From an uncultured Actinomycetota bacterium (GTDB taxonomy: Bacteria > Actinomycetota > Actinomycetes > JAFAQI01): DNA of 64,000 nt. Positions 1 to 64,000 of this stretch are shown in pieces. The stretch is taken from positions 1,531,663 through 1,595,662 of the forward strand of contig CAVYQE010000001.1 in the NCBI GenBank assembly GCA_963770565.1. The letters run 5' to 3'. A model generated the notes under the pieces. The model did no database searches, was not told the origin of the DNA, and saw only the letters and a program-made list of their open reading frames with translations. The position numbers and the translations under genes were made by a program. Numbering within the stretch: the first letter of the stretch is position 1; the number at the start of each line of letters is the position of its first letter.

Positions 1-618
1 AAGGCGACCTGGGACCCGACGAACGAGAGCCTGGCGGGCACCCTGATCGGTCAGATCGTGATCGGGGTCTTCGGGGTTCTCGCGATCACCGGCGAGTTCG
101 CCACCGGAACGATTCGCAGCAGCATTGCGGCCGCGCCTCGCCGTACTCCTCTGCTGGTGGCGAAGGCGATCGTGTACGGCGGCGTCGCTCTGATCGCAGG
201 TGAGCTGATCTCGCTGGCATCGTTCTTCGTCGGCCAGCCGATCATCGCCGGGAGCGCGCCGCACGCAACGCTGGGCCAGCCCGGGGTGGCCCGAGCGGTG
301 CTGTTCGCCGGTGTCTATCTGGCGCTGATCTGTCTGCTCGCGCTCGGGATCGGAACCGTGATCCGGCATACCGCAGCAGCGATCAGCGCGGTTGTCGCGA
401 TCCTGCTCGTCGTGCCCGCCATCACGGCGGCGCTGCCGACCTCGGTCCAGAACTCCTTCGGCATGTTCCTCCCGGTGCAGATCGGCGGTGCGTCGATGGG
501 CGCGGTCGTGCGGGTGCCGCACGCACTCTCACCCTGGGCCGGTGCCGGCGTGCTCACTCTGTATGCGGCCATCGCGCTCGGTCTGGCCGGCTGGTCGCTG
601 GTGCGCCGCGACGTCTGA
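1..618 (+). CDS. ABC transporter permease (ABC-2 type membrane subunit), 5' truncated by window
   Basis: Open frame from base 1; multiple hydrophobic helices; 'GEFATGTIRSSIAAAPRR..LLVAKA' and C-terminal 'LVRRDV' typical of actinobacterial ABC-2 permeases. Confidence 0.85.
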   Translation, partial: KATWDPTNESLAGTLIGQIVIGVFGVLAITGEFATGTIRSSIAAAPRRTPLLVAKAIVYGGVALIAGELISLASFFVGQPIIAGSAPHATLGQPGVARAVLFAGVYLALICLLALGIGTVIRHTAAAISAVVAILLVVPAITAALPTSVQNSFGMFLPVQIGGASMGAVVRVPHALSPWAGAGVLTLYAAIALGLAGWSLVRRDV

Positions 619-627
619 GCGATCGAG

Positions 628-1293
628 CTAGGGGTCGAGGACTAGGGCGAGCGCGAAGCCGTCGTAGCCCTTGGCCCCTACGGTCTGGATCACCGTTGCC
701 GCCACCCGGCGCTGGGCGCCGAGTACGTCGGCGAATCGGCGGGTCCCGACCACGCTGGGGTCGATCGAGCCGGCGTCGAGCACGTCGCCGCCGCGTACGA
801 CGTTGTCGGCGATGATCACGCTCCCCGGGTGGGTCAGCTTCAGCGACCAGCGCAGGTAGTCCTCGTTGTTCGCCTTGTCGGCGTCGATGAAGACGAGGTC
901 GAAACTGCGATCGGCCAGCTTCGGCAGGGTGTCAAGAGCCTCGCCGACGATGACCTCGACCCGGTCGGCGAAACCGGCCTTGGCGATGTTGTCGACCGCG
1001 ACCGCCGCGTGGCGCGGCGAGGACTCCAGCGTGACCAGGCGGCCGTTGGCCGGCAGCGCGCGGGCCAGATGAATCGCGCTGAAGCCGCCCAGGGTGCCGA
1101 GTTCGAGGATGCTTCGCGCGTTGATCATCTTCGCGACGACGGTGAGCAGCTGGCCCTGCAGCGCCGAGACCTGCTGCACCGGAAGCCCGGCCGTCGCACT
1201 GGCCGCGAGCACTTCTTCGAGGATCGGGTCCGTAGGCGCGAGCAGCCGCGCAAAGTAGTGGTCGACCTCGGCCCAGGTGCGGTCGAACGGCAT
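628..1293 (-). CDS. O-methyltransferase (COMT/CCoAOMT-like, Methyltransf_3)
   Basis: 'ILELGTLGGFS' SAM motif, 'FDLVFIDADK', 'IIADNVVRGG'; ATG at 1293 preceded by GGAGG. Confidence 0.9.
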   Translation of the reverse strand: MPFDRTWAEVDHYFARLLAPTDPILEEVLAASATAGLPVQQVSALQGQLLTVVAKMINARSILELGTLGGFSAIHLARALPANGRLVTLESSPRHAAVAVDNIAKAGFADRVEVIVGEALDTLPKLADRSFDLVFIDADKANNEDYLRWSLKLTHPGSVIIADNVVRGGDVLDAGSIDPSVVGTRRFADVLGAQRRVAATVIQTVGAKGYDGFALALVLDP

Positions 1294-1306
1294 CTCCACC
1301 TCCAGC

Positions 1307-1972
1307 TCAGTTGATCGAGGATGGCACGTTGATCATCCTCCCCGCCGGCACGGCCGACAGGTTGCGCATTAGCGATGCCTCGAGCGCGAGCCAGCGGCCC
1401 TCGGCCGCGAGCCGCCCGGCGGCGTCGAGCTCGGCCAGGAACCGCTGCCGATCCGGCAGGTCGGCGATCACCGTCGCCGCGACCAAGTAGGAGAGCAGCC
1501 GGGCGTCGTCGGGCAGCTGTGCGGTTTCCAGCAGCACCCCACGCAGCTCCCCGAGCGCGTCGCGGTAGTCGGCGTACCGCTTGGTGACGATGGCGTCGAG
1601 CGCCCCGACCTCGCCGATCGGTTCGGGCAGCCATTCGACCGTCGCGCAGAGGTAGGGCCGCTCGCGATCCACGGAGCGGACCCGAAACCGGGTGCTGCCG
1701 ACGGTTTCGATGTCGTACGTGCCGTCCGAGCCACTCGCGACCGCGGTGATCATGGCCATGCAGCCGATCTCGTGCAGGGCCCGGATGCCATCCGCGCCGA
1801 CCTCGCGGCCGCTGCGAATCGCGATCACGCCGAAGCGGCGCTCCGACTCGGGGAGGGCGAGCAGGTCGGCGATGAGGGCGCGGTAGCGGTCCTCGAAGAT
1901 GTGCAGGGCCAGCGGGCCGCCGGGAAACAGCACCGTTCCCAGTGGGAACAGCGGGATCAGCGGTGCGGCCAC
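1307..1972 (-). CDS. LON peptidase substrate-binding domain protein (stand-alone)
   Basis: 'IPLFPLGTVLFPGGPLALHIFEDRYR' is the LON N-domain signature; GTG start at 1972 inferred, with TAGCGT just upstream. Confidence 0.85.
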   Translation of the reverse strand: MAAPLIPLFPLGTVLFPGGPLALHIFEDRYRALIADLLALPESERRFGVIAIRSGREVGADGIRALHEIGCMAMITAVASGSDGTYDIETVGSTRFRVRSVDRERPYLCATVEWLPEPIGEVGALDAIVTKRYADYRDALGELRGVLLETAQLPDDARLLSYLVAATVIADLPDRQRFLAELDAAGRLAAEGRWLALEASLMRNLSAVPAGRMINVPSSIN

Positions 1973-2057
1973 GACCTGAACGCTACGCAGCGGCCCGCGG
2001 GTGGACCCGGCGCGGTGGCTTTCCCAACCCGGCTCGGGCGGGCTACAGTAGTGAGCC

Positions 2058-4733
2058 ATGAGTGGAGCAACCCAAGTATCTCACTCTAGTTTCGCGGTGA
2101 TCGGGGGTGGCGCTGCCGGAACCCTGACTGCTGCCCGCCTGGTCGACGAAGCCGGTCGGCAGCATCGGACCGTCAGCGTCACAGTGATCGAGCCGCGAGC
2201 CGCGCTCGGTCGCGGCGTCGCGTATTCCACCACCGACGACCGGCACCTGCTGAACGTGCCGGTGCGGCTGATGACGGCGTACACCGATGATCCCGAGCAT
2301 TTCGCCCGCTGGCTGGCCTACCAAGGCGGCGAGCCGCCGGCGCCGTGCGACTACGTTCCCCGTGAGTGGTACGGGCGCTACCTGCAGCACGTGCTGGACG
2401 ACGCCGAGCGGCGGACGCCGTGGGCGACGCTGCATCATCGGCGCGATCGCGTCGTCGATCTGGCCTACGACGGGCAGCGATGTCGGCTGACACTGGCGGA
2501 CGGCCCCGACCTCGAGGTCGACGCTGCCGTCCTCGCGGTCGGCCACCTCGGGGCGGAGCTGTCGTGGGTGCCGGCGCCGCTGCAAGGATCTGCCCGGCTG
2601 GTTGCGGATCCCTGGGCGCCTGGTGCGCTTGACGGCGTACCGGTCGACGGCGACGTCCTGATCGTCGGCACCGGCTTGACCATGGTCGACACCGTTCGCG
2701 CCCTCGACCGGCCGGGTCGGGTGATCCACCTGACCTCCCGGCACGGCATCCTGCCGCAGCCCCAGACGTCCGGCGACCGTCCGGTCATGGAGGCGCCCGA
2801 GTTCCCCACGGCGGCGCCGACCCTGGCCGAGCTGCACGACCTCATGCAGGCACACATCGACAAGGCACAAGCCCGGTACGGCGACTGGCGACCGGCGGTG
2901 GACAGCATTCGCGCCATCACCCAGCGGCTATGGGCCGGGCTGAGCGACACCGACCGGGCCGAGTTCCTCGCGCTCGACGCCCGGCGGTGGGAGTCGTTGC
3001 GGCACCGGATCCCGCCGCAGAGTGCCGAGGCGCTGGGCTCCGCCCGTTCAGCCGGGCGGGTGGTCACGCATACCGGCCGGGTGCTCGGGGCGACCGAGGT
3101 GGCCCATGGCGTGGAGGTCGTCCTCTCGGATGGCAGCACCGTGCGGGTGGCCGCGGTCGTGAACTGTGCCGGCCCGAACGCCGGTGCTGCGACCAGCACC
3201 GACCCGTTGCTGCGGTCACTGCTCGATCGAGGGCTGGCCGCCGCCGGCCCGGTCGGGCTCGGCCTCGACACCACCGCCGACGGCGCGCTGCGGGACACGA
3301 CCGGGCGTACCGCGATTCCGGTCTGGACGCTGGGCTCGCTGCGGCGCGGCACGTTGTGGGAGAGCACCGCGATTCCGGAGATTCGAGACCAGGCAGCGGC
3401 GCTCGCGAAGCGACTGCTCGGTAGCGGTGCGCGCCGAGACCGTCGCCCACGCGACCAATACGACCTTGCGCTGTCCGCCACACCACAGGCGGCCGAGTCG
3501 TGGCGTGGCGCGCTCGAGGCGATTTGCCTGCTGCGGCGCGACGCGCTCGATCTGCTGGAGGCGACGGTCCGGGCCGACCCCGGCTTTGCGGTCGGGCATG
3601 CGGCACTGGCTCTGGTGGGACACGAGTGGGACCTGCCCGCTGATGTGGACGCCCATCTGCACGCCGCGGTCGATGCGGTCCGGCATCGCGGCGACCGGCG
3701 CGAGCGCAGCTTCGTGCAGACCGTGGTCAGCCGGCTGACCGGCGGCCGGGCCGCGGGTGACCGCGCGCTGCTTCGCCATATCGACGAGTTTCCGCGCGAC
3801 GCGCTCGCGGTGAGTGTGGCGCTGCCGACGATCGCCTTCAGCGGGGTTACCGGGCCGGTGGCCGAGTCGTGGGCCCTTGCGGAGCGGCTCGCGCCGGCGT
3901 ACGGCGACGACTGGTGGTTCGCCGGCATGCTGGCTTTCGTCCGGCAGGAGCAGCAGCGCTGGAACGACGCCGAGCGGCTGTCGGCGAGGTCGATGCGCGA
4001 GCAGCCGGCGGCCGGCCACGCGGCCCATGCCCGCACCCATGTCTTCTACGAGACCGGCGAGCACGAGGCCGGGCTTCGCTGGATGGACGAGTGGATCGTG
4101 GCCAACGGTCCGGACACCCAATACACCGCGCACTACTCCTGGCACGCTGCCTTGCACGAGCTCGCCCTTGATGACGCGGACGCGGTCCGGCGGCGTTACG
4201 CGGAGCAGCTCGCGCCGCCGGTGGTGACCGGCCCGCGCGCGCTGGTCGACTCGGCGTCGTTGCTCTGGCGGTCCAGGTTGGCCGGCCTCTGGCCGGGGGA
4301 GCTACCGATCGAGGACGTCCTCTCGACGGTGCCGGCTTGCCTGCTCGACCATCCGGCCACCGCATTCGCCGCAATGCACGCGGTGGTCGCCCTCGCCGCG
4401 GCCGGCGACGTCGACGGGCTCGGCCGGCTGCAGGAGTTCGCGGCGACGCACCCGGACTCGGAGTATCCAGAACTGATCGCGCCGATGTGCGAGGGCTTTG
4501 CCGCCCACGTCCGAGGGGACACCGCTGCAGCCGCGGATCGTCTCGCCGTCGTGGTGGCCGGCGCCGAACGGCTCGGCGGAAGCGCCGCCCAGCAAGAGGT
4601 GATCGCGGAGACGATGCTGCATGCGCTCGTGGCGTCCGGCCAGCACGACGCCGCCCGCCGCCACCTCGAGCAGCGGCTTGACCGGAGGCCCCGGCCGAGC
4701 GAGCAGCGAAGGTTGTCCGGGCTGTCCCGCTAG
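2058..4733 (+). CDS. FAD/NAD(P)-binding oxidoreductase fused to a C-terminal TTC38-like TPR domain
   Basis: 'AVIGGGAAG', 'LGRGVAYST..HLLNVP', 'LIVGTGLTMVD', 'LWESTAIPEIRDQA' in N-half; 'HAAHARTHVFYE', 'HYSWHAALHEL', 'RLGGSAAQQEV' in C-half. Confidence 0.8.
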   Translation: MSGATQVSHSSFAVIGGGAAGTLTAARLVDEAGRQHRTVSVTVIEPRAALGRGVAYSTTDDRHLLNVPVRLMTAYTDDPEHFARWLAYQGGEPPAPCDYVPREWYGRYLQHVLDDAERRTPWATLHHRRDRVVDLAYDGQRCRLTLADGPDLEVDAAVLAVGHLGAELSWVPAPLQGSARLVADPWAPGALDGVPVDGDVLIVGTGLTMVDTVRALDRPGRVIHLTSRHGILPQPQTSGDRPVMEAPEFPTAAPTLAELHDLMQAHIDKAQARYGDWRPAVDSIRAITQRLWAGLSDTDRAEFLALDARRWESLRHRIPPQSAEALGSARSAGRVVTHTGRVLGATEVAHGVEVVLSDGSTVRVAAVVNCAGPNAGAATSTDPLLRSLLDRGLAAAGPVGLGLDTTADGALRDTTGRTAIPVWTLGSLRRGTLWESTAIPEIRDQAAALAKRLLGSGARRDRRPRDQYDLALSATPQAAESWRGALEAICLLRRDALDLLEATVRADPGFAVGHAALALVGHEWDLPADVDAHLHAAVDAVRHRGDRRERSFVQTVVSRLTGGRAAGDRALLRHIDEFPRDALAVSVALPTIAFSGVTGPVAESWALAERLAPAYGDDWWFAGMLAFVRQEQQRWNDAERLSARSMREQPAAGHAAHARTHVFYETGEHEAGLRWMDEWIVANGPDTQYTAHYSWHAALHELALDDADAVRRRYAEQLAPPVVTGPRALVDSASLLWRSRLAGLWPGELPIEDVLSTVPACLLDHPATAFAAMHAVVALAAAGDVDGLGRLQEFAATHPDSEYPELIAPMCEGFAAHVRGDTAAAADRLAVVVAGAERLGGSAAQQEVIAETMLHALVASGQHDAARRHLEQRLDRRPRPSEQRRLSGLSR

Positions 4734-4821
4734 GCCGAACGGGTCGATCCTCCAAACGGTCGACATCTGAGCCGGACGGATCTCAACATCGGCGGGCCGA
4801 CCGCCGAAGATGCACCTCAGA

Positions 4822-6063
4822 ATGAGTCGCACCAACCCCTCCCGCCTGCGGCGCGCCGGTCTCGTCGTACCGGCGGCTGCTGCCATCGGCCTGCTCAGCG
4901 TCGTGCCCGGGCTCGGGGTGGCCCAGGCGGCATCGCGCCACCCGGCTGCCCGCGGTGACGGCGGCTGCCCCCGGGCTGAGTCGCTCGTCCCCGGCACGAC
5001 CTGGCACAAGCGGACGTTGGCGACCGGACTGGTGATGTCGTCCGGCTCGACGAACGACTCGAACGGGGTCGTGTCGATGCACGTGCTCCGGATCAACCTG
5101 GCCGACCCGAACCTCTCGCTGCAGCCGCTGATGCACTCGCTCGCCCAGCGCTCGCCGCTCAGCACACTGGCCACCGGTCGCCCGCACCTGGTGGCGGCGA
5201 CCAACACGGGTTACTTCGACTTCCGCACCGGCGACCCGACCCAACCGCTCATCTCGAACAAGGTCCCGCAGGTGATGTCCTCGGTGCACCAGGAGGTCGT
5301 CGGCATCGGCAGCAACGGCCTCGCCGAGTCGGGCACGGTCTGGTGGGCGGCGCTGCTGACCGCCGGCAAGAAGACGCACGCCGTGGTCGCCAAGAACGAG
5401 CTCGACCCGCCGTCCGGGCTCGGGATCTACACCGCCAAGTGGGGCTCGTCGCCGGTGCCGGCGCGCTGGAGCGACGAGGTCCGGGGCGTGGTCAACGGCG
5501 CGCTCACCAGCGTCTCGCAGTCCCGCTGGGGACCGAACATCCCGAGCAACGGCTACCTGCTGGTCGGGCACGGGCAGTCCGCGAGCAACTGGCTGTCCGG
5601 CATCCCGCTCGGTACGAAGATCTCGCTCGCCTCATCGGTCGTCACCAGCGCGCCGAAGCCGTTCGTCCAGGCGTACGGGGTGGGCCTGGAGGTCGTCCAG
5701 AAGCCCGGCGTGATCCGGACCGGGTTCGGGTGCGACAGCATCGGCACCAAGCAGCCGGCGCGGACCGAGATCGGCCTGAGCCACGGCGGCCGGATGATCA
5801 CGATTGCGATCGTCGCGGACCACCGCGGCACCTCGACCCACGGCCTCGACGAGAACCAGATGTCGGAGCTCATGGTGCAGCTGGGATCCAGCCAGGCCTT
5901 CGCCTTCGACGGCTCAGGATCGACCGAGCTGCTCGCCCGCCTTGGCAGCTCGCACCCGCTGACGCTGGAGAACTACCCCGCTGACGGCCAGGAGCGCCCG
6001 ATGCCGGTCGGACTCGGCATCTTCTCGAGCCCGGTGAAGCACAAGGCCAAGCACAAGCACTGA
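4822..6063 (+). CDS. Secreted phosphodiester glycosidase (NAGPA-family) protein
   Basis: Signal peptide (RLRR..hydrophobic..AQA); 'ATNTGYF', 'PARTEIG', 'AFAFDGSGST' resemble NAGPA motifs. Confidence 0.7.
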   Translation: MSRTNPSRLRRAGLVVPAAAAIGLLSVVPGLGVAQAASRHPAARGDGGCPRAESLVPGTTWHKRTLATGLVMSSGSTNDSNGVVSMHVLRINLADPNLSLQPLMHSLAQRSPLSTLATGRPHLVAATNTGYFDFRTGDPTQPLISNKVPQVMSSVHQEVVGIGSNGLAESGTVWWAALLTAGKKTHAVVAKNELDPPSGLGIYTAKWGSSPVPARWSDEVRGVVNGALTSVSQSRWGPNIPSNGYLLVGHGQSASNWLSGIPLGTKISLASSVVTSAPKPFVQAYGVGLEVVQKPGVIRTGFGCDSIGTKQPARTEIGLSHGGRMITIAIVADHRGTSTHGLDENQMSELMVQLGSSQAFAFDGSGSTELLARLGSSHPLTLENYPADGQERPMPVGLGIFSSPVKHKAKHKH

Positions 6064-6163
6064 CCACGCGGGCCGCGCCGTTTAGCCCGATTTGTGAGCC
6101 GTTGCCGGGGCCAGAGCAGCGGGAACCCCTCACGAACCGGTTCACATCACATCGGGCGTCGTG

Positions 6164-6190
6164 GCAACCTTTTCTCATCGCCATCGCGTT
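6164..6190 (+). promoter_or_regulatory. ECF-type promoter GCAAC-N18-CGTT, probably autoregulatory
   Basis: gcaac at 6164-6168 and cgtt at 6187-6190, ~40 bp upstream of the ECF sigma gene. Confidence 0.55.
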
Positions 6191-6227
6191 CACCGGTGAG
6201 GTCAAGGGTCCCAGGACAGGGGGCGAG

Positions 6228-6738
6228 GTGGCCGAGCCCGTCGACTTCGACTCCTACGTCGTGGCTCGTCGGCGCTCCTTCTTGCGCACCGCCTGGTTGC
6301 TGACCGGCGACTGGTACGCCGCGGACGATCTCGTGCAGAACGCACTGATGAACTGTTACCCGAAGTGGCGCCGAATCTCGGCCGGTGATGCCGATGCCTA
6401 CGTCCGTCGCGCGATCTTCAACAGCCACGCGTCCTGGTGGCGGCGTCGTTGGCGGGGCGAACGCTCGACCGCGGAGCCGCCGGAGATCCTCGCTGGGCGA
6501 CCCCTATGCCGACTCCGACCAGCGCTCGTTCGTCCTGAGCGCACTCGCCGGGCTGCCCGCGCGACAGCGCGCGGTCGTCGTCCTTCGCTTCTACGAAGAC
6601 CTCACCGAGGCCCAGACCGCCGAGATGCTCGGATGTGCCGTCGGCACGATCAAGAGCCAGACCGCGAAGGCGCTCGCCAATCTGCGGACGAGTGGCGCGC
6701 TGCTCGCCACCGAACAGCCCGAGGTGAGTCATGACTGA
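6228..6738 (+). CDS. SigE-family ECF RNA polymerase sigma factor; one frameshift near 6495
   Basis: Region 2 'LRTAWLLTGDWYAADDLVQ' in ORF 6102-6734; region 4 'LPARQRAVVVLRFYEDLTEAQTAEMLGCAVGTIKSQ' in ORF 6385-6738. Confidence 0.85.
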
Positions 6739-8062
6739 ACTGCGTCTTCTCGACCTTCGGAAAGGGGTGCCTGACCCGCCCGGGAGCCTGCTCGCACTCC
6801 CGGACCTCCACCGAAGGATTCGGGTCAGGCGAGGACGGCGACGCTCGAGCGCGTTGCTCGCGACCGTTCTCGTCACGGCGGGGACCGTCTTTGCCGTTAC
6901 GCGGATCGGGCCGACCTCAACGCCACCGCTCGCCCTGGCTCAGCCTCGGGACGGGCTGGTCGTGTTCGCGGAGTACAGCCCCGGTCCGGATAAGTACCTT
7001 CCGAACATGGCGCTGTATGCGGCGACGCCGGCCGGTACAGACGTACGGCGACTTACCGCGACGTCGGGCCGGATCGATGCGCTAACGGCCTCACTCAACG
7101 GCCGCAAGATCGCGTACGACGCGGAGACATACCAGCCCAGCAAGGACTTGCACGTCACCGGTGACTACGTGCATGTCATGGATGCGAACGGCTCGGACAA
7201 CCAAACCGTTTATCGCTGCCCCCAGTCGTACTGCGGGAGCCTGGCCTGGTCGCCGGACGGAGCGCGGCTACTGATCAACGGGGATACCGTGCTCGAGCCC
7301 GATGGGCACGTCACCATGCTGTGCAATGGCGGGTGCTCCAACGGCGACGATCCGCTCTCGGACGCCAGCTGGTCACCGGACGGGAAGCAGCTTGCGTTTG
7401 AGGATGCGGTCACGGTGCAACTCAGCGGTGGCACCTCGACCGTTCCGGCGATCGGTACTGCTGATGCTGACGGAACCCATGTTCGGCTGTTGACGGACCG
7501 GCAGTGCACGGCCGCCTCCCGTGCCAGCTGCACCTACGACAGCTCACCCGTGTGGTCGACGAGTGGTGACGAGATCGCCTTCTCACGGATGAAGCCGAAT
7601 TTCCTCCCCCTCGGGGGAAACCAAGGATTCGGTCCGTACGGCCCCACCGGGCTTTACACAATGCGAAGCGATGGAACTGCAATCACCGAAGTTAGGTCCT
7701 GCGGCGATCACTGTCGAATCAGCTCGATCGAATGGGCGCCCGATGGGCGCCGCTTGGCTTTCGTCAGCACCGCGGACCCAGTCATTGGGAACGAGTCGCA
7801 GAGCACGGCGGGGATCGCAGATCCGGCCACTGGCAGCGTTGATGTCCTGCAGGTGCCGACCGACGTGTCAGAACCGGACTACGACGGCCTTACCCCCGCC
7901 GTCGCGTGGGCACCCAGCGGGCGCCGCTTGATGCTGATTACCCATGCACCCGGACGGCCCGCCGCGCTCTACATCCTTCCGGTGCGGCAGGCCACGCTCG
8001 GCGCGCAGATCCTCGTGCGCAAGAACGTCCATCCGCCGCTGACCTGGCTCCCATCGACGTAG
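6731..8062 (+). CDS. Membrane-anchored TolB/PD40 beta-propeller protein, probable anti-sigma partner
   Basis: Basic 'RRGRRR' followed by a TM helix, then repeated 'WSPDG' motifs; start overlaps the sigma stop. Confidence 0.7.
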   Translation: MTELRLLDLRKGVPDPPGSLLALPDLHRRIRVRRGRRRSSALLATVLVTAGTVFAVTRIGPTSTPPLALAQPRDGLVVFAEYSPGPDKYLPNMALYAATPAGTDVRRLTATSGRIDALTASLNGRKIAYDAETYQPSKDLHVTGDYVHVMDANGSDNQTVYRCPQSYCGSLAWSPDGARLLINGDTVLEPDGHVTMLCNGGCSNGDDPLSDASWSPDGKQLAFEDAVTVQLSGGTSTVPAIGTADADGTHVRLLTDRQCTAASRASCTYDSSPVWSTSGDEIAFSRMKPNFLPLGGNQGFGPYGPTGLYTMRSDGTAITEVRSCGDHCRISSIEWAPDGRRLAFVSTADPVIGNESQSTAGIADPATGSVDVLQVPTDVSEPDYDGLTPAVAWAPSGRRLMLITHAPGRPAALYILPVRQATLGAQILVRKNVHPPLTWLPST

Positions 8063-8070
8063 CCAGATGC

Positions 8071-9558
8071 TCAACCGGCCGCTGCGAGCTCCGCATCGGG
8101 TTGTTTGCGACGGGTGCCGGGGATCCAGAACGCGGCCGCGGCGCCGATTGCGGCGATGACGGCCGCGGCCGCGAACGCATGCACATAGCCCGAGGTGATG
8201 GCCGCCCGGGCCGCCGTGGAGCCGAGTGCGCCCTGGGCGATCACCGGGTGGCCGAGCAGGTGGATCGTTCGGTCGGTGGCGACCGTCGCCAGCGCGGCCA
8301 GCCCGATCGAGCCGCCGACCTGTCGTGAGGTGTTCAGCACCCCGGAGGCGATCCCGGCCTGCGACCAGTGGACGCCCGCGGTCGCCGCGGTCGCGAGCGG
8401 CGTGAACGACAGCCCCATCCCGAAGGAGATCAGCAGCGTGGGTCCGAGCACGCCGCCGAGATAGGTCGACGACGCCGAGAGCTGGGTGAGCCCGGCGAAT
8501 CCCAGCGCGGAAAGGCCGAGCCCCACGACCAACATCGCGCGCGGGCCGCTGCGACCGATCACCCGCCCGGCGGTGCGGGCACCGACGATGATGGCGAACG
8601 ACATCGGCAGGAACAGCAGGCCGGTCTTGAGCGGGTGGAAGCCGTGGACGTCCTGTAGATACAGCGAGAGGAAGTACCACATCGAGAAGAAGACGACGCC
8701 GAGCAGCAGCATCACCAGGTTGGCGGCGGACACCGACCGTGACTTGAACAGCGACAGCGGCATCAGCGGTGCGCTCACCCGGGTCTGGGACACCAGGAAG
8801 ACGACCAGCAGGGCGGCCGCGACTGCGAGCAGGACGAGCGTTCGGGTCGAGGTCCAGGGGTGGACATCGGTGCCCACGATCGCGTAAACGAGCAAGGCCA
8901 GGCCGGCCGTGGCCAGGATCGCCCCGGTGAGGTCGAGGCTCCGTTCGGCATCCGCCCGACGGCGCTCCGGCAGCCACATGACCGCCGCGGCGATCGCGGC
9001 AACACCGATCGGGATGTTGACGAAGAGCACCCACCGCCACGACAGGTACGACGTGAGAAGCCCGCCCAGGATCACGCCGAAGGCGCCACCGAGACCTGCC
9101 ACGGCACTCCAGGCGGCGAGCGCGCGATGGCGCTTCTCGCCCTCGCCGAACGTCGTCATGATGATCGTGAGCGTCGCTGGCGACAGCACGGCGCCGCCCA
9201 GGCCCTGGGCCGCTCGTGCGGCGGTGAGCTCGGTGCTCGTCTGGGCCAGCCCGCCGAGCAGGCTCGCGACCGAGAACAGGGTCAGCCCGGCGAGGAACAC
9301 CCGGCGGCGACCGAACAGGTCGGCGGTGCGGCCGCCGAGCAGCAGGAACCCGGCGAAGGTCAGGACGTAGGCGTTGACCACCCATTGCAGGTCGGTCGGC
9401 GAGTAGTGCAGGTCACGGCCGATCGACGGCAACGCGACGTTCACGATCGAGACGTCGAGCACGACCATGAACTGCGCAACGCAGACCAAGGCGAGGATCG
9501 CGTTGTCGGATACGGGTCGCTCGTGCCGGGGAACCGTGACGTCGGTTTCGGTGGCCAT
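8071..9558 (-). CDS. DHA2-family (14-TM) MFS efflux transporter
   Basis: 'FMVVLDVSIVNVALPSI', 'GGRTADLFGRRR', 'WRWVLFVNIPIG'. Confidence 0.92.
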   Translation of the reverse strand: MATETDVTVPRHERPVSDNAILALVCVAQFMVVLDVSIVNVALPSIGRDLHYSPTDLQWVVNAYVLTFAGFLLLGGRTADLFGRRRVFLAGLTLFSVASLLGGLAQTSTELTAARAAQGLGGAVLSPATLTIIMTTFGEGEKRHRALAAWSAVAGLGGAFGVILGGLLTSYLSWRWVLFVNIPIGVAAIAAAVMWLPERRRADAERSLDLTGAILATAGLALLVYAIVGTDVHPWTSTRTLVLLAVAAALLVVFLVSQTRVSAPLMPLSLFKSRSVSAANLVMLLLGVVFFSMWYFLSLYLQDVHGFHPLKTGLLFLPMSFAIIVGARTAGRVIGRSGPRAMLVVGLGLSALGFAGLTQLSASSTYLGGVLGPTLLISFGMGLSFTPLATAATAGVHWSQAGIASGVLNTSRQVGGSIGLAALATVATDRTIHLLGHPVIAQGALGSTAARAAITSGYVHAFAAAAVIAAIGAAAAFWIPGTRRKQPDAELAAAG

Positions 9559-9580
9559 TCAGGGTGCTATCGGGCCGCGG

Positions 9581-9949
9581 CTACCTGGCCCGGCTCCGCG
9601 CGGCGCGATCATCGCGCAGCTTGGCCAGCGCCTCTTCGAGCAGCTCGTCGCCCTCGGCCATCGTCCGGCGCATCATGAGGAACTCGAACGGGGTCTTCGG
9701 TGGGCCGCCCGCCATCCGCTCGCGGGGCGGCGGCTGGTCCTGGATCGGGCCGGCCGGTTGACCGCACACCTGGCAGGCCCAGGTCTGCGGCAGCTCGACG
9801 TGCAGCGCGAAGGCCGGTCGGCTCTCATGCCCGGCGTGGCACCAGTAGGACACCGCCCGGCGCGGCTCGACGACGCCACCGCGATCGACTTCGGAGCCTG
9901 GTGCACCGCCGAGGCGACCACCACGAATCGTGGAGCGGCGCGAACCCAT
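9581..9949 (-). CDS. rbpA: RNA polymerase-binding protein RbpA homologue
   Basis: 'IRGGRLGG..SEVDR..VEPRRAVSYWC..GH..P.F...ELPQTWACQVCG' and C-terminal 'RR...E.DELLEEALAKLR' follow the RbpA layout; ATG at 9949 with GGGAG upstream. Confidence 0.75.
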   Translation of the reverse strand: MGSRRSTIRGGRLGGAPGSEVDRGGVVEPRRAVSYWCHAGHESRPAFALHVELPQTWACQVCGQPAGPIQDQPPPRERMAGGPPKTPFEFLMMRRTMAEGDELLEEALAKLRDDRAARSRAR

Positions 9950-10052
9950 CGTCTGTCTCCCTCTGCCGGGTGGCCGTCGGCCGGTGCGCTCTACCCGCGA
10001 GCCATGCACGACGAGAACTTCGACCTCAGGACGAGGCTAACACCGTTGATCC

Positions 10053-10799
10053 CTAGACGAGAAGGCTCGCGAAACGGTGCGCGAACGCGTACGCGTCACC
10101 CGGCCACCGGGCCGAGACATACCGTCCGTCCTGTACGACGACGGCGTGCGTGTCGTCTTCGGCCGTGCCACGAGCCGACAGGACTCGCGGCCCACGCTCG
10201 AACTGCCGCTCGGGATGCTCGAGCGCCGCGCGCACCTCGTCTTCGACGTACTCGGGGTAGGTGCGGTAGTAGCGGCCCCGCCGCCACGCGGTCGCAAGGT
10301 AGGCGCTGCGCTCCATGTACTTCGGCAGGCAGGTGGTGCGGACGCCGGAGAGCACGCTCCGGCCGGTGTCGGGATCGGTGGTCCGGGCGAGGACGAGCAC
10401 GCCGTGGCAGATCGCACCGACCGGCCGGCCGAGGGCCCAGAACTCGCCCACTTTGGCGCGCAGCGCCGCGCTGTCGAGGTATTGCCGCATGCCCTTCGCG
10501 TGGCCGCCCGGCAGTAGCAGCCCGTCGAACGCGCCCGGAACGATGTCGGCGAACGCGATTGGCTGCCGGAACCGCGGCGCTTCCCCTAGCTGGGCATAGA
10601 AGCGCTTCGGTTCAGACGCCGCCCCCAGCCGGCCGAAGACGACGCCGTCGAGCAGGAGCGGGTCGGCCTGCGGCGTCGCCGCGGACTCGGTGGCAAAGAC
10701 GACCTCGCAGCCGGCGTCGGTGAGCACTCGCCACGGCACCGCGACCTCGGTGACGTCGAAGTCGCGGTCGGGGAGCGGGACGAGCACTCGGCGCTGCAT
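10053..10799 (-). CDS. DJ-1/PfpI-family (type 1 glutamine amidotransferase-like) protein
   Basis: 'DFDVTEVAVPW', 'LLLPGGHA', 'GAICHG' nucleophile elbow. Confidence 0.88.
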   Translation of the reverse strand: MQRRVLVPLPDRDFDVTEVAVPWRVLTDAGCEVVFATESAATPQADPLLLDGVVFGRLGAASEPKRFYAQLGEAPRFRQPIAFADIVPGAFDGLLLPGGHAKGMRQYLDSAALRAKVGEFWALGRPVGAICHGVLVLARTTDPDTGRSVLSGVRTTCLPKYMERSAYLATAWRRGRYYRTYPEYVEDEVRAALEHPERQFERGPRVLSARGTAEDDTHAVVVQDGRYVSARWPGDAYAFAHRFASLLV

Positions 10800-10803
10800 C
10801 CGG

Positions 10804-11952
10804 TCAACCGCCCGAGACGAGCGAGTCGGCTTCCCTGGGCGGTGGGGTCGGATCAAGGGCCGACTCCCGCCACCCGGCCGGAAGCGCGACCGGCCGAGGG
10901 CCCTGGGAGTGGCCGCGCACGATCCGGTGGTTCTCCGGCGGGAGCGTCACGCCCGATCCGACCCGGTCCAGCAGCCCGTGCATCAGGACGTCGAGCTCGG
11001 CCAGCGAGGAGGTCTGCGCCATGTCGCGCCTGGTCTGACCGCCGACCGGGTAGCCGGCGAGATACCAGCCGACGTGCTTGCGGAAGTCGCGAACGCCGAT
11101 CAGCTCATCACCCTTGGTCTCGACGAGCAGCCGGACGTGGCGGCGCATGACCGCGACCACCTCGCCGAGCGCCGGCGGCGCCTGCACCGGCCGCCCGGCG
11201 AACGCGTCGGCAAGATCGCGAAACAGCCATGGCCGGCCAAGGCAGCCGCGCCCGACCACGACCCCGTCGCATCCGGTCTCCCGCATCATCGCGACCCCGT
11301 CGGGCGCCAGCCAGATGTCGCCGTTGCCCAAGACCGGGATGGTCGAGATGGCCGCCTTGAGCCGGGCGACCGCCGACCAGTCCGCGACGCCCGAGTACAG
11401 CTGTTCGGCGGTCCTGGCGTGCAGCGCGACGGCGGCAGCGCCCTCATCGGCGGCGATCTGCCCGGCGCTGAGATAGGTCAGCGCGCGGTCGTCGACTCCG
11501 AGCCGCATCTTGACCGTCACCGGGATCGTGCCGGCCGCCTGCACCGCTTGCCGCACGATCGCCGCGAACAGCAGTCGGTGCATCGGCAGCGCCGCGCCGC
11601 CGCCGAGCTTGGTCACCTTCGGCACCGGACAACCCATGTTGAGGTCGATGTGGTCGACCCTGGCCTGCTCGACCAGTGCCGTCACCGCGCGGCCGACCAC
11701 GTCGGGATCGACGCCGTACAGCTGGATGCTGCGGACCTGTTCGTCGGCGCCGAAGGCCAGCATCCGCTGGGTCTTCTCGCTCCCCTCGACGAGCGCCCGC
11801 GCGGACACCATCTCGTTGACGTACAAGCCGGCGCCGTATGAGCGGCACAGGGTGCGGAAGGCGGCGTTCGTCACGCCCGCCATCGGGGCGAGCACGACCG
11901 GCGGATCGACCGTGATCGGGCCGATCTTCAGCGGTGCCGGGCTCAGTGCCAT
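10804..11952 (-). CDS. dusB: tRNA dihydrouridine synthase DusB
   Basis: '[11 protein letters not shown]', '[12 protein letters not shown]', 'VALHART', 'GNGDIW', '[11 protein letters not shown]'. Confidence 0.93.
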
Positions 11953-12542
11953 AACTCCGTGATACCGATGCCGAGCTGCGCCAGCAAGCGGCGCAGTAGC
12001 GGCAGGGACAGCCCGATCACGTTGCTGGCGTCGCCGTCGATGCCGTCGATGAACGGTGCAGCACGGCCGTCGAGGGTGAATGCACCGGCGACCTCCAGCG
12101 GCTCTCCACTGGCGACGTACGACGCGATCTCGGCGTCGGTCGGCTCGCCGAAGCGCACCACGGTGGTGCCGATCCCGTTCGCCTCCCGCCCGGTTGCGAG
12201 GTCGATCACGCAGTGGCCGGTCAGCAGGGTGGCGGTCCTGCCGCGCATCGCCAGCCAGCGTTCGGTGGCCGCCTCCGGGGTGCCCGGTTTGCCCATCGTC
12301 TGCCCGTCGAAGACCAACATCGAGTCGCAGCCGAGCACGATGGCCGCTCCGTTCGAGAGGTCGCGTGCGACGGCTCGCGCCTTGGCGACGGCGAGCTCCT
12401 CGACCAGCTCATGCGGATTCTCGGTGTCGACGCTGGACTCGTCGACACCGCTCACCACGACGCGCGGGTCGATGCCGGCGTCGCGAAGCAGCCGCAGCCG
12501 GGCCGGCGACGCCGAGGCGAGAACCAGCTCGCGATCCAACAC
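11943..12542 (-). CDS. maf: Maf-family nucleoside triphosphate pyrophosphatase
   Basis: '[14 protein letters not shown]', 'SGVDE', 'LGCDS', 'GKP', 'SNVIGL'. Confidence 0.93.
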
Positions 12543-12545
12543 CGG

Positions 12546-13739
12546 CTAGCTGCCGTTGAGCGCGCGCACCGCGAAGTCGGCGTACAGCGTCACACCATCC
12601 GCCATCACCGCGTCGTCGAAGGCCGCCTCGGGGGAGTGGTTGAACGGCGCGGTGCCCGGATCGCGGTCGGCCAGGGTGGCACCGAGGAACACCATGACAC
12701 CGGGGACCTCGTCGAGCACCCGGGAGAAGTCCTCCGACCCCGACAGCGGGTTGGGCAGGTCGGTCCAGCGGTCGTCGCCGTGGTGGTCGGTCACGCTGGC
12801 GTGGGCCAGGTCGACCTGCGAGCCGGCGTTGACCGTGACCGGATACAGCTCCTCGATCTTTGCGTCGACCTCGAGCCCGTACGCCGTACCGATCCCGGTG
12901 CACACCGAGGTGATCTCGGCGAGCAGGCGTTCGTGGGCCACCCGGGAGAACGACCGGACGGTGGCCTCGAAGCTGGCCGAGTCGGGGATGACGTTGAACA
13001 GCGTCCCGGCGTGGAACGAGCCGACCGTGACGATCACCGGGTCGAACACGTCGAAGCGGCGGGTGACGAAGGTCTGCAGCGCGGTGACCATCTCGCAGGC
13101 CGCCGGTATCGGGTCCTTGGCGCGGTGCGGAGCCGAGCCGTGACCACCGGCGCCGCGCACGTTGACCCGCAGCGTGTCGGCCGCGGACATGATCGTGCCG
13201 GTCCGGCTGGCGAACTGGCCGGCCGGGAGGAGCGAGGACGTGACGTGGAGGGCGAATGCGGCGTCGATCCGCTTTCCGGCCGCGTCGAGCACGCCTTCGG
13301 AGACCATGTGGCGCGCGCCGTCATGTCCCTCCTCGCCCGGCTGGAACATGAAGACGACATCGCCGGGCAGCGTGCTGCGCTGTGCGGTCAGCACCCGGGC
13401 TGCGCCGACCAGCATGGCGGTGTGCAGGTCATGGCCACAGGCGTGCATGGTGTCGCCGGTCGCCGCAAACGGGGCACCGGTCCGCTCGACCACGGGCAGC
13501 GCGTCCATGTCGCCGCGCAGCAGGACCGATCGGCCGCCGGGCGATCCGCCCCGAAGAACCGCCGTGACCGAGCTCAGCGAGTCGCCGGTCGAGATCTCCA
13601 GTGGCAGCCCGTCGAGCGCGGCGAGGACGTGCTCCTGAGTCCTCGGCAGGCTCAGCCCGAGCTCGGGGATCTGATGCAGTGCGCGGCGCAGTTGGACCAG
13701 GTCCTCCTGGACGTCAGCAGCCAAGTCAGCAATCGCCAT
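12546..13739 (-). CDS. M20-family amidohydrolase (hippurate hydrolase-like)
   Basis: 'RRALHQIPELG', 'LRGDMDALP', 'MHACGHDLH', 'FQPGEEG', 'GSEDFS'. Confidence 0.92.
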   Translation of the reverse strand: MAIADLAADVQEDLVQLRRALHQIPELGLSLPRTQEHVLAALDGLPLEISTGDSLSSVTAVLRGGSPGGRSVLLRGDMDALPVVERTGAPFAATGDTMHACGHDLHTAMLVGAARVLTAQRSTLPGDVVFMFQPGEEGHDGARHMVSEGVLDAAGKRIDAAFALHVTSSLLPAGQFASRTGTIMSAADTLRVNVRGAGGHGSAPHRAKDPIPAACEMVTALQTFVTRRFDVFDPVIVTVGSFHAGTLFNVIPDSASFEATVRSFSRVAHERLLAEITSVCTGIGTAYGLEVDAKIEELYPVTVNAGSQVDLAHASVTDHHGDDRWTDLPNPLSGSEDFSRVLDEVPGVMVFLGATLADRDPGTAPFNHSPEAAFDDAVMADGVTLYADFAVRALNGS

Positions 13740-13794
13740 ACCCGCCAACCTAGTGAACCCGGGTCAGCCATACTTTGCTTCGGAGGTCTTGCCC

Positions 13795-15543
13795 ATGACG
13801 CAGGTGGCAGCTCACGGCACGATCGCGATCCCTGAGGCGGCCACGAGCCGGGTTGCCACCTCGCTCCACGACTGTGATGTCGCGGTCGCCGACCTGGTCG
13901 AGCACTCCAAGCCTTGGTTCGAGGCGGAGCCGAGCGAGCTGGTCGGCCTGCTCGAGCGGCTCAACGAGGCCCTGCTCGCCGGGTCCCAGGACTGGGTCGA
14001 AGCCGCGTGTACGGCCAAGCACATCCCGTCTGACTCCGGGTTGGCCGGCGAGGAGTGGGCGAGCGTCGCGATCACTGCCCGCTACATCCGCCTGCTTGCC
14101 GCGGCCTTGACCGACATCGCAGCGGGCCACAAGCCGCAGTTCCCCGGCCGGCCGCATCCAGCGACCGGCGGGCACACCGCGATCCCGGCCTTCCCGTTCG
14201 ACGCCTTCGACAAGGTGGCACTGTCCGGGTTCGCCGCCGAGATCTGGCTGCGCCGGGGCGTGGCCGGCGCGCAGGCGGTCGAGCGGCAGGCGGCGGCGTG
14301 GTTCGGGGGCGGGTCGCCGGGAGTCTCGCTCGTCCTCGGCGCCGGCAATGTGGCCTCGATTCCGATCACCGACGCGCTCGACCGGCTGTTCATCGCCCGG
14401 CACCCGGTGATCCTGAAGATGAACCCGGTCAACGACTACCTCGGCCCGATCTTCGAGCGGGTGTTCGGCGAGCTGGTCGACCGCGGCGTACTGCGGGTCG
14501 GGTACGGCGGAGCCGAGGTCGGCACCCATCTCGTCCGGCACGACGCCGTCACCGAGGTCCACGTCACCGGCTCGGACAAGACCTTCGAGGCGATCGTGTT
14601 CGGGACCGGGGAGGACGGGGCGCGCCGGCTGGCGGCGAACGATCCGCTGGTGACCAAGCCGGTGACGGGTGAGCTCGGCAACGTCTCGCCGGTCATCGTC
14701 GTACCGGGGCCTTGGGCGCCGAAGGACATTGCGTTCCAGGCCCAGAACCTCGCGTCGATGCTGGCCAACAACGGCGGGTTCAACTGCATCGCCCTGCGCG
14801 CGATCGTGACATCGAACTCATGGGAGCTGCGCGGGCAGCTGCTGGACGGGGTCCGGGAAGTGCTCGGCGAGGTCGGTTCGCGCTACCCCTACTACCCGGG
14901 CGCGCGCGACCGCTACGAGCGATTCGTCGCCGCCCATCCCGAGGCTGAGCGCTTCGGCGACGACTCGCTCGCCTGCGTGCCGTGGACGATGATCCCCGGC
15001 CTGCGGCCGGACACCAAGGACGAGATCGCGTTCACCACCGAGTCGTTCAACGGGGTCTTCGGCGAGGTCGGGATCGACGCCACCGGCACGGTCGACTTCA
15101 TCCGCAAGGCGGTCGACTTCGCCAACAACGGGATGTGGGGGACCCTCGGATGCTCGCTCATCGTGCATCCGAAGACCCTGGCCGACCCGGAGGTGGCCCG
15201 CGCCGTCGAGCAGGCGATCGCGGACCTGCGCTACGGCACGGTGGCGGTCAACCACTGGTCGGCGGTCGGATTCCTGCTCGGCACCACGCCGTGGGGCGCA
15301 TACCCGGGGCACACCGTCACCGATGTCCAGTCAGGCATCGGTTTCGTGCACAACTCGATGATGCTCGACGAGGCCGATATCGAGAAGACCGTGGTTCGTG
15401 GGCCGTTCCGGATGCCGGTCAAACCGACCTGGTTCGTCACGAACAAGACCGCCAACCGGTCCGGGGAGATGTTCGCGCGGTTGATGGCCAAGCCGACGTG
15501 GGGGAAACTGCCCGGTCTGATCACCACCGCCCTGCGCGGATAG
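13795..15543 (+). CDS. Aldehyde dehydrogenase family protein
   Basis: 'VLGAGNVASIP', 'VHVTGS', 'GELGNVSP' (Glu), 'NGGFNC' (catalytic Cys); GGAGG before ATG 13795. Confidence 0.85.
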   Translation: MTQVAAHGTIAIPEAATSRVATSLHDCDVAVADLVEHSKPWFEAEPSELVGLLERLNEALLAGSQDWVEAACTAKHIPSDSGLAGEEWASVAITARYIRLLAAALTDIAAGHKPQFPGRPHPATGGHTAIPAFPFDAFDKVALSGFAAEIWLRRGVAGAQAVERQAAAWFGGGSPGVSLVLGAGNVASIPITDALDRLFIARHPVILKMNPVNDYLGPIFERVFGELVDRGVLRVGYGGAEVGTHLVRHDAVTEVHVTGSDKTFEAIVFGTGEDGARRLAANDPLVTKPVTGELGNVSPVIVVPGPWAPKDIAFQAQNLASMLANNGGFNCIALRAIVTSNSWELRGQLLDGVREVLGEVGSRYPYYPGARDRYERFVAAHPEAERFGDDSLACVPWTMIPGLRPDTKDEIAFTTESFNGVFGEVGIDATGTVDFIRKAVDFANNGMWGTLGCSLIVHPKTLADPEVARAVEQAIADLRYGTVAVNHWSAVGFLLGTTPWGAYPGHTVTDVQSGIGFVHNSMMLDEADIEKTVVRGPFRMPVKPTWFVTNKTANRSGEMFARLMAKPTWGKLPGLITTALRG

Positions 15544-15599
15544 CATCCAGTTCACTGAAGCCTGAGCCCATTCAGGCCGGTCATACTTTGGGGAGAACC

Positions 15600-16505
15600 G
15601 TGAATCGGGTCGTTGTGGGGGTGGCGGCGCTGGCCGCATCGAGTCTCGTGGTGGCCGGTTGCGGCAGCTCGAGCTCGGGGGGTACGACGCCACCGGCCAC
15701 CTCGCCGTCAAGCTCACCGGCGCCGTCCACGTCGCTCGCGGCGGGCGCCATCCCGGGCTGCACGCCCAGCACGCTGCAGACCGTTTCGTCGGGCAACATC
15801 ACGATCGGGGTGGACCAGCCGGTCTACCCGCCGTGGTTCAACCACAACAAGACGCCGATCGACGGCAACGGCTTCGAGAGCGCGGTCGACCTCGCGATCG
15901 CCAAGAAGCTCGGCTACACGCCTGACCAGATCAAGGTGAAGCGGATCACTTTCAGCCAGGCGATCGGCCCGGCCGCGCGTGACTTCGACTACGACCTCGA
16001 CGAGTTCTCGATCACCACGGCCCGGGAGAAGGCGGTCGACTTCTCCGCGCCGTACTACGACGTCGCCGAGTCGATCGTCGCGATGAAGGGCACCAAGGCC
16101 GCGTCGGTCAACACGCTGGCCGGGCTGCGGGCGCTCAAGCTCGGCGCCCAGCTCGGCACCACCGACGCCGACACGATCAGCAACGTCATCAAGCCGTCGT
16201 CGCACGCCTTTTACACGAGTAACGGCCTCGCGGTCCAGGCGTTGAAGAACGGCCAGATCGACGGGCTCGTGGTCGACCTGCCGACCGCCTTCTACATCAC
16301 GTCGGCGCAGGTCACCGGCAGCACGATCATCGGTCAGATCGCTCCTGGTGCTCACCCCGAGCAGTTCGGCGCGCTGCTGGCAAAGGGCAGCCCACTCACC
16401 AGCTGCGTGAGCAAGGCGGTCGATGCGTTGAAGGCCAGCGGGCAGCTGGCGAAGATTCAGACCAAGTGGCTCGCAAAAGGGGGCAACGCGCCGGTCCTTC
16501 AGTAG
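15600..16505 (+). CDS. Polar amino-acid ABC transporter substrate-binding lipoprotein
   Basis: Lipobox 'VVAGC'; 'YPPWF', 'GFESAV', 'VDFSAPYYD', 'LGAQLGTT'. Confidence 0.9.
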   Translation: MNRVVVGVAALAASSLVVAGCGSSSSGGTTPPATSPSSSPAPSTSLAAGAIPGCTPSTLQTVSSGNITIGVDQPVYPPWFNHNKTPIDGNGFESAVDLAIAKKLGYTPDQIKVKRITFSQAIGPAARDFDYDLDEFSITTAREKAVDFSAPYYDVAESIVAMKGTKAASVNTLAGLRALKLGAQLGTTDADTISNVIKPSSHAFYTSNGLAVQALKNGQIDGLVVDLPTAFYITSAQVTGSTIIGQIAPGAHPEQFGALLAKGSPLTSCVSKAVDALKASGQLAKIQTKWLAKGGNAPVLQ

Positions 16506-16517
16506 CAGGATTGCGCA

Positions 16518-17384
16518 ATGAGCACGATGACCGGCGAGTTCTCGCCGTCCGACAAGGAAGCCTGGCGGCGCGGCTACCGTCGAGATCGCAAGCGAAAGTC
16601 CACCCTCGTCGCGATCCTCAGCACGGTGGGCTTCTCGGCGGTGCTCTGGCTGGCCGTCACGCATTCGCCGGGTTGGAAGTCCGCGCATGAGACCTTCCTG
16701 TCAGGCCATGAGTTCCGGGCCGACACGGGTGACATCTTTCGCGGTCTGCTGATCGACCTGAAGCTGCTGCTCATCTGCGAGCCGTGCATCCTCGTCCTCG
16801 CGCTGATCATCGCGATCATGCGGACGTCGGTGAGCGCGGTGCTCGCTCCGCTGAGGATCGGGTGCGCACTCTACGTCGATATCTTCCGCGGCTGCCCGAT
16901 GATCATCCTGCTCTACCTGTCCGCTGAAGGAATCCCGTCGTTGCGGCTGCATCACGTGACGAACTCAGCACTGGTCTGGGGCGCGGTGGCGATCATCGTC
17001 TCCTATAGCGCGTATGTCACCGAGGTGATGCGGTCCGGCATCCAGTCGGTGCATCCGAGCCAGCGGGCCGCGGCCAGATCGCTCGGCCTCAGCCAGCGGC
17101 AGAGCCTGCGCCTGGTCGTGTTGCCCCAAGCGGTCCGGAACGTGATCCCGGCGCTCCTCAACGATTTCGTCGCGCTTCAGAAGGACGTCGGCCTGATCTC
17201 GATCGTCGGCGCGGTCGCTGATGCGATCAACCGCGCGACGTCGGACAATGACGCGACCTTCAACTTCACGCCGTTCGTCATCGCGGCGATCCTGTTCATC
17301 CTGCTCGCGGCTCCCTCGGGCCGCTTTGCGGATGCCTACGCCCGACGAGCGCTGCGCCGGCAGCAGGCAGGCGTGGTCGTGTGA
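16518..17384 (+). CDS. Amino-acid ABC transporter permease
   Basis: 'DIFRGCP', 'YSAYVTEVMRSGIQSV..SQRAAARSLGLS'. Confidence 0.92.
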   Translation: MSTMTGEFSPSDKEAWRRGYRRDRKRKSTLVAILSTVGFSAVLWLAVTHSPGWKSAHETFLSGHEFRADTGDIFRGLLIDLKLLLICEPCILVLALIIAIMRTSVSAVLAPLRIGCALYVDIFRGCPMIILLYLSAEGIPSLRLHHVTNSALVWGAVAIIVSYSAYVTEVMRSGIQSVHPSQRAAARSLGLSQRQSLRLVVLPQAVRNVIPALLNDFVALQKDVGLISIVGAVADAINRATSDNDATFNFTPFVIAAILFILLAAPSGRFADAYARRALRRQQAGVVV

Positions 17385-18121
17385 CCGCTCCCGTCCTGGA
17401 GGTTCGCAACGTCCACAAGCACTACGGCGACGCGCGGATTCTTAACGGCATCGACCTCGAGGTCGACGACGGGCAGGCCGTCGTACTGATCGGTGGGTCC
17501 GGATCGGGCAAGTCGACGCTGTTGCGCTGCATCAACCTGCTCGAGGTCGTCACCGACGGCGAGATCGTCCTCGAGGGCGACGAGATCACCGATCCGCGGG
17601 CTGACGCAGACGCGGTCCGCCGGCGGATTGGCGTGGTGTTCCAGGCGTTCAACCTGTTCCCGCATATGACCGCGCTGCAGAACGTCGCGCTGGCGCCGCG
17701 CGTGGTCGGTAAGCGCTCGAAGGCCGAGGCCGAGGAGCGAGGTCGCGAGCTGCTCGCCCGGGTCGGCCTGGCCGAGCACGCCGATTCGTATCCGGACCGG
17801 ATGTCCGGCGGTCAGCAGCAGCGGACCGCGATCGCTCGTGCCCTCGCCAACGAGCCGCGGCTGCTGCTGCTGGACGAGGTCACGAGCGCGCTCGACCCGG
17901 AGCTGGTCGGTGAGGTGCTCGACCTGATCGGCGAGCTCAAGGACCAAGGGATGACGATCTTGATGGCGACGCACGAGATGGGGTTCGCCCGACGGGTCGC
18001 CAACGAGATCTGCTTCCTCGACTCCGGCATGGTCGCGGAGTCCGGCCCGCCGGAGCAGGTGCTCGGGGAGCCGAGCCATCCGCGACTGCAGCAGTTCCTG
18101 TCCCGGGTGTTGCGCCACTAG
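17381..18121 (+). CDS. Amino-acid ABC transporter ATP-binding protein
   Basis: Walker A 'GGSGSGKST', 'MSGGQQQR', '[18 protein letters not shown]'. Confidence 0.95.
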
Positions 18122-18143
18122 TCGGAGGGGCGAAGATCGAGGT

Positions 18144-19133
18144 ATGACTTTGCCGACTCGCGTGCTTGGCAACTCCGGCCTGATCGTCTCGATGCAGGGC
18201 CTTGGCTGCATGGGGATGTCCCAGTCCTACGGCGCGGCCGACCCGGCCGAGTCTGACGCGACGATCCACCGCGCGCTGGACCTCGGCATCACGTTCTTCG
18301 ACACCGCGGACGTTTACGGCGACGGGCACAACGAATCGTTGGTCGGCCGGGCGCTCGGAGCCTGTCGCAGCGAGATCGTGCTGGCGACCAAGTTCTCGCT
18401 GGCCCGAAACGACGACGGCTCGATGCGCATCGACGGCCGGCCCGAATACATCCGGAGCGCGATCGACGCGAGCCTGGCCCGGCTCGGCACCGACTACGTC
18501 GACCTCTACTACCAGCATCGGGTCGACCCGGACGTCGCGATCGAGGACACCGTCGGCGCGATGGCCGAGCTGGTCGAGGCCGGCAAGGTGCGCTACCTCG
18601 GCCTGTCCGAGGCCAGCTCCCGCACACTCGAGCGGGCCGCGGCGGTGCATCCGATCGCCGCGCTGCAGAGCGAGTACTCGCTCTGGACCCGTGACCTCGA
18701 GGACGACGTGATCCCGACCGCACGCCGGCTCGGCATCGGGCTGGTGCCGTTCAGCCCGCTCGGGCGCGGATTCCTCACCGGCGCGATCAAGAGCCCGGCG
18801 GACTTCGGCGACGACGACTTCCGCAAGAACAGCCCGCGTTTTGTCGGCGATAACTTCGACCGCAACCTCGCCCTCGTCGACCAGGTCCGCGAGCTCGCCG
18901 CGGCCAAGGGCTGTACGGCCGGCCAGATTGCCCTTGCCTGGGTGCTGGCGCAGGGCGACGACGTCGTACCGATCCCGGGCACCAAGCGTCGTACCTATCT
19001 CGAGGAGAACGTCGCCGCGTCCGCCCTGTCGCTCACCAAGGACGACCTCGCCCGGCTCGACGCGCTGGCTCCCGAGACGTCCGGTGCTCGCTACCCCTAC
19101 GACCACAAGTACGGCGACAGCCCCCAACCCTGA
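18144..19133 (+). CDS. Aldo/keto reductase
   Basis: 'GLGCMGMS', 'FFDTADVYG', 'DLYYQHRVD', 'PIPGT'. Confidence 0.95.
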
Positions 19134-19149
19134 CCCGGCCGTCGCTGCG

Positions 19150-19247
19150 CCCCGTTTCAGCACACAACGCAAGCCTGCGCCGGGGGATACCCGCTGCAAT
19201 GTCCGATTCAGCCGGCTTGCGATGGACCGTTGTGTGCTGGAACGGGG
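19150..19247. repeat. 98-bp element with 20-bp terminal inverted repeats (MITE/REP-like)
   Basis: ccccgtttcagcacacaacg (19150-19169) vs cgttgtgtgctggaacgggg (19228-19247), 19/20 complementary; inner gcaagcc/ggcttgc pair. Confidence 0.7.
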
Positions 19248-19326
19248 ATCGTGGTCGGCGGGGGTGTCGATCTGGAGCGGTCTCGTCCGTCGGATGATCG
19301 AGGCAACGTCAACTGAGGAGAGCGAG

Positions 19327-19950
19327 ATGGCGACGAGTGTGTGGCCGACGATCCATGCCGAGCGCGCCGCGCTCATCGAGGATCTGGCCGATCTGAGTCC
19401 GGAGCAGTGGTCGCTGCCCACGATGTGCAGCGAGTGGAACGTGCATCAGGTGCTCGCGCACCAGCTGTCGGCCGCGAAGATGACCCCGCCGAAGTTCTTC
19501 GTCAACTTCGCTGCGGCGGGCTTCAACTTCAACAAGTTCGCGGGCAAGCAGGTCGCGATCGAGTCGAAAGGCGGCCCGGCCGCAACGCTGGCGGCGCTCC
19601 GCGCGGTGCAGGGGCGAACGAGTGCTCCGCCCGGCCCGAAGGACACCTGGCTCGGCGAGGCGTTCGTCCACGGCGAGGACATCCGGCGCCCGCTGGGGAT
19701 CAAGCACGAATACCCGTTGCGGGAGGTGGCGCGGGCGGTCGCGTTCTATGCCGGCAGCGACGTGATCATCGGCGGAAAGAGTCGGGTGGCCGGCGTGACC
19801 CTGACCGCCACCGACACCGACTTCTCGATCGGCTCCGGTCCCAAGGTCGAAGGGCCGGTCATGTCACTGCTGCTGGCCGCGTCCGGACGCAAGGCCGCGC
19901 TCGATGAGCTGTCAGGTCCGGGCGTCGAGGTCCTGCGCGGCCGCGACTGA
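19327..19950 (+). CDS. Mycothiol-dependent maleylpyruvate isomerase (MDMPI/DinB-like) family protein
   Basis: 'ERAALIEDLADLSPEQWSLPTMCSEWNVHQVLAH', 'VHGEDIRRPLG'; GAGGAG RBS. Confidence 0.88.
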   Translation: MATSVWPTIHAERAALIEDLADLSPEQWSLPTMCSEWNVHQVLAHQLSAAKMTPPKFFVNFAAAGFNFNKFAGKQVAIESKGGPAATLAALRAVQGRTSAPPGPKDTWLGEAFVHGEDIRRPLGIKHEYPLREVARAVAFYAGSDVIIGGKSRVAGVTLTATDTDFSIGSGPKVEGPVMSLLLAASGRKAALDELSGPGVEVLRGRD

Positions 19951-19953
19951 CCG

Positions 19954-20391
19954 TCAGCCGGCGCCGCCGAGGTCGACCGAGTACGCCTCGTAGACCACAT
20001 CCGCGCCGTGCTGGCGGTGCCGGGTCAGTTTCGCGAGCAGGTCGATGACCGCCTCGCGGACCCGATCGACGTCATGCCGGCGGTCGCCGGCAAAGTCGGT
20101 GAGCAGGACCTGGATCTCGGCGTGCTCGCGGTCGAGCTGATGGATCCGCGGCACGAGCTGCGGAGCGTCCGCGCGGATCTGTGCGAACAGCCCATCGGCA
20201 GACTCGGTGACCGCGATGTGCCGGTCCCACGCCTCGCGGAGCTGACCGAGACAGCGATCGAGCTCGACCCGCCAGACCTCCGCGCCGCCGGCGACCGGGG
20301 CGGCGGCCGCCGCTTCGACGACGAGCATCGTCGCGCGCAGGCCGGCTCGCTGCTCGCGAACCTCGCCGATGTGCGGAAACGCGTCCGACAT
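19954..20391 (-). CDS. Hemerythrin-like domain protein
   Basis: Helical 145-aa C-terminal part of ORF 19954-23484 with 'DRHIAVTE..DGLF', 'DREH', 'RHRQHGADVVYEAY'. Confidence 0.6.
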   Translation of the reverse strand: MSDAFPHIGEVREQRAGLRATMLVVEAAAAAPVAGGAEVWRVELDRCLGQLREAWDRHIAVTESADGLFAQIRADAPQLVPRIHQLDREHAEIQVLLTDFAGDRRHDVDRVREAVIDLLAKLTRHRQHGADVVYEAYSVDLGGAG

Positions 20392-20441
20392 GCAGTGATC
20401 GTGCCCGACCCGGTCGGTACGGGCAACCTGGCCGATCGGCG

Positions 20442-22379
20442 CTAGGGCCGATGACCGGCTTCCTCGAGCGCGCCCGCGAGCACCGCGGCACCGCTCATGT
20501 CGAGGGCCGGTTCGTCGGTCTGCCAGGAGCGCACGTCGTCGATGTAGCGGCTGCCACGCCCGTTGAATTGCTGGTACGGCGCCGGCCCGGTGGGGCACTT
20601 GCGCATGCCTGACTGCAGCCCGCCTAGGCCGCCGGTGAACAGTCCGGCCGAGTTGGGACCGTTCACGACCGCGCCGACGACGACCGGTGGCGAGCCGTCG
20701 AGGGTGCCGGCGAGGTTCGCGACCTGGTGCTGCATGCAGCGCGGGTAGTTGGTGCCCTCGCCGACCATGAAGCTGGCTCCCCAGGCATTGGCGCCGAACA
20801 ACCAGTCCCGCTGTTCGGTCGCGAAGCCCTGGTAGGCGTTGGAGTTCGTTGCGCTGTCGTACATCGCGACCGTCGAGATCAGGCCGAAGGTGTGCGAGTC
20901 GACGTCGAACTGGTCGTAGTCGCCGCCGGCCCGGAACGCGTCGGTCGTCGCTCGGTGCAGCCCGATGTGGATCTGCTGGCGGAGGTCGGCGAGCAACGCC
21001 GGACGCGTGATCGCGAGGTGCGGGCCCGACGCCATCCGGTGCATCACCTGCAGCAGGTCGGCTTCGGCCAGAGCGCTGTCGTCGTAGAGGTTGAAGGTGT
21101 CGCCGGTGTCGTGCGCGATGTAGTCCCTCGCCCAGCGCGCTGCGTCGATGGCGTAGGCGCGGACGGGCTGCCCGAGGTCGAGCCGGGCCAGTGCGATCTC
21201 GCTGGCGCCGAGCGCCATGTCGTCGTGCCAGGTGGTCTCGGGGTAGTACCCCCACGGCGCGCTGGTGACCAGAGGGTGCGGCGGCTGCTTGGTCGCGGCC
21301 ATCGCGTAGAGCGAGGTCGCGGCGTGGAGCTCGGACACCGCGCGGCGGCGGTGCTTGGGCGCATCGACCTGGGCCGCGAGCGCGAACGCTGCACTGACCC
21401 GCCCGACCAGGTTCGGGCTGATCAGGTGCCCGGGCGGTGCGGCCCGGAACACCGGGCGGTGTGCGGCGGCGTACCTGTCCCGACTGGCGGTGTCGCGGTC
21501 GTCGGCCTGGGGGAGTCGCCACAGGTCGTGGTCGCCGTAGAAGGTGCCGGCCCGGTTGCCGGTGCCGATCCCGACCTGCAGGTAGAGCGTGCGGGTCTTC
21601 TCGTGCCACATCCGCCGCAGCCACTGCTCGCCGTGCCGGGCCTCGCGGGTCAGTGCGCCGGATGCTGCGGATCCCAGCGCCCGCTGGCTCGCGTACAACA
21701 ACACGTCGGCGTACGCGGTGGTATGGGTGAACTTCAGGAAGTCGCCGGCGTCGAACCAGCCGCCCTCGGCATCGATCACGGCATGGTCGGCGACCCGGGT
21801 CAGGTGGCTGCCCTTGATCGTGTCGTCGCTGCCCGGATGCGGGAAGTCCGGCAGTCGGTAGACCTCGGCGTGCGCGTCGTTGAGATGAGACGGCTTGCGG
21901 TCGAGCGCGGTGTCGACCTGGTCCTGGCCGTCGCGCTGGGCCTGGAAGAACCTCACGCCGTCGCCGACCATCCGGCCGTAGAGCGCGGCCGCCGACTCGA
22001 TCCGGAACGACTGCGAGGTTGCGTTCGCCGGCCCGGTCACGACGAGGTGGTAGGTGCCGGGTGTGGCGAGGTGGCTGAAGTCGAGCGAGTAGACGTCGGG
22101 ATACGAGGCGCTCCAGCGGCCGCGGTTGGTCGTGCTGACCTCGCCGGACAGCACCGTTGCCCCGTGCGCGTCGATCACGGCGTACGACGCGCCCGAGACC
22201 GGGCCGGTCGTCATCAGGTAGGCGTGCTTGACCTCGCCCGGGGTGAAGCCGACCGAGTCGACCCGCAACCGGTCGGCCGGGCCGGTGGTCGAGCCCGCGG
22301 GGGTCGGCGCCGCAGCAAGGGCTCCGGCGGCGACCAGGCCAACCGTCGCCAGCCCGCAGACCCGCCGCCAACTCGCCAT
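20442..22379 (-). CDS. Secreted glycoside hydrolase family 9 with N-terminal Ig-like domain
   Basis: Signal peptide; 'RVDSVGF..G.VK.A' Ig-like start; 'GGWFDAGDFLKF'; 'WLFGANAWGASFMVG'; 'YIDD..SWQTDEPALD' catalytic Glu region. Confidence 0.88.
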   Translation of the reverse strand: MASWRRVCGLATVGLVAAGALAAAPTPAGSTTGPADRLRVDSVGFTPGEVKHAYLMTTGPVSGASYAVIDAHGATVLSGEVSTTNRGRWSASYPDVYSLDFSHLATPGTYHLVVTGPANATSQSFRIESAAALYGRMVGDGVRFFQAQRDGQDQVDTALDRKPSHLNDAHAEVYRLPDFPHPGSDDTIKGSHLTRVADHAVIDAEGGWFDAGDFLKFTHTTAYADVLLYASQRALGSAASGALTREARHGEQWLRRMWHEKTRTLYLQVGIGTGNRAGTFYGDHDLWRLPQADDRDTASRDRYAAAHRPVFRAAPPGHLISPNLVGRVSAAFALAAQVDAPKHRRRAVSELHAATSLYAMAATKQPPHPLVTSAPWGYYPETTWHDDMALGASEIALARLDLGQPVRAYAIDAARWARDYIAHDTGDTFNLYDDSALAEADLLQVMHRMASGPHLAITRPALLADLRQQIHIGLHRATTDAFRAGGDYDQFDVDSHTFGLISTVAMYDSATNSNAYQGFATEQRDWLFGANAWGASFMVGEGTNYPRCMQHQVANLAGTLDGSPPVVVGAVVNGPNSAGLFTGGLGGLQSGMRKCPTGPAPYQQFNGRGSRYIDDVRSWQTDEPALDMSGAAVLAGALEEAGHRP

Positions 22380-22402
22380 CGAGCTCCCCAGTGCTGGTTG
22401 GT

Positions 22403-22415
22403 AGGAAACTTTCCT
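22403..22415. promoter_or_regulatory. CsnR-type operator AGGAAACTTTCCT
   Basis: Perfect AGGAAA-C-TTTCCT palindrome between the divergent GH9 and PIG-L genes; matches the AGGAAANTTTCCT operator of the Streptomyces chitosanase repressor CsnR as I recall it. Confidence 0.8.
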
Positions 22416-22467
22416 GTTCCGGGACGTTAGGGCCGAGGCCACCGGCCGTCAAGACCGCCCGCCGGCA

Positions 22468-23223
22468 TTGACGGATGTGGAAGGCTCCGACGTCATGGTC
22501 TCCGGTGCGGTCGCGTTGCATGTCTCGGCGCACCCCGACGACGAGGCGATCGCCGCCGGTATGACGGTGTCGGGCCTGGCGACTCGTGGCTGGACGGTCG
22601 TCAACCTGTTGCTCAGCGCCGGCCTGCCGGGAGACGAACCGCGACGGCTGGCCGAGGCGGCTGAGGCAGCGAAGCGGGCTGGCTACGTGCTCGAGACCGA
22701 CGCCGATGCCCTCGGTCAAGGCGAAACCGGCTGCGTGACGGCGGTCCTCGCTGCGCTGGACCGGCACCGGCCGACGCTGGTGATCTCGCCGCAGCCGCAT
22801 GACCGCCACCCGTCGCACGAACTGGTCGGTCGCGCCGTACGGGCCGCGCTCGAGCAGTCGGGCAGCACGGCGGTCTGGTGGACCTGGGGACTGTGGGCGG
22901 CGCTGCAGTCCCCGACCCTCTACGTGCCGTTCGGTCCGAGCGCCCTGGCGCGCGCGCTCGACGTGCTTGACGCCTATCGCGGCGAGCTCGAGCGCAACGA
23001 CTACCGCCGGCTCGTCGAGGGCGCGGCGGCGAGCAACGCGGTGCTCGGCAGCGAGCGGGTCTTCGGCTTCGGATCGCCAGCCGCCAGCACCGAGATGTAT
23101 GCCGAACTGTTCACCGAGCTGATTCGCAGCGACGGGCATTGGTACGCCGGACAACCACGGGTGGTCGACCTCGACGAGCCACTGCAGGGGCTGCGCCGTG
23201 GTGACCCACTCGCTGACGATTAG
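22468..23223 (+). CDS. PIG-L/LmbE-family zinc deacetylase
   Basis: 'HVSAHPDDEA' and 'HDRHPSH' metal motifs; exact start uncertain (22468/22477/22495). Confidence 0.8.
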   Translation: MTDVEGSDVMVSGAVALHVSAHPDDEAIAAGMTVSGLATRGWTVVNLLLSAGLPGDEPRRLAEAAEAAKRAGYVLETDADALGQGETGCVTAVLAALDRHRPTLVISPQPHDRHPSHELVGRAVRAALEQSGSTAVWWTWGLWAALQSPTLYVPFGPSALARALDVLDAYRGELERNDYRRLVEGAAASNAVLGSERVFGFGSPAASTEMYAELFTELIRSDGHWYAGQPRVVDLDEPLQGLRRGDPLADD

Positions 23224-23297
23224 ATCAACGAGCGACCAGTGCGGGTTAACCGGCGCCATGCATCGGCTTGCGGTTGAGTGAGGGTCGAGAGCCCGGT

Positions 23298-24497
23298 TCA
23301 TTCGCGCCACACGCGGATTCGGTTGTGTTTGTCCTTGTGGATCCGCCACCTGGTGTGATGGACGAGCCAGTGGTGGAACTCGCAGATGTGCACGCCGTTG
23401 ATCTTGTCGGTCCGTCCGAACAAGGCCCAGAAGATCAGGTGGTGGATCCGGCAGCGCTCCAAGGGTGCTTGGCAGCCGGGCCATCGACAGCCCTTGTCCT
23501 CCAGCCGTAGCGCGCGCCGCTGGGCGGCGCTCCAGATCCTGGTCTTGCGCCCAAGATCGAGCACTTCGCTGTCCCCGCCGAGAACGGCAGGGACGATCTG
23601 CGCGTCGCAGGCGATCATCCGGGCCGTGTTGGGGGTGATCTCGAGCCCGTTCATGCTCACCGGCCCGGTCAGCACGTCTGCGAGCCGGTCGGCGCGGGCG
23701 TCGAGGTCAGCCTTGAGCTGCTCGTAGCTGATCGTGACGATCACCTGAGGCAGCTCTCCGCCGTGCTCCGGGAGGCCGCCGGCGGCCATTGCGACCTCGG
23801 CGATCGTGACCAGCCCGTCAGCCATCCGCTGGCCTGCGGTCCGGGCGTCCTCCGCACCGGCCTTGGCGGTCAGTGGGGCGAGCGCGGCCTTCAGCGTCGC
23901 CGCGCTCGGCGGGTCGAGCATCCCGTCGAATGCGACCATCCCGTCGAAGGTGTCGGAGAAGCGCAACCAGCGTGCGTCGTACTTGCGTTGCGCGGCGGCT
24001 TCTGCGTCATCGTTGGTCAACCGGGCGATCAGCTCCCGGGTGAACGATCCGAGCCGGCCCGGGTCACAAACCTCCGATGCCGTCACGAGCTCCTTCTCGA
24101 CCACGTCGCGCAGCTCCGCCGGACTCTTGTGGACCGCAGTGGTGATCACCCGGGCGTGCTCGAGGCTGAGCCGGCCGTCTGCAAACGCGTCGGCGACCAC
24201 GCAATGCTCGGGAAGGCTTCTCGCAACGGTGAGATAGCGGGACGCGTCGTGCGGGCTGAGCAGCTGCTCTTCGATCATCCAGCCACGGGTCGCCCGCCCA
24301 CACTCCTCGACGGTCGCGTCCCGCACGTCGATCACCTGAAGCTGCCGGGCGATGACAGCGTCGAGCTGGTTACGCACCTGGAGGAGCAGCTCGGTGCTGT
24401 TGATCAACTCGATGTCCGGATGGGCGTGCGGGTCCTCGGCCAACAGCTCGTGCACGTCGGCAGCCAGCTGCGTGGCTGCAGGTCTCGGCGTGTACAT
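23298..24497 (-). CDS. DUF222 (13E12 repeat family) HNH endonuclease
   Basis: 'FADGRLSLEHARVI', 'RTAGQRMADGL', 'ARMIACDA', 'QRRALRLEDKGCRWPGC....CRIHH..W..GRTDKING..IC.FHH..VH'. Confidence 0.92.
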   Translation of the reverse strand: MYTPRPAATQLAADVHELLAEDPHAHPDIELINSTELLLQVRNQLDAVIARQLQVIDVRDATVEECGRATRGWMIEEQLLSPHDASRYLTVARSLPEHCVVADAFADGRLSLEHARVITTAVHKSPAELRDVVEKELVTASEVCDPGRLGSFTRELIARLTNDDAEAAAQRKYDARWLRFSDTFDGMVAFDGMLDPPSAATLKAALAPLTAKAGAEDARTAGQRMADGLVTIAEVAMAAGGLPEHGGELPQVIVTISYEQLKADLDARADRLADVLTGPVSMNGLEITPNTARMIACDAQIVPAVLGGDSEVLDLGRKTRIWSAAQRRALRLEDKGCRWPGCQAPLERCRIHHLIFWALFGRTDKINGVHICEFHHWLVHHTRWRIHKDKHNRIRVWRE

Positions 24498-24504
24498 GCC
24501 GGCA

Positions 24505-24526
24505 ACACTACGAAGGGGGTCCGACA
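24505..24526 (-). promoter_or_regulatory. PafBC/RecA-NDp promoter TGTCGG-N10-TAGTGT, leaderless
   Basis: Minus strand: TGTCGG acccccttcg TAGTGT, 7 nt before ATG 24497. Confidence 0.8.
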
Positions 24527-24574
24527 CTTTCTGGGCACAGAAACCGTTGGTAACAAAGAAAAATCATGGCAATC

Positions 24575-24611
24575 TTGTCCACAACTGTGGACGAAAGAAC
24601 CGCTGTCCACA
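24575..24611. promoter_or_regulatory. Three DnaA-box-like 9-mers
   Basis: TTGTCCACA 24575-24583, TGTGGACGA 24586-24594 (inverted), CTGTCCACA 24603-24611, next to an A-rich tract. Confidence 0.5.
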
Positions 24612-24943
24612 GATCGTGATGAGGTCCTTGCCAAAGCGACGGCAACGTCACCTCTCCAACGGAGAGCAGGGGTAACGGTGTCCAGTCTTGAGCAACTGGC
24701 CGAGCCTCCGGACAGGGCACATCAAACCCAGGCGACTCCGCAGTGGGCGCAACCGCACCGAACGACGGCACGTGATCCACCGAGCTGGAGCGTTCGCTAT
24801 GAAGCACCCAGTCATCGCTCACCAACCGGGCCCGAGCATCACCTATAGTCTGCCGCCTCAGCGGCGGGCAGTGCCGCGAGAAGAACGGCACTTACAGGCG
24901 GCATGAGCGGCGCGCTAACCACCGTGCGGGGCACGGGTCTCGT

Positions 24944-25366
24944 TCAATTGATGATCTCGCCGCCTTCACCCTTGAGAAGCACCGATAGCCGCTCCCGCCA
25001 CATCTGCAGCTCCTCCGGCCTCAGTCGCGTCCAATCGGTGATCTCGCCAAGAATCCGCAGTGGGGCCCTACTGCGGTAAGACCGCATGGGATTGCCGGGA
25101 AATTTCTTGTCCGTCATGTTCGGATCGTTCTCGAACACCCCGGTCGGCTGCACTGTATAGACCCTCGGCCGCGGCGCACCCCCTGCGAGTACTGCGGCGA
25201 TCTCCGCAGCGAGACCCGCCCCGTCGACCAGAGCCGTGAAGTACGCGTGGTTCATCACGATCTCGGGACGGTAGTTCGACCGGTGACCGGCCTTAAGGAC
25301 CTCACCTATGTCTAGATCCGCGATTGTGCCGTGAAAAAACGGACCGTCATCCAGCGGTTCGGCCAC
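24944..25366 (-). CDS. arr: NAD(+)-rifampin ADP-ribosyltransferase Arr
   Basis: 'GPFFHGT.ADL', 'SNYRPEIVMNHAYFTA', 'FENDPNMTDKKFPGNP.RSYRS..PLRI.GE'. Confidence 0.93.
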   Translation of the reverse strand: MAEPLDDGPFFHGTIADLDIGEVLKAGHRSNYRPEIVMNHAYFTALVDGAGLAAEIAAVLAGGAPRPRVYTVQPTGVFENDPNMTDKKFPGNPMRSYRSRAPLRILGEITDWTRLRPEELQMWRERLSVLLKGEGGEIIN

Positions 25367-25415
25367 CCGAAGTCCCTTCTGCCGGTTGGACGCGCGTGAG
25401 TTTGCCGCACCGCAC

Positions 25416-25434
25416 GGGGCTTGCCGCAAGCCCC
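25416..25434. promoter_or_regulatory. Rifamycin-associated element (RAE), 19-bp palindrome
   Basis: GGGGCTTGC-C-GCAAGCCCC, ~50 bp upstream of arr. Confidence 0.8.
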
Positions 25435-25643
25435 CACCTGCGCCGTATCCTGAAATCAGAAGGACCGTCCTGACGCGGGTCCTCAGCAATCTGCACTCGA
25501 GCGATGGCACCGAACGCGCCCGCTCCCCGGTAGCAGCGCGAGCCTCTTGACGACTCTCCACGTGCAGGAGAACGGCACATCGGTTCGGTCGGCAGTGGAC
25601 TAGGACTAGGACTTGGTCGCGTGCGGATCTTCGAACGCATCGC

Positions 25644-25675
25644 TTGACTGCTAACTCTATATAGATAGAGTTAGC
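25644..25675 (+). promoter_or_regulatory. padR promoter (TTGACT / TAGAGT) overlapped by a perfect 11-bp inverted repeat operator
   Basis: GCTAACTCTAT-atag-ATAGAGTTAGC at 25650-25675, ending 2 nt before GTG 25678. Confidence 0.75.
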
Positions 25676-25677
25676 CG

Positions 25678-25992
25678 GTGACCCGGTCGCGACAACACTC
25701 CCCGCAGACTGTGCGGGTGCTTCTCGCGTTGATGGCGCGGCCTGCCGAATGGCGCTACGGCTACGACCTGGCGACCGAGGTCGACGTTCAGTCTGGGGCG
25801 CTGTACCCGATTTTGATGCGGCTCGCGGACCGCGGACTGCTCGAGTCCCAATGGGAAGCAAGCCTGGCGGGCCGACCGCCCCGCCACCTCTACCGCCTGA
25901 CGATGCAGGGAGCTGAGGCTGCCGCCGGCCTGACCGTGACAGCAGCCCGGGCACGGTCCGCTGTCCTTCGTCGCAAGCCCAGTCCAACCTGA
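25678..25992 (+). CDS. PadR-family transcriptional regulator
   Basis: 'YGYDLA...VQSGALYPILMRLADRGLLESQWE..GRPPRHLYRLT'. Confidence 0.9.
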   Translation: MTRSRQHSPQTVRVLLALMARPAEWRYGYDLATEVDVQSGALYPILMRLADRGLLESQWEASLAGRPPRHLYRLTMQGAEAAAGLTVTAARARSAVLRRKPSPT

Positions 25993-26837
25993 TGGACACG
26001 TCCCGTACGCGAGACCTTCCGGAGCGAATCCTCACGGCGACCACCCGCTGTCTACCCAATGGCCGCGCCGAATGGGGGCGAGCCATGCTTGGCGAGCTAG
26101 CCGGCATCGAGGTGCGCAACGAACGCTGGCGATTCGCCATCAGCGGCACCGGCATCGTATTGACTGCCCCGCGTGCCCACGGTGCACCCGGCCGATCAGT
26201 CGTCGTCGCCATGTTGACGGCCGCGACAACTTGCGCAGCCACGGTGGGAGTGACGCTGCTGCGCTACCCCGGGCTGGTCACCGGCCGCGCGTGGTTTGCA
26301 GTCGCGCTCTTCCTCGGTGTACTCACGTCCTATGTCGTGGTCGGCCGCGTCCTGGTCGGCCAACTCGAGGCGCCTGCGCTTGTCCCGCTGCGCGTCGCGG
26401 TCGGCGGCGCGATCGGAATCGCTGCACTCTGGTTAGCCATCGGCGCGAGTGCTTCCTACGCGCCTTCCAAGTTAGTCATCGCCGCGCTGTGGGTGGCGCT
26501 ACCCGTGACGTCGGTCGCGGTTGGTGGGGTGGCAACCTGGCAGACGAAAAGCGCCCGCGCAGCACGCGGCGCTTCGCTGCTGTCCGCACTCGGCGCGGGC
26601 CTGCTGGGATTCGTGATCTGGACGGGCGACAGTCTGCTCAACGCCGGCCGCCCCTACGACCCCGGCATGCGTCGAGACTTTGCGGCAATCCATGCGCGCG
26701 ACCTCGCGACATACGCCGTCAACGACAACCTGGGGTCCGGCATGATGTTGCTCCTGCTGATCCCGCTACTTGCCGGAGTCTTCGGTTTCATGGGCGTGGC
26801 GACGGTCGTTCGGATCCGACACGCCAAGCCGGGATGA
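25992..26837 (+). CDS. PadR-associated integral membrane protein
   Basis: 'LP.GRAEWGRAMLGELAGI...ERWRFA' N-terminus typical of PadR-coupled membrane proteins; about 7 hydrophobic helices; TGATG coupling. Confidence 0.7.
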   Translation: MDTSRTRDLPERILTATTRCLPNGRAEWGRAMLGELAGIEVRNERWRFAISGTGIVLTAPRAHGAPGRSVVVAMLTAATTCAATVGVTLLRYPGLVTGRAWFAVALFLGVLTSYVVVGRVLVGQLEAPALVPLRVAVGGAIGIAALWLAIGASASYAPSKLVIAALWVALPVTSVAVGGVATWQTKSARAARGASLLSALGAGLLGFVIWTGDSLLNAGRPYDPGMRRDFAAIHARDLATYAVNDNLGSGMMLLLLIPLLAGVFGFMGVATVVRIRHAKPG

Positions 26838-26899
26838 TCTCGCTCCCGAAGTTGCTGCAGGCCGAGCCGCTAGCGGCGGCACCTCTAGGACGGCAACCG

Positions 26900-27295
26900 C
26901 TAGATGCATGCACTTGGAAGATCGACTGTGGATGTGGTTCCCGCCCGTACGACGATCGTCCGTGGTCCAGCGTGTTCTTTGGGTGCGACGATGATGTACC
27001 GGCCGGGCGCGAGCGTGAAGTGGTAGTGCCCGACATGGCGGCCGCTGACTGTCACCGTCGTCGAGGCAGCAGGGGGCGATCCGGCGCCGATACGGGCAAC
27101 GACTCGTACAGCGTGGGCTGGAACCGGTGTGGCGAGGGCATCGCACGCTGAGACCCAGCCGTGGACGTACCCGGTCGCAGGGGACGTCGAATGCTCTGGG
27201 ACTGCGGGTGGCGGTGGTCCCGTGACTTGCACTGAGGTATGCGAGGTGCAGGCTGAGATCAGGAACGCCGCGGCAGCGCACACGACAACTTTCAT
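26900..27295 (-). CDS. Lipoprotein with carboxypeptidase-regulatory-like beta-sandwich domain
   Basis: Lipobox 'LISAC'; 'GHYHFTLAPGRYII'. Confidence 0.6.
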   Translation of the reverse strand: MKVVVCAAAAFLISACTSHTSVQVTGPPPPAVPEHSTSPATGYVHGWVSACDALATPVPAHAVRVVARIGAGSPPAASTTVTVSGRHVGHYHFTLAPGRYIIVAPKEHAGPRTIVVRAGTTSTVDLPSACI

Positions 27296-27607
27296 ACGAT
27301 TAGGACGCGCACGGTCGCAGCGCGGTTCCCTTGGATCCCGCGACATTAGTGCACGGTAGGGCCGGCTCGGCTCGCTTGCGGCTCCTTGTCACATGGCGTT
27401 GAAGGAGCCGGCGATCGCTTGCTCGGCCTCGGCATAGTGCGAGCCGGCTGCGCGGCAGGGGAGCGACCAGACTGGAGGTCCGATGAGGCGCTGAGATAGC
27501 GCCGTGTCGAGTGCGCGCGAGCGGCACTGCTCGTGCATCCCAGGGTCTGACGCTGTGAGCGCTTGTGGCGCGCAGATGGGTGGGTGTCGCTGTTCTCTGC
27601 CCGTTGG

Positions 27608-28390
27608 TCAGCGGTTGGATGGCCCGGCAATGTCGCCTTCGAGATACAACAAAACAGTCTCGGATTGCGACTGACCCGGGACTATGTCACCTGGGTTCAA
27701 CGAGGCGGTGTACTGCAAGCGGACATGGCCAGCTGTGCGTTTGAAGCTGCAGTAGCCGGGCTGGTCGAACTCCTCATGCCAGCCCAGGCTTGCTGGGGCG
27801 TCGATCTGGATGGCAGCGCAGGCCGGCGCAAAGGAAGCATCCGCGGTGGCGACGTCGGATCGCAGAAACGCTTGGCCGTACTGCCATTCGCGGATAATCC
27901 TCGGATAGCCCGAGTCACTCTCCTGGTTGACCGCATTGGGAGGAAGTTGCGTGACGTCGTTCGGGACAGCCACGGCGTACACGGTCGCTCGAATCGAAGC
28001 CGCGTTGGGCAACCGATTATCCGTGATCACGACACCGCCAGCCAGCAGCGCAGCGACAACGCCGCCGGTCGCCGTGAGGCAGATGAGTCGCTCTCGCATT
28101 TGGGCCTTGACCAGGATCTGCACAAGTCCGCCAACGACCGCAGCAAGAATCGCAACCAAGGCCGTGACGAATTCAGGGTGATGTGCGGATGCCTGGGTGA
28201 CGGCCACATCAGTCGGCTCGAAATAGAACTGTGTCCAGCACGCGTGCCACAAGAACGGCACGCACACGACAAGGAGTACGACTTGACCGATGACCCACCA
28301 GACTGCCTCACTGCGACGATTCGCCGGACGCATCTCCGGAGGCGACCACGGCGCAGGAACTTGGTCTAATGGTCCCGCTGCGTCGCGCAC
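27608..28390 (-). CDS. Hypothetical membrane protein (3 TM plus soluble domain)
   Basis: 260-aa ORF with three hydrophobic segments; start uncertain. Confidence 0.5.
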   Translation of the reverse strand: MRDAAGPLDQVPAPWSPPEMRPANRRSEAVWWVIGQVVLLVVCVPFLWHACWTQFYFEPTDVAVTQASAHHPEFVTALVAILAAVVGGLVQILVKAQMRERLICLTATGGVVAALLAGGVVITDNRLPNAASIRATVYAVAVPNDVTQLPPNAVNQESDSGYPRIIREWQYGQAFLRSDVATADASFAPACAAIQIDAPASLGWHEEFDQPGYCSFKRTAGHVRLQYTASLNPGDIVPGQSQSETVLLYLEGDIAGPSNR

Positions 28391-28455
28391 GTGCTAATTG
28401 TGTCGCGTTCGAGGGGTCCGAGCCTGAGTACAACTCACTAACGGGGGGTGATTGC

Positions 28456-29676
28456 TCACGAACCGCGCGGACGGCACACCGGCCCGCGCGTGGACACCCT
28501 GATCGAGATCTGTGTGGCCGGGCGAGCAAGGATTGGGACGGCCGCAAGGCTCAGTACGAGGGCGGCGGTCATGAGGAGAATCTGGTAGTTGACCGCGCCG
28601 ATCAGGAATGCACCGATCGCGATTGACAGTGTTTGGGAGAGGTTGATTGCCGTTTCGGATGCGGTGTTGACGCGGCCTTGTAGCGCTGGGGGAGTGTGGC
28701 GCTGGGTGGCGGTCGCGATCGAGACGGCGTAAAGCGGTATCGCCGCGCCGAAGATCGTGAGTGCTGCGCAAGCAGTTGCAAGTGTTGGGATGGCGTAGAT
28801 GAGGCTGGCAAGAACCCAGGCGATCAGACCGACGCCTAGGGTGCGCGCTTCCCCGATCCGTTTGATGACCGGGGTCACGACAAGCCCTCCGGCGATTGAA
28901 CCGATCGCCTGGATCGCCATCAGGACACCGAAGAACGACGGTGTTCTGCCGATCGCAGCGATGACCGCGAAGGTGACGGATTCGTAGAACCCGAGGACGA
29001 GCATGGCAACGGCGGCCGTGAGGGTGATCTGCGCGAGCAGCGGGTTGCGGCGAAGGTGGAAGACGCCGGCGAGGAGCTGCGAGCGTACGGACGCAGCCGA
29101 GGTTGTGGTGGCGTGTTCTGTGATCCGCACGCTCAGCAGGGCGCAGATGGCGAATCCGAAGGTAGTGGCGTCGAGGGCAGCGACTGATCCGCCACCGAAG
29201 CGTGTGTACAAGGCGGCTCCTAGCAGCGGCGAGACGATGCGTAGGCCCTGGCTGATGGTGGTTCTGGCCGCGTTGGCTGTCGCCAGGTCATCGTCGGCGA
29301 GAAGGTCTTTGAGCAGCCCCGCGCTGGCGGCCGCAATGATGATCCCCGCGGTTCCATAGGCGAACGAGACGGCATACATGATCCATAACTGCGCTCGTGA
29401 GTGGACCATCAGGAGACTGAGCACCGCGATGGCGCAGGCGGCATTCGTTGTGATGAGCAGCGGCCGGCGTTTGACTCGGTCGACGAGTTGCCCCGCGAGG
29501 GGTGCACCGAGATAGGGAAGCCCCTGAGCCAAGAAAATGGCTCCGGCGGCCGCGTTGCTTCCCGTCAGGTCTTTGGCCCAGATGCCGAGCGACAGGTAAA
29601 GGGCGCTGTCACCAAAGCTAGAGATCGAGTTGCCGACCAGCAGACGCCGGAATCGGGGGTCGCGGAGCGCACCCAT
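28456..29676 (-). CDS. MFS transporter (DHA3/H+ antiporter-like)
   Basis: 'LRDPRFRRLLVGNSISSFGD', 'GQLVDRVKRR', 'TPPALQGRV'. Confidence 0.9.
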   Translation of the reverse strand: MGALRDPRFRRLLVGNSISSFGDSALYLSLGIWAKDLTGSNAAAGAIFLAQGLPYLGAPLAGQLVDRVKRRPLLITTNAACAIAVLSLLMVHSRAQLWIMYAVSFAYGTAGIIIAAASAGLLKDLLADDDLATANAARTTISQGLRIVSPLLGAALYTRFGGGSVAALDATTFGFAICALLSVRITEHATTTSAASVRSQLLAGVFHLRRNPLLAQITLTAAVAMLVLGFYESVTFAVIAAIGRTPSFFGVLMAIQAIGSIAGGLVVTPVIKRIGEARTLGVGLIAWVLASLIYAIPTLATACAALTIFGAAIPLYAVSIATATQRHTPPALQGRVNTASETAINLSQTLSIAIGAFLIGAVNYQILLMTAALVLSLAAVPILARPATQISIRVSTRGPVCRPRGS

Positions 29677-29684
29677 CGGCTCGG

Positions 29685-30275
29685 TTAGGTGTTGTCGGGC
29701 AGTGGGTAGCCGACCGCGAACAGGCGAACCGGCCGTGAGCCGTCCGGTCGCAGCGACGGGTTGTCCAGCCGGTCGCGGTAGGTGAACATCAGATCGCTGA
29801 TCTGTCCGGCCAGCTCCGCCAGCTCGGCCTCGGTCAGCCAGGTCTGCGCACCGGTACGCAACGCAGCACGCCGCCAGCCGTCGGGGTAGGTGTGCGAGCT
29901 GCGTTCCCACCGCATCAGCTTCGCCATCTCGTGTTGGATGAACACGCGCTCCAACTCAGCCGCCGCGCGGGCGCGGGCCTCATCTGGCTGCACCGTCGAC
30001 CATGACTGATCGGTTGACGTCAACCGCCACGGGCGATCTCTCTTCGACGAGGTCGGCGCGTCCTCGACGAGGCCGTATCGAGCGAGCTGACGTAGATGAA
30101 ACGAGCAGTTCGCCTGAGTGTCACCGACGAGCTCGGCGCATCGCGTCGACGTCGCCGACCCCTCGACCAGCAAGACATCCATCAGCGCCCACTTCAACGG
30201 ATGGGCAAGAGCTCGCATCGCCGCCGGGTCAACCAGCTCGCCCGGCTTCGCTTTTGGGGATTTCGGCTTCGCCAT
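29685..30275 (-). CDS. ArsR/SmtB-like winged-helix regulator
   Basis: 'MRALAHPL', 'ATSTRCAELVG..QANCSFHLRQLARYGLVE', 'RDRPWR'. Confidence 0.88.
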   Translation of the reverse strand: MAKPKSPKAKPGELVDPAAMRALAHPLKWALMDVLLVEGSATSTRCAELVGDTQANCSFHLRQLARYGLVEDAPTSSKRDRPWRLTSTDQSWSTVQPDEARARAAAELERVFIQHEMAKLMRWERSSHTYPDGWRRAALRTGAQTWLTEAELAELAGQISDLMFTYRDRLDNPSLRPDGSRPVRLFAVGYPLPDNT

Positions 30276-30324
30276 ACTCAAGACCGTACTCTTGAGTCTA
30301 TCAATGTCAAAGTACGTTCTTGAG
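30276..30324. promoter_or_regulatory. Paired operator palindromes upstream of the ArsR-like gene
   Basis: ACTCAAGA-ccgtac-TCTTGAGT (30276-30297) abutting the ATG, plus a degenerate copy tcaa-agtacgttcttgag (30307-30324). Confidence 0.65.
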
Positions 30325-30385
30325 ACGGTGAACGGGTCAAAGCTCGGTCCTAGCGCCGGACAGGAGCGCCACCGTCAGCGCACGA

Positions 30386-30880
30386 TCACAACTCGCGGTA
30401 GAAGCGCACAAGCGGCAAGGCCGTAAAGCCGCTCGATTCGTACAGGGCTCGCGCCGGCTCATGACCGGGGTCTCCACCAGTGGCCACGCTTGCGAGTCGG
30501 CAGCCGACCGCGCGAATCTCGTTCATTGCGTGGTCCAAGAGCAGGCGACCAACTCCGTTGCGCTGGTAGGCCGGATCCACCGCGATCATGTCGATCTCCC
30601 CTTCGACAGCACTGCGGATGATTACAGACACGAAGCCGAGTAACCGTTGAGTCCCGTCAGCGGCCACTGCGACCGAGACGTTTGTGTTGGCGCAGGTCTC
30701 ACGAACGTCTGCTTCCTGAGAGACGCGCCAGTCGGGATAAACCAACTGATTCAATCGGCGACCCAAAACCTCGGCCATCGATTGGTGCACCGTCGCCCAC
30801 GAACGCAGCGAAACGTCGATCAGATCATCAACGTCACCTGCCGCGAACGGCCGCAACACCAAGTCGTCACGTTCGGTCAT
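30386..30880 (-). CDS. GNAT-family N-acetyltransferase
   Basis: 'IAVDPAYQRNGVGRLL', 'TGGDPGHEPARALYESSGF'. Confidence 0.88.
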   Translation of the reverse strand: MTERDDLVLRPFAAGDVDDLIDVSLRSWATVHQSMAEVLGRRLNQLVYPDWRVSQEADVRETCANTNVSVAVAADGTQRLLGFVSVIIRSAVEGEIDMIAVDPAYQRNGVGRLLLDHAMNEIRAVGCRLASVATGGDPGHEPARALYESSGFTALPLVRFYREL

Positions 30881-31307
30881 TTCGGCCTCCCGCCAAGCTG
30901 GCGGAGTTGCCGGTGATTCAGCGCCCGATCAACCCCGCGAGTTGTCATCGCCGTGTATGCGATGTGGTCGCGCCCGATGTCGATCTGACATGCCAAGAGT
31001 CGAGTATCGACGTCTTCCGGGACGGAGCCTATGCACTGCCACTGCCTCATGAGCCTCCCTCAATGGTTTCGGACAAGGCCGGAACCCTGGCCACCAAGTA
31101 GAAGAGCAACGCCGCATCGTAGAGCGCGTCACCCTAGAGAGCGTTGCTCCCCGACCGCTGAAATGGTCAGGACCTAGTCACATCCCGGAACGGACAGAAC
31201 GCCGGATCTGGTCGGTTCGCCTCGGCGGTCGAACCGGACAGAACTGTGACTATGTGGTGTCAACGTGCCGGCGATCCACCATTGCGCGGCGCAGCTCGAC
31301 GAGTGGG

Positions 31308-32513
31308 TCAGCGATCGCCCGCGGTGAGGATCGACCAGGCCCGATCCATGCCTTCGGCGAGACAGCCGTCCACGACCGCATCGTCGCCGAGCGCGCTGAC
31401 CCGTACCTCGGGGACTACCGGGCTCATCGCGCGCAGCTGATCGGCGACCGCATCGGCGAATCCCGGCGCCTGCCCGACCCCGCCACCGAAGACGATGAGT
31501 TGTGGGTCGGCAACCGCGACGACAGCGCAGATCGCCCGGGCCACCACTTGAGCCTCCTCGGCGACCACCGACCGCGCGAGCCGGTCACCTGATGCTGCGG
31601 CGGCGAAGACCCGCCGGGCCGACAGCGAGCCGGGCATGCCGCTGCGCCGGGCGGCCCGGACAATCGCCGCGGCCGAGGCGGCCGCCTCCAACGGACCGCG
31701 CCGGCGGGCGTCCTTCACATCGGCCCCGAGGCTGTCGCTGATCGGCAGGTAGGCGATCTCGCCGGCCGCGCCGTGCGCGCCCCGGTGCAGCTTGCCGCCG
31801 ATGACCAGGCCCATGCCGATCCCGGTGCCGATGGACAGGAACGCGAAACTGTCGACTTCCCGACCGTGGCCGTGCACTCGCTCGGCGATCGCGGCGGCGT
31901 CGACGTCGTTCTCCATCACCACCGACGGGCCGAACGCCTTGCGCAGGCATTCGAGCACCTCGGGCCGCTCCCAGCCGGGCAGGCTGCGGGCCAGGGTCAC
32001 GACGTCGCGATTGGGGTCGAGCACGCCCGGGCTGCCGACCACGGTCTGGGTGAGGTCCGACAGTGTGATCCCGGCCTCGGCGGCCAGGGCCCGGCCGAGG
32101 GCGACCGCCTCCGCCGCTCGGGACGGTCCGGTTCGTGCGGCGGTACGACGCGACGCTGCGGCGCGGCGCTGCCCCGACATATCGGCGATCGCCCCTCGGA
32201 CGTACTCCCGGCCGACGTCGAGCGCGAGGGTGTAGCCGGCGTCCGGCTGCACCTCGTGGAGGAGTGCCGCCGGCCCCGAGACACCCGAGCGCCGGCCGGC
32301 CACCCGGATGAGCCCGTCCTGTTGCAGGTTGGCAAGGGCGAGCGTGACGGTCGGCTTCGACAGTCCGGTCGCCCGGGTCAGGTCGGCCCGCGAGGCCGCA
32401 CGCGCGCGCCTGACCTCGTCGAGGATCAGCCGTTCGTTCAGCTCGCGAATGAGTGCCGGACGCGCACCGGGACCGACCGATGTCCCCGCCGTCACCCGGT
32501 CACCGTAAACCAT
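31308..32513 (-). CDS. ROK-family transcriptional repressor, CsnR-like
   Basis: HTH 'LIRELNERLIL...SRADLTRATGLSKPTV', 'GPAALL', ROK 'ENDVDAAA', 'GIGMG', 'GAAGEI'. Confidence 0.85.
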   Translation of the reverse strand: MVYGDRVTAGTSVGPGARPALIRELNERLILDEVRRARAASRADLTRATGLSKPTVTLALANLQQDGLIRVAGRRSGVSGPAALLHEVQPDAGYTLALDVGREYVRGAIADMSGQRRAAASRRTAARTGPSRAAEAVALGRALAAEAGITLSDLTQTVVGSPGVLDPNRDVVTLARSLPGWERPEVLECLRKAFGPSVVMENDVDAAAIAERVHGHGREVDSFAFLSIGTGIGMGLVIGGKLHRGAHGAAGEIAYLPISDSLGADVKDARRRGPLEAAASAAAIVRAARRSGMPGSLSARRVFAAAASGDRLARSVVAEEAQVVARAICAVVAVADPQLIVFGGGVGQAPGFADAVADQLRAMSPVVPEVRVSALGDDAVVDGCLAEGMDRAWSILTAGDR

Positions 32514-32543
32514 CGCGCGTCACCTCTTGCTGGTCCGGAACTA

Positions 32544-32560
32544 ATAGGCTACTTTCCTAT
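32544..32560. promoter_or_regulatory. Degenerate CsnR-type operator ATAGGCTACTTTCCTAT
   Basis: 11/13 match to AGGAAACTTTCCT with extended AT..AT symmetry, between the repressor and the divergent sugar operon. Confidence 0.7.
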
Positions 32561-32615
32561 CGGTTAGGTCGACCAGCCCGCAAGGAGAACCTGTGCCCGC
32601 GTCCGGAGCGACCCG

Positions 32616-33599
32616 GTGAGTGGGGTTCCGGTCGTGCTCGGGGTCGACTACGGCGGCACGAAGATTGCGGTCGGTGTCTGCGATCTCGACGGCCAGCGGC
32701 TTGCGTCCAACACCCTGCCGGCCGCGGGCGACCGCGGCGCGGACGTGACGCTTCAGCGCGGCATCGAAGCCGCTCGCGCCCTGCTGCGAGACCTGCCGGC
32801 GGCACGGTTGTCAGCGGTCGGCATCGCCACCTTCGGTATTCCCGCGGCGGATCACGTCGGCCTGGCGCCGACGATCGACGGCTGGGACCGGCTGGCCCTG
32901 CGCGACGAGCTCGGCGCTGCCTTCGCCGGGGTGCCGGTCAGTGTGATGACCGACGTCAAGGCCGCGGCGCTGGCCGAGGCGCGCTGGGGGTCGCTGGTCG
33001 GCAGCGATCCCGGGCTGTATCTCAACCTCGGCACCGGTCTGGCCGCCGCCCTCGTGGTCGGCGGCCGCGTCGTACCCGGGCGTCACGGTGCGGCCGGCGA
33101 GATTGCGTACAACCTGCGCAGTCTCGACGACGTCGACGTGCCGATCGAGTCCCGTGCGTTGCTCGAGGACCGGGTGAGCGGACGCGCCCTGGCCGAGCTC
33201 GGGCAGGCGCTGCCCGGCGAGCCGCGCGACGCCGTCAGCCTCTTCCGGCTCGCCGAGGCCGGCGACCGGGCCGCGCAGGCGCTCGTCGACCGGGCGCTCA
33301 CCGAGCTGTCGTTCCATGTGGTCAACCTGGCCACCGCACTCGACCCGCAGCGCATCACCGTCGGCGGCGGGCTGGTCGGGTCGTGGTCGCAACTGGAGCC
33401 GCGGCTGCGGCGCGCCCTTGACGCCGGCGTGCCCTACCCGCCGGAGCTCGTTCGCGCCCATTTTCCCTTCGATGCGCCGTTGGTCGGCGCACTTGCGGTC
33501 GGTGTTGAGACCCTGATGGGGTCCAGCGACGGATCGATCGCATCTCTACGGCACTGGAACGGCACGGATCGCCCAACCGAGGAGAGGACAGCACCATGA
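32616..33599 (+). CDS. ROK-family sugar kinase (no HTH)
   Basis: 'GVDYGGTKI', 'TDVKAAALAE', 'LGTGL', 'GAAGEI'. Confidence 0.85.
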   Translation: MSGVPVVLGVDYGGTKIAVGVCDLDGQRLASNTLPAAGDRGADVTLQRGIEAARALLRDLPAARLSAVGIATFGIPAADHVGLAPTIDGWDRLALRDELGAAFAGVPVSVMTDVKAAALAEARWGSLVGSDPGLYLNLGTGLAAALVVGGRVVPGRHGAAGEIAYNLRSLDDVDVPIESRALLEDRVSGRALAELGQALPGEPRDAVSLFRLAEAGDRAAQALVDRALTELSFHVVNLATALDPQRITVGGGLVGSWSQLEPRLRRALDAGVPYPPELVRAHFPFDAPLVGALAVGVETLMGSSDGSIASLRHWNGTDRPTEERTAP

Positions 33600-35263
33600 A
33601 GCGGTTGCGTTTGGTGGCGGCAGCGGCGGCGGTGCTCGCCCTAGGGGCGGCCTGCTCCAGCGGCAACAGTTCAGGCGGCGGCCCGAAGACCGGCGGCGGC
33701 ACGTCCACGATCACGATCTCGAACGAGAGCGGTGGGCTGTGGAGCTGCGGATTCAGCCCGTACAACGCCGACGTCAACTTCCAGTCGATCGGCTTCATCT
33801 ACGAGCCGCTGTTGTTCATCAACTCGCTCAACAGCACCGCGCCGCCGACGCCGTGGCTGGCTTCGGCGTACCACTACTCCAACGGCGACAAGGTGCTGAC
33901 CTTCACCATCCGCAAGGGCGTGAAGTTCAGCGACGGCACGCCGCTCTCGGCCGCTGACGTCGCCTTCACGTTCGAGCTGATGAAGCAGCACCCGGCTCTC
34001 GACCTCAACGCGATCTGGTCGGTGCTCGACAGCGTCAAGCAGGTCGGTTCGGATCAGGTGCAGTTCACGTTCAAGACCGCGGCGGTGCCGTACCTGTTCT
34101 ACATCGCCGACCAGGTCGGAATCGTCCCGAAGCACATCTGGAGCTCGATCGCAAACCCGGTGAACTACAACGACAACAAGCCGGTCGGCACCGGACCATT
34201 CGTCATGCAGAAGTGCACCGGCCAGAACGTGCACTACGTGAAGAACCCGAACTACTGGCAGCCGGGGCTGCCGAAGGTCGACGCGGTCAACTACCCGGCG
34301 TTCACATCGAACGACACCGCCAACACCTACCTGTCGACCGGCCAGGCGCAGTACGGCAGCCAGTTCATCCCGAACATCAAGGCGTTCTATCTCTCCAAGA
34401 GCTCCGACTACCACGACTGGTTCCCGCCGGTGACGAGCGTCAGCATCTTCATCAATCAGACCGTGGCGCCGCTCAACGACGTGGCGGTGCGCAAGGCCCT
34501 GGCCTACTGCGTCGACCGGTCGCGGGTCTCGCAGATCGGTGAGTACGGCTACGAGCCGCCGGCCAACCAGACCGGCATCACGGTGCCCACGTTCTCCAGC
34601 TGGCTCGGCGCGACCCAGAAGGCGAACGACACCTACACCTACGACCCGTCGAAGGCGGAGTCGATCCTCACGGCAGCCGGATACCACAAGGGCTCGGACG
34701 GGATCTTCGTCTCGCCGAGCGGCAAGAAGCTGGCGTTCTCGATCATCAACATCAGCGACTACTCGGACTGGGTCGCCTCGTTGCAGGTCGTGCAGCAGGG
34801 CATCAAGGCCTGCGGGATGTCGCTCAGCGTCGACAACCAGTCGGACAACGCTTTCGACGACAACCTGTTCAACGGCAAGTTCCAGCTCGCCTACTACGAC
34901 GAGACCGGCGGCCCGGCGCCGTACTACGAGCTCCGGCAGTGGCTCTACGGGCCGAACTCGGCACCGATCGGGAAGCCAGCCGGGTCGAACTACGAGCGGT
35001 ATCACAACGCGACCGTGGATTCGTTGATCAATCAGTACGCTGACACCACGAGCGCGGCCAAGCAGCACACGATCGTGGATCGGCTGGAGCAGTTCATGCT
35101 CGACGACGTACCCGTCATCCCGGTGACGGAGCAGGTGGACTTCTACGAGTACGACACGTCGTCGTTCTCGGGCTGGGACTCGCCGTCGAACCCGATCGCC
35201 CTGCCGTCGGCCTTCTCCGTTCCGGACGTCGAGGTCGTGCTCCTGCACCTGACGCCGAAGTGA
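33596..35263 (+). CDS. Family-5 (OppA/DppA-like) ABC substrate-binding lipoprotein, probably oligosaccharide-binding
   Basis: Lipobox 'LGAAC'; 'IYEPL', 'LTFTIRKGVKFSDG.P.SAADVAFTF', 'PVGTGPF', 'KNPNYW'. Confidence 0.9.
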   Translation: MKRLRLVAAAAAVLALGAACSSGNSSGGGPKTGGGTSTITISNESGGLWSCGFSPYNADVNFQSIGFIYEPLLFINSLNSTAPPTPWLASAYHYSNGDKVLTFTIRKGVKFSDGTPLSAADVAFTFELMKQHPALDLNAIWSVLDSVKQVGSDQVQFTFKTAAVPYLFYIADQVGIVPKHIWSSIANPVNYNDNKPVGTGPFVMQKCTGQNVHYVKNPNYWQPGLPKVDAVNYPAFTSNDTANTYLSTGQAQYGSQFIPNIKAFYLSKSSDYHDWFPPVTSVSIFINQTVAPLNDVAVRKALAYCVDRSRVSQIGEYGYEPPANQTGITVPTFSSWLGATQKANDTYTYDPSKAESILTAAGYHKGSDGIFVSPSGKKLAFSIINISDYSDWVASLQVVQQGIKACGMSLSVDNQSDNAFDDNLFNGKFQLAYYDETGGPAPYYELRQWLYGPNSAPIGKPAGSNYERYHNATVDSLINQYADTTSAAKQHTIVDRLEQFMLDDVPVIPVTEQVDFYEYDTSSFSGWDSPSNPIALPSAFSVPDVEVVLLHLTPK

Positions 35264-35270
35264 GCCGCCG

Positions 35271-36254
35271 GTGAGGTATCTGCTGCGACGGCTCGGCTTC
35301 TTCGCCTTTACGTTGTGGGCGGCGCTGACGATCAACTTCTTCATCCCGAGGTTGATGCCGGGCAACCCGGCCGAAGCGCTGATCGGGCGCTTCCACGGCC
35401 GGGTGAGCGGGCAGGCTCTGCATGCGCTGGAGGTCGCGTTCGGCGTCAACAGCCACCAGAGCCTGCTCACGCAGTACGTCGACTACCTCGGAGACTGCCT
35501 CACCGGGCACTTCGGGATCTCGATCTCGTTCTTCCCCGAGTCGGTCGGCCACGTGATCCTCGGCGCGCTGCCCTGGACGCTCGGCCTGGTCGGGATCACG
35601 ACCATCCTCGCGTTCATCGCGGGCACCGGCATCGGCGCGATCAGCGCCTGGCGCCGCGGTGGCGTGATGGACAGCCTGCTGCCTCCGATCTTCGTCGTGA
35701 CGTCGGCCTTCCCGTACTTCTGGGTCGCGATGATGGCGGTGCTGGTGTTCTCGGTCGCGCTCGGCTGGTCACCGATCGGGTTCGGCTACAACACCGGTGA
35801 CACCGTGGCGTTCACGCCGTCGTTTATCTGGGACGTCATCAACCACGCGCTGCTGCCAGCGATCACGATCCTGATCACCTCGATCGGCGGCTGGGTGCTG
35901 ACCATGCGCAACAACATGGTCACCACGCTGGCCGAGGACTACATCCGGATGGCGCGCGCCAAGGGCCTGCCGTCGCGCCGGATCATGGTCGACTACGCCG
36001 CGCGCAACGCGATCCTGCCCAACCTGACCGGTTTCGCGATGTCGCTGGGCTTCGTGATCAGCGGCGCGATCCTCGTCGAGTACGTCTTCGCCTACCCGGG
36101 CGTCGGATTCATGCTCCTGCAGGCAGTGCAGAACGAGGACTACGCCTTGATGCAGGCGTTGTTCCTCCTCATCACCGTCGCCGTACTGCTCTCGGTGCTG
36201 GTCGCCGACTTGATGACCGCCTGGCTCGACCCGCGAACCCGGGCCAAGGCATGA
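35271..36254 (+). CDS. ABC permease, OppB-like
   Basis: 'INFFIPRLMPGNP', 'EDYIRMARAKGL', 'ARNAILP'. Confidence 0.92.
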   Translation: MRYLLRRLGFFAFTLWAALTINFFIPRLMPGNPAEALIGRFHGRVSGQALHALEVAFGVNSHQSLLTQYVDYLGDCLTGHFGISISFFPESVGHVILGALPWTLGLVGITTILAFIAGTGIGAISAWRRGGVMDSLLPPIFVVTSAFPYFWVAMMAVLVFSVALGWSPIGFGYNTGDTVAFTPSFIWDVINHALLPAITILITSIGGWVLTMRNNMVTTLAEDYIRMARAKGLPSRRIMVDYAARNAILPNLTGFAMSLGFVISGAILVEYVFAYPGVGFMLLQAVQNEDYALMQALFLLITVAVLLSVLVADLMTAWLDPRTRAKA

Positions 36255-37192
36255 CGCTGCACCTCGCGGTCAACCGCCCGCCCGCCGATGACCTGCCGGT
36301 CATGATCGGGCGGCGCGGCTACCGGTCGACCATGCTGAGCGCGGTGCTGTCGAACCGGAAGGCGACGGTCGGCGCGGTCCTCACCCTGATCTTCACGGTG
36401 GTCGCGATCGTTCCCTCGCTGATCGCGCCGGACGACCCGAACGCCGAGGTCTTCAATCGCTTCCTCGGCGTGTCGAGGCACCACCTGCTCGGCACGACCG
36501 CGTACGGGCAGGACATCTTCTCGCAAGTGATCTGGGGCACTCGCCAGTCGATGCTGATCGCCGCGCTGGTCGGCCTGCTCTCGACCGTGCTGTCGGTGCT
36601 GATCGGGGTGTCGTCGGCGTACCTCGGAGGGGTTGCCGACGACGTGCTGTCGGTGATCACCGACGTCTTCCTGGTGATCCCGACCTTCCCGCTGGTGATC
36701 GTGCTCGCCGCCTATGAGCGCAACGGCGGGCTCTGGATGATCGTCGCGGTGCTGGTCGTGACCGGTTGGTCCTACGGCGCGCGGCAGCTCCGGTCACAGA
36801 CGATGTCGCTGCGCAACCGCGACTTCCTCGAGTCGGCGCGGGTGCGCGGCGAGCGATCGCTCTACATCATCGTCCGCGAAGTGCTGCCCACGATGACGTC
36901 GCTGATCGTCGCGAACTTCCTCGGCGCCGCGTTGTACGCCGTGCTTGCCGCCGCCGGCCTGCAGTTCGTCGGGCTCGGCGACGTCAACACGGTCAGCTGG
37001 GGATCGATGTTGTATTGGGCGCAGAACAACGAGGCGTTGCAGACCGGCCAGTACTTGTGGGCGTTGGTGCCGGGTATCTGCATTGCGTTGTTGGGTGCTG
37101 CGCTTGCCTTGCTCAACTACGCATTCGACGAGATCAGCAACCCGGCGCTGCGCCCGCAACGGAGGATTCGTGTCCGACGCCGCGCTGCTTGA
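36251..37192 (+). CDS. ABC permease, OppC-like
   Basis: 'HLLGTTAYGQDIFSQ', 'RDFLESARVRGE', 'SWGSML'. Confidence 0.92.
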   Translation: MTLHLAVNRPPADDLPVMIGRRGYRSTMLSAVLSNRKATVGAVLTLIFTVVAIVPSLIAPDDPNAEVFNRFLGVSRHHLLGTTAYGQDIFSQVIWGTRQSMLIAALVGLLSTVLSVLIGVSSAYLGGVADDVLSVITDVFLVIPTFPLVIVLAAYERNGGLWMIVAVLVVTGWSYGARQLRSQTMSLRNRDFLESARVRGERSLYIIVREVLPTMTSLIVANFLGAALYAVLAAAGLQFVGLGDVNTVSWGSMLYWAQNNEALQTGQYLWALVPGICIALLGAALALLNYAFDEISNPALRPQRRIRVRRRAA

Positions 37193-38150
37193 GGTCGACG
37201 GTCTCACCGTCGACTACCTGACCGCCGGGGGAGCGATCCGGGCGGTTTCCGACGTCAGCTTCCGGGTCGGCCCCGGCGAGTTCCTCGGGATCGTCGGCGA
37301 GTCCGGCTGCGGCAAGTCGACGCTGCTGTTCGCGATTGCGCAGCTGCTGACGCCGCCGGCGGCGATTACCGCCGGTTCGGTGGACTTCAAGGGCCACGAC
37401 ATGGTGACCCTGTCGGGCCGGGCGCTGCGTGAGTTGCGCTGGCGGGACTTCTCGGTCGTCATGCAGAGCGCGATGAACGCGCTCAACCCGGTGCTGACGA
37501 TCGAGGCGCAGTTCGCCGACGTCATGCGTGCGCACGGGATGAGTGACCGGGCCGCGATCCGCAAGCGTTCCGAAGAGGTGCTCGAGCTGGTCGGGATCGA
37601 CCCGGTGCATCTCGACAGCTATCCCCATCAGCTCAGCGGCGGCATGCGGCAGCGGTCGATGATCGCGATGGCGATGGTCTTCACGCCCGACCTGGTCATC
37701 ATGGACGAACCGACCTCGGCGCTCGACGTGGTCGCGCAACGCTCGCTGATGGTCCAGGTCAAGGAGCTGCAGCGGCAGCTGGGCTTCGCGATCGTCTTCG
37801 TCACCCACGACATGTCGCTGGTCAGCCACTTCTCCGACCGGTTGATCGTGATGTACGCCGGCCAGGTCGCCGAGGCCGGCCCGACCCGGCGGGTCTTCGA
37901 CGAGCCACTTCATCCCTACAGCCAGGGTCTGCTCGAGGCCTTTCCGTCGGTGCACGGTCCGCGGCGGGAGCTGCTCGGCATCCCGGGCAGCCCACCCGAC
38001 CTGGCCAAGCTGCCGCCGGGGTGCGCGTTCCAGCCGCGCTGCGGGCAGGCGATGCCGGCCTGCACGACGGTCCAACCCGAGCTCTACCAGCGCGACGAGA
38101 CCGCGGTCCGCTGCCTGCGGCACAAGCCGGCGGAGGTCGCCCATGTCTGA
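37170..38150 (+). CDS. ABC ATP-binding protein, OppD-like
   Basis: 'GESGCGKST', 'YPHQLSGGMRQR', 'HPYSQGL', 'GCAFQPRC'; GTG 37170 after GGAGG. Confidence 0.93.
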   Translation: MSDAALLEVDGLTVDYLTAGGAIRAVSDVSFRVGPGEFLGIVGESGCGKSTLLFAIAQLLTPPAAITAGSVDFKGHDMVTLSGRALRELRWRDFSVVMQSAMNALNPVLTIEAQFADVMRAHGMSDRAAIRKRSEEVLELVGIDPVHLDSYPHQLSGGMRQRSMIAMAMVFTPDLVIMDEPTSALDVVAQRSLMVQVKELQRQLGFAIVFVTHDMSLVSHFSDRLIVMYAGQVAEAGPTRRVFDEPLHPYSQGLLEAFPSVHGPRRELLGIPGSPPDLAKLPPGCAFQPRCGQAMPACTTVQPELYQRDETAVRCLRHKPAEVAHV

Positions 38151-39165
38151 GCGACTGCTCGAATCGGCTCCGCTGCTCGAGACCCGCGCCCTCACCCGGC
38201 ACTTCCGGATCGGCAACGCGCTGTCTCGCAAGACGCTGCATGCGGTCGACGACGTCGACCTGCAGATCGGGCGGCGCGAGATCGTCGCGCTGGTCGGCGA
38301 AAGCGGCAGCGGCAAGAGCACCGTCGCGCGGCTGCTGGCGATGGTCTATCGCCCGACCAGTGGCGAGATCGTCTTCGAGGGCCGGTCGATCCGCACCTTG
38401 CGCCGGCGGGCCGACGTACTGGCCTATCGCCGCGCCGTCCCGATGGTGTTCCAGGACCCGTTCAGCTCGCTCAACCCGTCCTACCCGATCTCGCACGGGT
38501 TGCTGCGCACGATCGCGCTGCATCGCCCGGAGCTGCACCGCGGCCGGCGGCGCCAGGCCGCGGTGGAGGTGCTCGAGCAGGTCGGTCTGGTGCCCGGGGA
38601 GACGGTGCTCGACCGCTACCCGCACGAGCTGAGTGGAGGGCAGCGGCAGCGGGTCGGCTTCGCCCAGGCGCTGGCGATGCGGCCGAAGCTGATCGTCGCC
38701 GACGAGCCGGTCTCGATGCTCGACGTCTCGATCCGGATCGGCCTGCTCAACCTGATGGCCACCCTTCGCGCCGAGGCCGGCGTCTCGATCCTCTACATCA
38801 CCCACGACATCGCGAGCGCCCGCTATGTCTCGGATCGGATCGCGGTGATGTACGCCGGCCACATCGTCGAGATCGGGCCGACCGAGTCGGTGCTGGCCGA
38901 TCCACGCCACCCCTATACGCAGCTCTTGCTCGACGCGGTGCCCGACCCGCGGGCACCGCTCGGGGTGAGCAGCGACTCCGACATCGGTGAACCGCCGCGG
39001 GTGGTCGACCCCGAGCCGGGGTGCCGGTTCCGCTGGCGGTGCCCGGTGGCGATCGAGCGATGTGCGACCGTCGACCCGATCCTCGAGACCGTCGGTCCCG
39101 GCCAGGAAGCCGCCTGCCATGTCGCCCAGCAGGCGGTCGCAAGCGGCGATCGGGGCCCGCGATGA
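38143..39165 (+). CDS. ABC ATP-binding protein, OppF-like
   Basis: 'GESGSGKST', 'YPHELSGGQRQR', 'DEPVSMLDVSIR', 'GCRFRWRC'. Confidence 0.93.
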   Translation: MSERLLESAPLLETRALTRHFRIGNALSRKTLHAVDDVDLQIGRREIVALVGESGSGKSTVARLLAMVYRPTSGEIVFEGRSIRTLRRRADVLAYRRAVPMVFQDPFSSLNPSYPISHGLLRTIALHRPELHRGRRRQAAVEVLEQVGLVPGETVLDRYPHELSGGQRQRVGFAQALAMRPKLIVADEPVSMLDVSIRIGLLNLMATLRAEAGVSILYITHDIASARYVSDRIAVMYAGHIVEIGPTESVLADPRHPYTQLLLDAVPDPRAPLGVSSDSDIGEPPRVVDPEPGCRFRWRCPVAIERCATVDPILETVGPGQEAACHVAQQAVASGDRGPR

Positions 39166-40472
39166 GCGAGGCTCCGACCGAGGCGCCGAGCCGGCTCAAG
39201 GTCTGCGTGATCGGGGGCGGGTCGACCTACACCCCGGAACTGGTCGACGGCTTCGCCAACCGGTGGCCGGAGCTGCCGGTCGAGGAGCTGGTGCTCTTCG
39301 ACATCGACCGGGATCGACTCGAGATCGTCGGCGGCCTGGCCGGCCGGATCCTCGCCGAACGCGGCTGGCCGGGGCGGCTGGTGCAGACGACGGACCGTGA
39401 GGCTGCGCTCAGTGACGCGCACTTCGTGGTCTGCCAGCTTCGGGTCGGCGGTCAGCAGGCGCGGTACGTCGACGAGACCCTTCCGCACGAGTTCGGCTGC
39501 ATCGGCCAGGAGACCACCGGGGCAGGCGGATTCGCGAAGGCGTTGCGTACCGTGCCGGTCGTCCTCGAGCTGGCCCGGGAGCTGGAGCGGATCGGCGCGC
39601 CGGACGCGTGGTTCGTCAACTTCACCAACCCGGTCGGCATCGTCACCCAGGCCCTGCTCGACGCCGGGCATCGCGCGATCGGGCTGTGCAACGTGGCGAT
39701 CGGCCTGCAACGGCGGATCGCCGCCTCGCTCGGTGTCGGCCCCGAGCGGGTCGAGCTCGACCATGTCGGGCTCAACCACCTGACCTGGGAGCGGGCGGTC
39801 CGGGTCGACGGAGTCGACCGGCTCGATGAGCTGCTCGGTGTCGACGGGCAGCATTGGGCGGACCATCTCGAGCTGCCGCTCGCGCTGATGCGCACGCTGC
39901 ACAACCTGCCGTCGTACTACCTGCGCTACTACTACCAGCCCGACGAGGTGCTCGCCGAGCAGCTGGCCGGGCCGTCGCGCGCCGAGCAGGTGATGGAGAT
40001 CGAGCGCGAACTGCTGGCGATGTACGCCGACCCGGCGCTGCGGCGCCAGCCGGAGTTGCTCTCCGAGCGCGGTGGGGCGTTCTACAGCGAGGCCGCGGCG
40101 CAGCTGATCGCCTCGCTGCATGCGGGCACCGGCGACGTACAAGTGGTCGACATCCGCAACGCCGGGACGCTCGGCGGGCTGGCCGACGACGACGTGGTCG
40201 AGGTACCGGCACGGATCACCCGGGCCGGCGCCAGCCCGCTGTCGCAGGCGGTGCTCGCGCCCGAGATTGCCGGGCTGGTCGCGCAGGTGAAGTCCTACGA
40301 GCGGCTCGCGGCTCGGGCCGCGGTCACCCACGACCGACGTGTAGCGCTGGAGGCGCTGCTGGCCAACCCGCTGGTGCCGAGCTGGGGAGTCGCGGACCGG
40401 ATGCTCCCGCGGTTGCTCGACGCGAATCGCGCCTACCTGCCGGGCTGGGACGTCGCGGGCACCGGGCGATGA
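39162..40472 (+). CDS. GH4 NAD-dependent 6-phospho-beta-glycosidase (CsnH-like)
   Basis: 'IGGGSTYTPEL', 'GQETTGAGG', 'NFTNP', 'GLCN', 'GLNH', 'RGGAFYS'. Confidence 0.92.
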   Translation: MSEAPTEAPSRLKVCVIGGGSTYTPELVDGFANRWPELPVEELVLFDIDRDRLEIVGGLAGRILAERGWPGRLVQTTDREAALSDAHFVVCQLRVGGQQARYVDETLPHEFGCIGQETTGAGGFAKALRTVPVVLELARELERIGAPDAWFVNFTNPVGIVTQALLDAGHRAIGLCNVAIGLQRRIAASLGVGPERVELDHVGLNHLTWERAVRVDGVDRLDELLGVDGQHWADHLELPLALMRTLHNLPSYYLRYYYQPDEVLAEQLAGPSRAEQVMEIERELLAMYADPALRRQPELLSERGGAFYSEAAAQLIASLHAGTGDVQVVDIRNAGTLGGLADDDVVEVPARITRAGASPLSQAVLAPEIAGLVAQVKSYERLAARAAVTHDRRVALEALLANPLVPSWGVADRMLPRLLDANRAYLPGWDVAGTGR

Positions 40473-41476
40473 CGGCTCGCAGCTCCTCGCCGGGTCGCGC
40501 GGCCGTCCTGGCGGTGGACGGCGGAAACTCCAAGACCGACGTCGTCCTCCTCGACCGGCGGGGAAGAGTCGTCGGTGCCGCGCGCGGCCCAGGGAGCAAC
40601 CACTCGCACAGTGACCATCAAGTGGCGATGGGCGTCATCGACTCGCTCGTCGCCGAGGCGGTCGGCGGCGCGACCGAGTCGGTCGCCGAGATCGCCATGC
40701 TCTGCCTCGCTGGTGCCGACTACCCCTCCGACGCGCGCCGGCTGGCGGCCGGCGCGGCCCGGTTCCGGTGGGCTAACCGGGTCGTGATCCACAACGACGC
40801 GATCGCGATGCTGCGGGCCGGTACGGACAGCGACGCGGCGATCGCGCTTGTCTGTGGAGCGGGTGTGAACTGCGCAGGGGTGGCTCCCGGCGGGCGACGG
40901 GCCGGCTTCCCGGCGCTCGGTGAGGTGTCCGGCGACTGGGGTGGCGGCTATGACATCGGGATGGCCGCTCTCGTCGCCGCGATCCGCGCGCAAGACGGGC
41001 GCGGCCCGCGGACCTCTCTCGCGCGGAGCGTGCCGGCGTACTTCGGCCTGGCTCGCCCATCGAATGTCGTGTTTGCGATGCACTCGGGCGGGATCGACCA
41101 GGAGCGGGTGACCGAGCTGCCACCGCTGGTCTTTGCGGCCGCGGATGCCGGCGACCAGGTCGCGCTGAGGATCATCGACCGGCTGGCGGCCGAGCTCGTC
41201 ACGATGGTCGGTGCGATCGCGCGCCGGCTGCGGCTGACCCGCTTGTCGCTCGATGTCGTCCTTGGCGGGGGCGTGCTCGCTGCCGGGCACCCGTTGCTGT
41301 ACGAGCCGCTTACCGACGGGATCCTTCGGGTCGCACCCGAAGCCCGGCTCATCACGCTGACGGCTGCGCCGGTGGCCGGCGCCGCGTTGCTGGCGCTCGA
41401 CGAGCTCGGCATCTCGGCGGGAGCCGGCGTACGGCCTGCGATCGAGGCGGCGCTGGCGACCAAGGGGAGGCCATGA
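40469..41476 (+). CDS. BadF/BadG-type amino-sugar kinase (CsnK-like)
   Basis: 'LAVDGGNSKTD', 'HNDA', 'VCGAGVNC', 'SGDWGGG'. Confidence 0.88.
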   Translation: MTARSSSPGRAAVLAVDGGNSKTDVVLLDRRGRVVGAARGPGSNHSHSDHQVAMGVIDSLVAEAVGGATESVAEIAMLCLAGADYPSDARRLAAGAARFRWANRVVIHNDAIAMLRAGTDSDAAIALVCGAGVNCAGVAPGGRRAGFPALGEVSGDWGGGYDIGMAALVAAIRAQDGRGPRTSLARSVPAYFGLARPSNVVFAMHSGGIDQERVTELPPLVFAAADAGDQVALRIIDRLAAELVTMVGAIARRLRLTRLSLDVVLGGGVLAAGHPLLYEPLTDGILRVAPEARLITLTAAPVAGAALLALDELGISAGAGVRPAIEAALATKGRP

Positions 41477-42495
41477 ACGGCGAATCCATGCTGGCCGAGA
41501 TGCACGAGCAGCCGGCCGTCATCGCCCGGCTGGTCGCCCGTTCGGACGAGCTCCGCCGGGAGGTCCTGGCCCGGGTGCCGGACGAGCTCGCCGGTACGAC
41601 GTTCGTCGCGCGCGGGTCATCGGACAACGCCGCGGTGCTGGGCCGCTACCTGGTCGAGCTGGCCTCGCGCCGTCCGGCCGCGCTCGCGGCGCCGAGCCTG
41701 GTCACCCGCTACGCAGCGTCGGTCGACTACAGCCGCTGGTTGGCGATCGCGCTCAGCCAGTCGGGCGCAACCCCCGAGGTGATCTCGGTGACCGCCGCCA
41801 TGCGCGACGGCGGAGCCGCGACGATCGGGATCAGCAATGAGCCGGTCTGCGCGCTCGGCAATGTCGTCGACCTGTTGGTGTGTTGTGACGCAGGGCCGGA
41901 GCTGGCCGTACCGGCGACTAAGACGGTCACCGCCCAGATGACCTTGGTCGCACTGCTCGCCGCGGCGATGGGACTGGTGCCGTACGGTGGCTCGGATCTG
42001 CAGTCGTTGTATCTCGCGGTCTCAGCCGTGCTCGACGACGTCGCGCCGGTGCAGCGGTTGGCCGAACGCTGGGCGGGCGCCGATCGGCTCTTCGTGGTCG
42101 GGCGCGGCCTGCTGTATGCCGCGGCGCTCGAGGTGGCATTGAAGGTGAAGGAGACCACCGGGATGCTCGCCGAGGGTCTGTCGGCGGCCGACCTGCTGCA
42201 TGGTCCGGTCGCGGCGGTCGGGCCCCGGACGCCCGTGCTGCTCCTCGATGGCGGCGGGCCGACCAGCGCCGACATCGCCGAGGTCGCGCGAGTGGTGGCC
42301 GCCCGGGACGCCGACGTGGTCGTGGTGTCTCCGGACGTCGATGCCGAGGTGTCGTTACTGAGCTCGATCCCCGAGGCGCTTCAGGTGGTCGTCGCGACGG
42401 TGCGCGGGCAGCAACTCGCCCGCGCGCTGGCCGGAGCGAGGGGGATGGACCCCGACCGGCCGGCCGGCCTGTCCAAGGTCACCGCCACGTTCTAA
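41473..42495 (+). CDS. Double-SIS-domain protein (GlmS C-terminal-like; probable glucosamine-6-phosphate deaminase)
   Basis: 'MLAEMHEQP', 'ARGSSDNA', 'SQSGATPE', 'AVPATKT', 'EVALKVKET', 'HGP', 'LSKVT'; no glutaminase domain. Confidence 0.8.
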   Translation: MNGESMLAEMHEQPAVIARLVARSDELRREVLARVPDELAGTTFVARGSSDNAAVLGRYLVELASRRPAALAAPSLVTRYAASVDYSRWLAIALSQSGATPEVISVTAAMRDGGAATIGISNEPVCALGNVVDLLVCCDAGPELAVPATKTVTAQMTLVALLAAAMGLVPYGGSDLQSLYLAVSAVLDDVAPVQRLAERWAGADRLFVVGRGLLYAAALEVALKVKETTGMLAEGLSAADLLHGPVAAVGPRTPVLLLDGGGPTSADIAEVARVVAARDADVVVVSPDVDAEVSLLSSIPEALQVVVATVRGQQLARALAGARGMDPDRPAGLSKVTATF

Positions 42496-42572
42496 GCAAT
42501 GTCGCATTGCCCCGCACTTCGTGGGGGCAATGTGACATCACCCCTGCAAAGACCGATGCAATGTGACATTGC
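42496..42572. repeat. Three palindromic GCAATGTGACATTGC-like units at exact 31-bp period
   Basis: Units start at 42496, 42527, 42558 and fill the gap between two convergent stop codons. Confidence 0.85.
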
Positions 42573-43429
42573 TAGTTCGTGTTGACGCAGCGGAGCGTTA
42601 GTCGTTGCCGGCGGGTGTAGTCGAGGATGCCCTCGCCCGCGAGATCCGGGTTGTCGCGGATCAATCCGCCCCAGTCGGAGTGACGTTCCACTTCGAAGCC
42701 GTACCCGGCCAGCAGCATCCGGATCGCTCGGAGGCTGGGTTGACCGACGACGACAGAATCGCCGTAGGAGTACTTGTCGACGTAGGCGTTCCCTTCACGG
42801 CTGACGGGTTCGAGGACCAGTCACACCGCGGCTCTGGGCACCCTCATCGGCCGGGCGACCGTGTCGATGATCAGGTGTTTGGGGTTCGACTTCCTGATTC
42901 CGTGCATCAGCGCGTTGTACTGAAGCGTGTGGTAGAGGTAGCCGAGGCACAGGACGACGTCGAAGTCGAAGTCCTGGTCGTTCAGAACGTCGCACACATC
43001 TCCGGCGATGAAGGTGCACCGATCGGAGTCGTAGCCGTACAACCCGAGGTTCGTCGTCGCGTGGTCGACAAGGTCTTGGCGGGCTTCGATGCCGACGACC
43101 GATTTGGCCCCGCTGGCAAGTGCGGCAAGCGACCAGCGCCCGTCGTGACTGGCGATGTCGAGCACCCGGGCACCCGGGAAGATGTCGTGGTTCTCGGCGA
43201 AGATCGCCTCGTACCGCAGGTTCAACCGGTTGTGGTACGCGCTGGTCTCGCTGGTCTCGAAGAACCGCGGATAGTCATCGAAGAACATCGAGGCCTTACG
43301 CGACCCGGGTGCCGAGACGGCTCTGGGCTTCGGTTGACGGGCGCGTCGGGATCTCGCCGGAGCCGGGGCTTTGTCGATCCGGTTGGCGATCCTCCGGAGC
43401 GCGCTCGCTGCGGAGTGCTTGGCAGTCAT
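42572..43429 (-). pseudogene. Class I SAM-dependent methyltransferase interrupted by an in-frame TGA at 42821-42823
   Basis: 'RVLDIASHDGRWS', 'FDVVLCLGYLYH'; the same frame stays open for 82 more codons (LVLEPVSREGNAY...RCVNTN) to TAG at 42572. Confidence 0.7.
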
Positions 43430-43479
43430 GACAGGGGAGCATACGGCGGCGGCGAGCCTCCCTTCGACATCGTGACGAG

Positions 43480-44181
43480 CTAAGGCTCAGCGGAAGCGGG
43501 ATACATCGAGTACGCCGTCGCCCGGCGTTTGGCCGCGGCCAGCGATCGCACCGTCTGCGGTCGGTCGCGATCCAGATGGGTAGCGAGCGCGATGAACACT
43601 TGGGCGGTCGTCAGCGCATCCCCGAGTGCGTGGTGTGGCCGGTGGACCGGAAGGTTGAGGCGGTCGGCGAGCTCGCCCAGGAACGTCGAGGTGAGAGGCC
43701 TCCCACGCTGGCGGGCCAGCAACTGGCCGAGCTCGTACGTGTCGAGCACCGGCCGGCGCAGCCGCACTCCCTGCCGTCGAAGCACCGGCGCGAGGAAGGA
43801 GGTCTCGATCCAGCTCACGTGGGCAACCAGGATCCGGCCGGTCATGACCTCGATCAGTGGCTGGATCGCCTCGTCGACCGGCGGCGCGTCGGCGAGATCG
43901 ACCGTGCGGATCCCATGGATCAGCACCGACTCTTCCGGGATCGGCCGACTGGTCCGGCACAACCCGTAGACGGCGTTGCCGGCGACCACCCGGCCTGCGT
44001 CGATCGGAACGGCGGCGAAGGAGAGGATCTCGTCCTGGCCGGGATCGAGCCCGCTGAGCTCGAGATCGACGACGCAGTAATGGGCCTGCCGCCACGGGAT
44101 CCGGCCGCGGGTGACCGGCGCACGTGCGTACTCCGCCACAATCGCCGAGGCGGGCGCTCGTGCGGACAGTGACCGGGTCAC
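43480..44181 (-). CDS. DEDDh 3'-5' exonuclease (DnaQ-like)
   Basis: 'VVDLELSGLD', 'IHGI', 'LVAH', 'LDT', 'HHALGDALTTA'; GTGA overlap with the upstream gene. Confidence 0.88.
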   Translation of the reverse strand: MTRSLSARAPASAIVAEYARAPVTRGRIPWRQAHYCVVDLELSGLDPGQDEILSFAAVPIDAGRVVAGNAVYGLCRTSRPIPEESVLIHGIRTVDLADAPPVDEAIQPLIEVMTGRILVAHVSWIETSFLAPVLRRQGVRLRRPVLDTYELGQLLARQRGRPLTSTFLGELADRLNLPVHRPHHALGDALTTAQVFIALATHLDRDRPQTVRSLAAAKRRATAYSMYPASAEP

Positions 44182-46058
44182 TTGAGAGCGAGGGCGAGAT
44201 CGGTCGCGATGTGGCGTTGGACGGTGGCCACGGCGCGGAAGGCGTCCTTCAGGTAGCTGCGGGTCAGCGGACTCAGGTCGGCGGGGTCGAGGAAGTCGTC
44301 CGGCTCGACCCCCGCCACCAGCTGTGCGACTTGGTGGTCCAGCCTGAGTTGGCACACGAGCTCGAAGGCTTCCTGGAGCATCAGCGAGTCCGACACAGTT
44401 AGCGCACCGACGTCGGCGCCCGCCTTCAGCCGGGCCGAGGTCGAGGCGCACGTCACGCCCGCGGACATCCCGGCCCAGCGGGCCAGGTCGGTGATCGGCA
44501 CCGCTCCGCCGGTCTTGAGGTCAAGGCGCCGCCGGTGCTCGCCCGAGGACTCGACGACGAGGCCGCGCATGAAGCCGGTGGGTGGCTTGTGGGAAAGGGC
44601 GAACTCGGCAAGCAGGCGTAGCAGTTTTGGGCGCGCCGGGGCGAGCCGGAACGTCTCGGCGATGAGGGGCTCGGTTTCGGCGCCCCAAACCGCGCGACTG
44701 TCGACCAGCACCGACACGAGCAACAGTGCCTTCGCCTGCGTAGGGTCGTCGAGGAACGACCGGGCCGAGCGTTGCCACGAGGCCAGTGACCGGACGAACA
44801 GCGGATCCGACGCGCTCGCCCGGTGTTCGTCGGGGCGGAAGCCGCAGCGCAGGAGCGCGTCCGTCGCCGCGGTGGCCACCGCTGCCAGGTACGTGCGGAT
44901 CGCTGCCTCGTCGCGGTCGCCATCACCATCGCCGAGCCAGACGATCGCGGTGTCGAGGTCCGAGCTCGGCAGGGCCTCCCGGCGGGCCTGGCTGCCCAGG
45001 GTGAGCCAGGTGAAGTGCGTCGGCGGCTCGCCCGCCTCCGCCACCGCGAGGTCCACCGCTCGCCGGGTCAGGGCGTCGGCGACGACCGAGAAGACCGACA
45101 TGACCTCCGCCGCCGGCATCCCGGCCCGGGTCATGGCGACGACGGTCGGCCGCAGCTCCGACGCCGTGGTAACCAGCTCGTCAAAGGTGCTCGCCCGGGC
45201 CACCGCGCGTCGCACGAAGAACGAGGACCTCCGCTCGACCGCCAGGAGGTCGTGGTCCTCGACGATTCCGATCACCCGGCCGGTCGGAGCAAGAACCGGC
45301 AAGTGCCGGATGCCTCGGTCGAGCATGTCGAGGAGCACCTCGCCTCCAGCCCGGTCACTCGGCACCGTGAACGCCGGCGCCGTCATCACGGCGGACACCG
45401 GCGAGTCGCTAGGCAGGCCGGCACCGACCACCTTCGCTCGCAGATCGCGGTCGGTGACGATCCCGAGGGTGTCCCCGAGGTCGACGACAAGCGCCGTCGT
45501 GCCGGCGGCAGTCAGCAGCGTCGCTGCCTCGCGGATGGACTCATCGGGCCCGACGATCACCGGCGCGGCGCGGATCGCGGCGCTCACCGGCTCCCGCAGC
45601 GGGTCGCTCGACTCCATCGCGCTCGAACCTGACCGCAGGTGGTGGGGATCCTCCAGGAGCAGGCGGGTCAGGTAACGCAGTCCGGAGGGCCGAGCCAGCG
45701 CCTCCGAGGCGGTTTCAGCCGGGATCCGATAGGTCAGCGTGTCCTCGGCGGCCCGGGCGCCGAAGCCGGTCGGGAGGCCGGACAGCATCGACGCGTGGCC
45801 GAACATCTCGCCGGGGCCCATCAGGTCAAGGACGCGTCCGTCGTCGAAGACCTCCACCGCCCCGGCCCGGATCACCCGCAGGAACTCGACCGCCTCGGTG
45901 CCCTTGGTGAAGATCGTCGCCCCGGCCGGGTAGAACTCCACCTCGACCGCATCCGCCAGCCGTTCGACCACCTCGGGATCGAAGGCGTCGAAGGGTGGAT
46001 ACCGCACGAGGAACTCGACGATGTCGGGAACCGCCGTCACCGCACGAGCCAACCACAC
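44178..46058 (-). CDS. cNMP-binding + CBS + DUF294 nucleotidyltransferase protein (COG2905-like)
   Basis: cNMP 'IRAGAVE..GEMFG', CBS 'GIVTDRDLR', 'IRHLPV', NTase 'LGSQARRE..SDLD', 'LDLKTGG'; start may be 46040. Confidence 0.88.
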   Translation of the reverse strand: MWLARAVTAVPDIVEFLVRYPPFDAFDPEVVERLADAVEVEFYPAGATIFTKGTEAVEFLRVIRAGAVEVFDDGRVLDLMGPGEMFGHASMLSGLPTGFGARAAEDTLTYRIPAETASEALARPSGLRYLTRLLLEDPHHLRSGSSAMESSDPLREPVSAAIRAAPVIVGPDESIREAATLLTAAGTTALVVDLGDTLGIVTDRDLRAKVVGAGLPSDSPVSAVMTAPAFTVPSDRAGGEVLLDMLDRGIRHLPVLAPTGRVIGIVEDHDLLAVERRSSFFVRRAVARASTFDELVTTASELRPTVVAMTRAGMPAAEVMSVFSVVADALTRRAVDLAVAEAGEPPTHFTWLTLGSQARREALPSSDLDTAIVWLGDGDGDRDEAAIRTYLAAVATAATDALLRCGFRPDEHRASASDPLFVRSLASWQRSARSFLDDPTQAKALLLVSVLVDSRAVWGAETEPLIAETFRLAPARPKLLRLLAEFALSHKPPTGFMRGLVVESSGEHRRRLDLKTGGAVPITDLARWAGMSAGVTCASTSARLKAGADVGALTVSDSLMLQEAFELVCQLRLDHQVAQLVAGVEPDDFLDPADLSPLTRSYLKDAFRAVATVQRHIATDLALALK

Positions 46059-46061
46059 GGA

Positions 46062-46507
46062 TCATGCCTTGCGGACGGTGAGATTCTTCTTGTAGAAGAC
46101 CGCGGAGTCCTCGTACTCCTGCGCCAGGTAGAACTCGCGCGCCCGCCGGCTTGCCAGGGAGACGTACGTCGAGCCGCGCTCGGCCGCCCAGCGTTCCGCG
46201 TGTTGCATGAGCGCCCTGCCGATTCCGAGCCGCCGAAGGTCGGAAGCGACCATCACCTCCTCGACCCAGCAGACCGGTCCGTTCGCGAGGAAGGTCAGGT
46301 GGTCACTGGCCAGGAGGTAGCCCGCGATGCGTTCCTCGACCTCGGCGACGACCACAGGGTGTCGTCACGGCCGAGCAGCTGCTCATATGTCGAGTCGAAG
46401 AGGGCCTGCACCGGTACGAACGACGTGGCGAACTCCCGCGCGAGTGGCCAGACGCCGGCCCGGTCGGCGACTTGGGCGGTACGGACCTGGGCCTTCGGCT
46501 TGGTCAT
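46062..46507 (-). CDS. GNAT acetyltransferase, frameshift near 46355
   Basis: N-part in ORF 46295-46507, C-part 'WVEEVMV...RRLGIGRALM..FY' in ORF 46062-46355. Confidence 0.75.
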
Positions 46508-46551
46508 CGCGGCATCGGGTCAAACGCGGCACCCGATCCGGGCGTCGGCGG

Positions 46552-47364
46552 TTAACCGAGGTCGTCGAGGAAGCGGCGCAGCGGCGGGTTGACCACGTCG
46601 GGATGGGTGAGGTTGGCGGCGTGGCCTGCGCCCGGCACCAGCACGAGCGGCGCTGCCCCAGGGAGACCGTCGACCAGCGCCTGGGCCTTCGCCACCGGGA
46701 TCGAGGCGTCGGCGTCGCCGTGGATCACCAATGTCGGGCAGGTGATCTCGCCGAGCCGGTCGGTCACGTCGTCGCGAGCGACGAGGGCGTGCATCAACTG
46801 CGGGGCGCGGTGTCTCGGGATCGTCTTCCAGTACGCCTGCCACGCTGGTTCGTCCGCGCCAGGGCCGAGGATCGCGGCGGCGGCGAAGTCGAGGGTGTCC
46901 TGCGACGGACCTTCAGCTGCCCACGCCGCGGCCATCCCGTCGTACAGCGGAACGATGGCCGGATCCTCCGTGCCCGCCTGGGTGTCGATCAGGACCAGCG
47001 CCCGGACCCGCTCCGGTGCGCGCAGCGCCGCACGCAGCGACAGGAAGCCGCCCTGGCTCATCCCGGCCAGCACGGCCCGGTCGACGCCGAGGTGGTCGAG
47101 CAGCGCGAGCAGGTCGTCGGCGCTGTCCCAGTACGACCAGGTGCCGTCGTGCTCCGCCTCGCCATGGCCGCGTTGGTCCCAGGTCACGACCCGGTACGCG
47201 TCGCGCAACGCCTCGACCTGGGCGGCGAACATCGTGTGGTTCATCAGGAGCCCGTGGCTGAACACGACGACCGGCCCGTCCCCGCCCGAGTCGGTCACCC
47301 CGACCGTCGCGCCGGTCGGGAGAGTTATCTGGACGAGCGGGTCTGGGATCACCGGGAGCGGCAT
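46552..47364 (-). CDS. Alpha/beta hydrolase
   Basis: 'VFSHG', 'WDQRGHG', 'GMSQGG' nucleophile, 'IHGDAD', 'AGHAAN'. Confidence 0.9.
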   Translation of the reverse strand: MPLPVIPDPLVQITLPTGATVGVTDSGGDGPVVVFSHGLLMNHTMFAAQVEALRDAYRVVTWDQRGHGEAEHDGTWSYWDSADDLLALLDHLGVDRAVLAGMSQGGFLSLRAALRAPERVRALVLIDTQAGTEDPAIVPLYDGMAAAWAAEGPSQDTLDFAAAAILGPGADEPAWQAYWKTIPRHRAPQLMHALVARDDVTDRLGEITCPTLVIHGDADASIPVAKAQALVDGLPGAAPLVLVPGAGHAANLTHPDVVNPPLRRFLDDLG

Positions 47365-47407
47365 GTGATGCACCGTAGACGACCGCCACCCGCGGGCCGA
47401 GGGGAAA

Positions 47408-47429
47408 CGTCGTACCCGGTGCCTAGCGT
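47408..47429 (+). promoter_or_regulatory. PafBC-like promoter variant CGTCGT-N10-TAGCGT, leaderless
   Basis: cgtcgt acccggtgcc tagcgt, 6 nt before ATG 47436. Confidence 0.55.
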
Positions 47430-47435
47430 GCATCC

Positions 47436-48089
47436 ATGGGCGCGAACGTCTCGTGGCAGCCGTCGCTGTTCGACGGCGGCGCGCCCACGCTCGACGTCTC
47501 GTACGACGGGCTGCGCCGGATCGTGCTCGACGAGCGGTCCTGGGTCGACTACTGCCCGGGCTGGCTGGCCGGGTCGGACGCCGTCTTCGAGCTGCTCGCG
47601 GCGAACGCGCGATGGCAGCAGCGCACCGTGACGATGTGGGAGCACACGCTGCCGGAGCCGCGCCTGACGGCCGGCTGGTCGACCGACGCGGCCGGCGCAC
47701 CGCCGCTGTTGCTCGAGATGTGCCGATTGCTCTCCGACCGCTACTCGGTCGGCTTCGACCGGGTGTGGGTCAACCTCTACCGCGACGGCCGCGACAGCGT
47801 CGCCTGGCACGGCGACCGGCATCGTCACGTGATGTCGCGCCCGATGGTGGCGACCGTTTCGTTGGGCGCCAGGCGGAGGTTCCAGCTGCGCCGACGGGGG
47901 ACCAGCACGATCGTGCACACGCTCACGCCAGGGGTCGGTGACCTCGTGGTCATGGGTGGTGAGTGCCAGAACGACTGGGAGCACACCGTGCCCAAGACCG
48001 CCAGGCCGGTCGGTGCCCGGATGTCGGTGACGATCCGGCACTCCGAGCCGGCGCGGGGTGAGCGCTGGCTGAAGGGCGCTACTTCCTGA
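47436..48089 (+). CDS. AlkB-family 2OG-Fe(II) dioxygenase
   Basis: 'NLYRDGRDSVAWHGD', 'VSLGARRRF', 'WEHTVPK', 'RMSVTIR'. Confidence 0.9.
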   Translation: MGANVSWQPSLFDGGAPTLDVSYDGLRRIVLDERSWVDYCPGWLAGSDAVFELLAANARWQQRTVTMWEHTLPEPRLTAGWSTDAAGAPPLLLEMCRLLSDRYSVGFDRVWVNLYRDGRDSVAWHGDRHRHVMSRPMVATVSLGARRRFQLRRRGTSTIVHTLTPGVGDLVVMGGECQNDWEHTVPKTARPVGARMSVTIRHSEPARGERWLKGATS

Positions 48090-49065
48090 CCACCCGCTCC
48101 ACGGCCTGCGCGAGCACGGCCGCGCCGGCCAGGCTCGGGTGCACACCGCACGTGCCCTTGTCCTTGCCGGACAGCGCGGTCAGCAGGCCGGCCGCACACG
48201 GGTCGCCGTGACCCTGCTGCGAGGCCAACCGGAACTGGTTGTATCCGCTCGCGATCTTCACGCCGAAGCCCTTCGCGGCCTTCTTCAGCGCGCTGTTCAG
48301 GCCCCGGGACTCAAGATTGTCGATCGAGCTGTGGTAGTTCAGCGACCAGTAGCTGACGATCACGAGCTGCCCCTTGTAGTGCGCCTTGTGACGCAGGCCC
48401 TTGAGGATCTTCGTCACGTTCTTGGTGATCGTCGCCTGTAGCGCGGCGAACTCCTTGAAGCAACTGTCGCTCGTCCGTTCGAGGCAGATGAAACCGTCGT
48501 TCGCACCGATCATGAGCGAGACCAGCTTGGTGTTCGGGTGCTTGGTCAGGAAGTGCTCCGCGAACGTCAGCTGAGACTCTGTCGCCCCGGTGTAGGTGAC
48601 GTGGAGCGGGTAGAGCGTGCGGTAGCCGATCGGCGTGGGGTGTGAAGCCCCCTTGTTGAAGCTGTTCTCACACCCGTTGCTCTGGGCCGAGGCGTTGATG
48701 AAGCTCGCCGTCGTCTCGCCCGGGCAGGCGGCGTTGGTCACCTTCAGGCCGAGGTTGGCCGCGACGTCCTCTGGGAAGCCGACGAACGTCTTTGGGCGGT
48801 TGAAGTCCGGCGCGGGGATGCTGTTGGCCTCGCGGTAGCCGAACGGCACCGAGTCGCCGAGCGCGAGGTAGCGCGAGCCCACCGTGGCGGTGGCCGCGGC
48901 CGGGCGAGCTGCGGGTTTGGCGGCAGCGGCCGGTTTCGCCGCCGCGGCATGGGTCGAGGGGATCGATCCGAACGCCGGCGTCAGGGCGGTCGCGCCGAGC
49001 GCGAGGCCGAAGCAGCCGAGAGCTGCGACCCCCGTGCGGGCAAGGCGGCGTGACGTTGATCTCAT
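48079..49065 (-). CDS. Secreted SGNH/GDSL hydrolase
   Basis: Signal peptide with RR; 'YLALGDSV', 'ACPG', 'IGAND', 'VHPS..G'. Confidence 0.88.
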   Translation of the reverse strand: MRSTSRRLARTGVAALGCFGLALGATALTPAFGSIPSTHAAAAKPAAAAKPAARPAAATATVGSRYLALGDSVPFGYREANSIPAPDFNRPKTFVGFPEDVAANLGLKVTNAACPGETTASFINASAQSNGCENSFNKGASHPTPIGYRTLYPLHVTYTGATESQLTFAEHFLTKHPNTKLVSLMIGANDGFICLERTSDSCFKEFAALQATITKNVTKILKGLRHKAHYKGQLVIVSYWSLNYHSSIDNLESRGLNSALKKAAKGFGVKIASGYNQFRLASQQGHGDPCAAGLLTALSGKDKGTCGVHPSLAGAAVLAQAVERVVRK

Positions 49066-49116
49066 AGGTCCTCCTGGCGCAGCGCGGTTACTACCTGCCA
49101 ACGTAGCGTTGACCTC

Positions 49117-49800
49117 GTGAGTTCACCGCCGAACGACGAACCGGTCGAATACCGGCAATACCGTTTCTCCGCGCCGCCGGGTGCGACCACGCTGCTGGTC
49201 GTGCGGCACGGCGAGTCCGCGCCGGTCCGCGAGGGCCAGCCGGTGGACCTACTCGGCGGCCACTCCGATCCGGTCCTCGACCCGGTCGGTGAGGCGCAGG
49301 CACTCCGGCTCGCCGACCGGCTTGGCCGCGAGGCGATCGACGCGATCTATGTGACCACCCTTCGCCGTACGGCGCAGACCGCCGAGCCGATCGCGAAGCG
49401 GCTGGGCCTCACCCCGGTGATCGAGCCGGAGCTGCGCGAGGTCTACCTCGGTGAGTGGGAGGGGGCGGCGTTTCGCAAGAACACCTCCGAGCTGCACCCG
49501 CTCGCGGTGCAGATGTTCAACGAGCAGCGTTGGGACGTCATCCCCGGAGCGGAGCCGACCGAACGGTTTCGGACCCGGATTCGTGCGGGTATCGACCGAA
49601 TTGTCACAGCACACCCCAACCAGCGGGTTGTCGCGGTCGTCCATGGAGGTGTGATCGGGATGATGATGGCTATCGCGACCGGCGCGCAGAACTTCGCCTT
49701 CGTGGGAGCCGACAACGCCTCGATTTCTGAAATCGTCGTCCTCGGCGACCGATGGATAGTCCGACGGTTTAACGACACTGCTCATCTGGAACAGGCTTGA
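49117..49800 (+). CDS. Histidine phosphatase family protein
   Basis: 'VVRHGES', 'LREVYLGEWEG', 'VVHGGVI', 'NAS', 'FNDTAHL'. Confidence 0.9.
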   Translation: MSSPPNDEPVEYRQYRFSAPPGATTLLVVRHGESAPVREGQPVDLLGGHSDPVLDPVGEAQALRLADRLGREAIDAIYVTTLRRTAQTAEPIAKRLGLTPVIEPELREVYLGEWEGAAFRKNTSELHPLAVQMFNEQRWDVIPGAEPTERFRTRIRAGIDRIVTAHPNQRVVAVVHGGVIGMMMAIATGAQNFAFVGADNASISEIVVLGDRWIVRRFNDTAHLEQA

Positions 49801-50966
49801 CGGAGGCTCTGGTGGACCGGGCAACGCACTTGCGTGGGCGCGCGACGGTCGTCGCCGTCGTCGCCGTGCTGGCTGCCGTGGTCAGTGGTCCGGCGCAGGC
49901 CCGGCTCCTGCAGCCCACCAAGCCCAGCCCGCAACAGCAGGCGCTCGCGGCGTACAACCAGATGACCCCGAGGCAGCGGGTCGGCCAGCTGTTCATGGCC
50001 GGGTTGCCGAGCTCGGGAGCGAGCGCGGCGCAGATCACCGCGTTGCTCGCAAAGCGGGTCGGCAACGTGATCCTGATCAGCGGGTCGTCGCGCGGGCGCA
50101 AGTCGGTGCATCGGGTCACCAGCTCGCTCACCGCGAAGCTGGTGCAGGCCGGGGTCAGCCCGTTCATCAGCACCGACCAGGAGGGCGGCGAGGTCCAGCG
50201 CCTGACCGGCCCCGGATTCTCGACGATGCCGACTGCGCTGGTCCAGGGCACGATGACCCCGGCTGCGCTGCGGACCGCGAGCACGACCTGGGGCAAGCAG
50301 CTGGCCGCTGCCGGGGTCGACCTGAACCTCGCCCCGGTCGCCGACATCGTGCCGAAGAAGGACGCGTCGACCAACCAGCCGATCGGGATCTTCGACCGCG
50401 AGTACGGCCACGGGCCGAAGGTGGTCGCCAACCACGTGGTGGCGTTCGTCCAGGGCATGAACGCCGGGGGGGTTGATGCGACCCTCAAGCACTTCCCGGG
50501 CCTCGGGCGGGCGACCGGCAACACCGACACCACCGCCGGGGTGACCGACCCGACCACTCGGCACGACCCGTTCCTCAAGCCGTTCCAGGACGGCGTCACC
50601 GCCGGTGCACAGTTCGTGATGGTGTCCTCGGCGACCTACCCGGCCATCGACCGGCACCACCTCGCGTGCTTCTCCACGACGATCATCAACGGCATGCTCC
50701 GCGGCGACTTGCACTTCCGCGGGGTGGTGATCTCCGACGACCTCGGGACCGTCGCGCTCCGCAAGATCGCGGTGGGCACTCGGGCGGTCGACTTCTTCAC
50801 CGCCGGCGGCACGATGCTGCTCGACACGACCCTCGGCCAGATCCCGACCATGGTTCATGCGGTCCGGACCGCGGAGGCCGCCGACCCGACTTTTGCCGCG
50901 GTCCTGAAGACGGCCGAGCTCAACGTGCTGACCGCGAAGGCCAGCGCACACCTGATCGCCGCCTGA
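49797..50966 (+). CDS. GH3 N-terminal-domain glycosidase (NagZ-like), exported
   Basis: 'STDQEGGEVQRL', 'NLAPVAD', 'LKHFPGLG', 'VVISDDL'. Confidence 0.88.
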   Translation: MTEALVDRATHLRGRATVVAVVAVLAAVVSGPAQARLLQPTKPSPQQQALAAYNQMTPRQRVGQLFMAGLPSSGASAAQITALLAKRVGNVILISGSSRGRKSVHRVTSSLTAKLVQAGVSPFISTDQEGGEVQRLTGPGFSTMPTALVQGTMTPAALRTASTTWGKQLAAAGVDLNLAPVADIVPKKDASTNQPIGIFDREYGHGPKVVANHVVAFVQGMNAGGVDATLKHFPGLGRATGNTDTTAGVTDPTTRHDPFLKPFQDGVTAGAQFVMVSSATYPAIDRHHLACFSTTIINGMLRGDLHFRGVVISDDLGTVALRKIAVGTRAVDFFTAGGTMLLDTTLGQIPTMVHAVRTAEAADPTFAAVLKTAELNVLTAKASAHLIAA

Positions 50967-50979
50967 CCCTGCCGCTCCA

Positions 50980-51067
50980 GCCGCACGCATGGCCCATGCG
51001 TGGGCCTATCGCCCCACCAATGGGCCATGCGTGGGGCTAGGGCCCCACCAATGGGCCATGCGTGGGG
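50980..51067. repeat. REP-like repeat, 3 units at 31-bp period (GCCCCACCAATGGGCCATGCGTGGGGCTA..)
   Basis: Units at 50980, 51011, 51042. Confidence 0.9.
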
Positions 51068-51090
51068 TGACGGCAGGTCCTCGCGGCGGG

Positions 51091-52140
51091 CTAACAGGTC
51101 CCGGGCGCAGCCGGAATCGCCTGGCAGTTCGAGGAGGCGTTGTTGCCGTCGCCTCCCAGGACCGATGCGCCGTTGGCCGAAGCGGTGTTCTCCTCGCCCC
51201 CGCTCACCGTTGCGTCGAACGTGGTGGCGAAGTTGTTGAAGCCGCCCAGAATCGAAGCGAAGGACCCGGATGCGCTGCTGTCGTCGCCGCCGGCGATCGA
51301 TGAACCGCCGCCGGAGGCGTCGTTGAACTGACCACCTGCGACCGACGCGCTACCACCGGAGGCGTCGTTGACCTCGCCGCCGGCGACCGTCGATTCCAGG
51401 CCGGTCGCGGTGTTCTCGAACCCGCCGAGAATCGCCTCTGCATCGGCGATACACGTGCCGGACAGCGACGTGCCGGTGCCCACCAGGTTCTCGCAACCGC
51501 CGACGATGTCGGAGTACACCCCAGCAGCCAGGTTGAACAGGCCGCCAGTGACCGAGGAGTAGGCGCCTGTGGTCTCGTTGTCCCGCCCAGCGATGAAACT
51601 CCAGTTGCCGGCCGCCCTGTTGTTCGCTCCGAACGCGGTCGCGTAGTGGGCGGTCGCCTGATTGGCGAAGCCGCCGAGGATCGCCCCATAACTCGACCAG
51701 CCGTTGTCGGAACCGACGATCAGGTTGTTCGAGCCACTCCTCGGGTAACCCTTCGCGTTCTCGGCGTACCCGACGACCAGGTTTCCCCTGCCGTTGACGG
51801 CTCCGCTGGTCGACCCCGACCCTGACACGATCTGAACGTTGACCCGCGAGAACTCAGCCGTGGGTTTGCCACCCACGCCCTTGGACACGTAGGTCGGCGC
51901 GAGCACGGCGGTCGTACCCGCGTGGCACGACGGCGACGCAGCAGTCCCTCCGGACAGCACCGGCTGCCCGGCCTTCTTCGGCACGCATTCCCATCCGGGC
52001 GTCACCTTCTTGGTGGCTGAGAGCGACGCGGACCCATGGGTGCCTTTCGTGGCGGCGGTGGCTTGCGAACCCAACAACATGCTGGCGACGACTGCACTCA
52101 CCGACACAACGAGGAACGCGGCGGGGACTGATTTACGCAT
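51091..52140 (-). CDS. Secreted protein with ~14-aa Gly-rich repeats (YadA-head/beta-roll-like)
   Basis: Signal peptide; repeats of 'GGxxNxAxGxxSxV/I'; GGAG RBS before ATG 52140. Confidence 0.75.
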   Translation of the reverse strand: MRKSVPAAFLVVSVSAVVASMLLGSQATAATKGTHGSASLSATKKVTPGWECVPKKAGQPVLSGGTAASPSCHAGTTAVLAPTYVSKGVGGKPTAEFSRVNVQIVSGSGSTSGAVNGRGNLVVGYAENAKGYPRSGSNNLIVGSDNGWSSYGAILGGFANQATAHYATAFGANNRAAGNWSFIAGRDNETTGAYSSVTGGLFNLAAGVYSDIVGGCENLVGTGTSLSGTCIADAEAILGGFENTATGLESTVAGGEVNDASGGSASVAGGQFNDASGGGSSIAGGDDSSASGSFASILGGFNNFATTFDATVSGGEENTASANGASVLGGDGNNASSNCQAIPAAPGTC

Positions 52141-52233
52141 CTCACTCTCCTTGACAACAGGGACGACGACCCGGATGTAACCAGGTGGCAATCTTGTGCC
52201 CGAGGGCGCTGGAAAGCCATAGCCGTGGCGGTA

Positions 52234-52300
52234 GCCACACCAATGGCCTATGCGGGTGGCTGTAGCCGTGTGGCTAGGGCCCCGCCAATGGGCCATGTGT
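52234..52300. repeat. Degenerate copies of the same REP-like repeat
   Basis: gccacaccaatggcctatgcgggtggc at 52234; gccccgccaatgggccatgtgt at 52279. Confidence 0.75.
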
Positions 52301-52651
52301 GCTTAGTCCGGCCTGGACCAGCCGGGTCGTCAAGAGGCGACGGACGAGGTCTCGCGGCAGCGGTTGGTCGACCGGAAAGTGCAACGAGCCCTTCGTGTAC
52401 TGGTACGACCCGAGGACGTCGGCAAGCGCGGGCAGTACCGATCCGCTGTGCGGCAGGTAGCTGAGATGGTTCGTGAAGGCGGCGAACCCGGCAATCGTCT
52501 TGCCGTTCACCTTGTACGCCGGCATGCCGTAAGAGATGGTCTCCTCGGCGTCCGGAAGAAGGTCGAGGATCGTGCGCCGTAGTTCCGCAAGCGCTGCCCG
52601 CTTCGGCTGGTCAAGAGTTGCGAGGTAGTCGTCCACGAGATTGCTCGGCAT
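52274..52651 (-). CDS. DUF1801 (YdhG-like) protein
   Basis: 'VDDYLA', 'LRRTI..PDAEETISYGMPAY', 'KGSLHF..DQPLP'; stop lies inside the repeat. Confidence 0.85.
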   Translation of the reverse strand: MPSNLVDDYLATLDQPKRAALAELRRTILDLLPDAEETISYGMPAYKVNGKTIAGFAAFTNHLSYLPHSGSVLPALADVLGSYQYTKGSLHFPVDQPLPRDLVRRLLTTRLVQAGLSTHGPLAGP

Positions 52652-53028
52652 GCACACAAGTGTCTCGCGATCGACCGAGGTTGCGCGGACCCGTTGTGCG
52701 GAATCGGCGCCTGGTGCACGGCGACCGATGTTCTAGGTCCGGAGAAATCGTCGCACCAAGGGCAGGAATGCCTCGCCGTCCCGTCGTCGAGCGCCACGTT
52801 CTCCGAGCCATGGTGCGGCTCGCATCGCAACTACGACTAACGCGGCACATAATCCGAATCTGAGACCTAAGGCGGCCACTTCCAGGCGACCTGCAACGAG
52901 CGCAACTGGGGACGCCGCACCGCAGGCCACGGCAAAGGTGGCAACTGCTGGCAACTTCCGCACCAGCCCACTTATCCCGAGGCTCGTCGCCCTTCTGATC
53001 GCCCACACCCTCCAGTGTCGTCCAGGGT

Positions 53029-53550
53029 CTAGGTGATGGCCAGGTTGAGCATCGTCGCTCCCGGTTGAGGCGAGACCTTGCCGGTCTGCACGGAGACGAG
53101 ACACGCGCGACCTGAGGCCACGTCTGCAATCACGATCCTCGCGTGAACGGAGTTGCTTCCGGTCGCGCCAGCCGGCGGCAACACCACAATACGAGGGAAG
53201 GTGCCGATCAGTTTGATGCGCAGGAGTCGCCCGGAGAGGCACTTGGTACCGGAATTGGAATCAGTGATGATTCCGGCACGAACGACCGCCGAAGCGCTTG
53301 CGATCTTGGCGCCGGCCTGCTTGGCGATCTCTCGCCGAGCGACAACGATGGCCGTCCGTCGTTCGGTGGCAGTCAACGGCTTTGGCCGTACCCGGGTCGT
53401 CTTGCCAGCAGCCGCAGACCGATCGAGGTGCGTTGCCGGGCTTTGCGTGGCGCGTGACGCTGAGTGGCTGGTGTCGCATCCAGTAGCAAGAGCCGCGATG
53501 ACGACCAGTGCGGCTGCGAGCGTCCCGGAGCGCCGCGACATCGCGGTCAT
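53029..53550 (-). CDS. Hypothetical lipoprotein
   Basis: Lipobox 'LATGC' after a hydrophobic stretch; C-terminal part of ORF 53029-54417. Confidence 0.65.
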   Translation of the reverse strand: MTAMSRRSGTLAAALVVIAALATGCDTSHSASRATQSPATHLDRSAAAGKTTRVRPKPLTATERRTAIVVARREIAKQAGAKIASASAVVRAGIITDSNSGTKCLSGRLLRIKLIGTFPRIVVLPPAGATGSNSVHARIVIADVASGRACLVSVQTGKVSPQPGATMLNLAIT

Positions 53551-53600
53551 GTCGGTCTGACGCAGATGACCCCGAACCGGTTCACCCGTCGAGCATCCCA

Positions 53601-53657
53601 GCCACACCGATGGGCCATGCGTGGGGCTATAGCCACACCGATGGGCCATGCGTGGGG
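53601..53657. repeat. REP-like repeat, 2 units at 31-bp period
   Basis: Units at 53601 and 53632, abutting the xth stop. Confidence 0.9.
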
Positions 53658-54476
53658 TTAAAGGTCGACGTCCACGACGACGGGGGCGTGGTCGCTGGGT
53701 CCGGTGCCCTTGCGCGCGTCGCGATCGACGTACGCGTCCTTGACCGCGCCTGAGACCGCCGGGTTGGCATAGAACAGGTCGATCCGCATCCCTTGGTTCT
53801 TGTGGAACATGCCCGCGCGGTAGTCCCAATACGTGTACGGCGTGTCGTACTTCATCGCCCTCGGCATCACATCGCTCAGGCCGAGACCACGCAGCTCGGC
53901 GAGGGCCGCTCGCTCGGGCTCGGTCACGTGAGTGGAGGTGACGAACTGCGACGGATCCCAGACGTCGGCATCGGTCGGGATGATGTTGAAGTCGCCGGTC
54001 GCCACGAACGGGTTGGTGCCTATCTCGGTCGCGAGTGCGTCCTTCAATGCGGCCAGCCACTCGAGTTTGTAGGTGTAGTGCGGGCTGTCGAGGGTCCGCC
54101 CGTTCGGAACGTACAGGGACCAGATCCGCAGCGGGCCGCAGTTGGCACCGATCGCGCGGGCCTCGACCTTGGGCGGCGCCCCGATCAGCGCCGGGTCGTC
54201 CTCGTCCGCCGGCGGGTCGTAGGCGGGCTGCCCGGTGAAGCCGAGCTCGACGTTGCCGAGCCCGACCCGGGACAGGATCGCGACGCCGTTCCAGCGGCCC
54301 TCGCCATTGGCGGCCACCTCGTAGCCGAGGTCCTCGGCCCGCTCGCCCGGGAAGGCGTCGGCCGCGCACTTGGTCTCCTGCAGGCAGAGCACGTCCGGCT
54401 CGGCGAGCTCCAGCCACTCGTTCAGTCGCGGCAGCCGGGCGCCGACGGAGTTGACGTTCCAGGTGGCGATTCGCAT
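53658..54476 (-). CDS. xth: Exodeoxyribonuclease III
   Basis: 'MRIATWNVNS', 'LCLQETK', 'WNGVAILS', 'YVPNG', 'GDFN', 'YTYWDYR', 'MRID', 'SDHAP'. Confidence 0.95.
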   Translation of the reverse strand: MRIATWNVNSVGARLPRLNEWLELAEPDVLCLQETKCAADAFPGERAEDLGYEVAANGEGRWNGVAILSRVGLGNVELGFTGQPAYDPPADEDDPALIGAPPKVEARAIGANCGPLRIWSLYVPNGRTLDSPHYTYKLEWLAALKDALATEIGTNPFVATGDFNIIPTDADVWDPSQFVTSTHVTEPERAALAELRGLGLSDVMPRAMKYDTPYTYWDYRAGMFHKNQGMRIDLFYANPAVSGAVKDAYVDRDARKGTGPSDHAPVVVDVDL

Positions 54477-54482
54477 CCCTTC

Positions 54483-54504
54483 ACCCTAGAAGTGCGCGAC
54501 GACG
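54483..54504 (-). promoter_or_regulatory. PafBC-like promoter variant CGTCGT-N10-TAGGGT, leaderless
   Basis: Minus strand cgtcgt cgcgcacttc tagggt, 6 nt before ATG 54476. Confidence 0.6.
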
Positions 54505-54532
54505 GTTCGTGCGGCCTCCTATCGTTAGGGCG

Positions 54533-55558
54533 ATGGCGGGCGAGGCGGACGTGGCCGACGCCGACCTCGCCGCGCTCCCGAAGGCGCACCTGCACCTGCA
54601 CTTCACCGGCGGGATGCGCCACGGCACCCTGATCGACCTGGCCAAGCAGGCCCAGGTCTCGCTGCCCGAGCGCCTGGTCGAGTCCGAGGTCGACGACTGG
54701 CGGCTGCTCGGTTGGCCGCGGTTCCAGCGCTTGTACGACGTGGCCCGCAGCGTGCTTCGTACCCCGGCGGACATCGACCGGTTGCTGCACGAGGTGGCCG
54801 AGGACGAGCGCTCGGCCGGGTCGCGGTGGCTCGAGCTGCAGGTCACTCCGACCGGCTATGCCACCCGCCTCGGTGACGTCGTGACGGCGGTCGAGGTCTT
54901 CTGCGCGGCGGCGGCGAAGGCCGAGGCCGCGACCGGGGTCGGTATGCGGCTGATCATCGCGGCGAACCGGACCCGGCCGCCCTGGGAGGCCGAGCTGCTG
55001 GCCCGGCTGGCGGTCCGCTACGCGGCGTACGGCGTGGTGGGCTTCGGGCTGTCGAACGACGAGCGGCGCGGCCTGCCGGAGGAGTTCGCGAAGGCGTTCC
55101 GGATCGCTCGGGAGGGCGGCCTGGCCGCGATGCCGCACGCCGGCGAGCTGCTCGGGGCGGACTCGGTGGCCCGGACGGTGGCCGCGCTGTCGCCGGCCCG
55201 GCTCGGCCACGGCGTCCGCGCGGTCGAGGACCCGTCGGTGCTGAGGCTGCTCGCCGACCGGGGGATCGCCTGCGAGGTGTGCCCGGCGTCCAACGTTGCG
55301 CTGGGCGTCGTCGCCGGACCCGAGGCGGTGCCGCTCGCAGCGCTCGAGTCCGCCGGGGTACCGGTCGTCCTGGCCGCCGACGACCCGCTGCTGTTCGGTG
55401 CCTCGCTGCTCGACCAGTACGCCGTCGCGCGCGACCACCACGGATATGGCCGCGAGGACCTGGCCAGGCTCGCCCGCGCCTCGGTCACGCACTCGCTGAT
55501 GCCGGCGGACGACGCGGCCCACATGATGACCGACATCGCCGAGTGGGCCGCCACGTAG
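54533..55558 (+). CDS. Adenosine deaminase family protein
   Basis: '[12 protein letters not shown]', 'PHAGE', 'RLGHG', 'EVCPASN', 'ADDP'. Confidence 0.9.
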
Positions 55559-55569
55559 CCTGGGATGTC

Positions 55570-57431
<1,862 letters not shown>

Positions 57432-57437
57432 GGTCCA

Positions 57438-57494
57438 GCCCCACCGATGGCCCATGCGTGGGGCTATAGCCCCACCAATGGGCCATGCGTGGGG
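57438..57494. repeat. REP-like repeat, 2 units at 31-bp period
   Basis: Units at 57438 and 57469, between convergent stops. Confidence 0.9.
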
Positions 57495-57495
57495 T

Positions 57496-59337
57496 CTAGC
57501 GGTGACAGCCGGCGTGGCCGTAGAAGTTCTGGCCGGCCAGGTTGGGGCCGGTGATGTGCGGGTGCGCGGTGCCACCACCCTTCGGGTAGGCGGTGTCGAA
57601 CCACTGGTGGAAGAAGCTGGCGAGTCTCGGGCCGCAGCCACTGGTGCTGTGCGCCGGTAGCCAACTGCGGAACGCCGACTCCAGTTGCGGCTCGGTGATG
57701 CTGGTGCCGCCATAGGTGCGCTGGATCTGTCGCAGCGCCTGAACGAATCGGATGTGCCCCAGGATCTGGCGTAGCGCGATGTACGCCGCAGCCGGTCGCA
57801 CGTACGTCCCCGCCGTGGCAAACAGCGAGTGCGGGGTCGGGTTCGACGGTGCGGAAGCCCAGAACGCCCCGCCGGCCTTGTAGACCGAGGCGAAGTCATC
57901 GCGAAGCGAGGCCTCGAACGCCTTCTGCCCAGCCGGTGAGGTCGGCCCGCCGTGGCCGGTCTCGGCGGTGCGGGCCGCGTACAGGAACTCGCCGAGCGTG
58001 GCCATGCCTTCCTTGAAGAAGGTCATGGAATAGCTGCCTTCGGAGACGTTGTCGCCCCACCACTGATGCATGTTCTCGTGGTAGAGCACATCGAGATTGG
58101 TCTGCCCGCCCGCGAAGGTGATCATCGTCTGCATCTCCTCCTCGAAGCTGGCGTCGGGGGTGCCGACGACCACTCCATCGGAGGTGAACGGGTAGGCCCC
58201 GTTGAACAGGCTTTCGTACTGCGTGATGTCCTGCTGCTGGCCGATCACGGCGGCGTTCTTGGCTCGCTGTTTCGCGGAGATCGCGGCGTCCTGCACCTCG
58301 TAGTAGTGCACGCCGTTGTCGGCGGTGCGCTCGGAGAGGTCGAAGTTGCCGACGCTGCTCTCGACCAGATAGCTCGCGATCGGCGCGGCCGAGCGCCAGT
58401 GCCACGTGGTCGACCCGTGCGGGAAGCCGTTGCCGGCCGGGTGCCCCGTCTTGGAAACTAGGATCCCGTTTGCGACTGCGGTCTTGCCGGCGTTCACGGT
58501 CTCGTGGAAGTCGTACGTCGGCTTCGCGGTGGGGTAGTCGTTGAGCGGCATCCAGTCCTCGGTGCCGACCGGCTCGGTGGTGACGAAACCGCCGTCCGGT
58601 GCGCGGAACCATCCCTCGGTGGTGCCGTCGCCGTCGTTGTGGACGCCGGGCCGGCCGGTGTAGTCGACAGCGACGGTGAACATGCTCCCGGCCGGGATGT
58701 CCGCGCTGGGTGTGATCACGAGCTTGTTCGCCGGGCACAACGATCCGTTCAGTGCCTTCGCGTCGGTCTTCGTGCTGGCAAGCTCCGGTGAGCAGGCGGG
58801 CGGCAGCGGGTTGTGGTGCGGCCCGCCGACCGGGTCGGTCTGCGACGCCTCGTGTGCGGTGCGACGGGGATCGCTCGGCCCGCGCGGATCGCCCGGGAAG
58901 ACCGGGCGGGCGAACCGGAACTGCGCCGCCTTGCCGTTGACCGTCACAGCGCTCACGGTGAGGTCGGGACCCTGCGTGTGGTTTCGGGAGTGCCGTTCGA
59001 AGTCGAGGCTGAACGACGTGAGGCACTGCGTTGCGCGGTCGACGATGACGACGTGGTTGCCGCGCAGGAAGCGGTTCCTCGTGGCGTTGTAGACCAGGTC
59101 GACCCTCGTGTGCAGGCTGGTGTATCCGCCGTTGCCGGTGTCCGGGTACATCCGCGACCCCGGGCGCGAGAGGGTCCGCGCACCGGGCCCGCACCGGGCC
59201 GGATGGACGGCGCTTGTGGTCGGGCTGGACCGGCCCCGAACCGGCGCAGTCGCCCCGACTGCCGGCGCGGCGCCGATCGCGACCAGCGCGACGACGAGCA
59301 GCGGAACAAGGCGGGCACCGCGCCGGCCGCTCGTCAT
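57496..59337 (-). CDS. Secreted M1-family zinc aminopeptidase
   Basis: Signal peptide; 'YPDTGNGGY', 'WMPLNDYP..K.T', 'HENMHQWWGDNV' (HExxH), 'FFKEGMA'. Confidence 0.88.
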   Translation of the reverse strand: MTSGRRGARLVPLLVVALVAIGAAPAVGATAPVRGRSSPTTSAVHPARCGPGARTLSRPGSRMYPDTGNGGYTSLHTRVDLVYNATRNRFLRGNHVVIVDRATQCLTSFSLDFERHSRNHTQGPDLTVSAVTVNGKAAQFRFARPVFPGDPRGPSDPRRTAHEASQTDPVGGPHHNPLPPACSPELASTKTDAKALNGSLCPANKLVITPSADIPAGSMFTVAVDYTGRPGVHNDGDGTTEGWFRAPDGGFVTTEPVGTEDWMPLNDYPTAKPTYDFHETVNAGKTAVANGILVSKTGHPAGNGFPHGSTTWHWRSAAPIASYLVESSVGNFDLSERTADNGVHYYEVQDAAISAKQRAKNAAVIGQQQDITQYESLFNGAYPFTSDGVVVGTPDASFEEEMQTMITFAGGQTNLDVLYHENMHQWWGDNVSEGSYSMTFFKEGMATLGEFLYAARTAETGHGGPTSPAGQKAFEASLRDDFASVYKAGGAFWASAPSNPTPHSLFATAGTYVRPAAAYIALRQILGHIRFVQALRQIQRTYGGTSITEPQLESAFRSWLPAHSTSGCGPRLASFFHQWFDTAYPKGGGTAHPHITGPNLAGQNFYGHAGCHR

Positions 59338-59410
59338 GGCACCACTCAACCAGAGTCTCCCGGCCACCGCACGGTCCGTGCAGTCGAGGGCGGGGGATAC
59401 GGTCGGGGCA

Positions 59411-60307
59411 ATGACCGAGTGGGACGGGCGTGGACTGCCGCCGGCGGCGCAGGCACGGGTCGATCGTGCGAGCACTGACGGCGTCCGGTCCTCGCTGCTG
59501 TCGATCCGTGGTCAGGCCGGCGTGCACAGCGTCGGCTTCGATCCGGTCGGCGAGGTCATGGGCTGCATCGTCGAGCAGATCGGCTGGGCCGGCTGGGGCG
59601 GCTGTGGGGTCTACTACGGCGGCGGGCTCGGCGGCTTCGCGATGGGCGGCCCCACGGTGACGTCGGGCGCCGGCGGTTACGCGGGTTTCGCGCCGTACGT
59701 CGATGCCCTCTACCGCGGGTTCGACACCGCGATGTACCGGATGATGCTCGAGGCGCACGCCCTCGGCGCGGACGGTGTCGTCGGGGTCAAGTGGTCGCGC
59801 GAGCGGCTGCTGGAGATGGGCGGCGCGCAGGAGTTCATGGTTCGAGGCACCGCGGTGCGAGCCCGGTCGACCGCCCGGCCCGCGCATCTGTTCTCGACCG
59901 ACCTGAGCGGTGGGGACGTTGCCAAGCTGATGCATGCCGGCTGGGCGCCGACCGAGCTGGTCTGGGGTTTCTCGGTCGCGATCCGGCACGACGACTACAT
60001 GACCCGGATGGCCGCGGTGCCGTGGTCGACGCAGAACATCGAGATCCCCGGCTACACCGAGCTGGTCAGCTATGCGCGCGCCGACTCCAGAGCCAGGTTC
60101 GAGGAGCGCGCAGCCCGGCTGGGCAGCGACGCGGCGACGATCAGCGACATGTCGCTGCACGTCCGCGAGATCGAGCCGGGCGAGGGTCACCGCGACCACA
60201 TTGCCGAGGCGATGGTCGTCGGCAACTCGCTGGTGAGGTTCCACAAGGGAAGCCGGGCACCGACCGAGAGCCACGTCGTACTTCCGCTACGAAGGAGCAC
60301 CCTGTGA
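59411..60307 (+). CDS. YbjQ-like (heavy-metal-binding domain) protein, two domains
   Basis: 'RMMLEAHALGADGVVGV', 'EFMVRGTAVR', 'FSTDLSG'. Confidence 0.75.
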   Translation: MTEWDGRGLPPAAQARVDRASTDGVRSSLLSIRGQAGVHSVGFDPVGEVMGCIVEQIGWAGWGGCGVYYGGGLGGFAMGGPTVTSGAGGYAGFAPYVDALYRGFDTAMYRMMLEAHALGADGVVGVKWSRERLLEMGGAQEFMVRGTAVRARSTARPAHLFSTDLSGGDVAKLMHAGWAPTELVWGFSVAIRHDDYMTRMAAVPWSTQNIEIPGYTELVSYARADSRARFEERAARLGSDAATISDMSLHVREIEPGEGHRDHIAEAMVVGNSLVRFHKGSRAPTESHVVLPLRRSTL

Positions 60308-61134
60308 CCGAAGACCCCAGCCAGCTCGGGCTGCCCGAGGATGCGATGCGCCGGCTGGCGGAGATGCGGCCCGGCCAGGCGACGTCGATGTTCACCTCGG
60401 ACCTGTCGGTCAACGAGTTCCTCCTGGTTCGCGAGGCGGGGTTCCGGCCGCTGGGTCTGGTGCTCGGCTCGTCGATCTACCACGTCGGCTTCCAGCGCGG
60501 CCGGTGGAGCCAGAACCAGGAGCTCGGGACGCTCACGCAGGCGATGTATCAGGCCCGCGAGCTGGCGATGTCCCGGATGGAAGCCGAAGCGGATGTGCTC
60601 GGCGCGGACGGCATCGTCGGGGTCCGGCTGGAGATCGAGTTCAAGGAGTTCGGCGAGGACCTCGCCGAGTTCATCGCGGTCGGCACCGCGGTGAAGGCCG
60701 ACGCCCCACCCCCGACCGGCGACGGCTGGCGCAACAACACCGGCAAGCCGTTCACCTCCGACCTGTCCGGCCAGGATTTCTGGACCCTGCTCGAGGCCGG
60801 CTATGCGCCGCTGGGGATGGTCATGGGCTCGTGCGTCTACCACATCGCGCACCAGGGGATGATGAAGTCGCTCGGCAACATCGGCCAGAACGTCGAGATC
60901 CCGAAGTTCACCGAAGCCCTGTACGACGCGCGAGAGCTGGCGATGTCGCGGATGCAGGCCGAGGCAGAGGCACTGACCGCGGAGGGCATCGTCGGCGTAC
61001 AGCTGCTGTCGCTGCCGCACCGCTGGGGCGGGCACACCACCGAGTTCTTCGCGATCGGCACCGCAGTGCGGCCGCTGCGCGAGGACCACGTGATCGACCG
61101 CCCGCAACTCGTCCTGCCCCTCACTGACGGCTGA
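60304..61134 (+). CDS. YbjQ-like (heavy-metal-binding domain) protein, internally duplicated
   Basis: Two copies of 'FTSDLS..F..L..AG..PLG.V.GS..YH' and 'Y.ARELAMSRM.AEA..L.A.GIVGV', 'EF.A.GTAV'. Confidence 0.82.
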   Translation: MTEDPSQLGLPEDAMRRLAEMRPGQATSMFTSDLSVNEFLLVREAGFRPLGLVLGSSIYHVGFQRGRWSQNQELGTLTQAMYQARELAMSRMEAEADVLGADGIVGVRLEIEFKEFGEDLAEFIAVGTAVKADAPPPTGDGWRNNTGKPFTSDLSGQDFWTLLEAGYAPLGMVMGSCVYHIAHQGMMKSLGNIGQNVEIPKFTEALYDARELAMSRMQAEAEALTAEGIVGVQLLSLPHRWGGHTTEFFAIGTAVRPLREDHVIDRPQLVLPLTDG

Positions 61135-61141
61135 GCGACCG

Positions 61142-61564
61142 GTGAGCGAGCCGACCCCGAACCCGGCGCCTGAGGACGTCGACGCCCTCGCCGCTGCGTT
61201 GCGCGCCGACAGTGCCGACCTCGAGGTCTACGCGCGGGTGCTGACCACGTCGCTGGCGGATGCGCTGCCGGCCGAGATGGTCGAGGTCGTGCGCGACCAG
61301 TCGATGAGGGACCGGCTGGCCGGCCGGGCAGGTGAGGTCCGGACCCTCAGGGTGAACCTGGGCGAAGTGACCCTCGAGCTCAGCCGCGGCAAGTCCGGGA
61401 CACCGGTCGCCCGCGCGGCTCGGGAGGTGCGTGGGGTGATCATTTCCAGCCGGGAGGTCAGCGTTGAGGAGTGGACCCGGATGCTCGCCGACCGGCTCGC
61501 CGTCATCGCGCGGGACTCCGCGACCGCGCGTGCTGCGCTCAGCCGGCTGCTTGGAGCCGGCTGA
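61142..61564 (+). CDS. Hypothetical protein, third gene of the YbjQ-like operon
   Basis: 140-aa ORF with GC-biased codon usage, 7 bp after the previous stop. Confidence 0.7.
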   Translation: MSEPTPNPAPEDVDALAAALRADSADLEVYARVLTTSLADALPAEMVEVVRDQSMRDRLAGRAGEVRTLRVNLGEVTLELSRGKSGTPVARAAREVRGVIISSREVSVEEWTRMLADRLAVIARDSATARAALSRLLGAG

Positions 61565-61594
61565 GCGTGATTCCGGCGCGATCCGGATAAGGTT

Positions 61595-61930
61595 TTGGCC
61601 GGACTTGCCGAGGACAACGATGTGGGCGATGTCTTGGGTCCCGAGGAGGACTCCGAACTTCGGCGGCTCCACCTGCTGAAGAGCTTCGGCATGGTGGCCG
61701 GCAATGTCACCTCGCGCTACGAAGCGCTACGCCACCGCGACCGCCGCCATGGCGTCCGTGACCCCGACGACGCGACCGTCGCCGCGCCGGTCGAGAAGGT
61801 CGACTGGCGGGCCCCGAAACCCGCGAACCGGCAGCCGAGCTCAAACCCGCAGCCCGTCGTAACGGACACCCGTGAGATCTTCGCTAGCGCTCCACAGCCG
61901 CGCCGCGGTCGCGGCATCTTTCGACGCTGA
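61595..61930 (+). CDS. Small hypothetical protein
   Basis: 'EEDSELRRLH...YEALRHRDRR..VRDP' reads as protein-like; 3' 90 bp overlap the SDR gene. Confidence 0.5.
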   Translation: MAGLAEDNDVGDVLGPEEDSELRRLHLLKSFGMVAGNVTSRYEALRHRDRRHGVRDPDDATVAAPVEKVDWRAPKPANRQPSSNPQPVVTDTREIFASAPQPRRGRGIFRR

Positions 61931-62767
61931 GGTCGAGTCGACCCGCTTCGGATAGCCGCGGTTCTCCCCGATCCCGTTCGGCCCGAAGTAGTCGCCACCC
62001 CGGACGTCCGGCGCGGTCGCGGCATAGAGCTGCGGCAGCGCCCCCTTCGCGTCGGACTGGCCGATGATCCGGATGCCGATGGTCATGACCGCCGCCTTGA
62101 GCGGGTTGCCGGCACCGGGCTTGACCAGGTTGGTGGCCGCCGTACCGGGATGGGCCGCGACGCTGATCAGCCCGGCGTCGATCGCCGCGAGCCGCCGCTG
62201 CAGCTCGAAGGCGAAGAGCAGGTTGGCGAGCTTGGAGTCCGAGTAGACCTTCCAGCGGTGGTAGCTGTGCTCGTGCATGAGGTCGTCGAAGTTGATCCCG
62301 CCCGGCCGGTGCGCGGTGCTGCTGACCGTGACGACCCGGGCGTCGGGCTGGTTGATCAGCTGAGTGAGCAAGAGCCCGGTCAGGGCGAAGTGGCCGAGGT
62401 GGTTCGTGCCGAACTGCATCTCGAAGCCGTCGGCGGTCTCGCGGCGGGGGATCGCCATGACCCCGGCGTTGTTGATCAGCAGGTCCAGCGCCGGGTAGGC
62501 CGCATGCACGGCGTCGGCGAAGGTACGGATGCTGTCCAGGCTGGCCAGGTCGAGGGCTCGCAGCTCGACGTCCGCGGCCGGCACCTCGGCGATCAGCCGG
62601 GCGATCGCCTCGCGGCCACGGACCTCGTCGCGACAGGCGAGTACGACGCGAGCGCCGTGCCGGGCCAGCTCGCGGGAGGTGACGTAGCCGAGGCCGCTGT
62701 TCGCGCCCGTGACGACCGCAACGCGTCCGGACTGATCAGGGATGTCAAGAGCCGTCCAGCGGGCCAT
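61841..62767 (-). CDS. Short-chain dehydrogenase/reductase (retinol dehydrogenase-like)
   Basis: 'VVTGANSGLG', 'LINNAGVM', 'FGTNHLGHF', 'YSDSKLAN'. Confidence 0.95.
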   Translation of the reverse strand: MARWTALDIPDQSGRVAVVTGANSGLGYVTSRELARHGARVVLACRDEVRGREAIARLIAEVPAADVELRALDLASLDSIRTFADAVHAAYPALDLLINNAGVMAIPRRETADGFEMQFGTNHLGHFALTGLLLTQLINQPDARVVTVSSTAHRPGGINFDDLMHEHSYHRWKVYSDSKLANLLFAFELQRRLAAIDAGLISVAAHPGTAATNLVKPGAGNPLKAAVMTIGIRIIGQSDAKGALPQLYAATAPDVRGGDYFGPNGIGENRGYPKRVDSTSASKDAATAARLWSASEDLTGVRYDGLRV

Positions 62768-62799
62768 TGGCACATCGTGCCATGGTGCAGATGGCGGAT

Positions 62800-62825
62800 G
62801 GAATGTTCCGCTCGTGCGCTACGTT
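62800..62825 (+). promoter_or_regulatory. SigR/SigH-type promoter GGAAT-N18-GTT
   Basis: ggaat 62800-62804, 18-nt spacer, gtt 62823-62825; points into non-coding DNA. Confidence 0.6.
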
Positions 62826-62830
62826 CATTG

Positions 62831-62968
62831 GCAGAACGTCGAGAGACGTTCGCCGGCTCGATCCATGGCCCCCGGTCCCAACCTTTGTCGCCTTGAGCGA
62901 ATCTGTGCCGAGAGGTAGACCTGGCGGGTCGGCGCGCGGAGCCCCGGACGTCCAGGTCCGGGGTTTTC
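62831..62968 (+). ncRNA. Candidate structured small RNA (~135 nt)
   Basis: Promoter upstream, GAGA-capped hairpins, a 10-bp long-range helix and a + strand intrinsic terminator, between two minus-strand genes. Confidence 0.55.
62942..62968 (+). terminator. Intrinsic terminator
   Basis: CCCCGGAC-gtccag-GTCCGGGG followed by TTTTC. Confidence 0.7.
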
Positions 62969-62992
62969 GTGTGTCCGGGGCGACGTGCGGCG

Positions 62993-63457
62993 CTATCCGC
63001 CCGCGGTGACCGGCTTGGCGAAGTAGACCCGGTCGAAGCCATCGGCGCTCGCCCGGTGGGTCTCGCGGTAGCCGTGCCTGGGGTAGTAGGCGAGGTTCTC
63101 GGTCATCGCCGCGTTCGTGTAGAGGCGCACCTCCGGCAGGCTGCCGGCGGCGGGCCTCGTCGTCGGCGAACCCGAGCAGGAGTGTGCCCACGCCTTGTCC
63201 CTGGGCCGCCGGCGAGACAGCAATGTTCTCGAGCAGGAGGTGGTCCGCTTCGGGTTCCAGGACCAGGACGCCGACGAGCTCGGGCCCGCGCAGCGCCACC
63301 CAGCCATGACCGCGCGCGACGATCGTCCCGTAGTCGGCCGTCATCGGTGCCGGTTCGCGGCCGATCCGATGGACGATACCGCGTACGCCGCCCGGACGAG
63401 AGCCGCGATCGCAGGCACATCGCTCGGCTCGGCCGGCCGGATGAGCAGGTCGATCAC
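62993..63457 (-). CDS. GNAT acetyltransferase with two frameshifts (~63377, ~63150)
   Basis: 'IRPAEPSDVPAIAALVRAAY' / 'PAPMTADY..LLENIAVSPAAQGQGVG' / 'VRLYTNAAMTENLAYYPRHGY' in three successive frame segments. Confidence 0.78.
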
Positions 63458-63475
63458 GAAGCTCAGTGTGACCGC

Positions 63476-63919
63476 CTAGCGATGCCGGGTCGCCCGGCAG
63501 GCGAATTCGACGATCCGTCGAAGCCGCGGGTCGGCCGGGTAGGCGTGCCCGGCGCGGATCACCGCGAACTCGTCCTGCGGTGCGGGCGGTGCGCCGGTAT
63601 TGGTGGTGATGAACAGCCAGCGACCGACCACCCGGATGAAGACCGTCGACGGGATATCGACGACGAGATTGCCGGCTGGCCGGCCATACGTCATCGCCGT
63701 TGCCGAGCCGTCAGTTCCCCAGCCGTGGCCCGGGTCGAGGAACTGCGCGGGCAGGATGCAGACACCTCCGTGATGCGACGGCGAGGTCCTCCCGAAAGCC
63801 TCGCTCGTCGCGGCCGGAATGGTCCCGATCGGTGCCGCGGTCGCCGCTTCGACGCCTGCGCCGGCAAGTGCCGCGGCGGCGAGGAGTGCAAGCGCCGTAC
63901 GGCGAACGATCTGTCCCAC
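63476..63919 (-). CDS. Hypothetical secreted protein
   Basis: 'RRTALALLAAAALAG..EA' signal peptide, 147 aa. Confidence 0.55.
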   Translation of the reverse strand: MGQIVRRTALALLAAAALAGAGVEAATAAPIGTIPAATSEAFGRTSPSHHGGVCILPAQFLDPGHGWGTDGSATAMTYGRPAGNLVVDIPSTVFIRVVGRWLFITTNTGAPPAPQDEFAVIRAGHAYPADPRLRRIVEFACRATRHR

Positions 63920-64000
63920 CGTTGAGTTGTCGGCTGAAGACCGGACATACCGAAGTCAAACGGGCCGAACAGATGCATTTGCGTCAACGGTCAGGCGAGG

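Follow-up and report, generated by a model that had tools for sequence, protein, structure and literature searches.

Does the 219-nt gap between two minus-strand genes of an uncultured actinomycete hold a gene of its own and, if so, how is this gene read and what could it do? The question is raised by one locus in a 64,000-nt stretch of DNA, referred to here in its whole length as the window. The gap is bounded on the 5' side by a short-chain dehydrogenase gene (61841-62773, minus strand) and on the 3' side by a GNAT gene that is broken over three frames (62993-63457, minus strand). An earlier note on this DNA had proposed that it encodes an independent RNA of about 135 nt on the plus strand, driven by a stress sigma factor. 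Direct reading of the window, together with a comparison of homologues, yielded a structured RNA gene at about 62831-62970 on the plus strand with a length of about 140 nt. Since both flanking genes lie on the minus strand, the RNA gene is divergent from the dehydrogenase gene and convergent with the GNAT gene. The predicted features of the locus are the following:

62800-62804, plus strand: -35 element GGAAT of the ECF SigH/SigR type, from sequence, conservation and the published consensus
62822-62825, plus strand: -10 element (C)GTT, with GTT at 62823-62825, 18 nt past GGAAT
62831-62970, plus strand: whole predicted transcript, with its start placed 6-8 nt past GTT and its end at the U tract
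62834-62851, plus strand: P0, a 5' hairpin of 7 bp with a GAGA loop (GAACGUC-GAGA-GACGUUC)
62852-62860, plus strand: 5' strand of P1, forming 9 bp with 62925-62933
62863-62868, plus strand: 5' strand of P2 (CCA 62863-62865, bulged U62866, GG 62867-62868), pairing with CCUGG at 62920-62924
62869-62886, plus strand: J2/3, a C-rich single strand with the consensus CCCCSGGNYCCAAC plus 3-5 variable nucleotides, made up of invariant or near-invariant columns and proposed as the effector site
62888-62900, plus strand: P3, hairpin UCGC-CUUGA-GCGA of 4-5 bp with a 5-nt loop ending in GA (NNNGA), seen by covariation
62906-62917, plus strand: P4, hairpin UGCC-GAGA-GGUA of 4 bp with a GAGA loop, seen by covariation
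62920-62933, plus strand: 3' strands of P2 (62920-62924) and P1 (62925-62933), seen by covariation
62940-62967, plus strand: terminator-like hairpin and UUUU (stem 62942-62949/62956-62963, loop GUCCAG, UUUU 62964-62967)

An independent structured-RNA gene on the plus strand

At the DNA level, 42 of 61 related genomes contain a match to the 219-nt intergenic stretch (41 of 60 once the unpublished G060 is set aside), and conservation was best over 62851-62935. Covariation among the homologues shows a predicted fold that consists of P0, P1 and P2, the last of these having a bulged U, and of a three-way junction beyond them from which P3 and P4 extend. When 100 homologues were aligned to the model R2, 93.4% of the pair cells were paired compared to 33.7-40.7% with the 3' partners slid, figures that are favoured by the fitting of the 100-row alignment to this very model. 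Compensatory change was found in 24 of the 30 pairs, and the observed values were reached by none of 500 shuffles; an earlier count that left out P2 had given 94.4% paired cells and changes on both sides in 17 of 25 pairs.

P0 is restricted to the family of the window, and all seven of its pairs change on both sides among homologues. In P1, 97.4% of the cells were paired and eight of nine pairs showed changes on both sides; its length was set to 9 bp (62852-62860/62925-62933), because C62851 cannot serve both P0 and the long helix. For P2, the alignment fitted to the model gave 90.5% paired cells with changes on both sides in all five pairs, and the bulge was nearly always a single nucleotide, usually U, while the adjoining pairs changed in a compensatory way. 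P3 carried C-G in place of U-A in 34 of the 100 rows and its other pairs changed on both sides, too. The first pair of P4 was C-G in 56, U-A in 34 and U-G in 5 of the 100 rows, all of its cells were paired, and its loop was of the GNRA type in the clade of the window. The junction strand CCCCSGGNYCCAAC was almost invariant across homologues.

Much of this fold had been read from the letters in the earlier note. The 5' GAGA hairpin at 62834-62851 and the hairpins UCGC-cuuga-GCGA and UGCC-GAGA-GGUA were all found again, at the positions listed above. The 10-bp helix that it had placed at 62851-62860/62926-62935 exists, but the coordinates needed correction, as the 3' strand is 62925-62934 and the conserved P1 counts 9 bp. 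Of the C-rich stretch described as enclosed by this helix, the C-rich strand itself stands, but the first GG belongs to P2, a helix that had been missed. The note had also named covarying homologues as a check on the structure, and the compensatory changes in the 100 homologues supply them.

Several other pairings were considered and discarded. RNAalifold paired the C-rich strand with the P4 hairpin, but the columns involved never vary while P4 covaries (U-A, C-G, U-G). A GGUC/GACC helix seen by eye was dropped for P2, which accounts for the variants. The 3' half of the terminator was likewise turned down as a partner of the C-rich strand, as terminators reading CCGAGG show no covariation with this strand. 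No reliable tertiary pairs emerged from mutual information, whose top extra pairs all tracked the split between the major clades.

The helices contained 224 G-U cells versus 31 A-C cells, and the RNA was therefore assigned to the plus strand. The fold of this strand had an energy of -68.8 kcal/mol with z = -2.66 and was equalled by 2 of 200 shuffles, compared to z = -1.01 and 32 of 200 shuffles for the minus strand. The GNRA loops, too, are on the plus strand, so that the choice of strand made in the earlier note from GNRA loops and G-U pairs holds. The same is true of its statement that the plus strand carries no credible coding sequence: a frame of 17 codons starts at 62866 with an ATG inside CCATGG, but this ATG was kept in only 55 of 100 rows and the stop codon rests on a base that changes within the family. 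A small protein gene at 62866 was thus rejected, the changes in this region following base pairs and not codons.

We also weighed the reading that the block is no plus-strand RNA at all, but serves the minus-strand dehydrogenase gene as 5' UTR or promoter, forms the 3' end of the downstream gene, which is also on the minus strand, or is the small protein gene just mentioned. The block does sit between two minus-strand genes, the hairpin at 62940-62967 could equally end the convergent gene, and there is the ATG within CCATGG. A reading on the minus strand, however, loses the 224 G-U cells and gains 31, which lowers the paired cells from 93.4% to 86.8%, and the dehydrogenase gene adjoins the RNA in just 19 of 40 aligned loci. 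Together with the poor conservation of the frame, this makes such a reading extremely improbable.

Other neighbours were found elsewhere: in Streptomyces-like genomes, the RNA is flanked by HelD-like and malic-enzyme genes, and in Actinomycetales a pstB or DUF47-type gene lies beside it. As the neighbours vary from lineage to lineage, the RNA is an independent gene, which agrees with the proposal from which we started, and the comparison shows the segment at about 62831-62970 to be an independent structured-RNA gene that is kept through the class. ARAGORN detected no tRNA and no tmRNA in the region. In the GNAT acetyltransferase gene (62993-63457, minus strand), the middle piece alone matches, at profile positions 32-91 of 116; the split gene is either a pseudogene or an assembly error. 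In the genus of the window, this GNAT gene sits between the RNA and a gene for a sigma-region-4-like protein, which is described further below.

Signals at the two ends of the predicted transcript

The consensus of SigR/SigH promoters is given as GGAAT-N18-19-GTT in the available portions of PMC9205884 and PMC10012870, according to which the GGAAC form is also read by SigE. In the window, GGAAT and GTT stand 18 nt apart, the motif is conserved in place, and it is common to canonical genes of the regulon. For 100 homologous loci, we scanned up to 90 nt upstream of P1 for GGAAY-N17-19-GTT, and the ECF motif was kept in 57 of them, with a spacer of 18 nt in 47 and of 19 nt in 10 loci. Elsewhere in the same loci, the motif had 8 matches in 573,290 nt, which is about 0.001 per stretch scanned. 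Across the whole genome, GGAAT-N18-GTT occurred 38 times against 34.8 copies expected from base composition and was thus not over-represented, so that the weight of the motif comes from its conservation at the same place in homologues and not from its rarity.

A gene lies downstream of 18 of these 38 copies. In the genome of the window, the motif precedes the gene for a SigH_actino sigma factor (TIGR02947, 351 bits), which is followed by the gene for the anti-sigma factor RsrA (TIGR03988, 101 bits), as well as the thioredoxin reductase gene trxB (TIGR01292, 400 bits); it also stands upstream of genes for a ClpC-like ATPase, a ThiS/CysO-like protein and a 1-Cys peroxiredoxin. The sigH-rsrA operon maps to G000:C2:87200-88400 and trxB to G000:C2:811404-812405, both on the minus strand, and the clpC-like gene to G000:C1:586835-589503 on the plus strand. 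As sigH-rsrA, trxB and the clpC-like gene each stand behind GGAAT-N18-GTT, they define the local SigH/SigR regulon, and the presence of the same motif at the RNA means that the RNA shares the promoter type of this regulon. Judged by sequence and conservation, transcription of the RNA is thus predicted to start at an ECF promoter that belongs to the SigH/SigR type, as had been noticed earlier from the letters at 62800-62825; this would place the RNA in the thiol-oxidative and heat-stress regulon. A consensus scan of the region gave no sigma-70 promoter.

The distance from GTT to P1 is 23-28 nt in the family of the window, enough to accommodate P0, compared to just 9-14 nt in other families, where P0 is absent. 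Control by stress is not universal, since 43 of the 100 loci were without the ECF motif and in many of them a -10 box of the form TANNNT takes its place. Such a box, in many cases together with a TTGACA-like -35 element, is found in loci of the Actinomyces, Dermabacter and Cellulomonas types, which are without P0; loci of the TANNNT type include L047, L049, L052, L077, L079, L096, L112, L118, L166 and L180. The promoter has thus been exchanged during evolution.

At the other end, sequence and conservation suggest that the RNA ends at a G+C-rich hairpin with a short U tract. The stem consists of 8 G+C-rich pairs, can be extended by 2 and covaries within the family. The earlier note had called this an 8-bp terminator stem with a U tract; stem and UUUU are present, but a consensus scan for terminators, which wanted 5 T in 8, found none in the region, because just 4 U follow the stem. 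The best hairpin downstream of the 100 homologues had a median energy of -26.1 kcal/mol compared to -18.6 kcal/mol in control stretches, and hairpins of -15 kcal/mol or lower were found in 89 of 100 homologues versus 83 of 100 controls; strong hairpins are common in this G+C-rich DNA, which makes this test a weak one. A strong downstream hairpin plus at least 3 U was seen in 56 of the 100 homologues.

Contigs from metatranscriptomes (three runs of three studies, 84-161 nt long) covered 62843-62972, 62852-62947 and 62878-62975; these contigs are strandless, lack true ends and stem partly from relatives. A DNA run, by contrast, covered the flank as well. The confinement of the contigs to the RNA hints, if weakly, at a short and abundant transcript, and the uncovered parts of the window were not counted as silent. 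The length of about 135 nt proposed earlier fits both with this confinement to 62843-62975 and with the distance from promoter to U tract, which gives about 135-140 nt.

Spread through the class and comparison with named RNAs

A search of named genomes with the core sequence pattern gave at least 120 stretches, from which 80 loci were taken. Among the matches listed, the covariance model R1 recovered 71 of the 80; the nine loci that it missed were eight chance matches in non-actinomycetes and one locus of Sphaerisporangium. The named carriers among the matches listed were Frankiaceae and related MAGs, Jatrophihabitans, Acidothermaceae, Cryptosporangium and Geodermatophilaceae, and further Actinomyces species, Dermabacter, Cellulomonas, Sanguibacter and Pseudactinotalea. 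When genomes were sampled evenly over the class, R1 matched 90 of 151 genomes and 61 of 96 genera (87 of 148 genomes without the unpublished G060, G065 and G071), so that the search for homologues suggested in the earlier note did return a conserved family. Per family, the matches ranged from 7 of 7 to 0 of 7 genomes, and most of the actinomycete families searched have the RNA. In a sample of the phylum, R2 matched 10 of 12 genomes of the class and none of 139 genomes from other classes. In the genomes G055, G110, G128 and G177 of family f20, and also in G066, the RNA occurred two or three times, on different contigs.

No Rfam 15 family matched positions 60000-64000 of the window in a cmscan at E values up to 1, nor the RNA in ten homologous loci; a chance row for Thr_leader among the homologues scored 29.5 bits compared to a gathering score of 55. 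Our search of the literature found no description of a sRNA dependent on SigH or SigR. The novelty claimed earlier thus stands with regard to Rfam families, but has to be qualified for Streptomyces, where a homologue falls into the reported intergenic region of scr2952. The genes on either side of the homologue in three Streptomyces-like genomes (family f28, 7-9 Mb) encode a UvrD/HelD-like helicase and a malic enzyme. In Streptomyces coelicolor, the excerpts at hand identify SCO2952 as HelD (PMC8655204) and SCO2951 as malic enzyme (PMC7244524, PMC4895711), and scr2952, whose expression was confirmed by Vockenhuber et al. 2011 (RNA Biol 8:468) according to PMC8388888, was reported from this intergenic region, the comparison being one of gene neighbourhood only. 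In the accessible part of PMC8388888, scr2952 is described as conserved in more than half of the Streptomyces tested, with no function given there, and class-wide spread, structure or a SigR-type promoter are not mentioned. The same text says that scr2952 is in Rfam, whereas Rfam 15 gave no match on the Streptomyces-like loci L162 and L163. For the gap between SCO2952 and SCO2951, the sole start site seen in the consulted part of the data of Jeong et al. 2016 lies 122 nt before SCO2951, with none for the RNA, which is no evidence of its absence under stress; SCO2950-2953 are not mentioned in the accessible RIViT-seq supplement, which is without target tables. By the shared gene neighbourhood, the Streptomyces member of the family was probably seen previously as scr2952.

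The independent gene with its own promoter, class-wide, small and structured, is reminiscent of 6C RNA. The latter is likewise class-wide, small and structured and consists of two hairpins with C runs in the loops, which are thought to pair with G-rich sites in mRNAs. Here, the C run is in the strand of the three-way junction (62869-62886), and the loops are CUUGA (NNNGA) and GAGA (GNRA-like). In addition, 6C of Corynebacterium glutamicum has a SigA- and SigB-dependent promoter, as stated in the part of PMC5014011 at hand, compared to the ECF type found at the RNA described here. Identity with 6C RNA was rejected on the grounds that the hairpin loops hold no C runs and that cmscan gave no match at positions 60000-64000 of the window or in the ten homologous loci at E values up to 1.

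The sigma-E-dependent sRNAs of enterobacteria (MicA, RybB, MicL) form the repressing arm of a sigma regulon and depend on Hfq. The likeness that we propose to them is that an alternative sigma factor capable of activation only makes a sRNA for repression (for stress-sigma sRNAs, see the portion available of PMC13753753). The differences lie in unrelated sequences and folds and in the need for Hfq, and the dependence on a sigma factor is derived here from the promoter sequence. RoxS/RsaE of Firmicutes are redox-linked sRNAs with C-rich unpaired motifs directed against Shine-Dalgarno regions, and thus share the C-rich unpaired motif and the predicted redox link with the RNA, but belong to another phylum, have other regulators and differ in fold, with their C-rich motifs in hairpin loops and linkers. 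Taken by kind, the RNA would belong with the stress-sigma sRNAs, and its family is real, widespread and not annotated.

The junction strand, a linked protein and the possible roles of the RNA

For the mode of action, we put at an even chance that the RNA is a trans-acting stress sRNA with the C-rich junction strand as its working surface, most likely directed against G-rich ribosome-binding sites, a last step that is inferred here as it was in the earlier note. The scaffold of the three-way junction would hold out the near-invariant strand CCCCSGGNYCCAAC, which would pair in trans with G-rich ribosome-binding regions of mRNAs; such pairing would lower the translation of the target mRNAs during stress and make the RNA the repressing arm of the SigH/SigR sigma regulon. 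C-rich unpaired strands are typical of the pairing sRNAs of Gram-positive bacteria. Actinomycetes are not known to possess Hfq, and Hfq was therefore left out of the mechanism. A search for complements of J2/3 in the genome of the window alone gave no convincing target: the sole perfect complement of the C-rich strand was the antisense of the gene itself, and complements with 2-3 mismatches in this one genome were not clearly located at start codons. A duplicated leader near 94287 and 94642 of G000:C1 (plus strand) ends with GGGACCGAGGG, AAA and ATG, is complementary to the C-rich strand of the RNA with one bulge, and is followed by a frame of about 7 codons past the ATG; this GGGACCGAGGG leader may be a target or a chance match.

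The same conserved residues would also fit an RNA that binds a protein or a small molecule, be it for sequestration, as an RNP or as a sensor, with the junction, the bulged U and the fixed loops forming a pocket or surface. We regard this main alternative as possible, if rather unlikely. The junction residues are near-fixed across the class while the helices covary, the single-nucleotide bulge of P2 is kept although the adjoining pairs change, and the combination of an invariant junction, a conserved bulge and fixed loop residues is commoner in binders of proteins or ligands than in sRNAs that pair by a seed. These points are set against the C-rich unpaired strand, which is of the kind familiar from pairing sRNAs as said above, and against the lack of a match to any riboswitch or protein-binding family of Rfam.

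A candidate partner for a binding RNA is encoded close to it in one clade. This orphan protein of about 115 aa belongs to no Pfam family (G000:C7:9-338, minus strand; a relative at L021:1639-1980, minus strand) and has 369 relatives in the databases, where those with a name go by hypothetical or 'sigma24 family'. Structure prediction (pLDDT 74.9) gave a fold similar to region 4 of ECF sigma factors, the domain that binds the -35 element; the best fold matches were region 4 of SigL, SigH and SigD of Mycobacterium and of S. coelicolor SigR, all weak with E values of at least 0.003. In 25 of the 28 published genomes that bear the protein, its gene and the RNA are no more than 2 kb apart, with convergent order in 18 genomes and tandem order in 7. 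In the genome of the window, the orphan gene is at the start of contig C7 and the RNA 1 kb from the end of C1; among the remaining published genomes, one has RNA and protein on different contigs and one is without a match for the RNA. The linkage survives inversion, which suggests that the protein is functionally tied to the RNA in its clade. Most carriers of the RNA lack the protein, however, which was present in 30 of the 151 genomes of the class (two of them unpublished) compared to 90 for the RNA, and this weighs against binding as the general role. In the genus of the loci L021-L028, the convergent sigma-region-4-like gene has its stop codon about 20 nt past the end of P1 and within the terminator hairpin of the RNA, so that the two transcripts would overlap at their 3' ends.

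The tandem arrangement raises yet another reading, in which the RNA would be a cis-acting leader or attenuator, read-through of the terminator would control the sigma-region-4-like gene downstream, with the free RNA arising as a by-product. The order of RNA and then gene on one strand was found in 16 loci, some of which are two copies of one genome, and in the 7 published genomes with tandem order; most of 12 tandem loci have a terminator hairpin in between and about 35-100 nt to the start codon, and L037 is without a hairpin between RNA and gene. The downstream gene is convergent, however, in the window as well as in 18 of the 25 genomes with linkage; Streptomyces-like, Actinomyces-like and other carriers have downstream genes that are unrelated or lie on the opposite strand, and most homologues have a terminator hairpin of their own. 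We thus consider control in cis clearly improbable. Classification as a riboswitch or 5' leader was likewise rejected, as a leader position on the same strand was found in a minority of the carriers only.

A broader version of the binding role is that the RNA is a structured effector of the SigH/SigR thiol-stress circuit throughout the class, with an invariant three-way junction that binds a protein or metabolite, and that in Frankia-like clades the RNA acts with the orphan sigma-region-4 protein. We hold this to be doubtful. If true, it would add an RNA-based layer of feedback to the ECF sigma system; a pair of RNA and protein might, for example, titrate the anti-sigma factor RsrA/RshA or compete for -35 elements.

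Actinomycetes, a group that includes producers of antibiotics, plant symbionts and oral commensals, have SigH/SigR as their master regulator of thiol-oxidative and heat stress. In other phyla, the regulons of stress sigma factors use sRNAs for repression. The RNA is a concrete candidate for such a sRNA arm of the SigH/SigR regulon, of which the literature search had turned up none, and with its defined fold, its promoter and one obvious candidate for the functional strand, it is directly testable in model strains. The family would fill a gap in Rfam and improve the annotation of genomes. A widespread candidate regulator has thus gone largely unnoticed so far, and its link to an orphan sigma-region-4 protein raises the possibility of a new layer in the control of ECF sigma factors.
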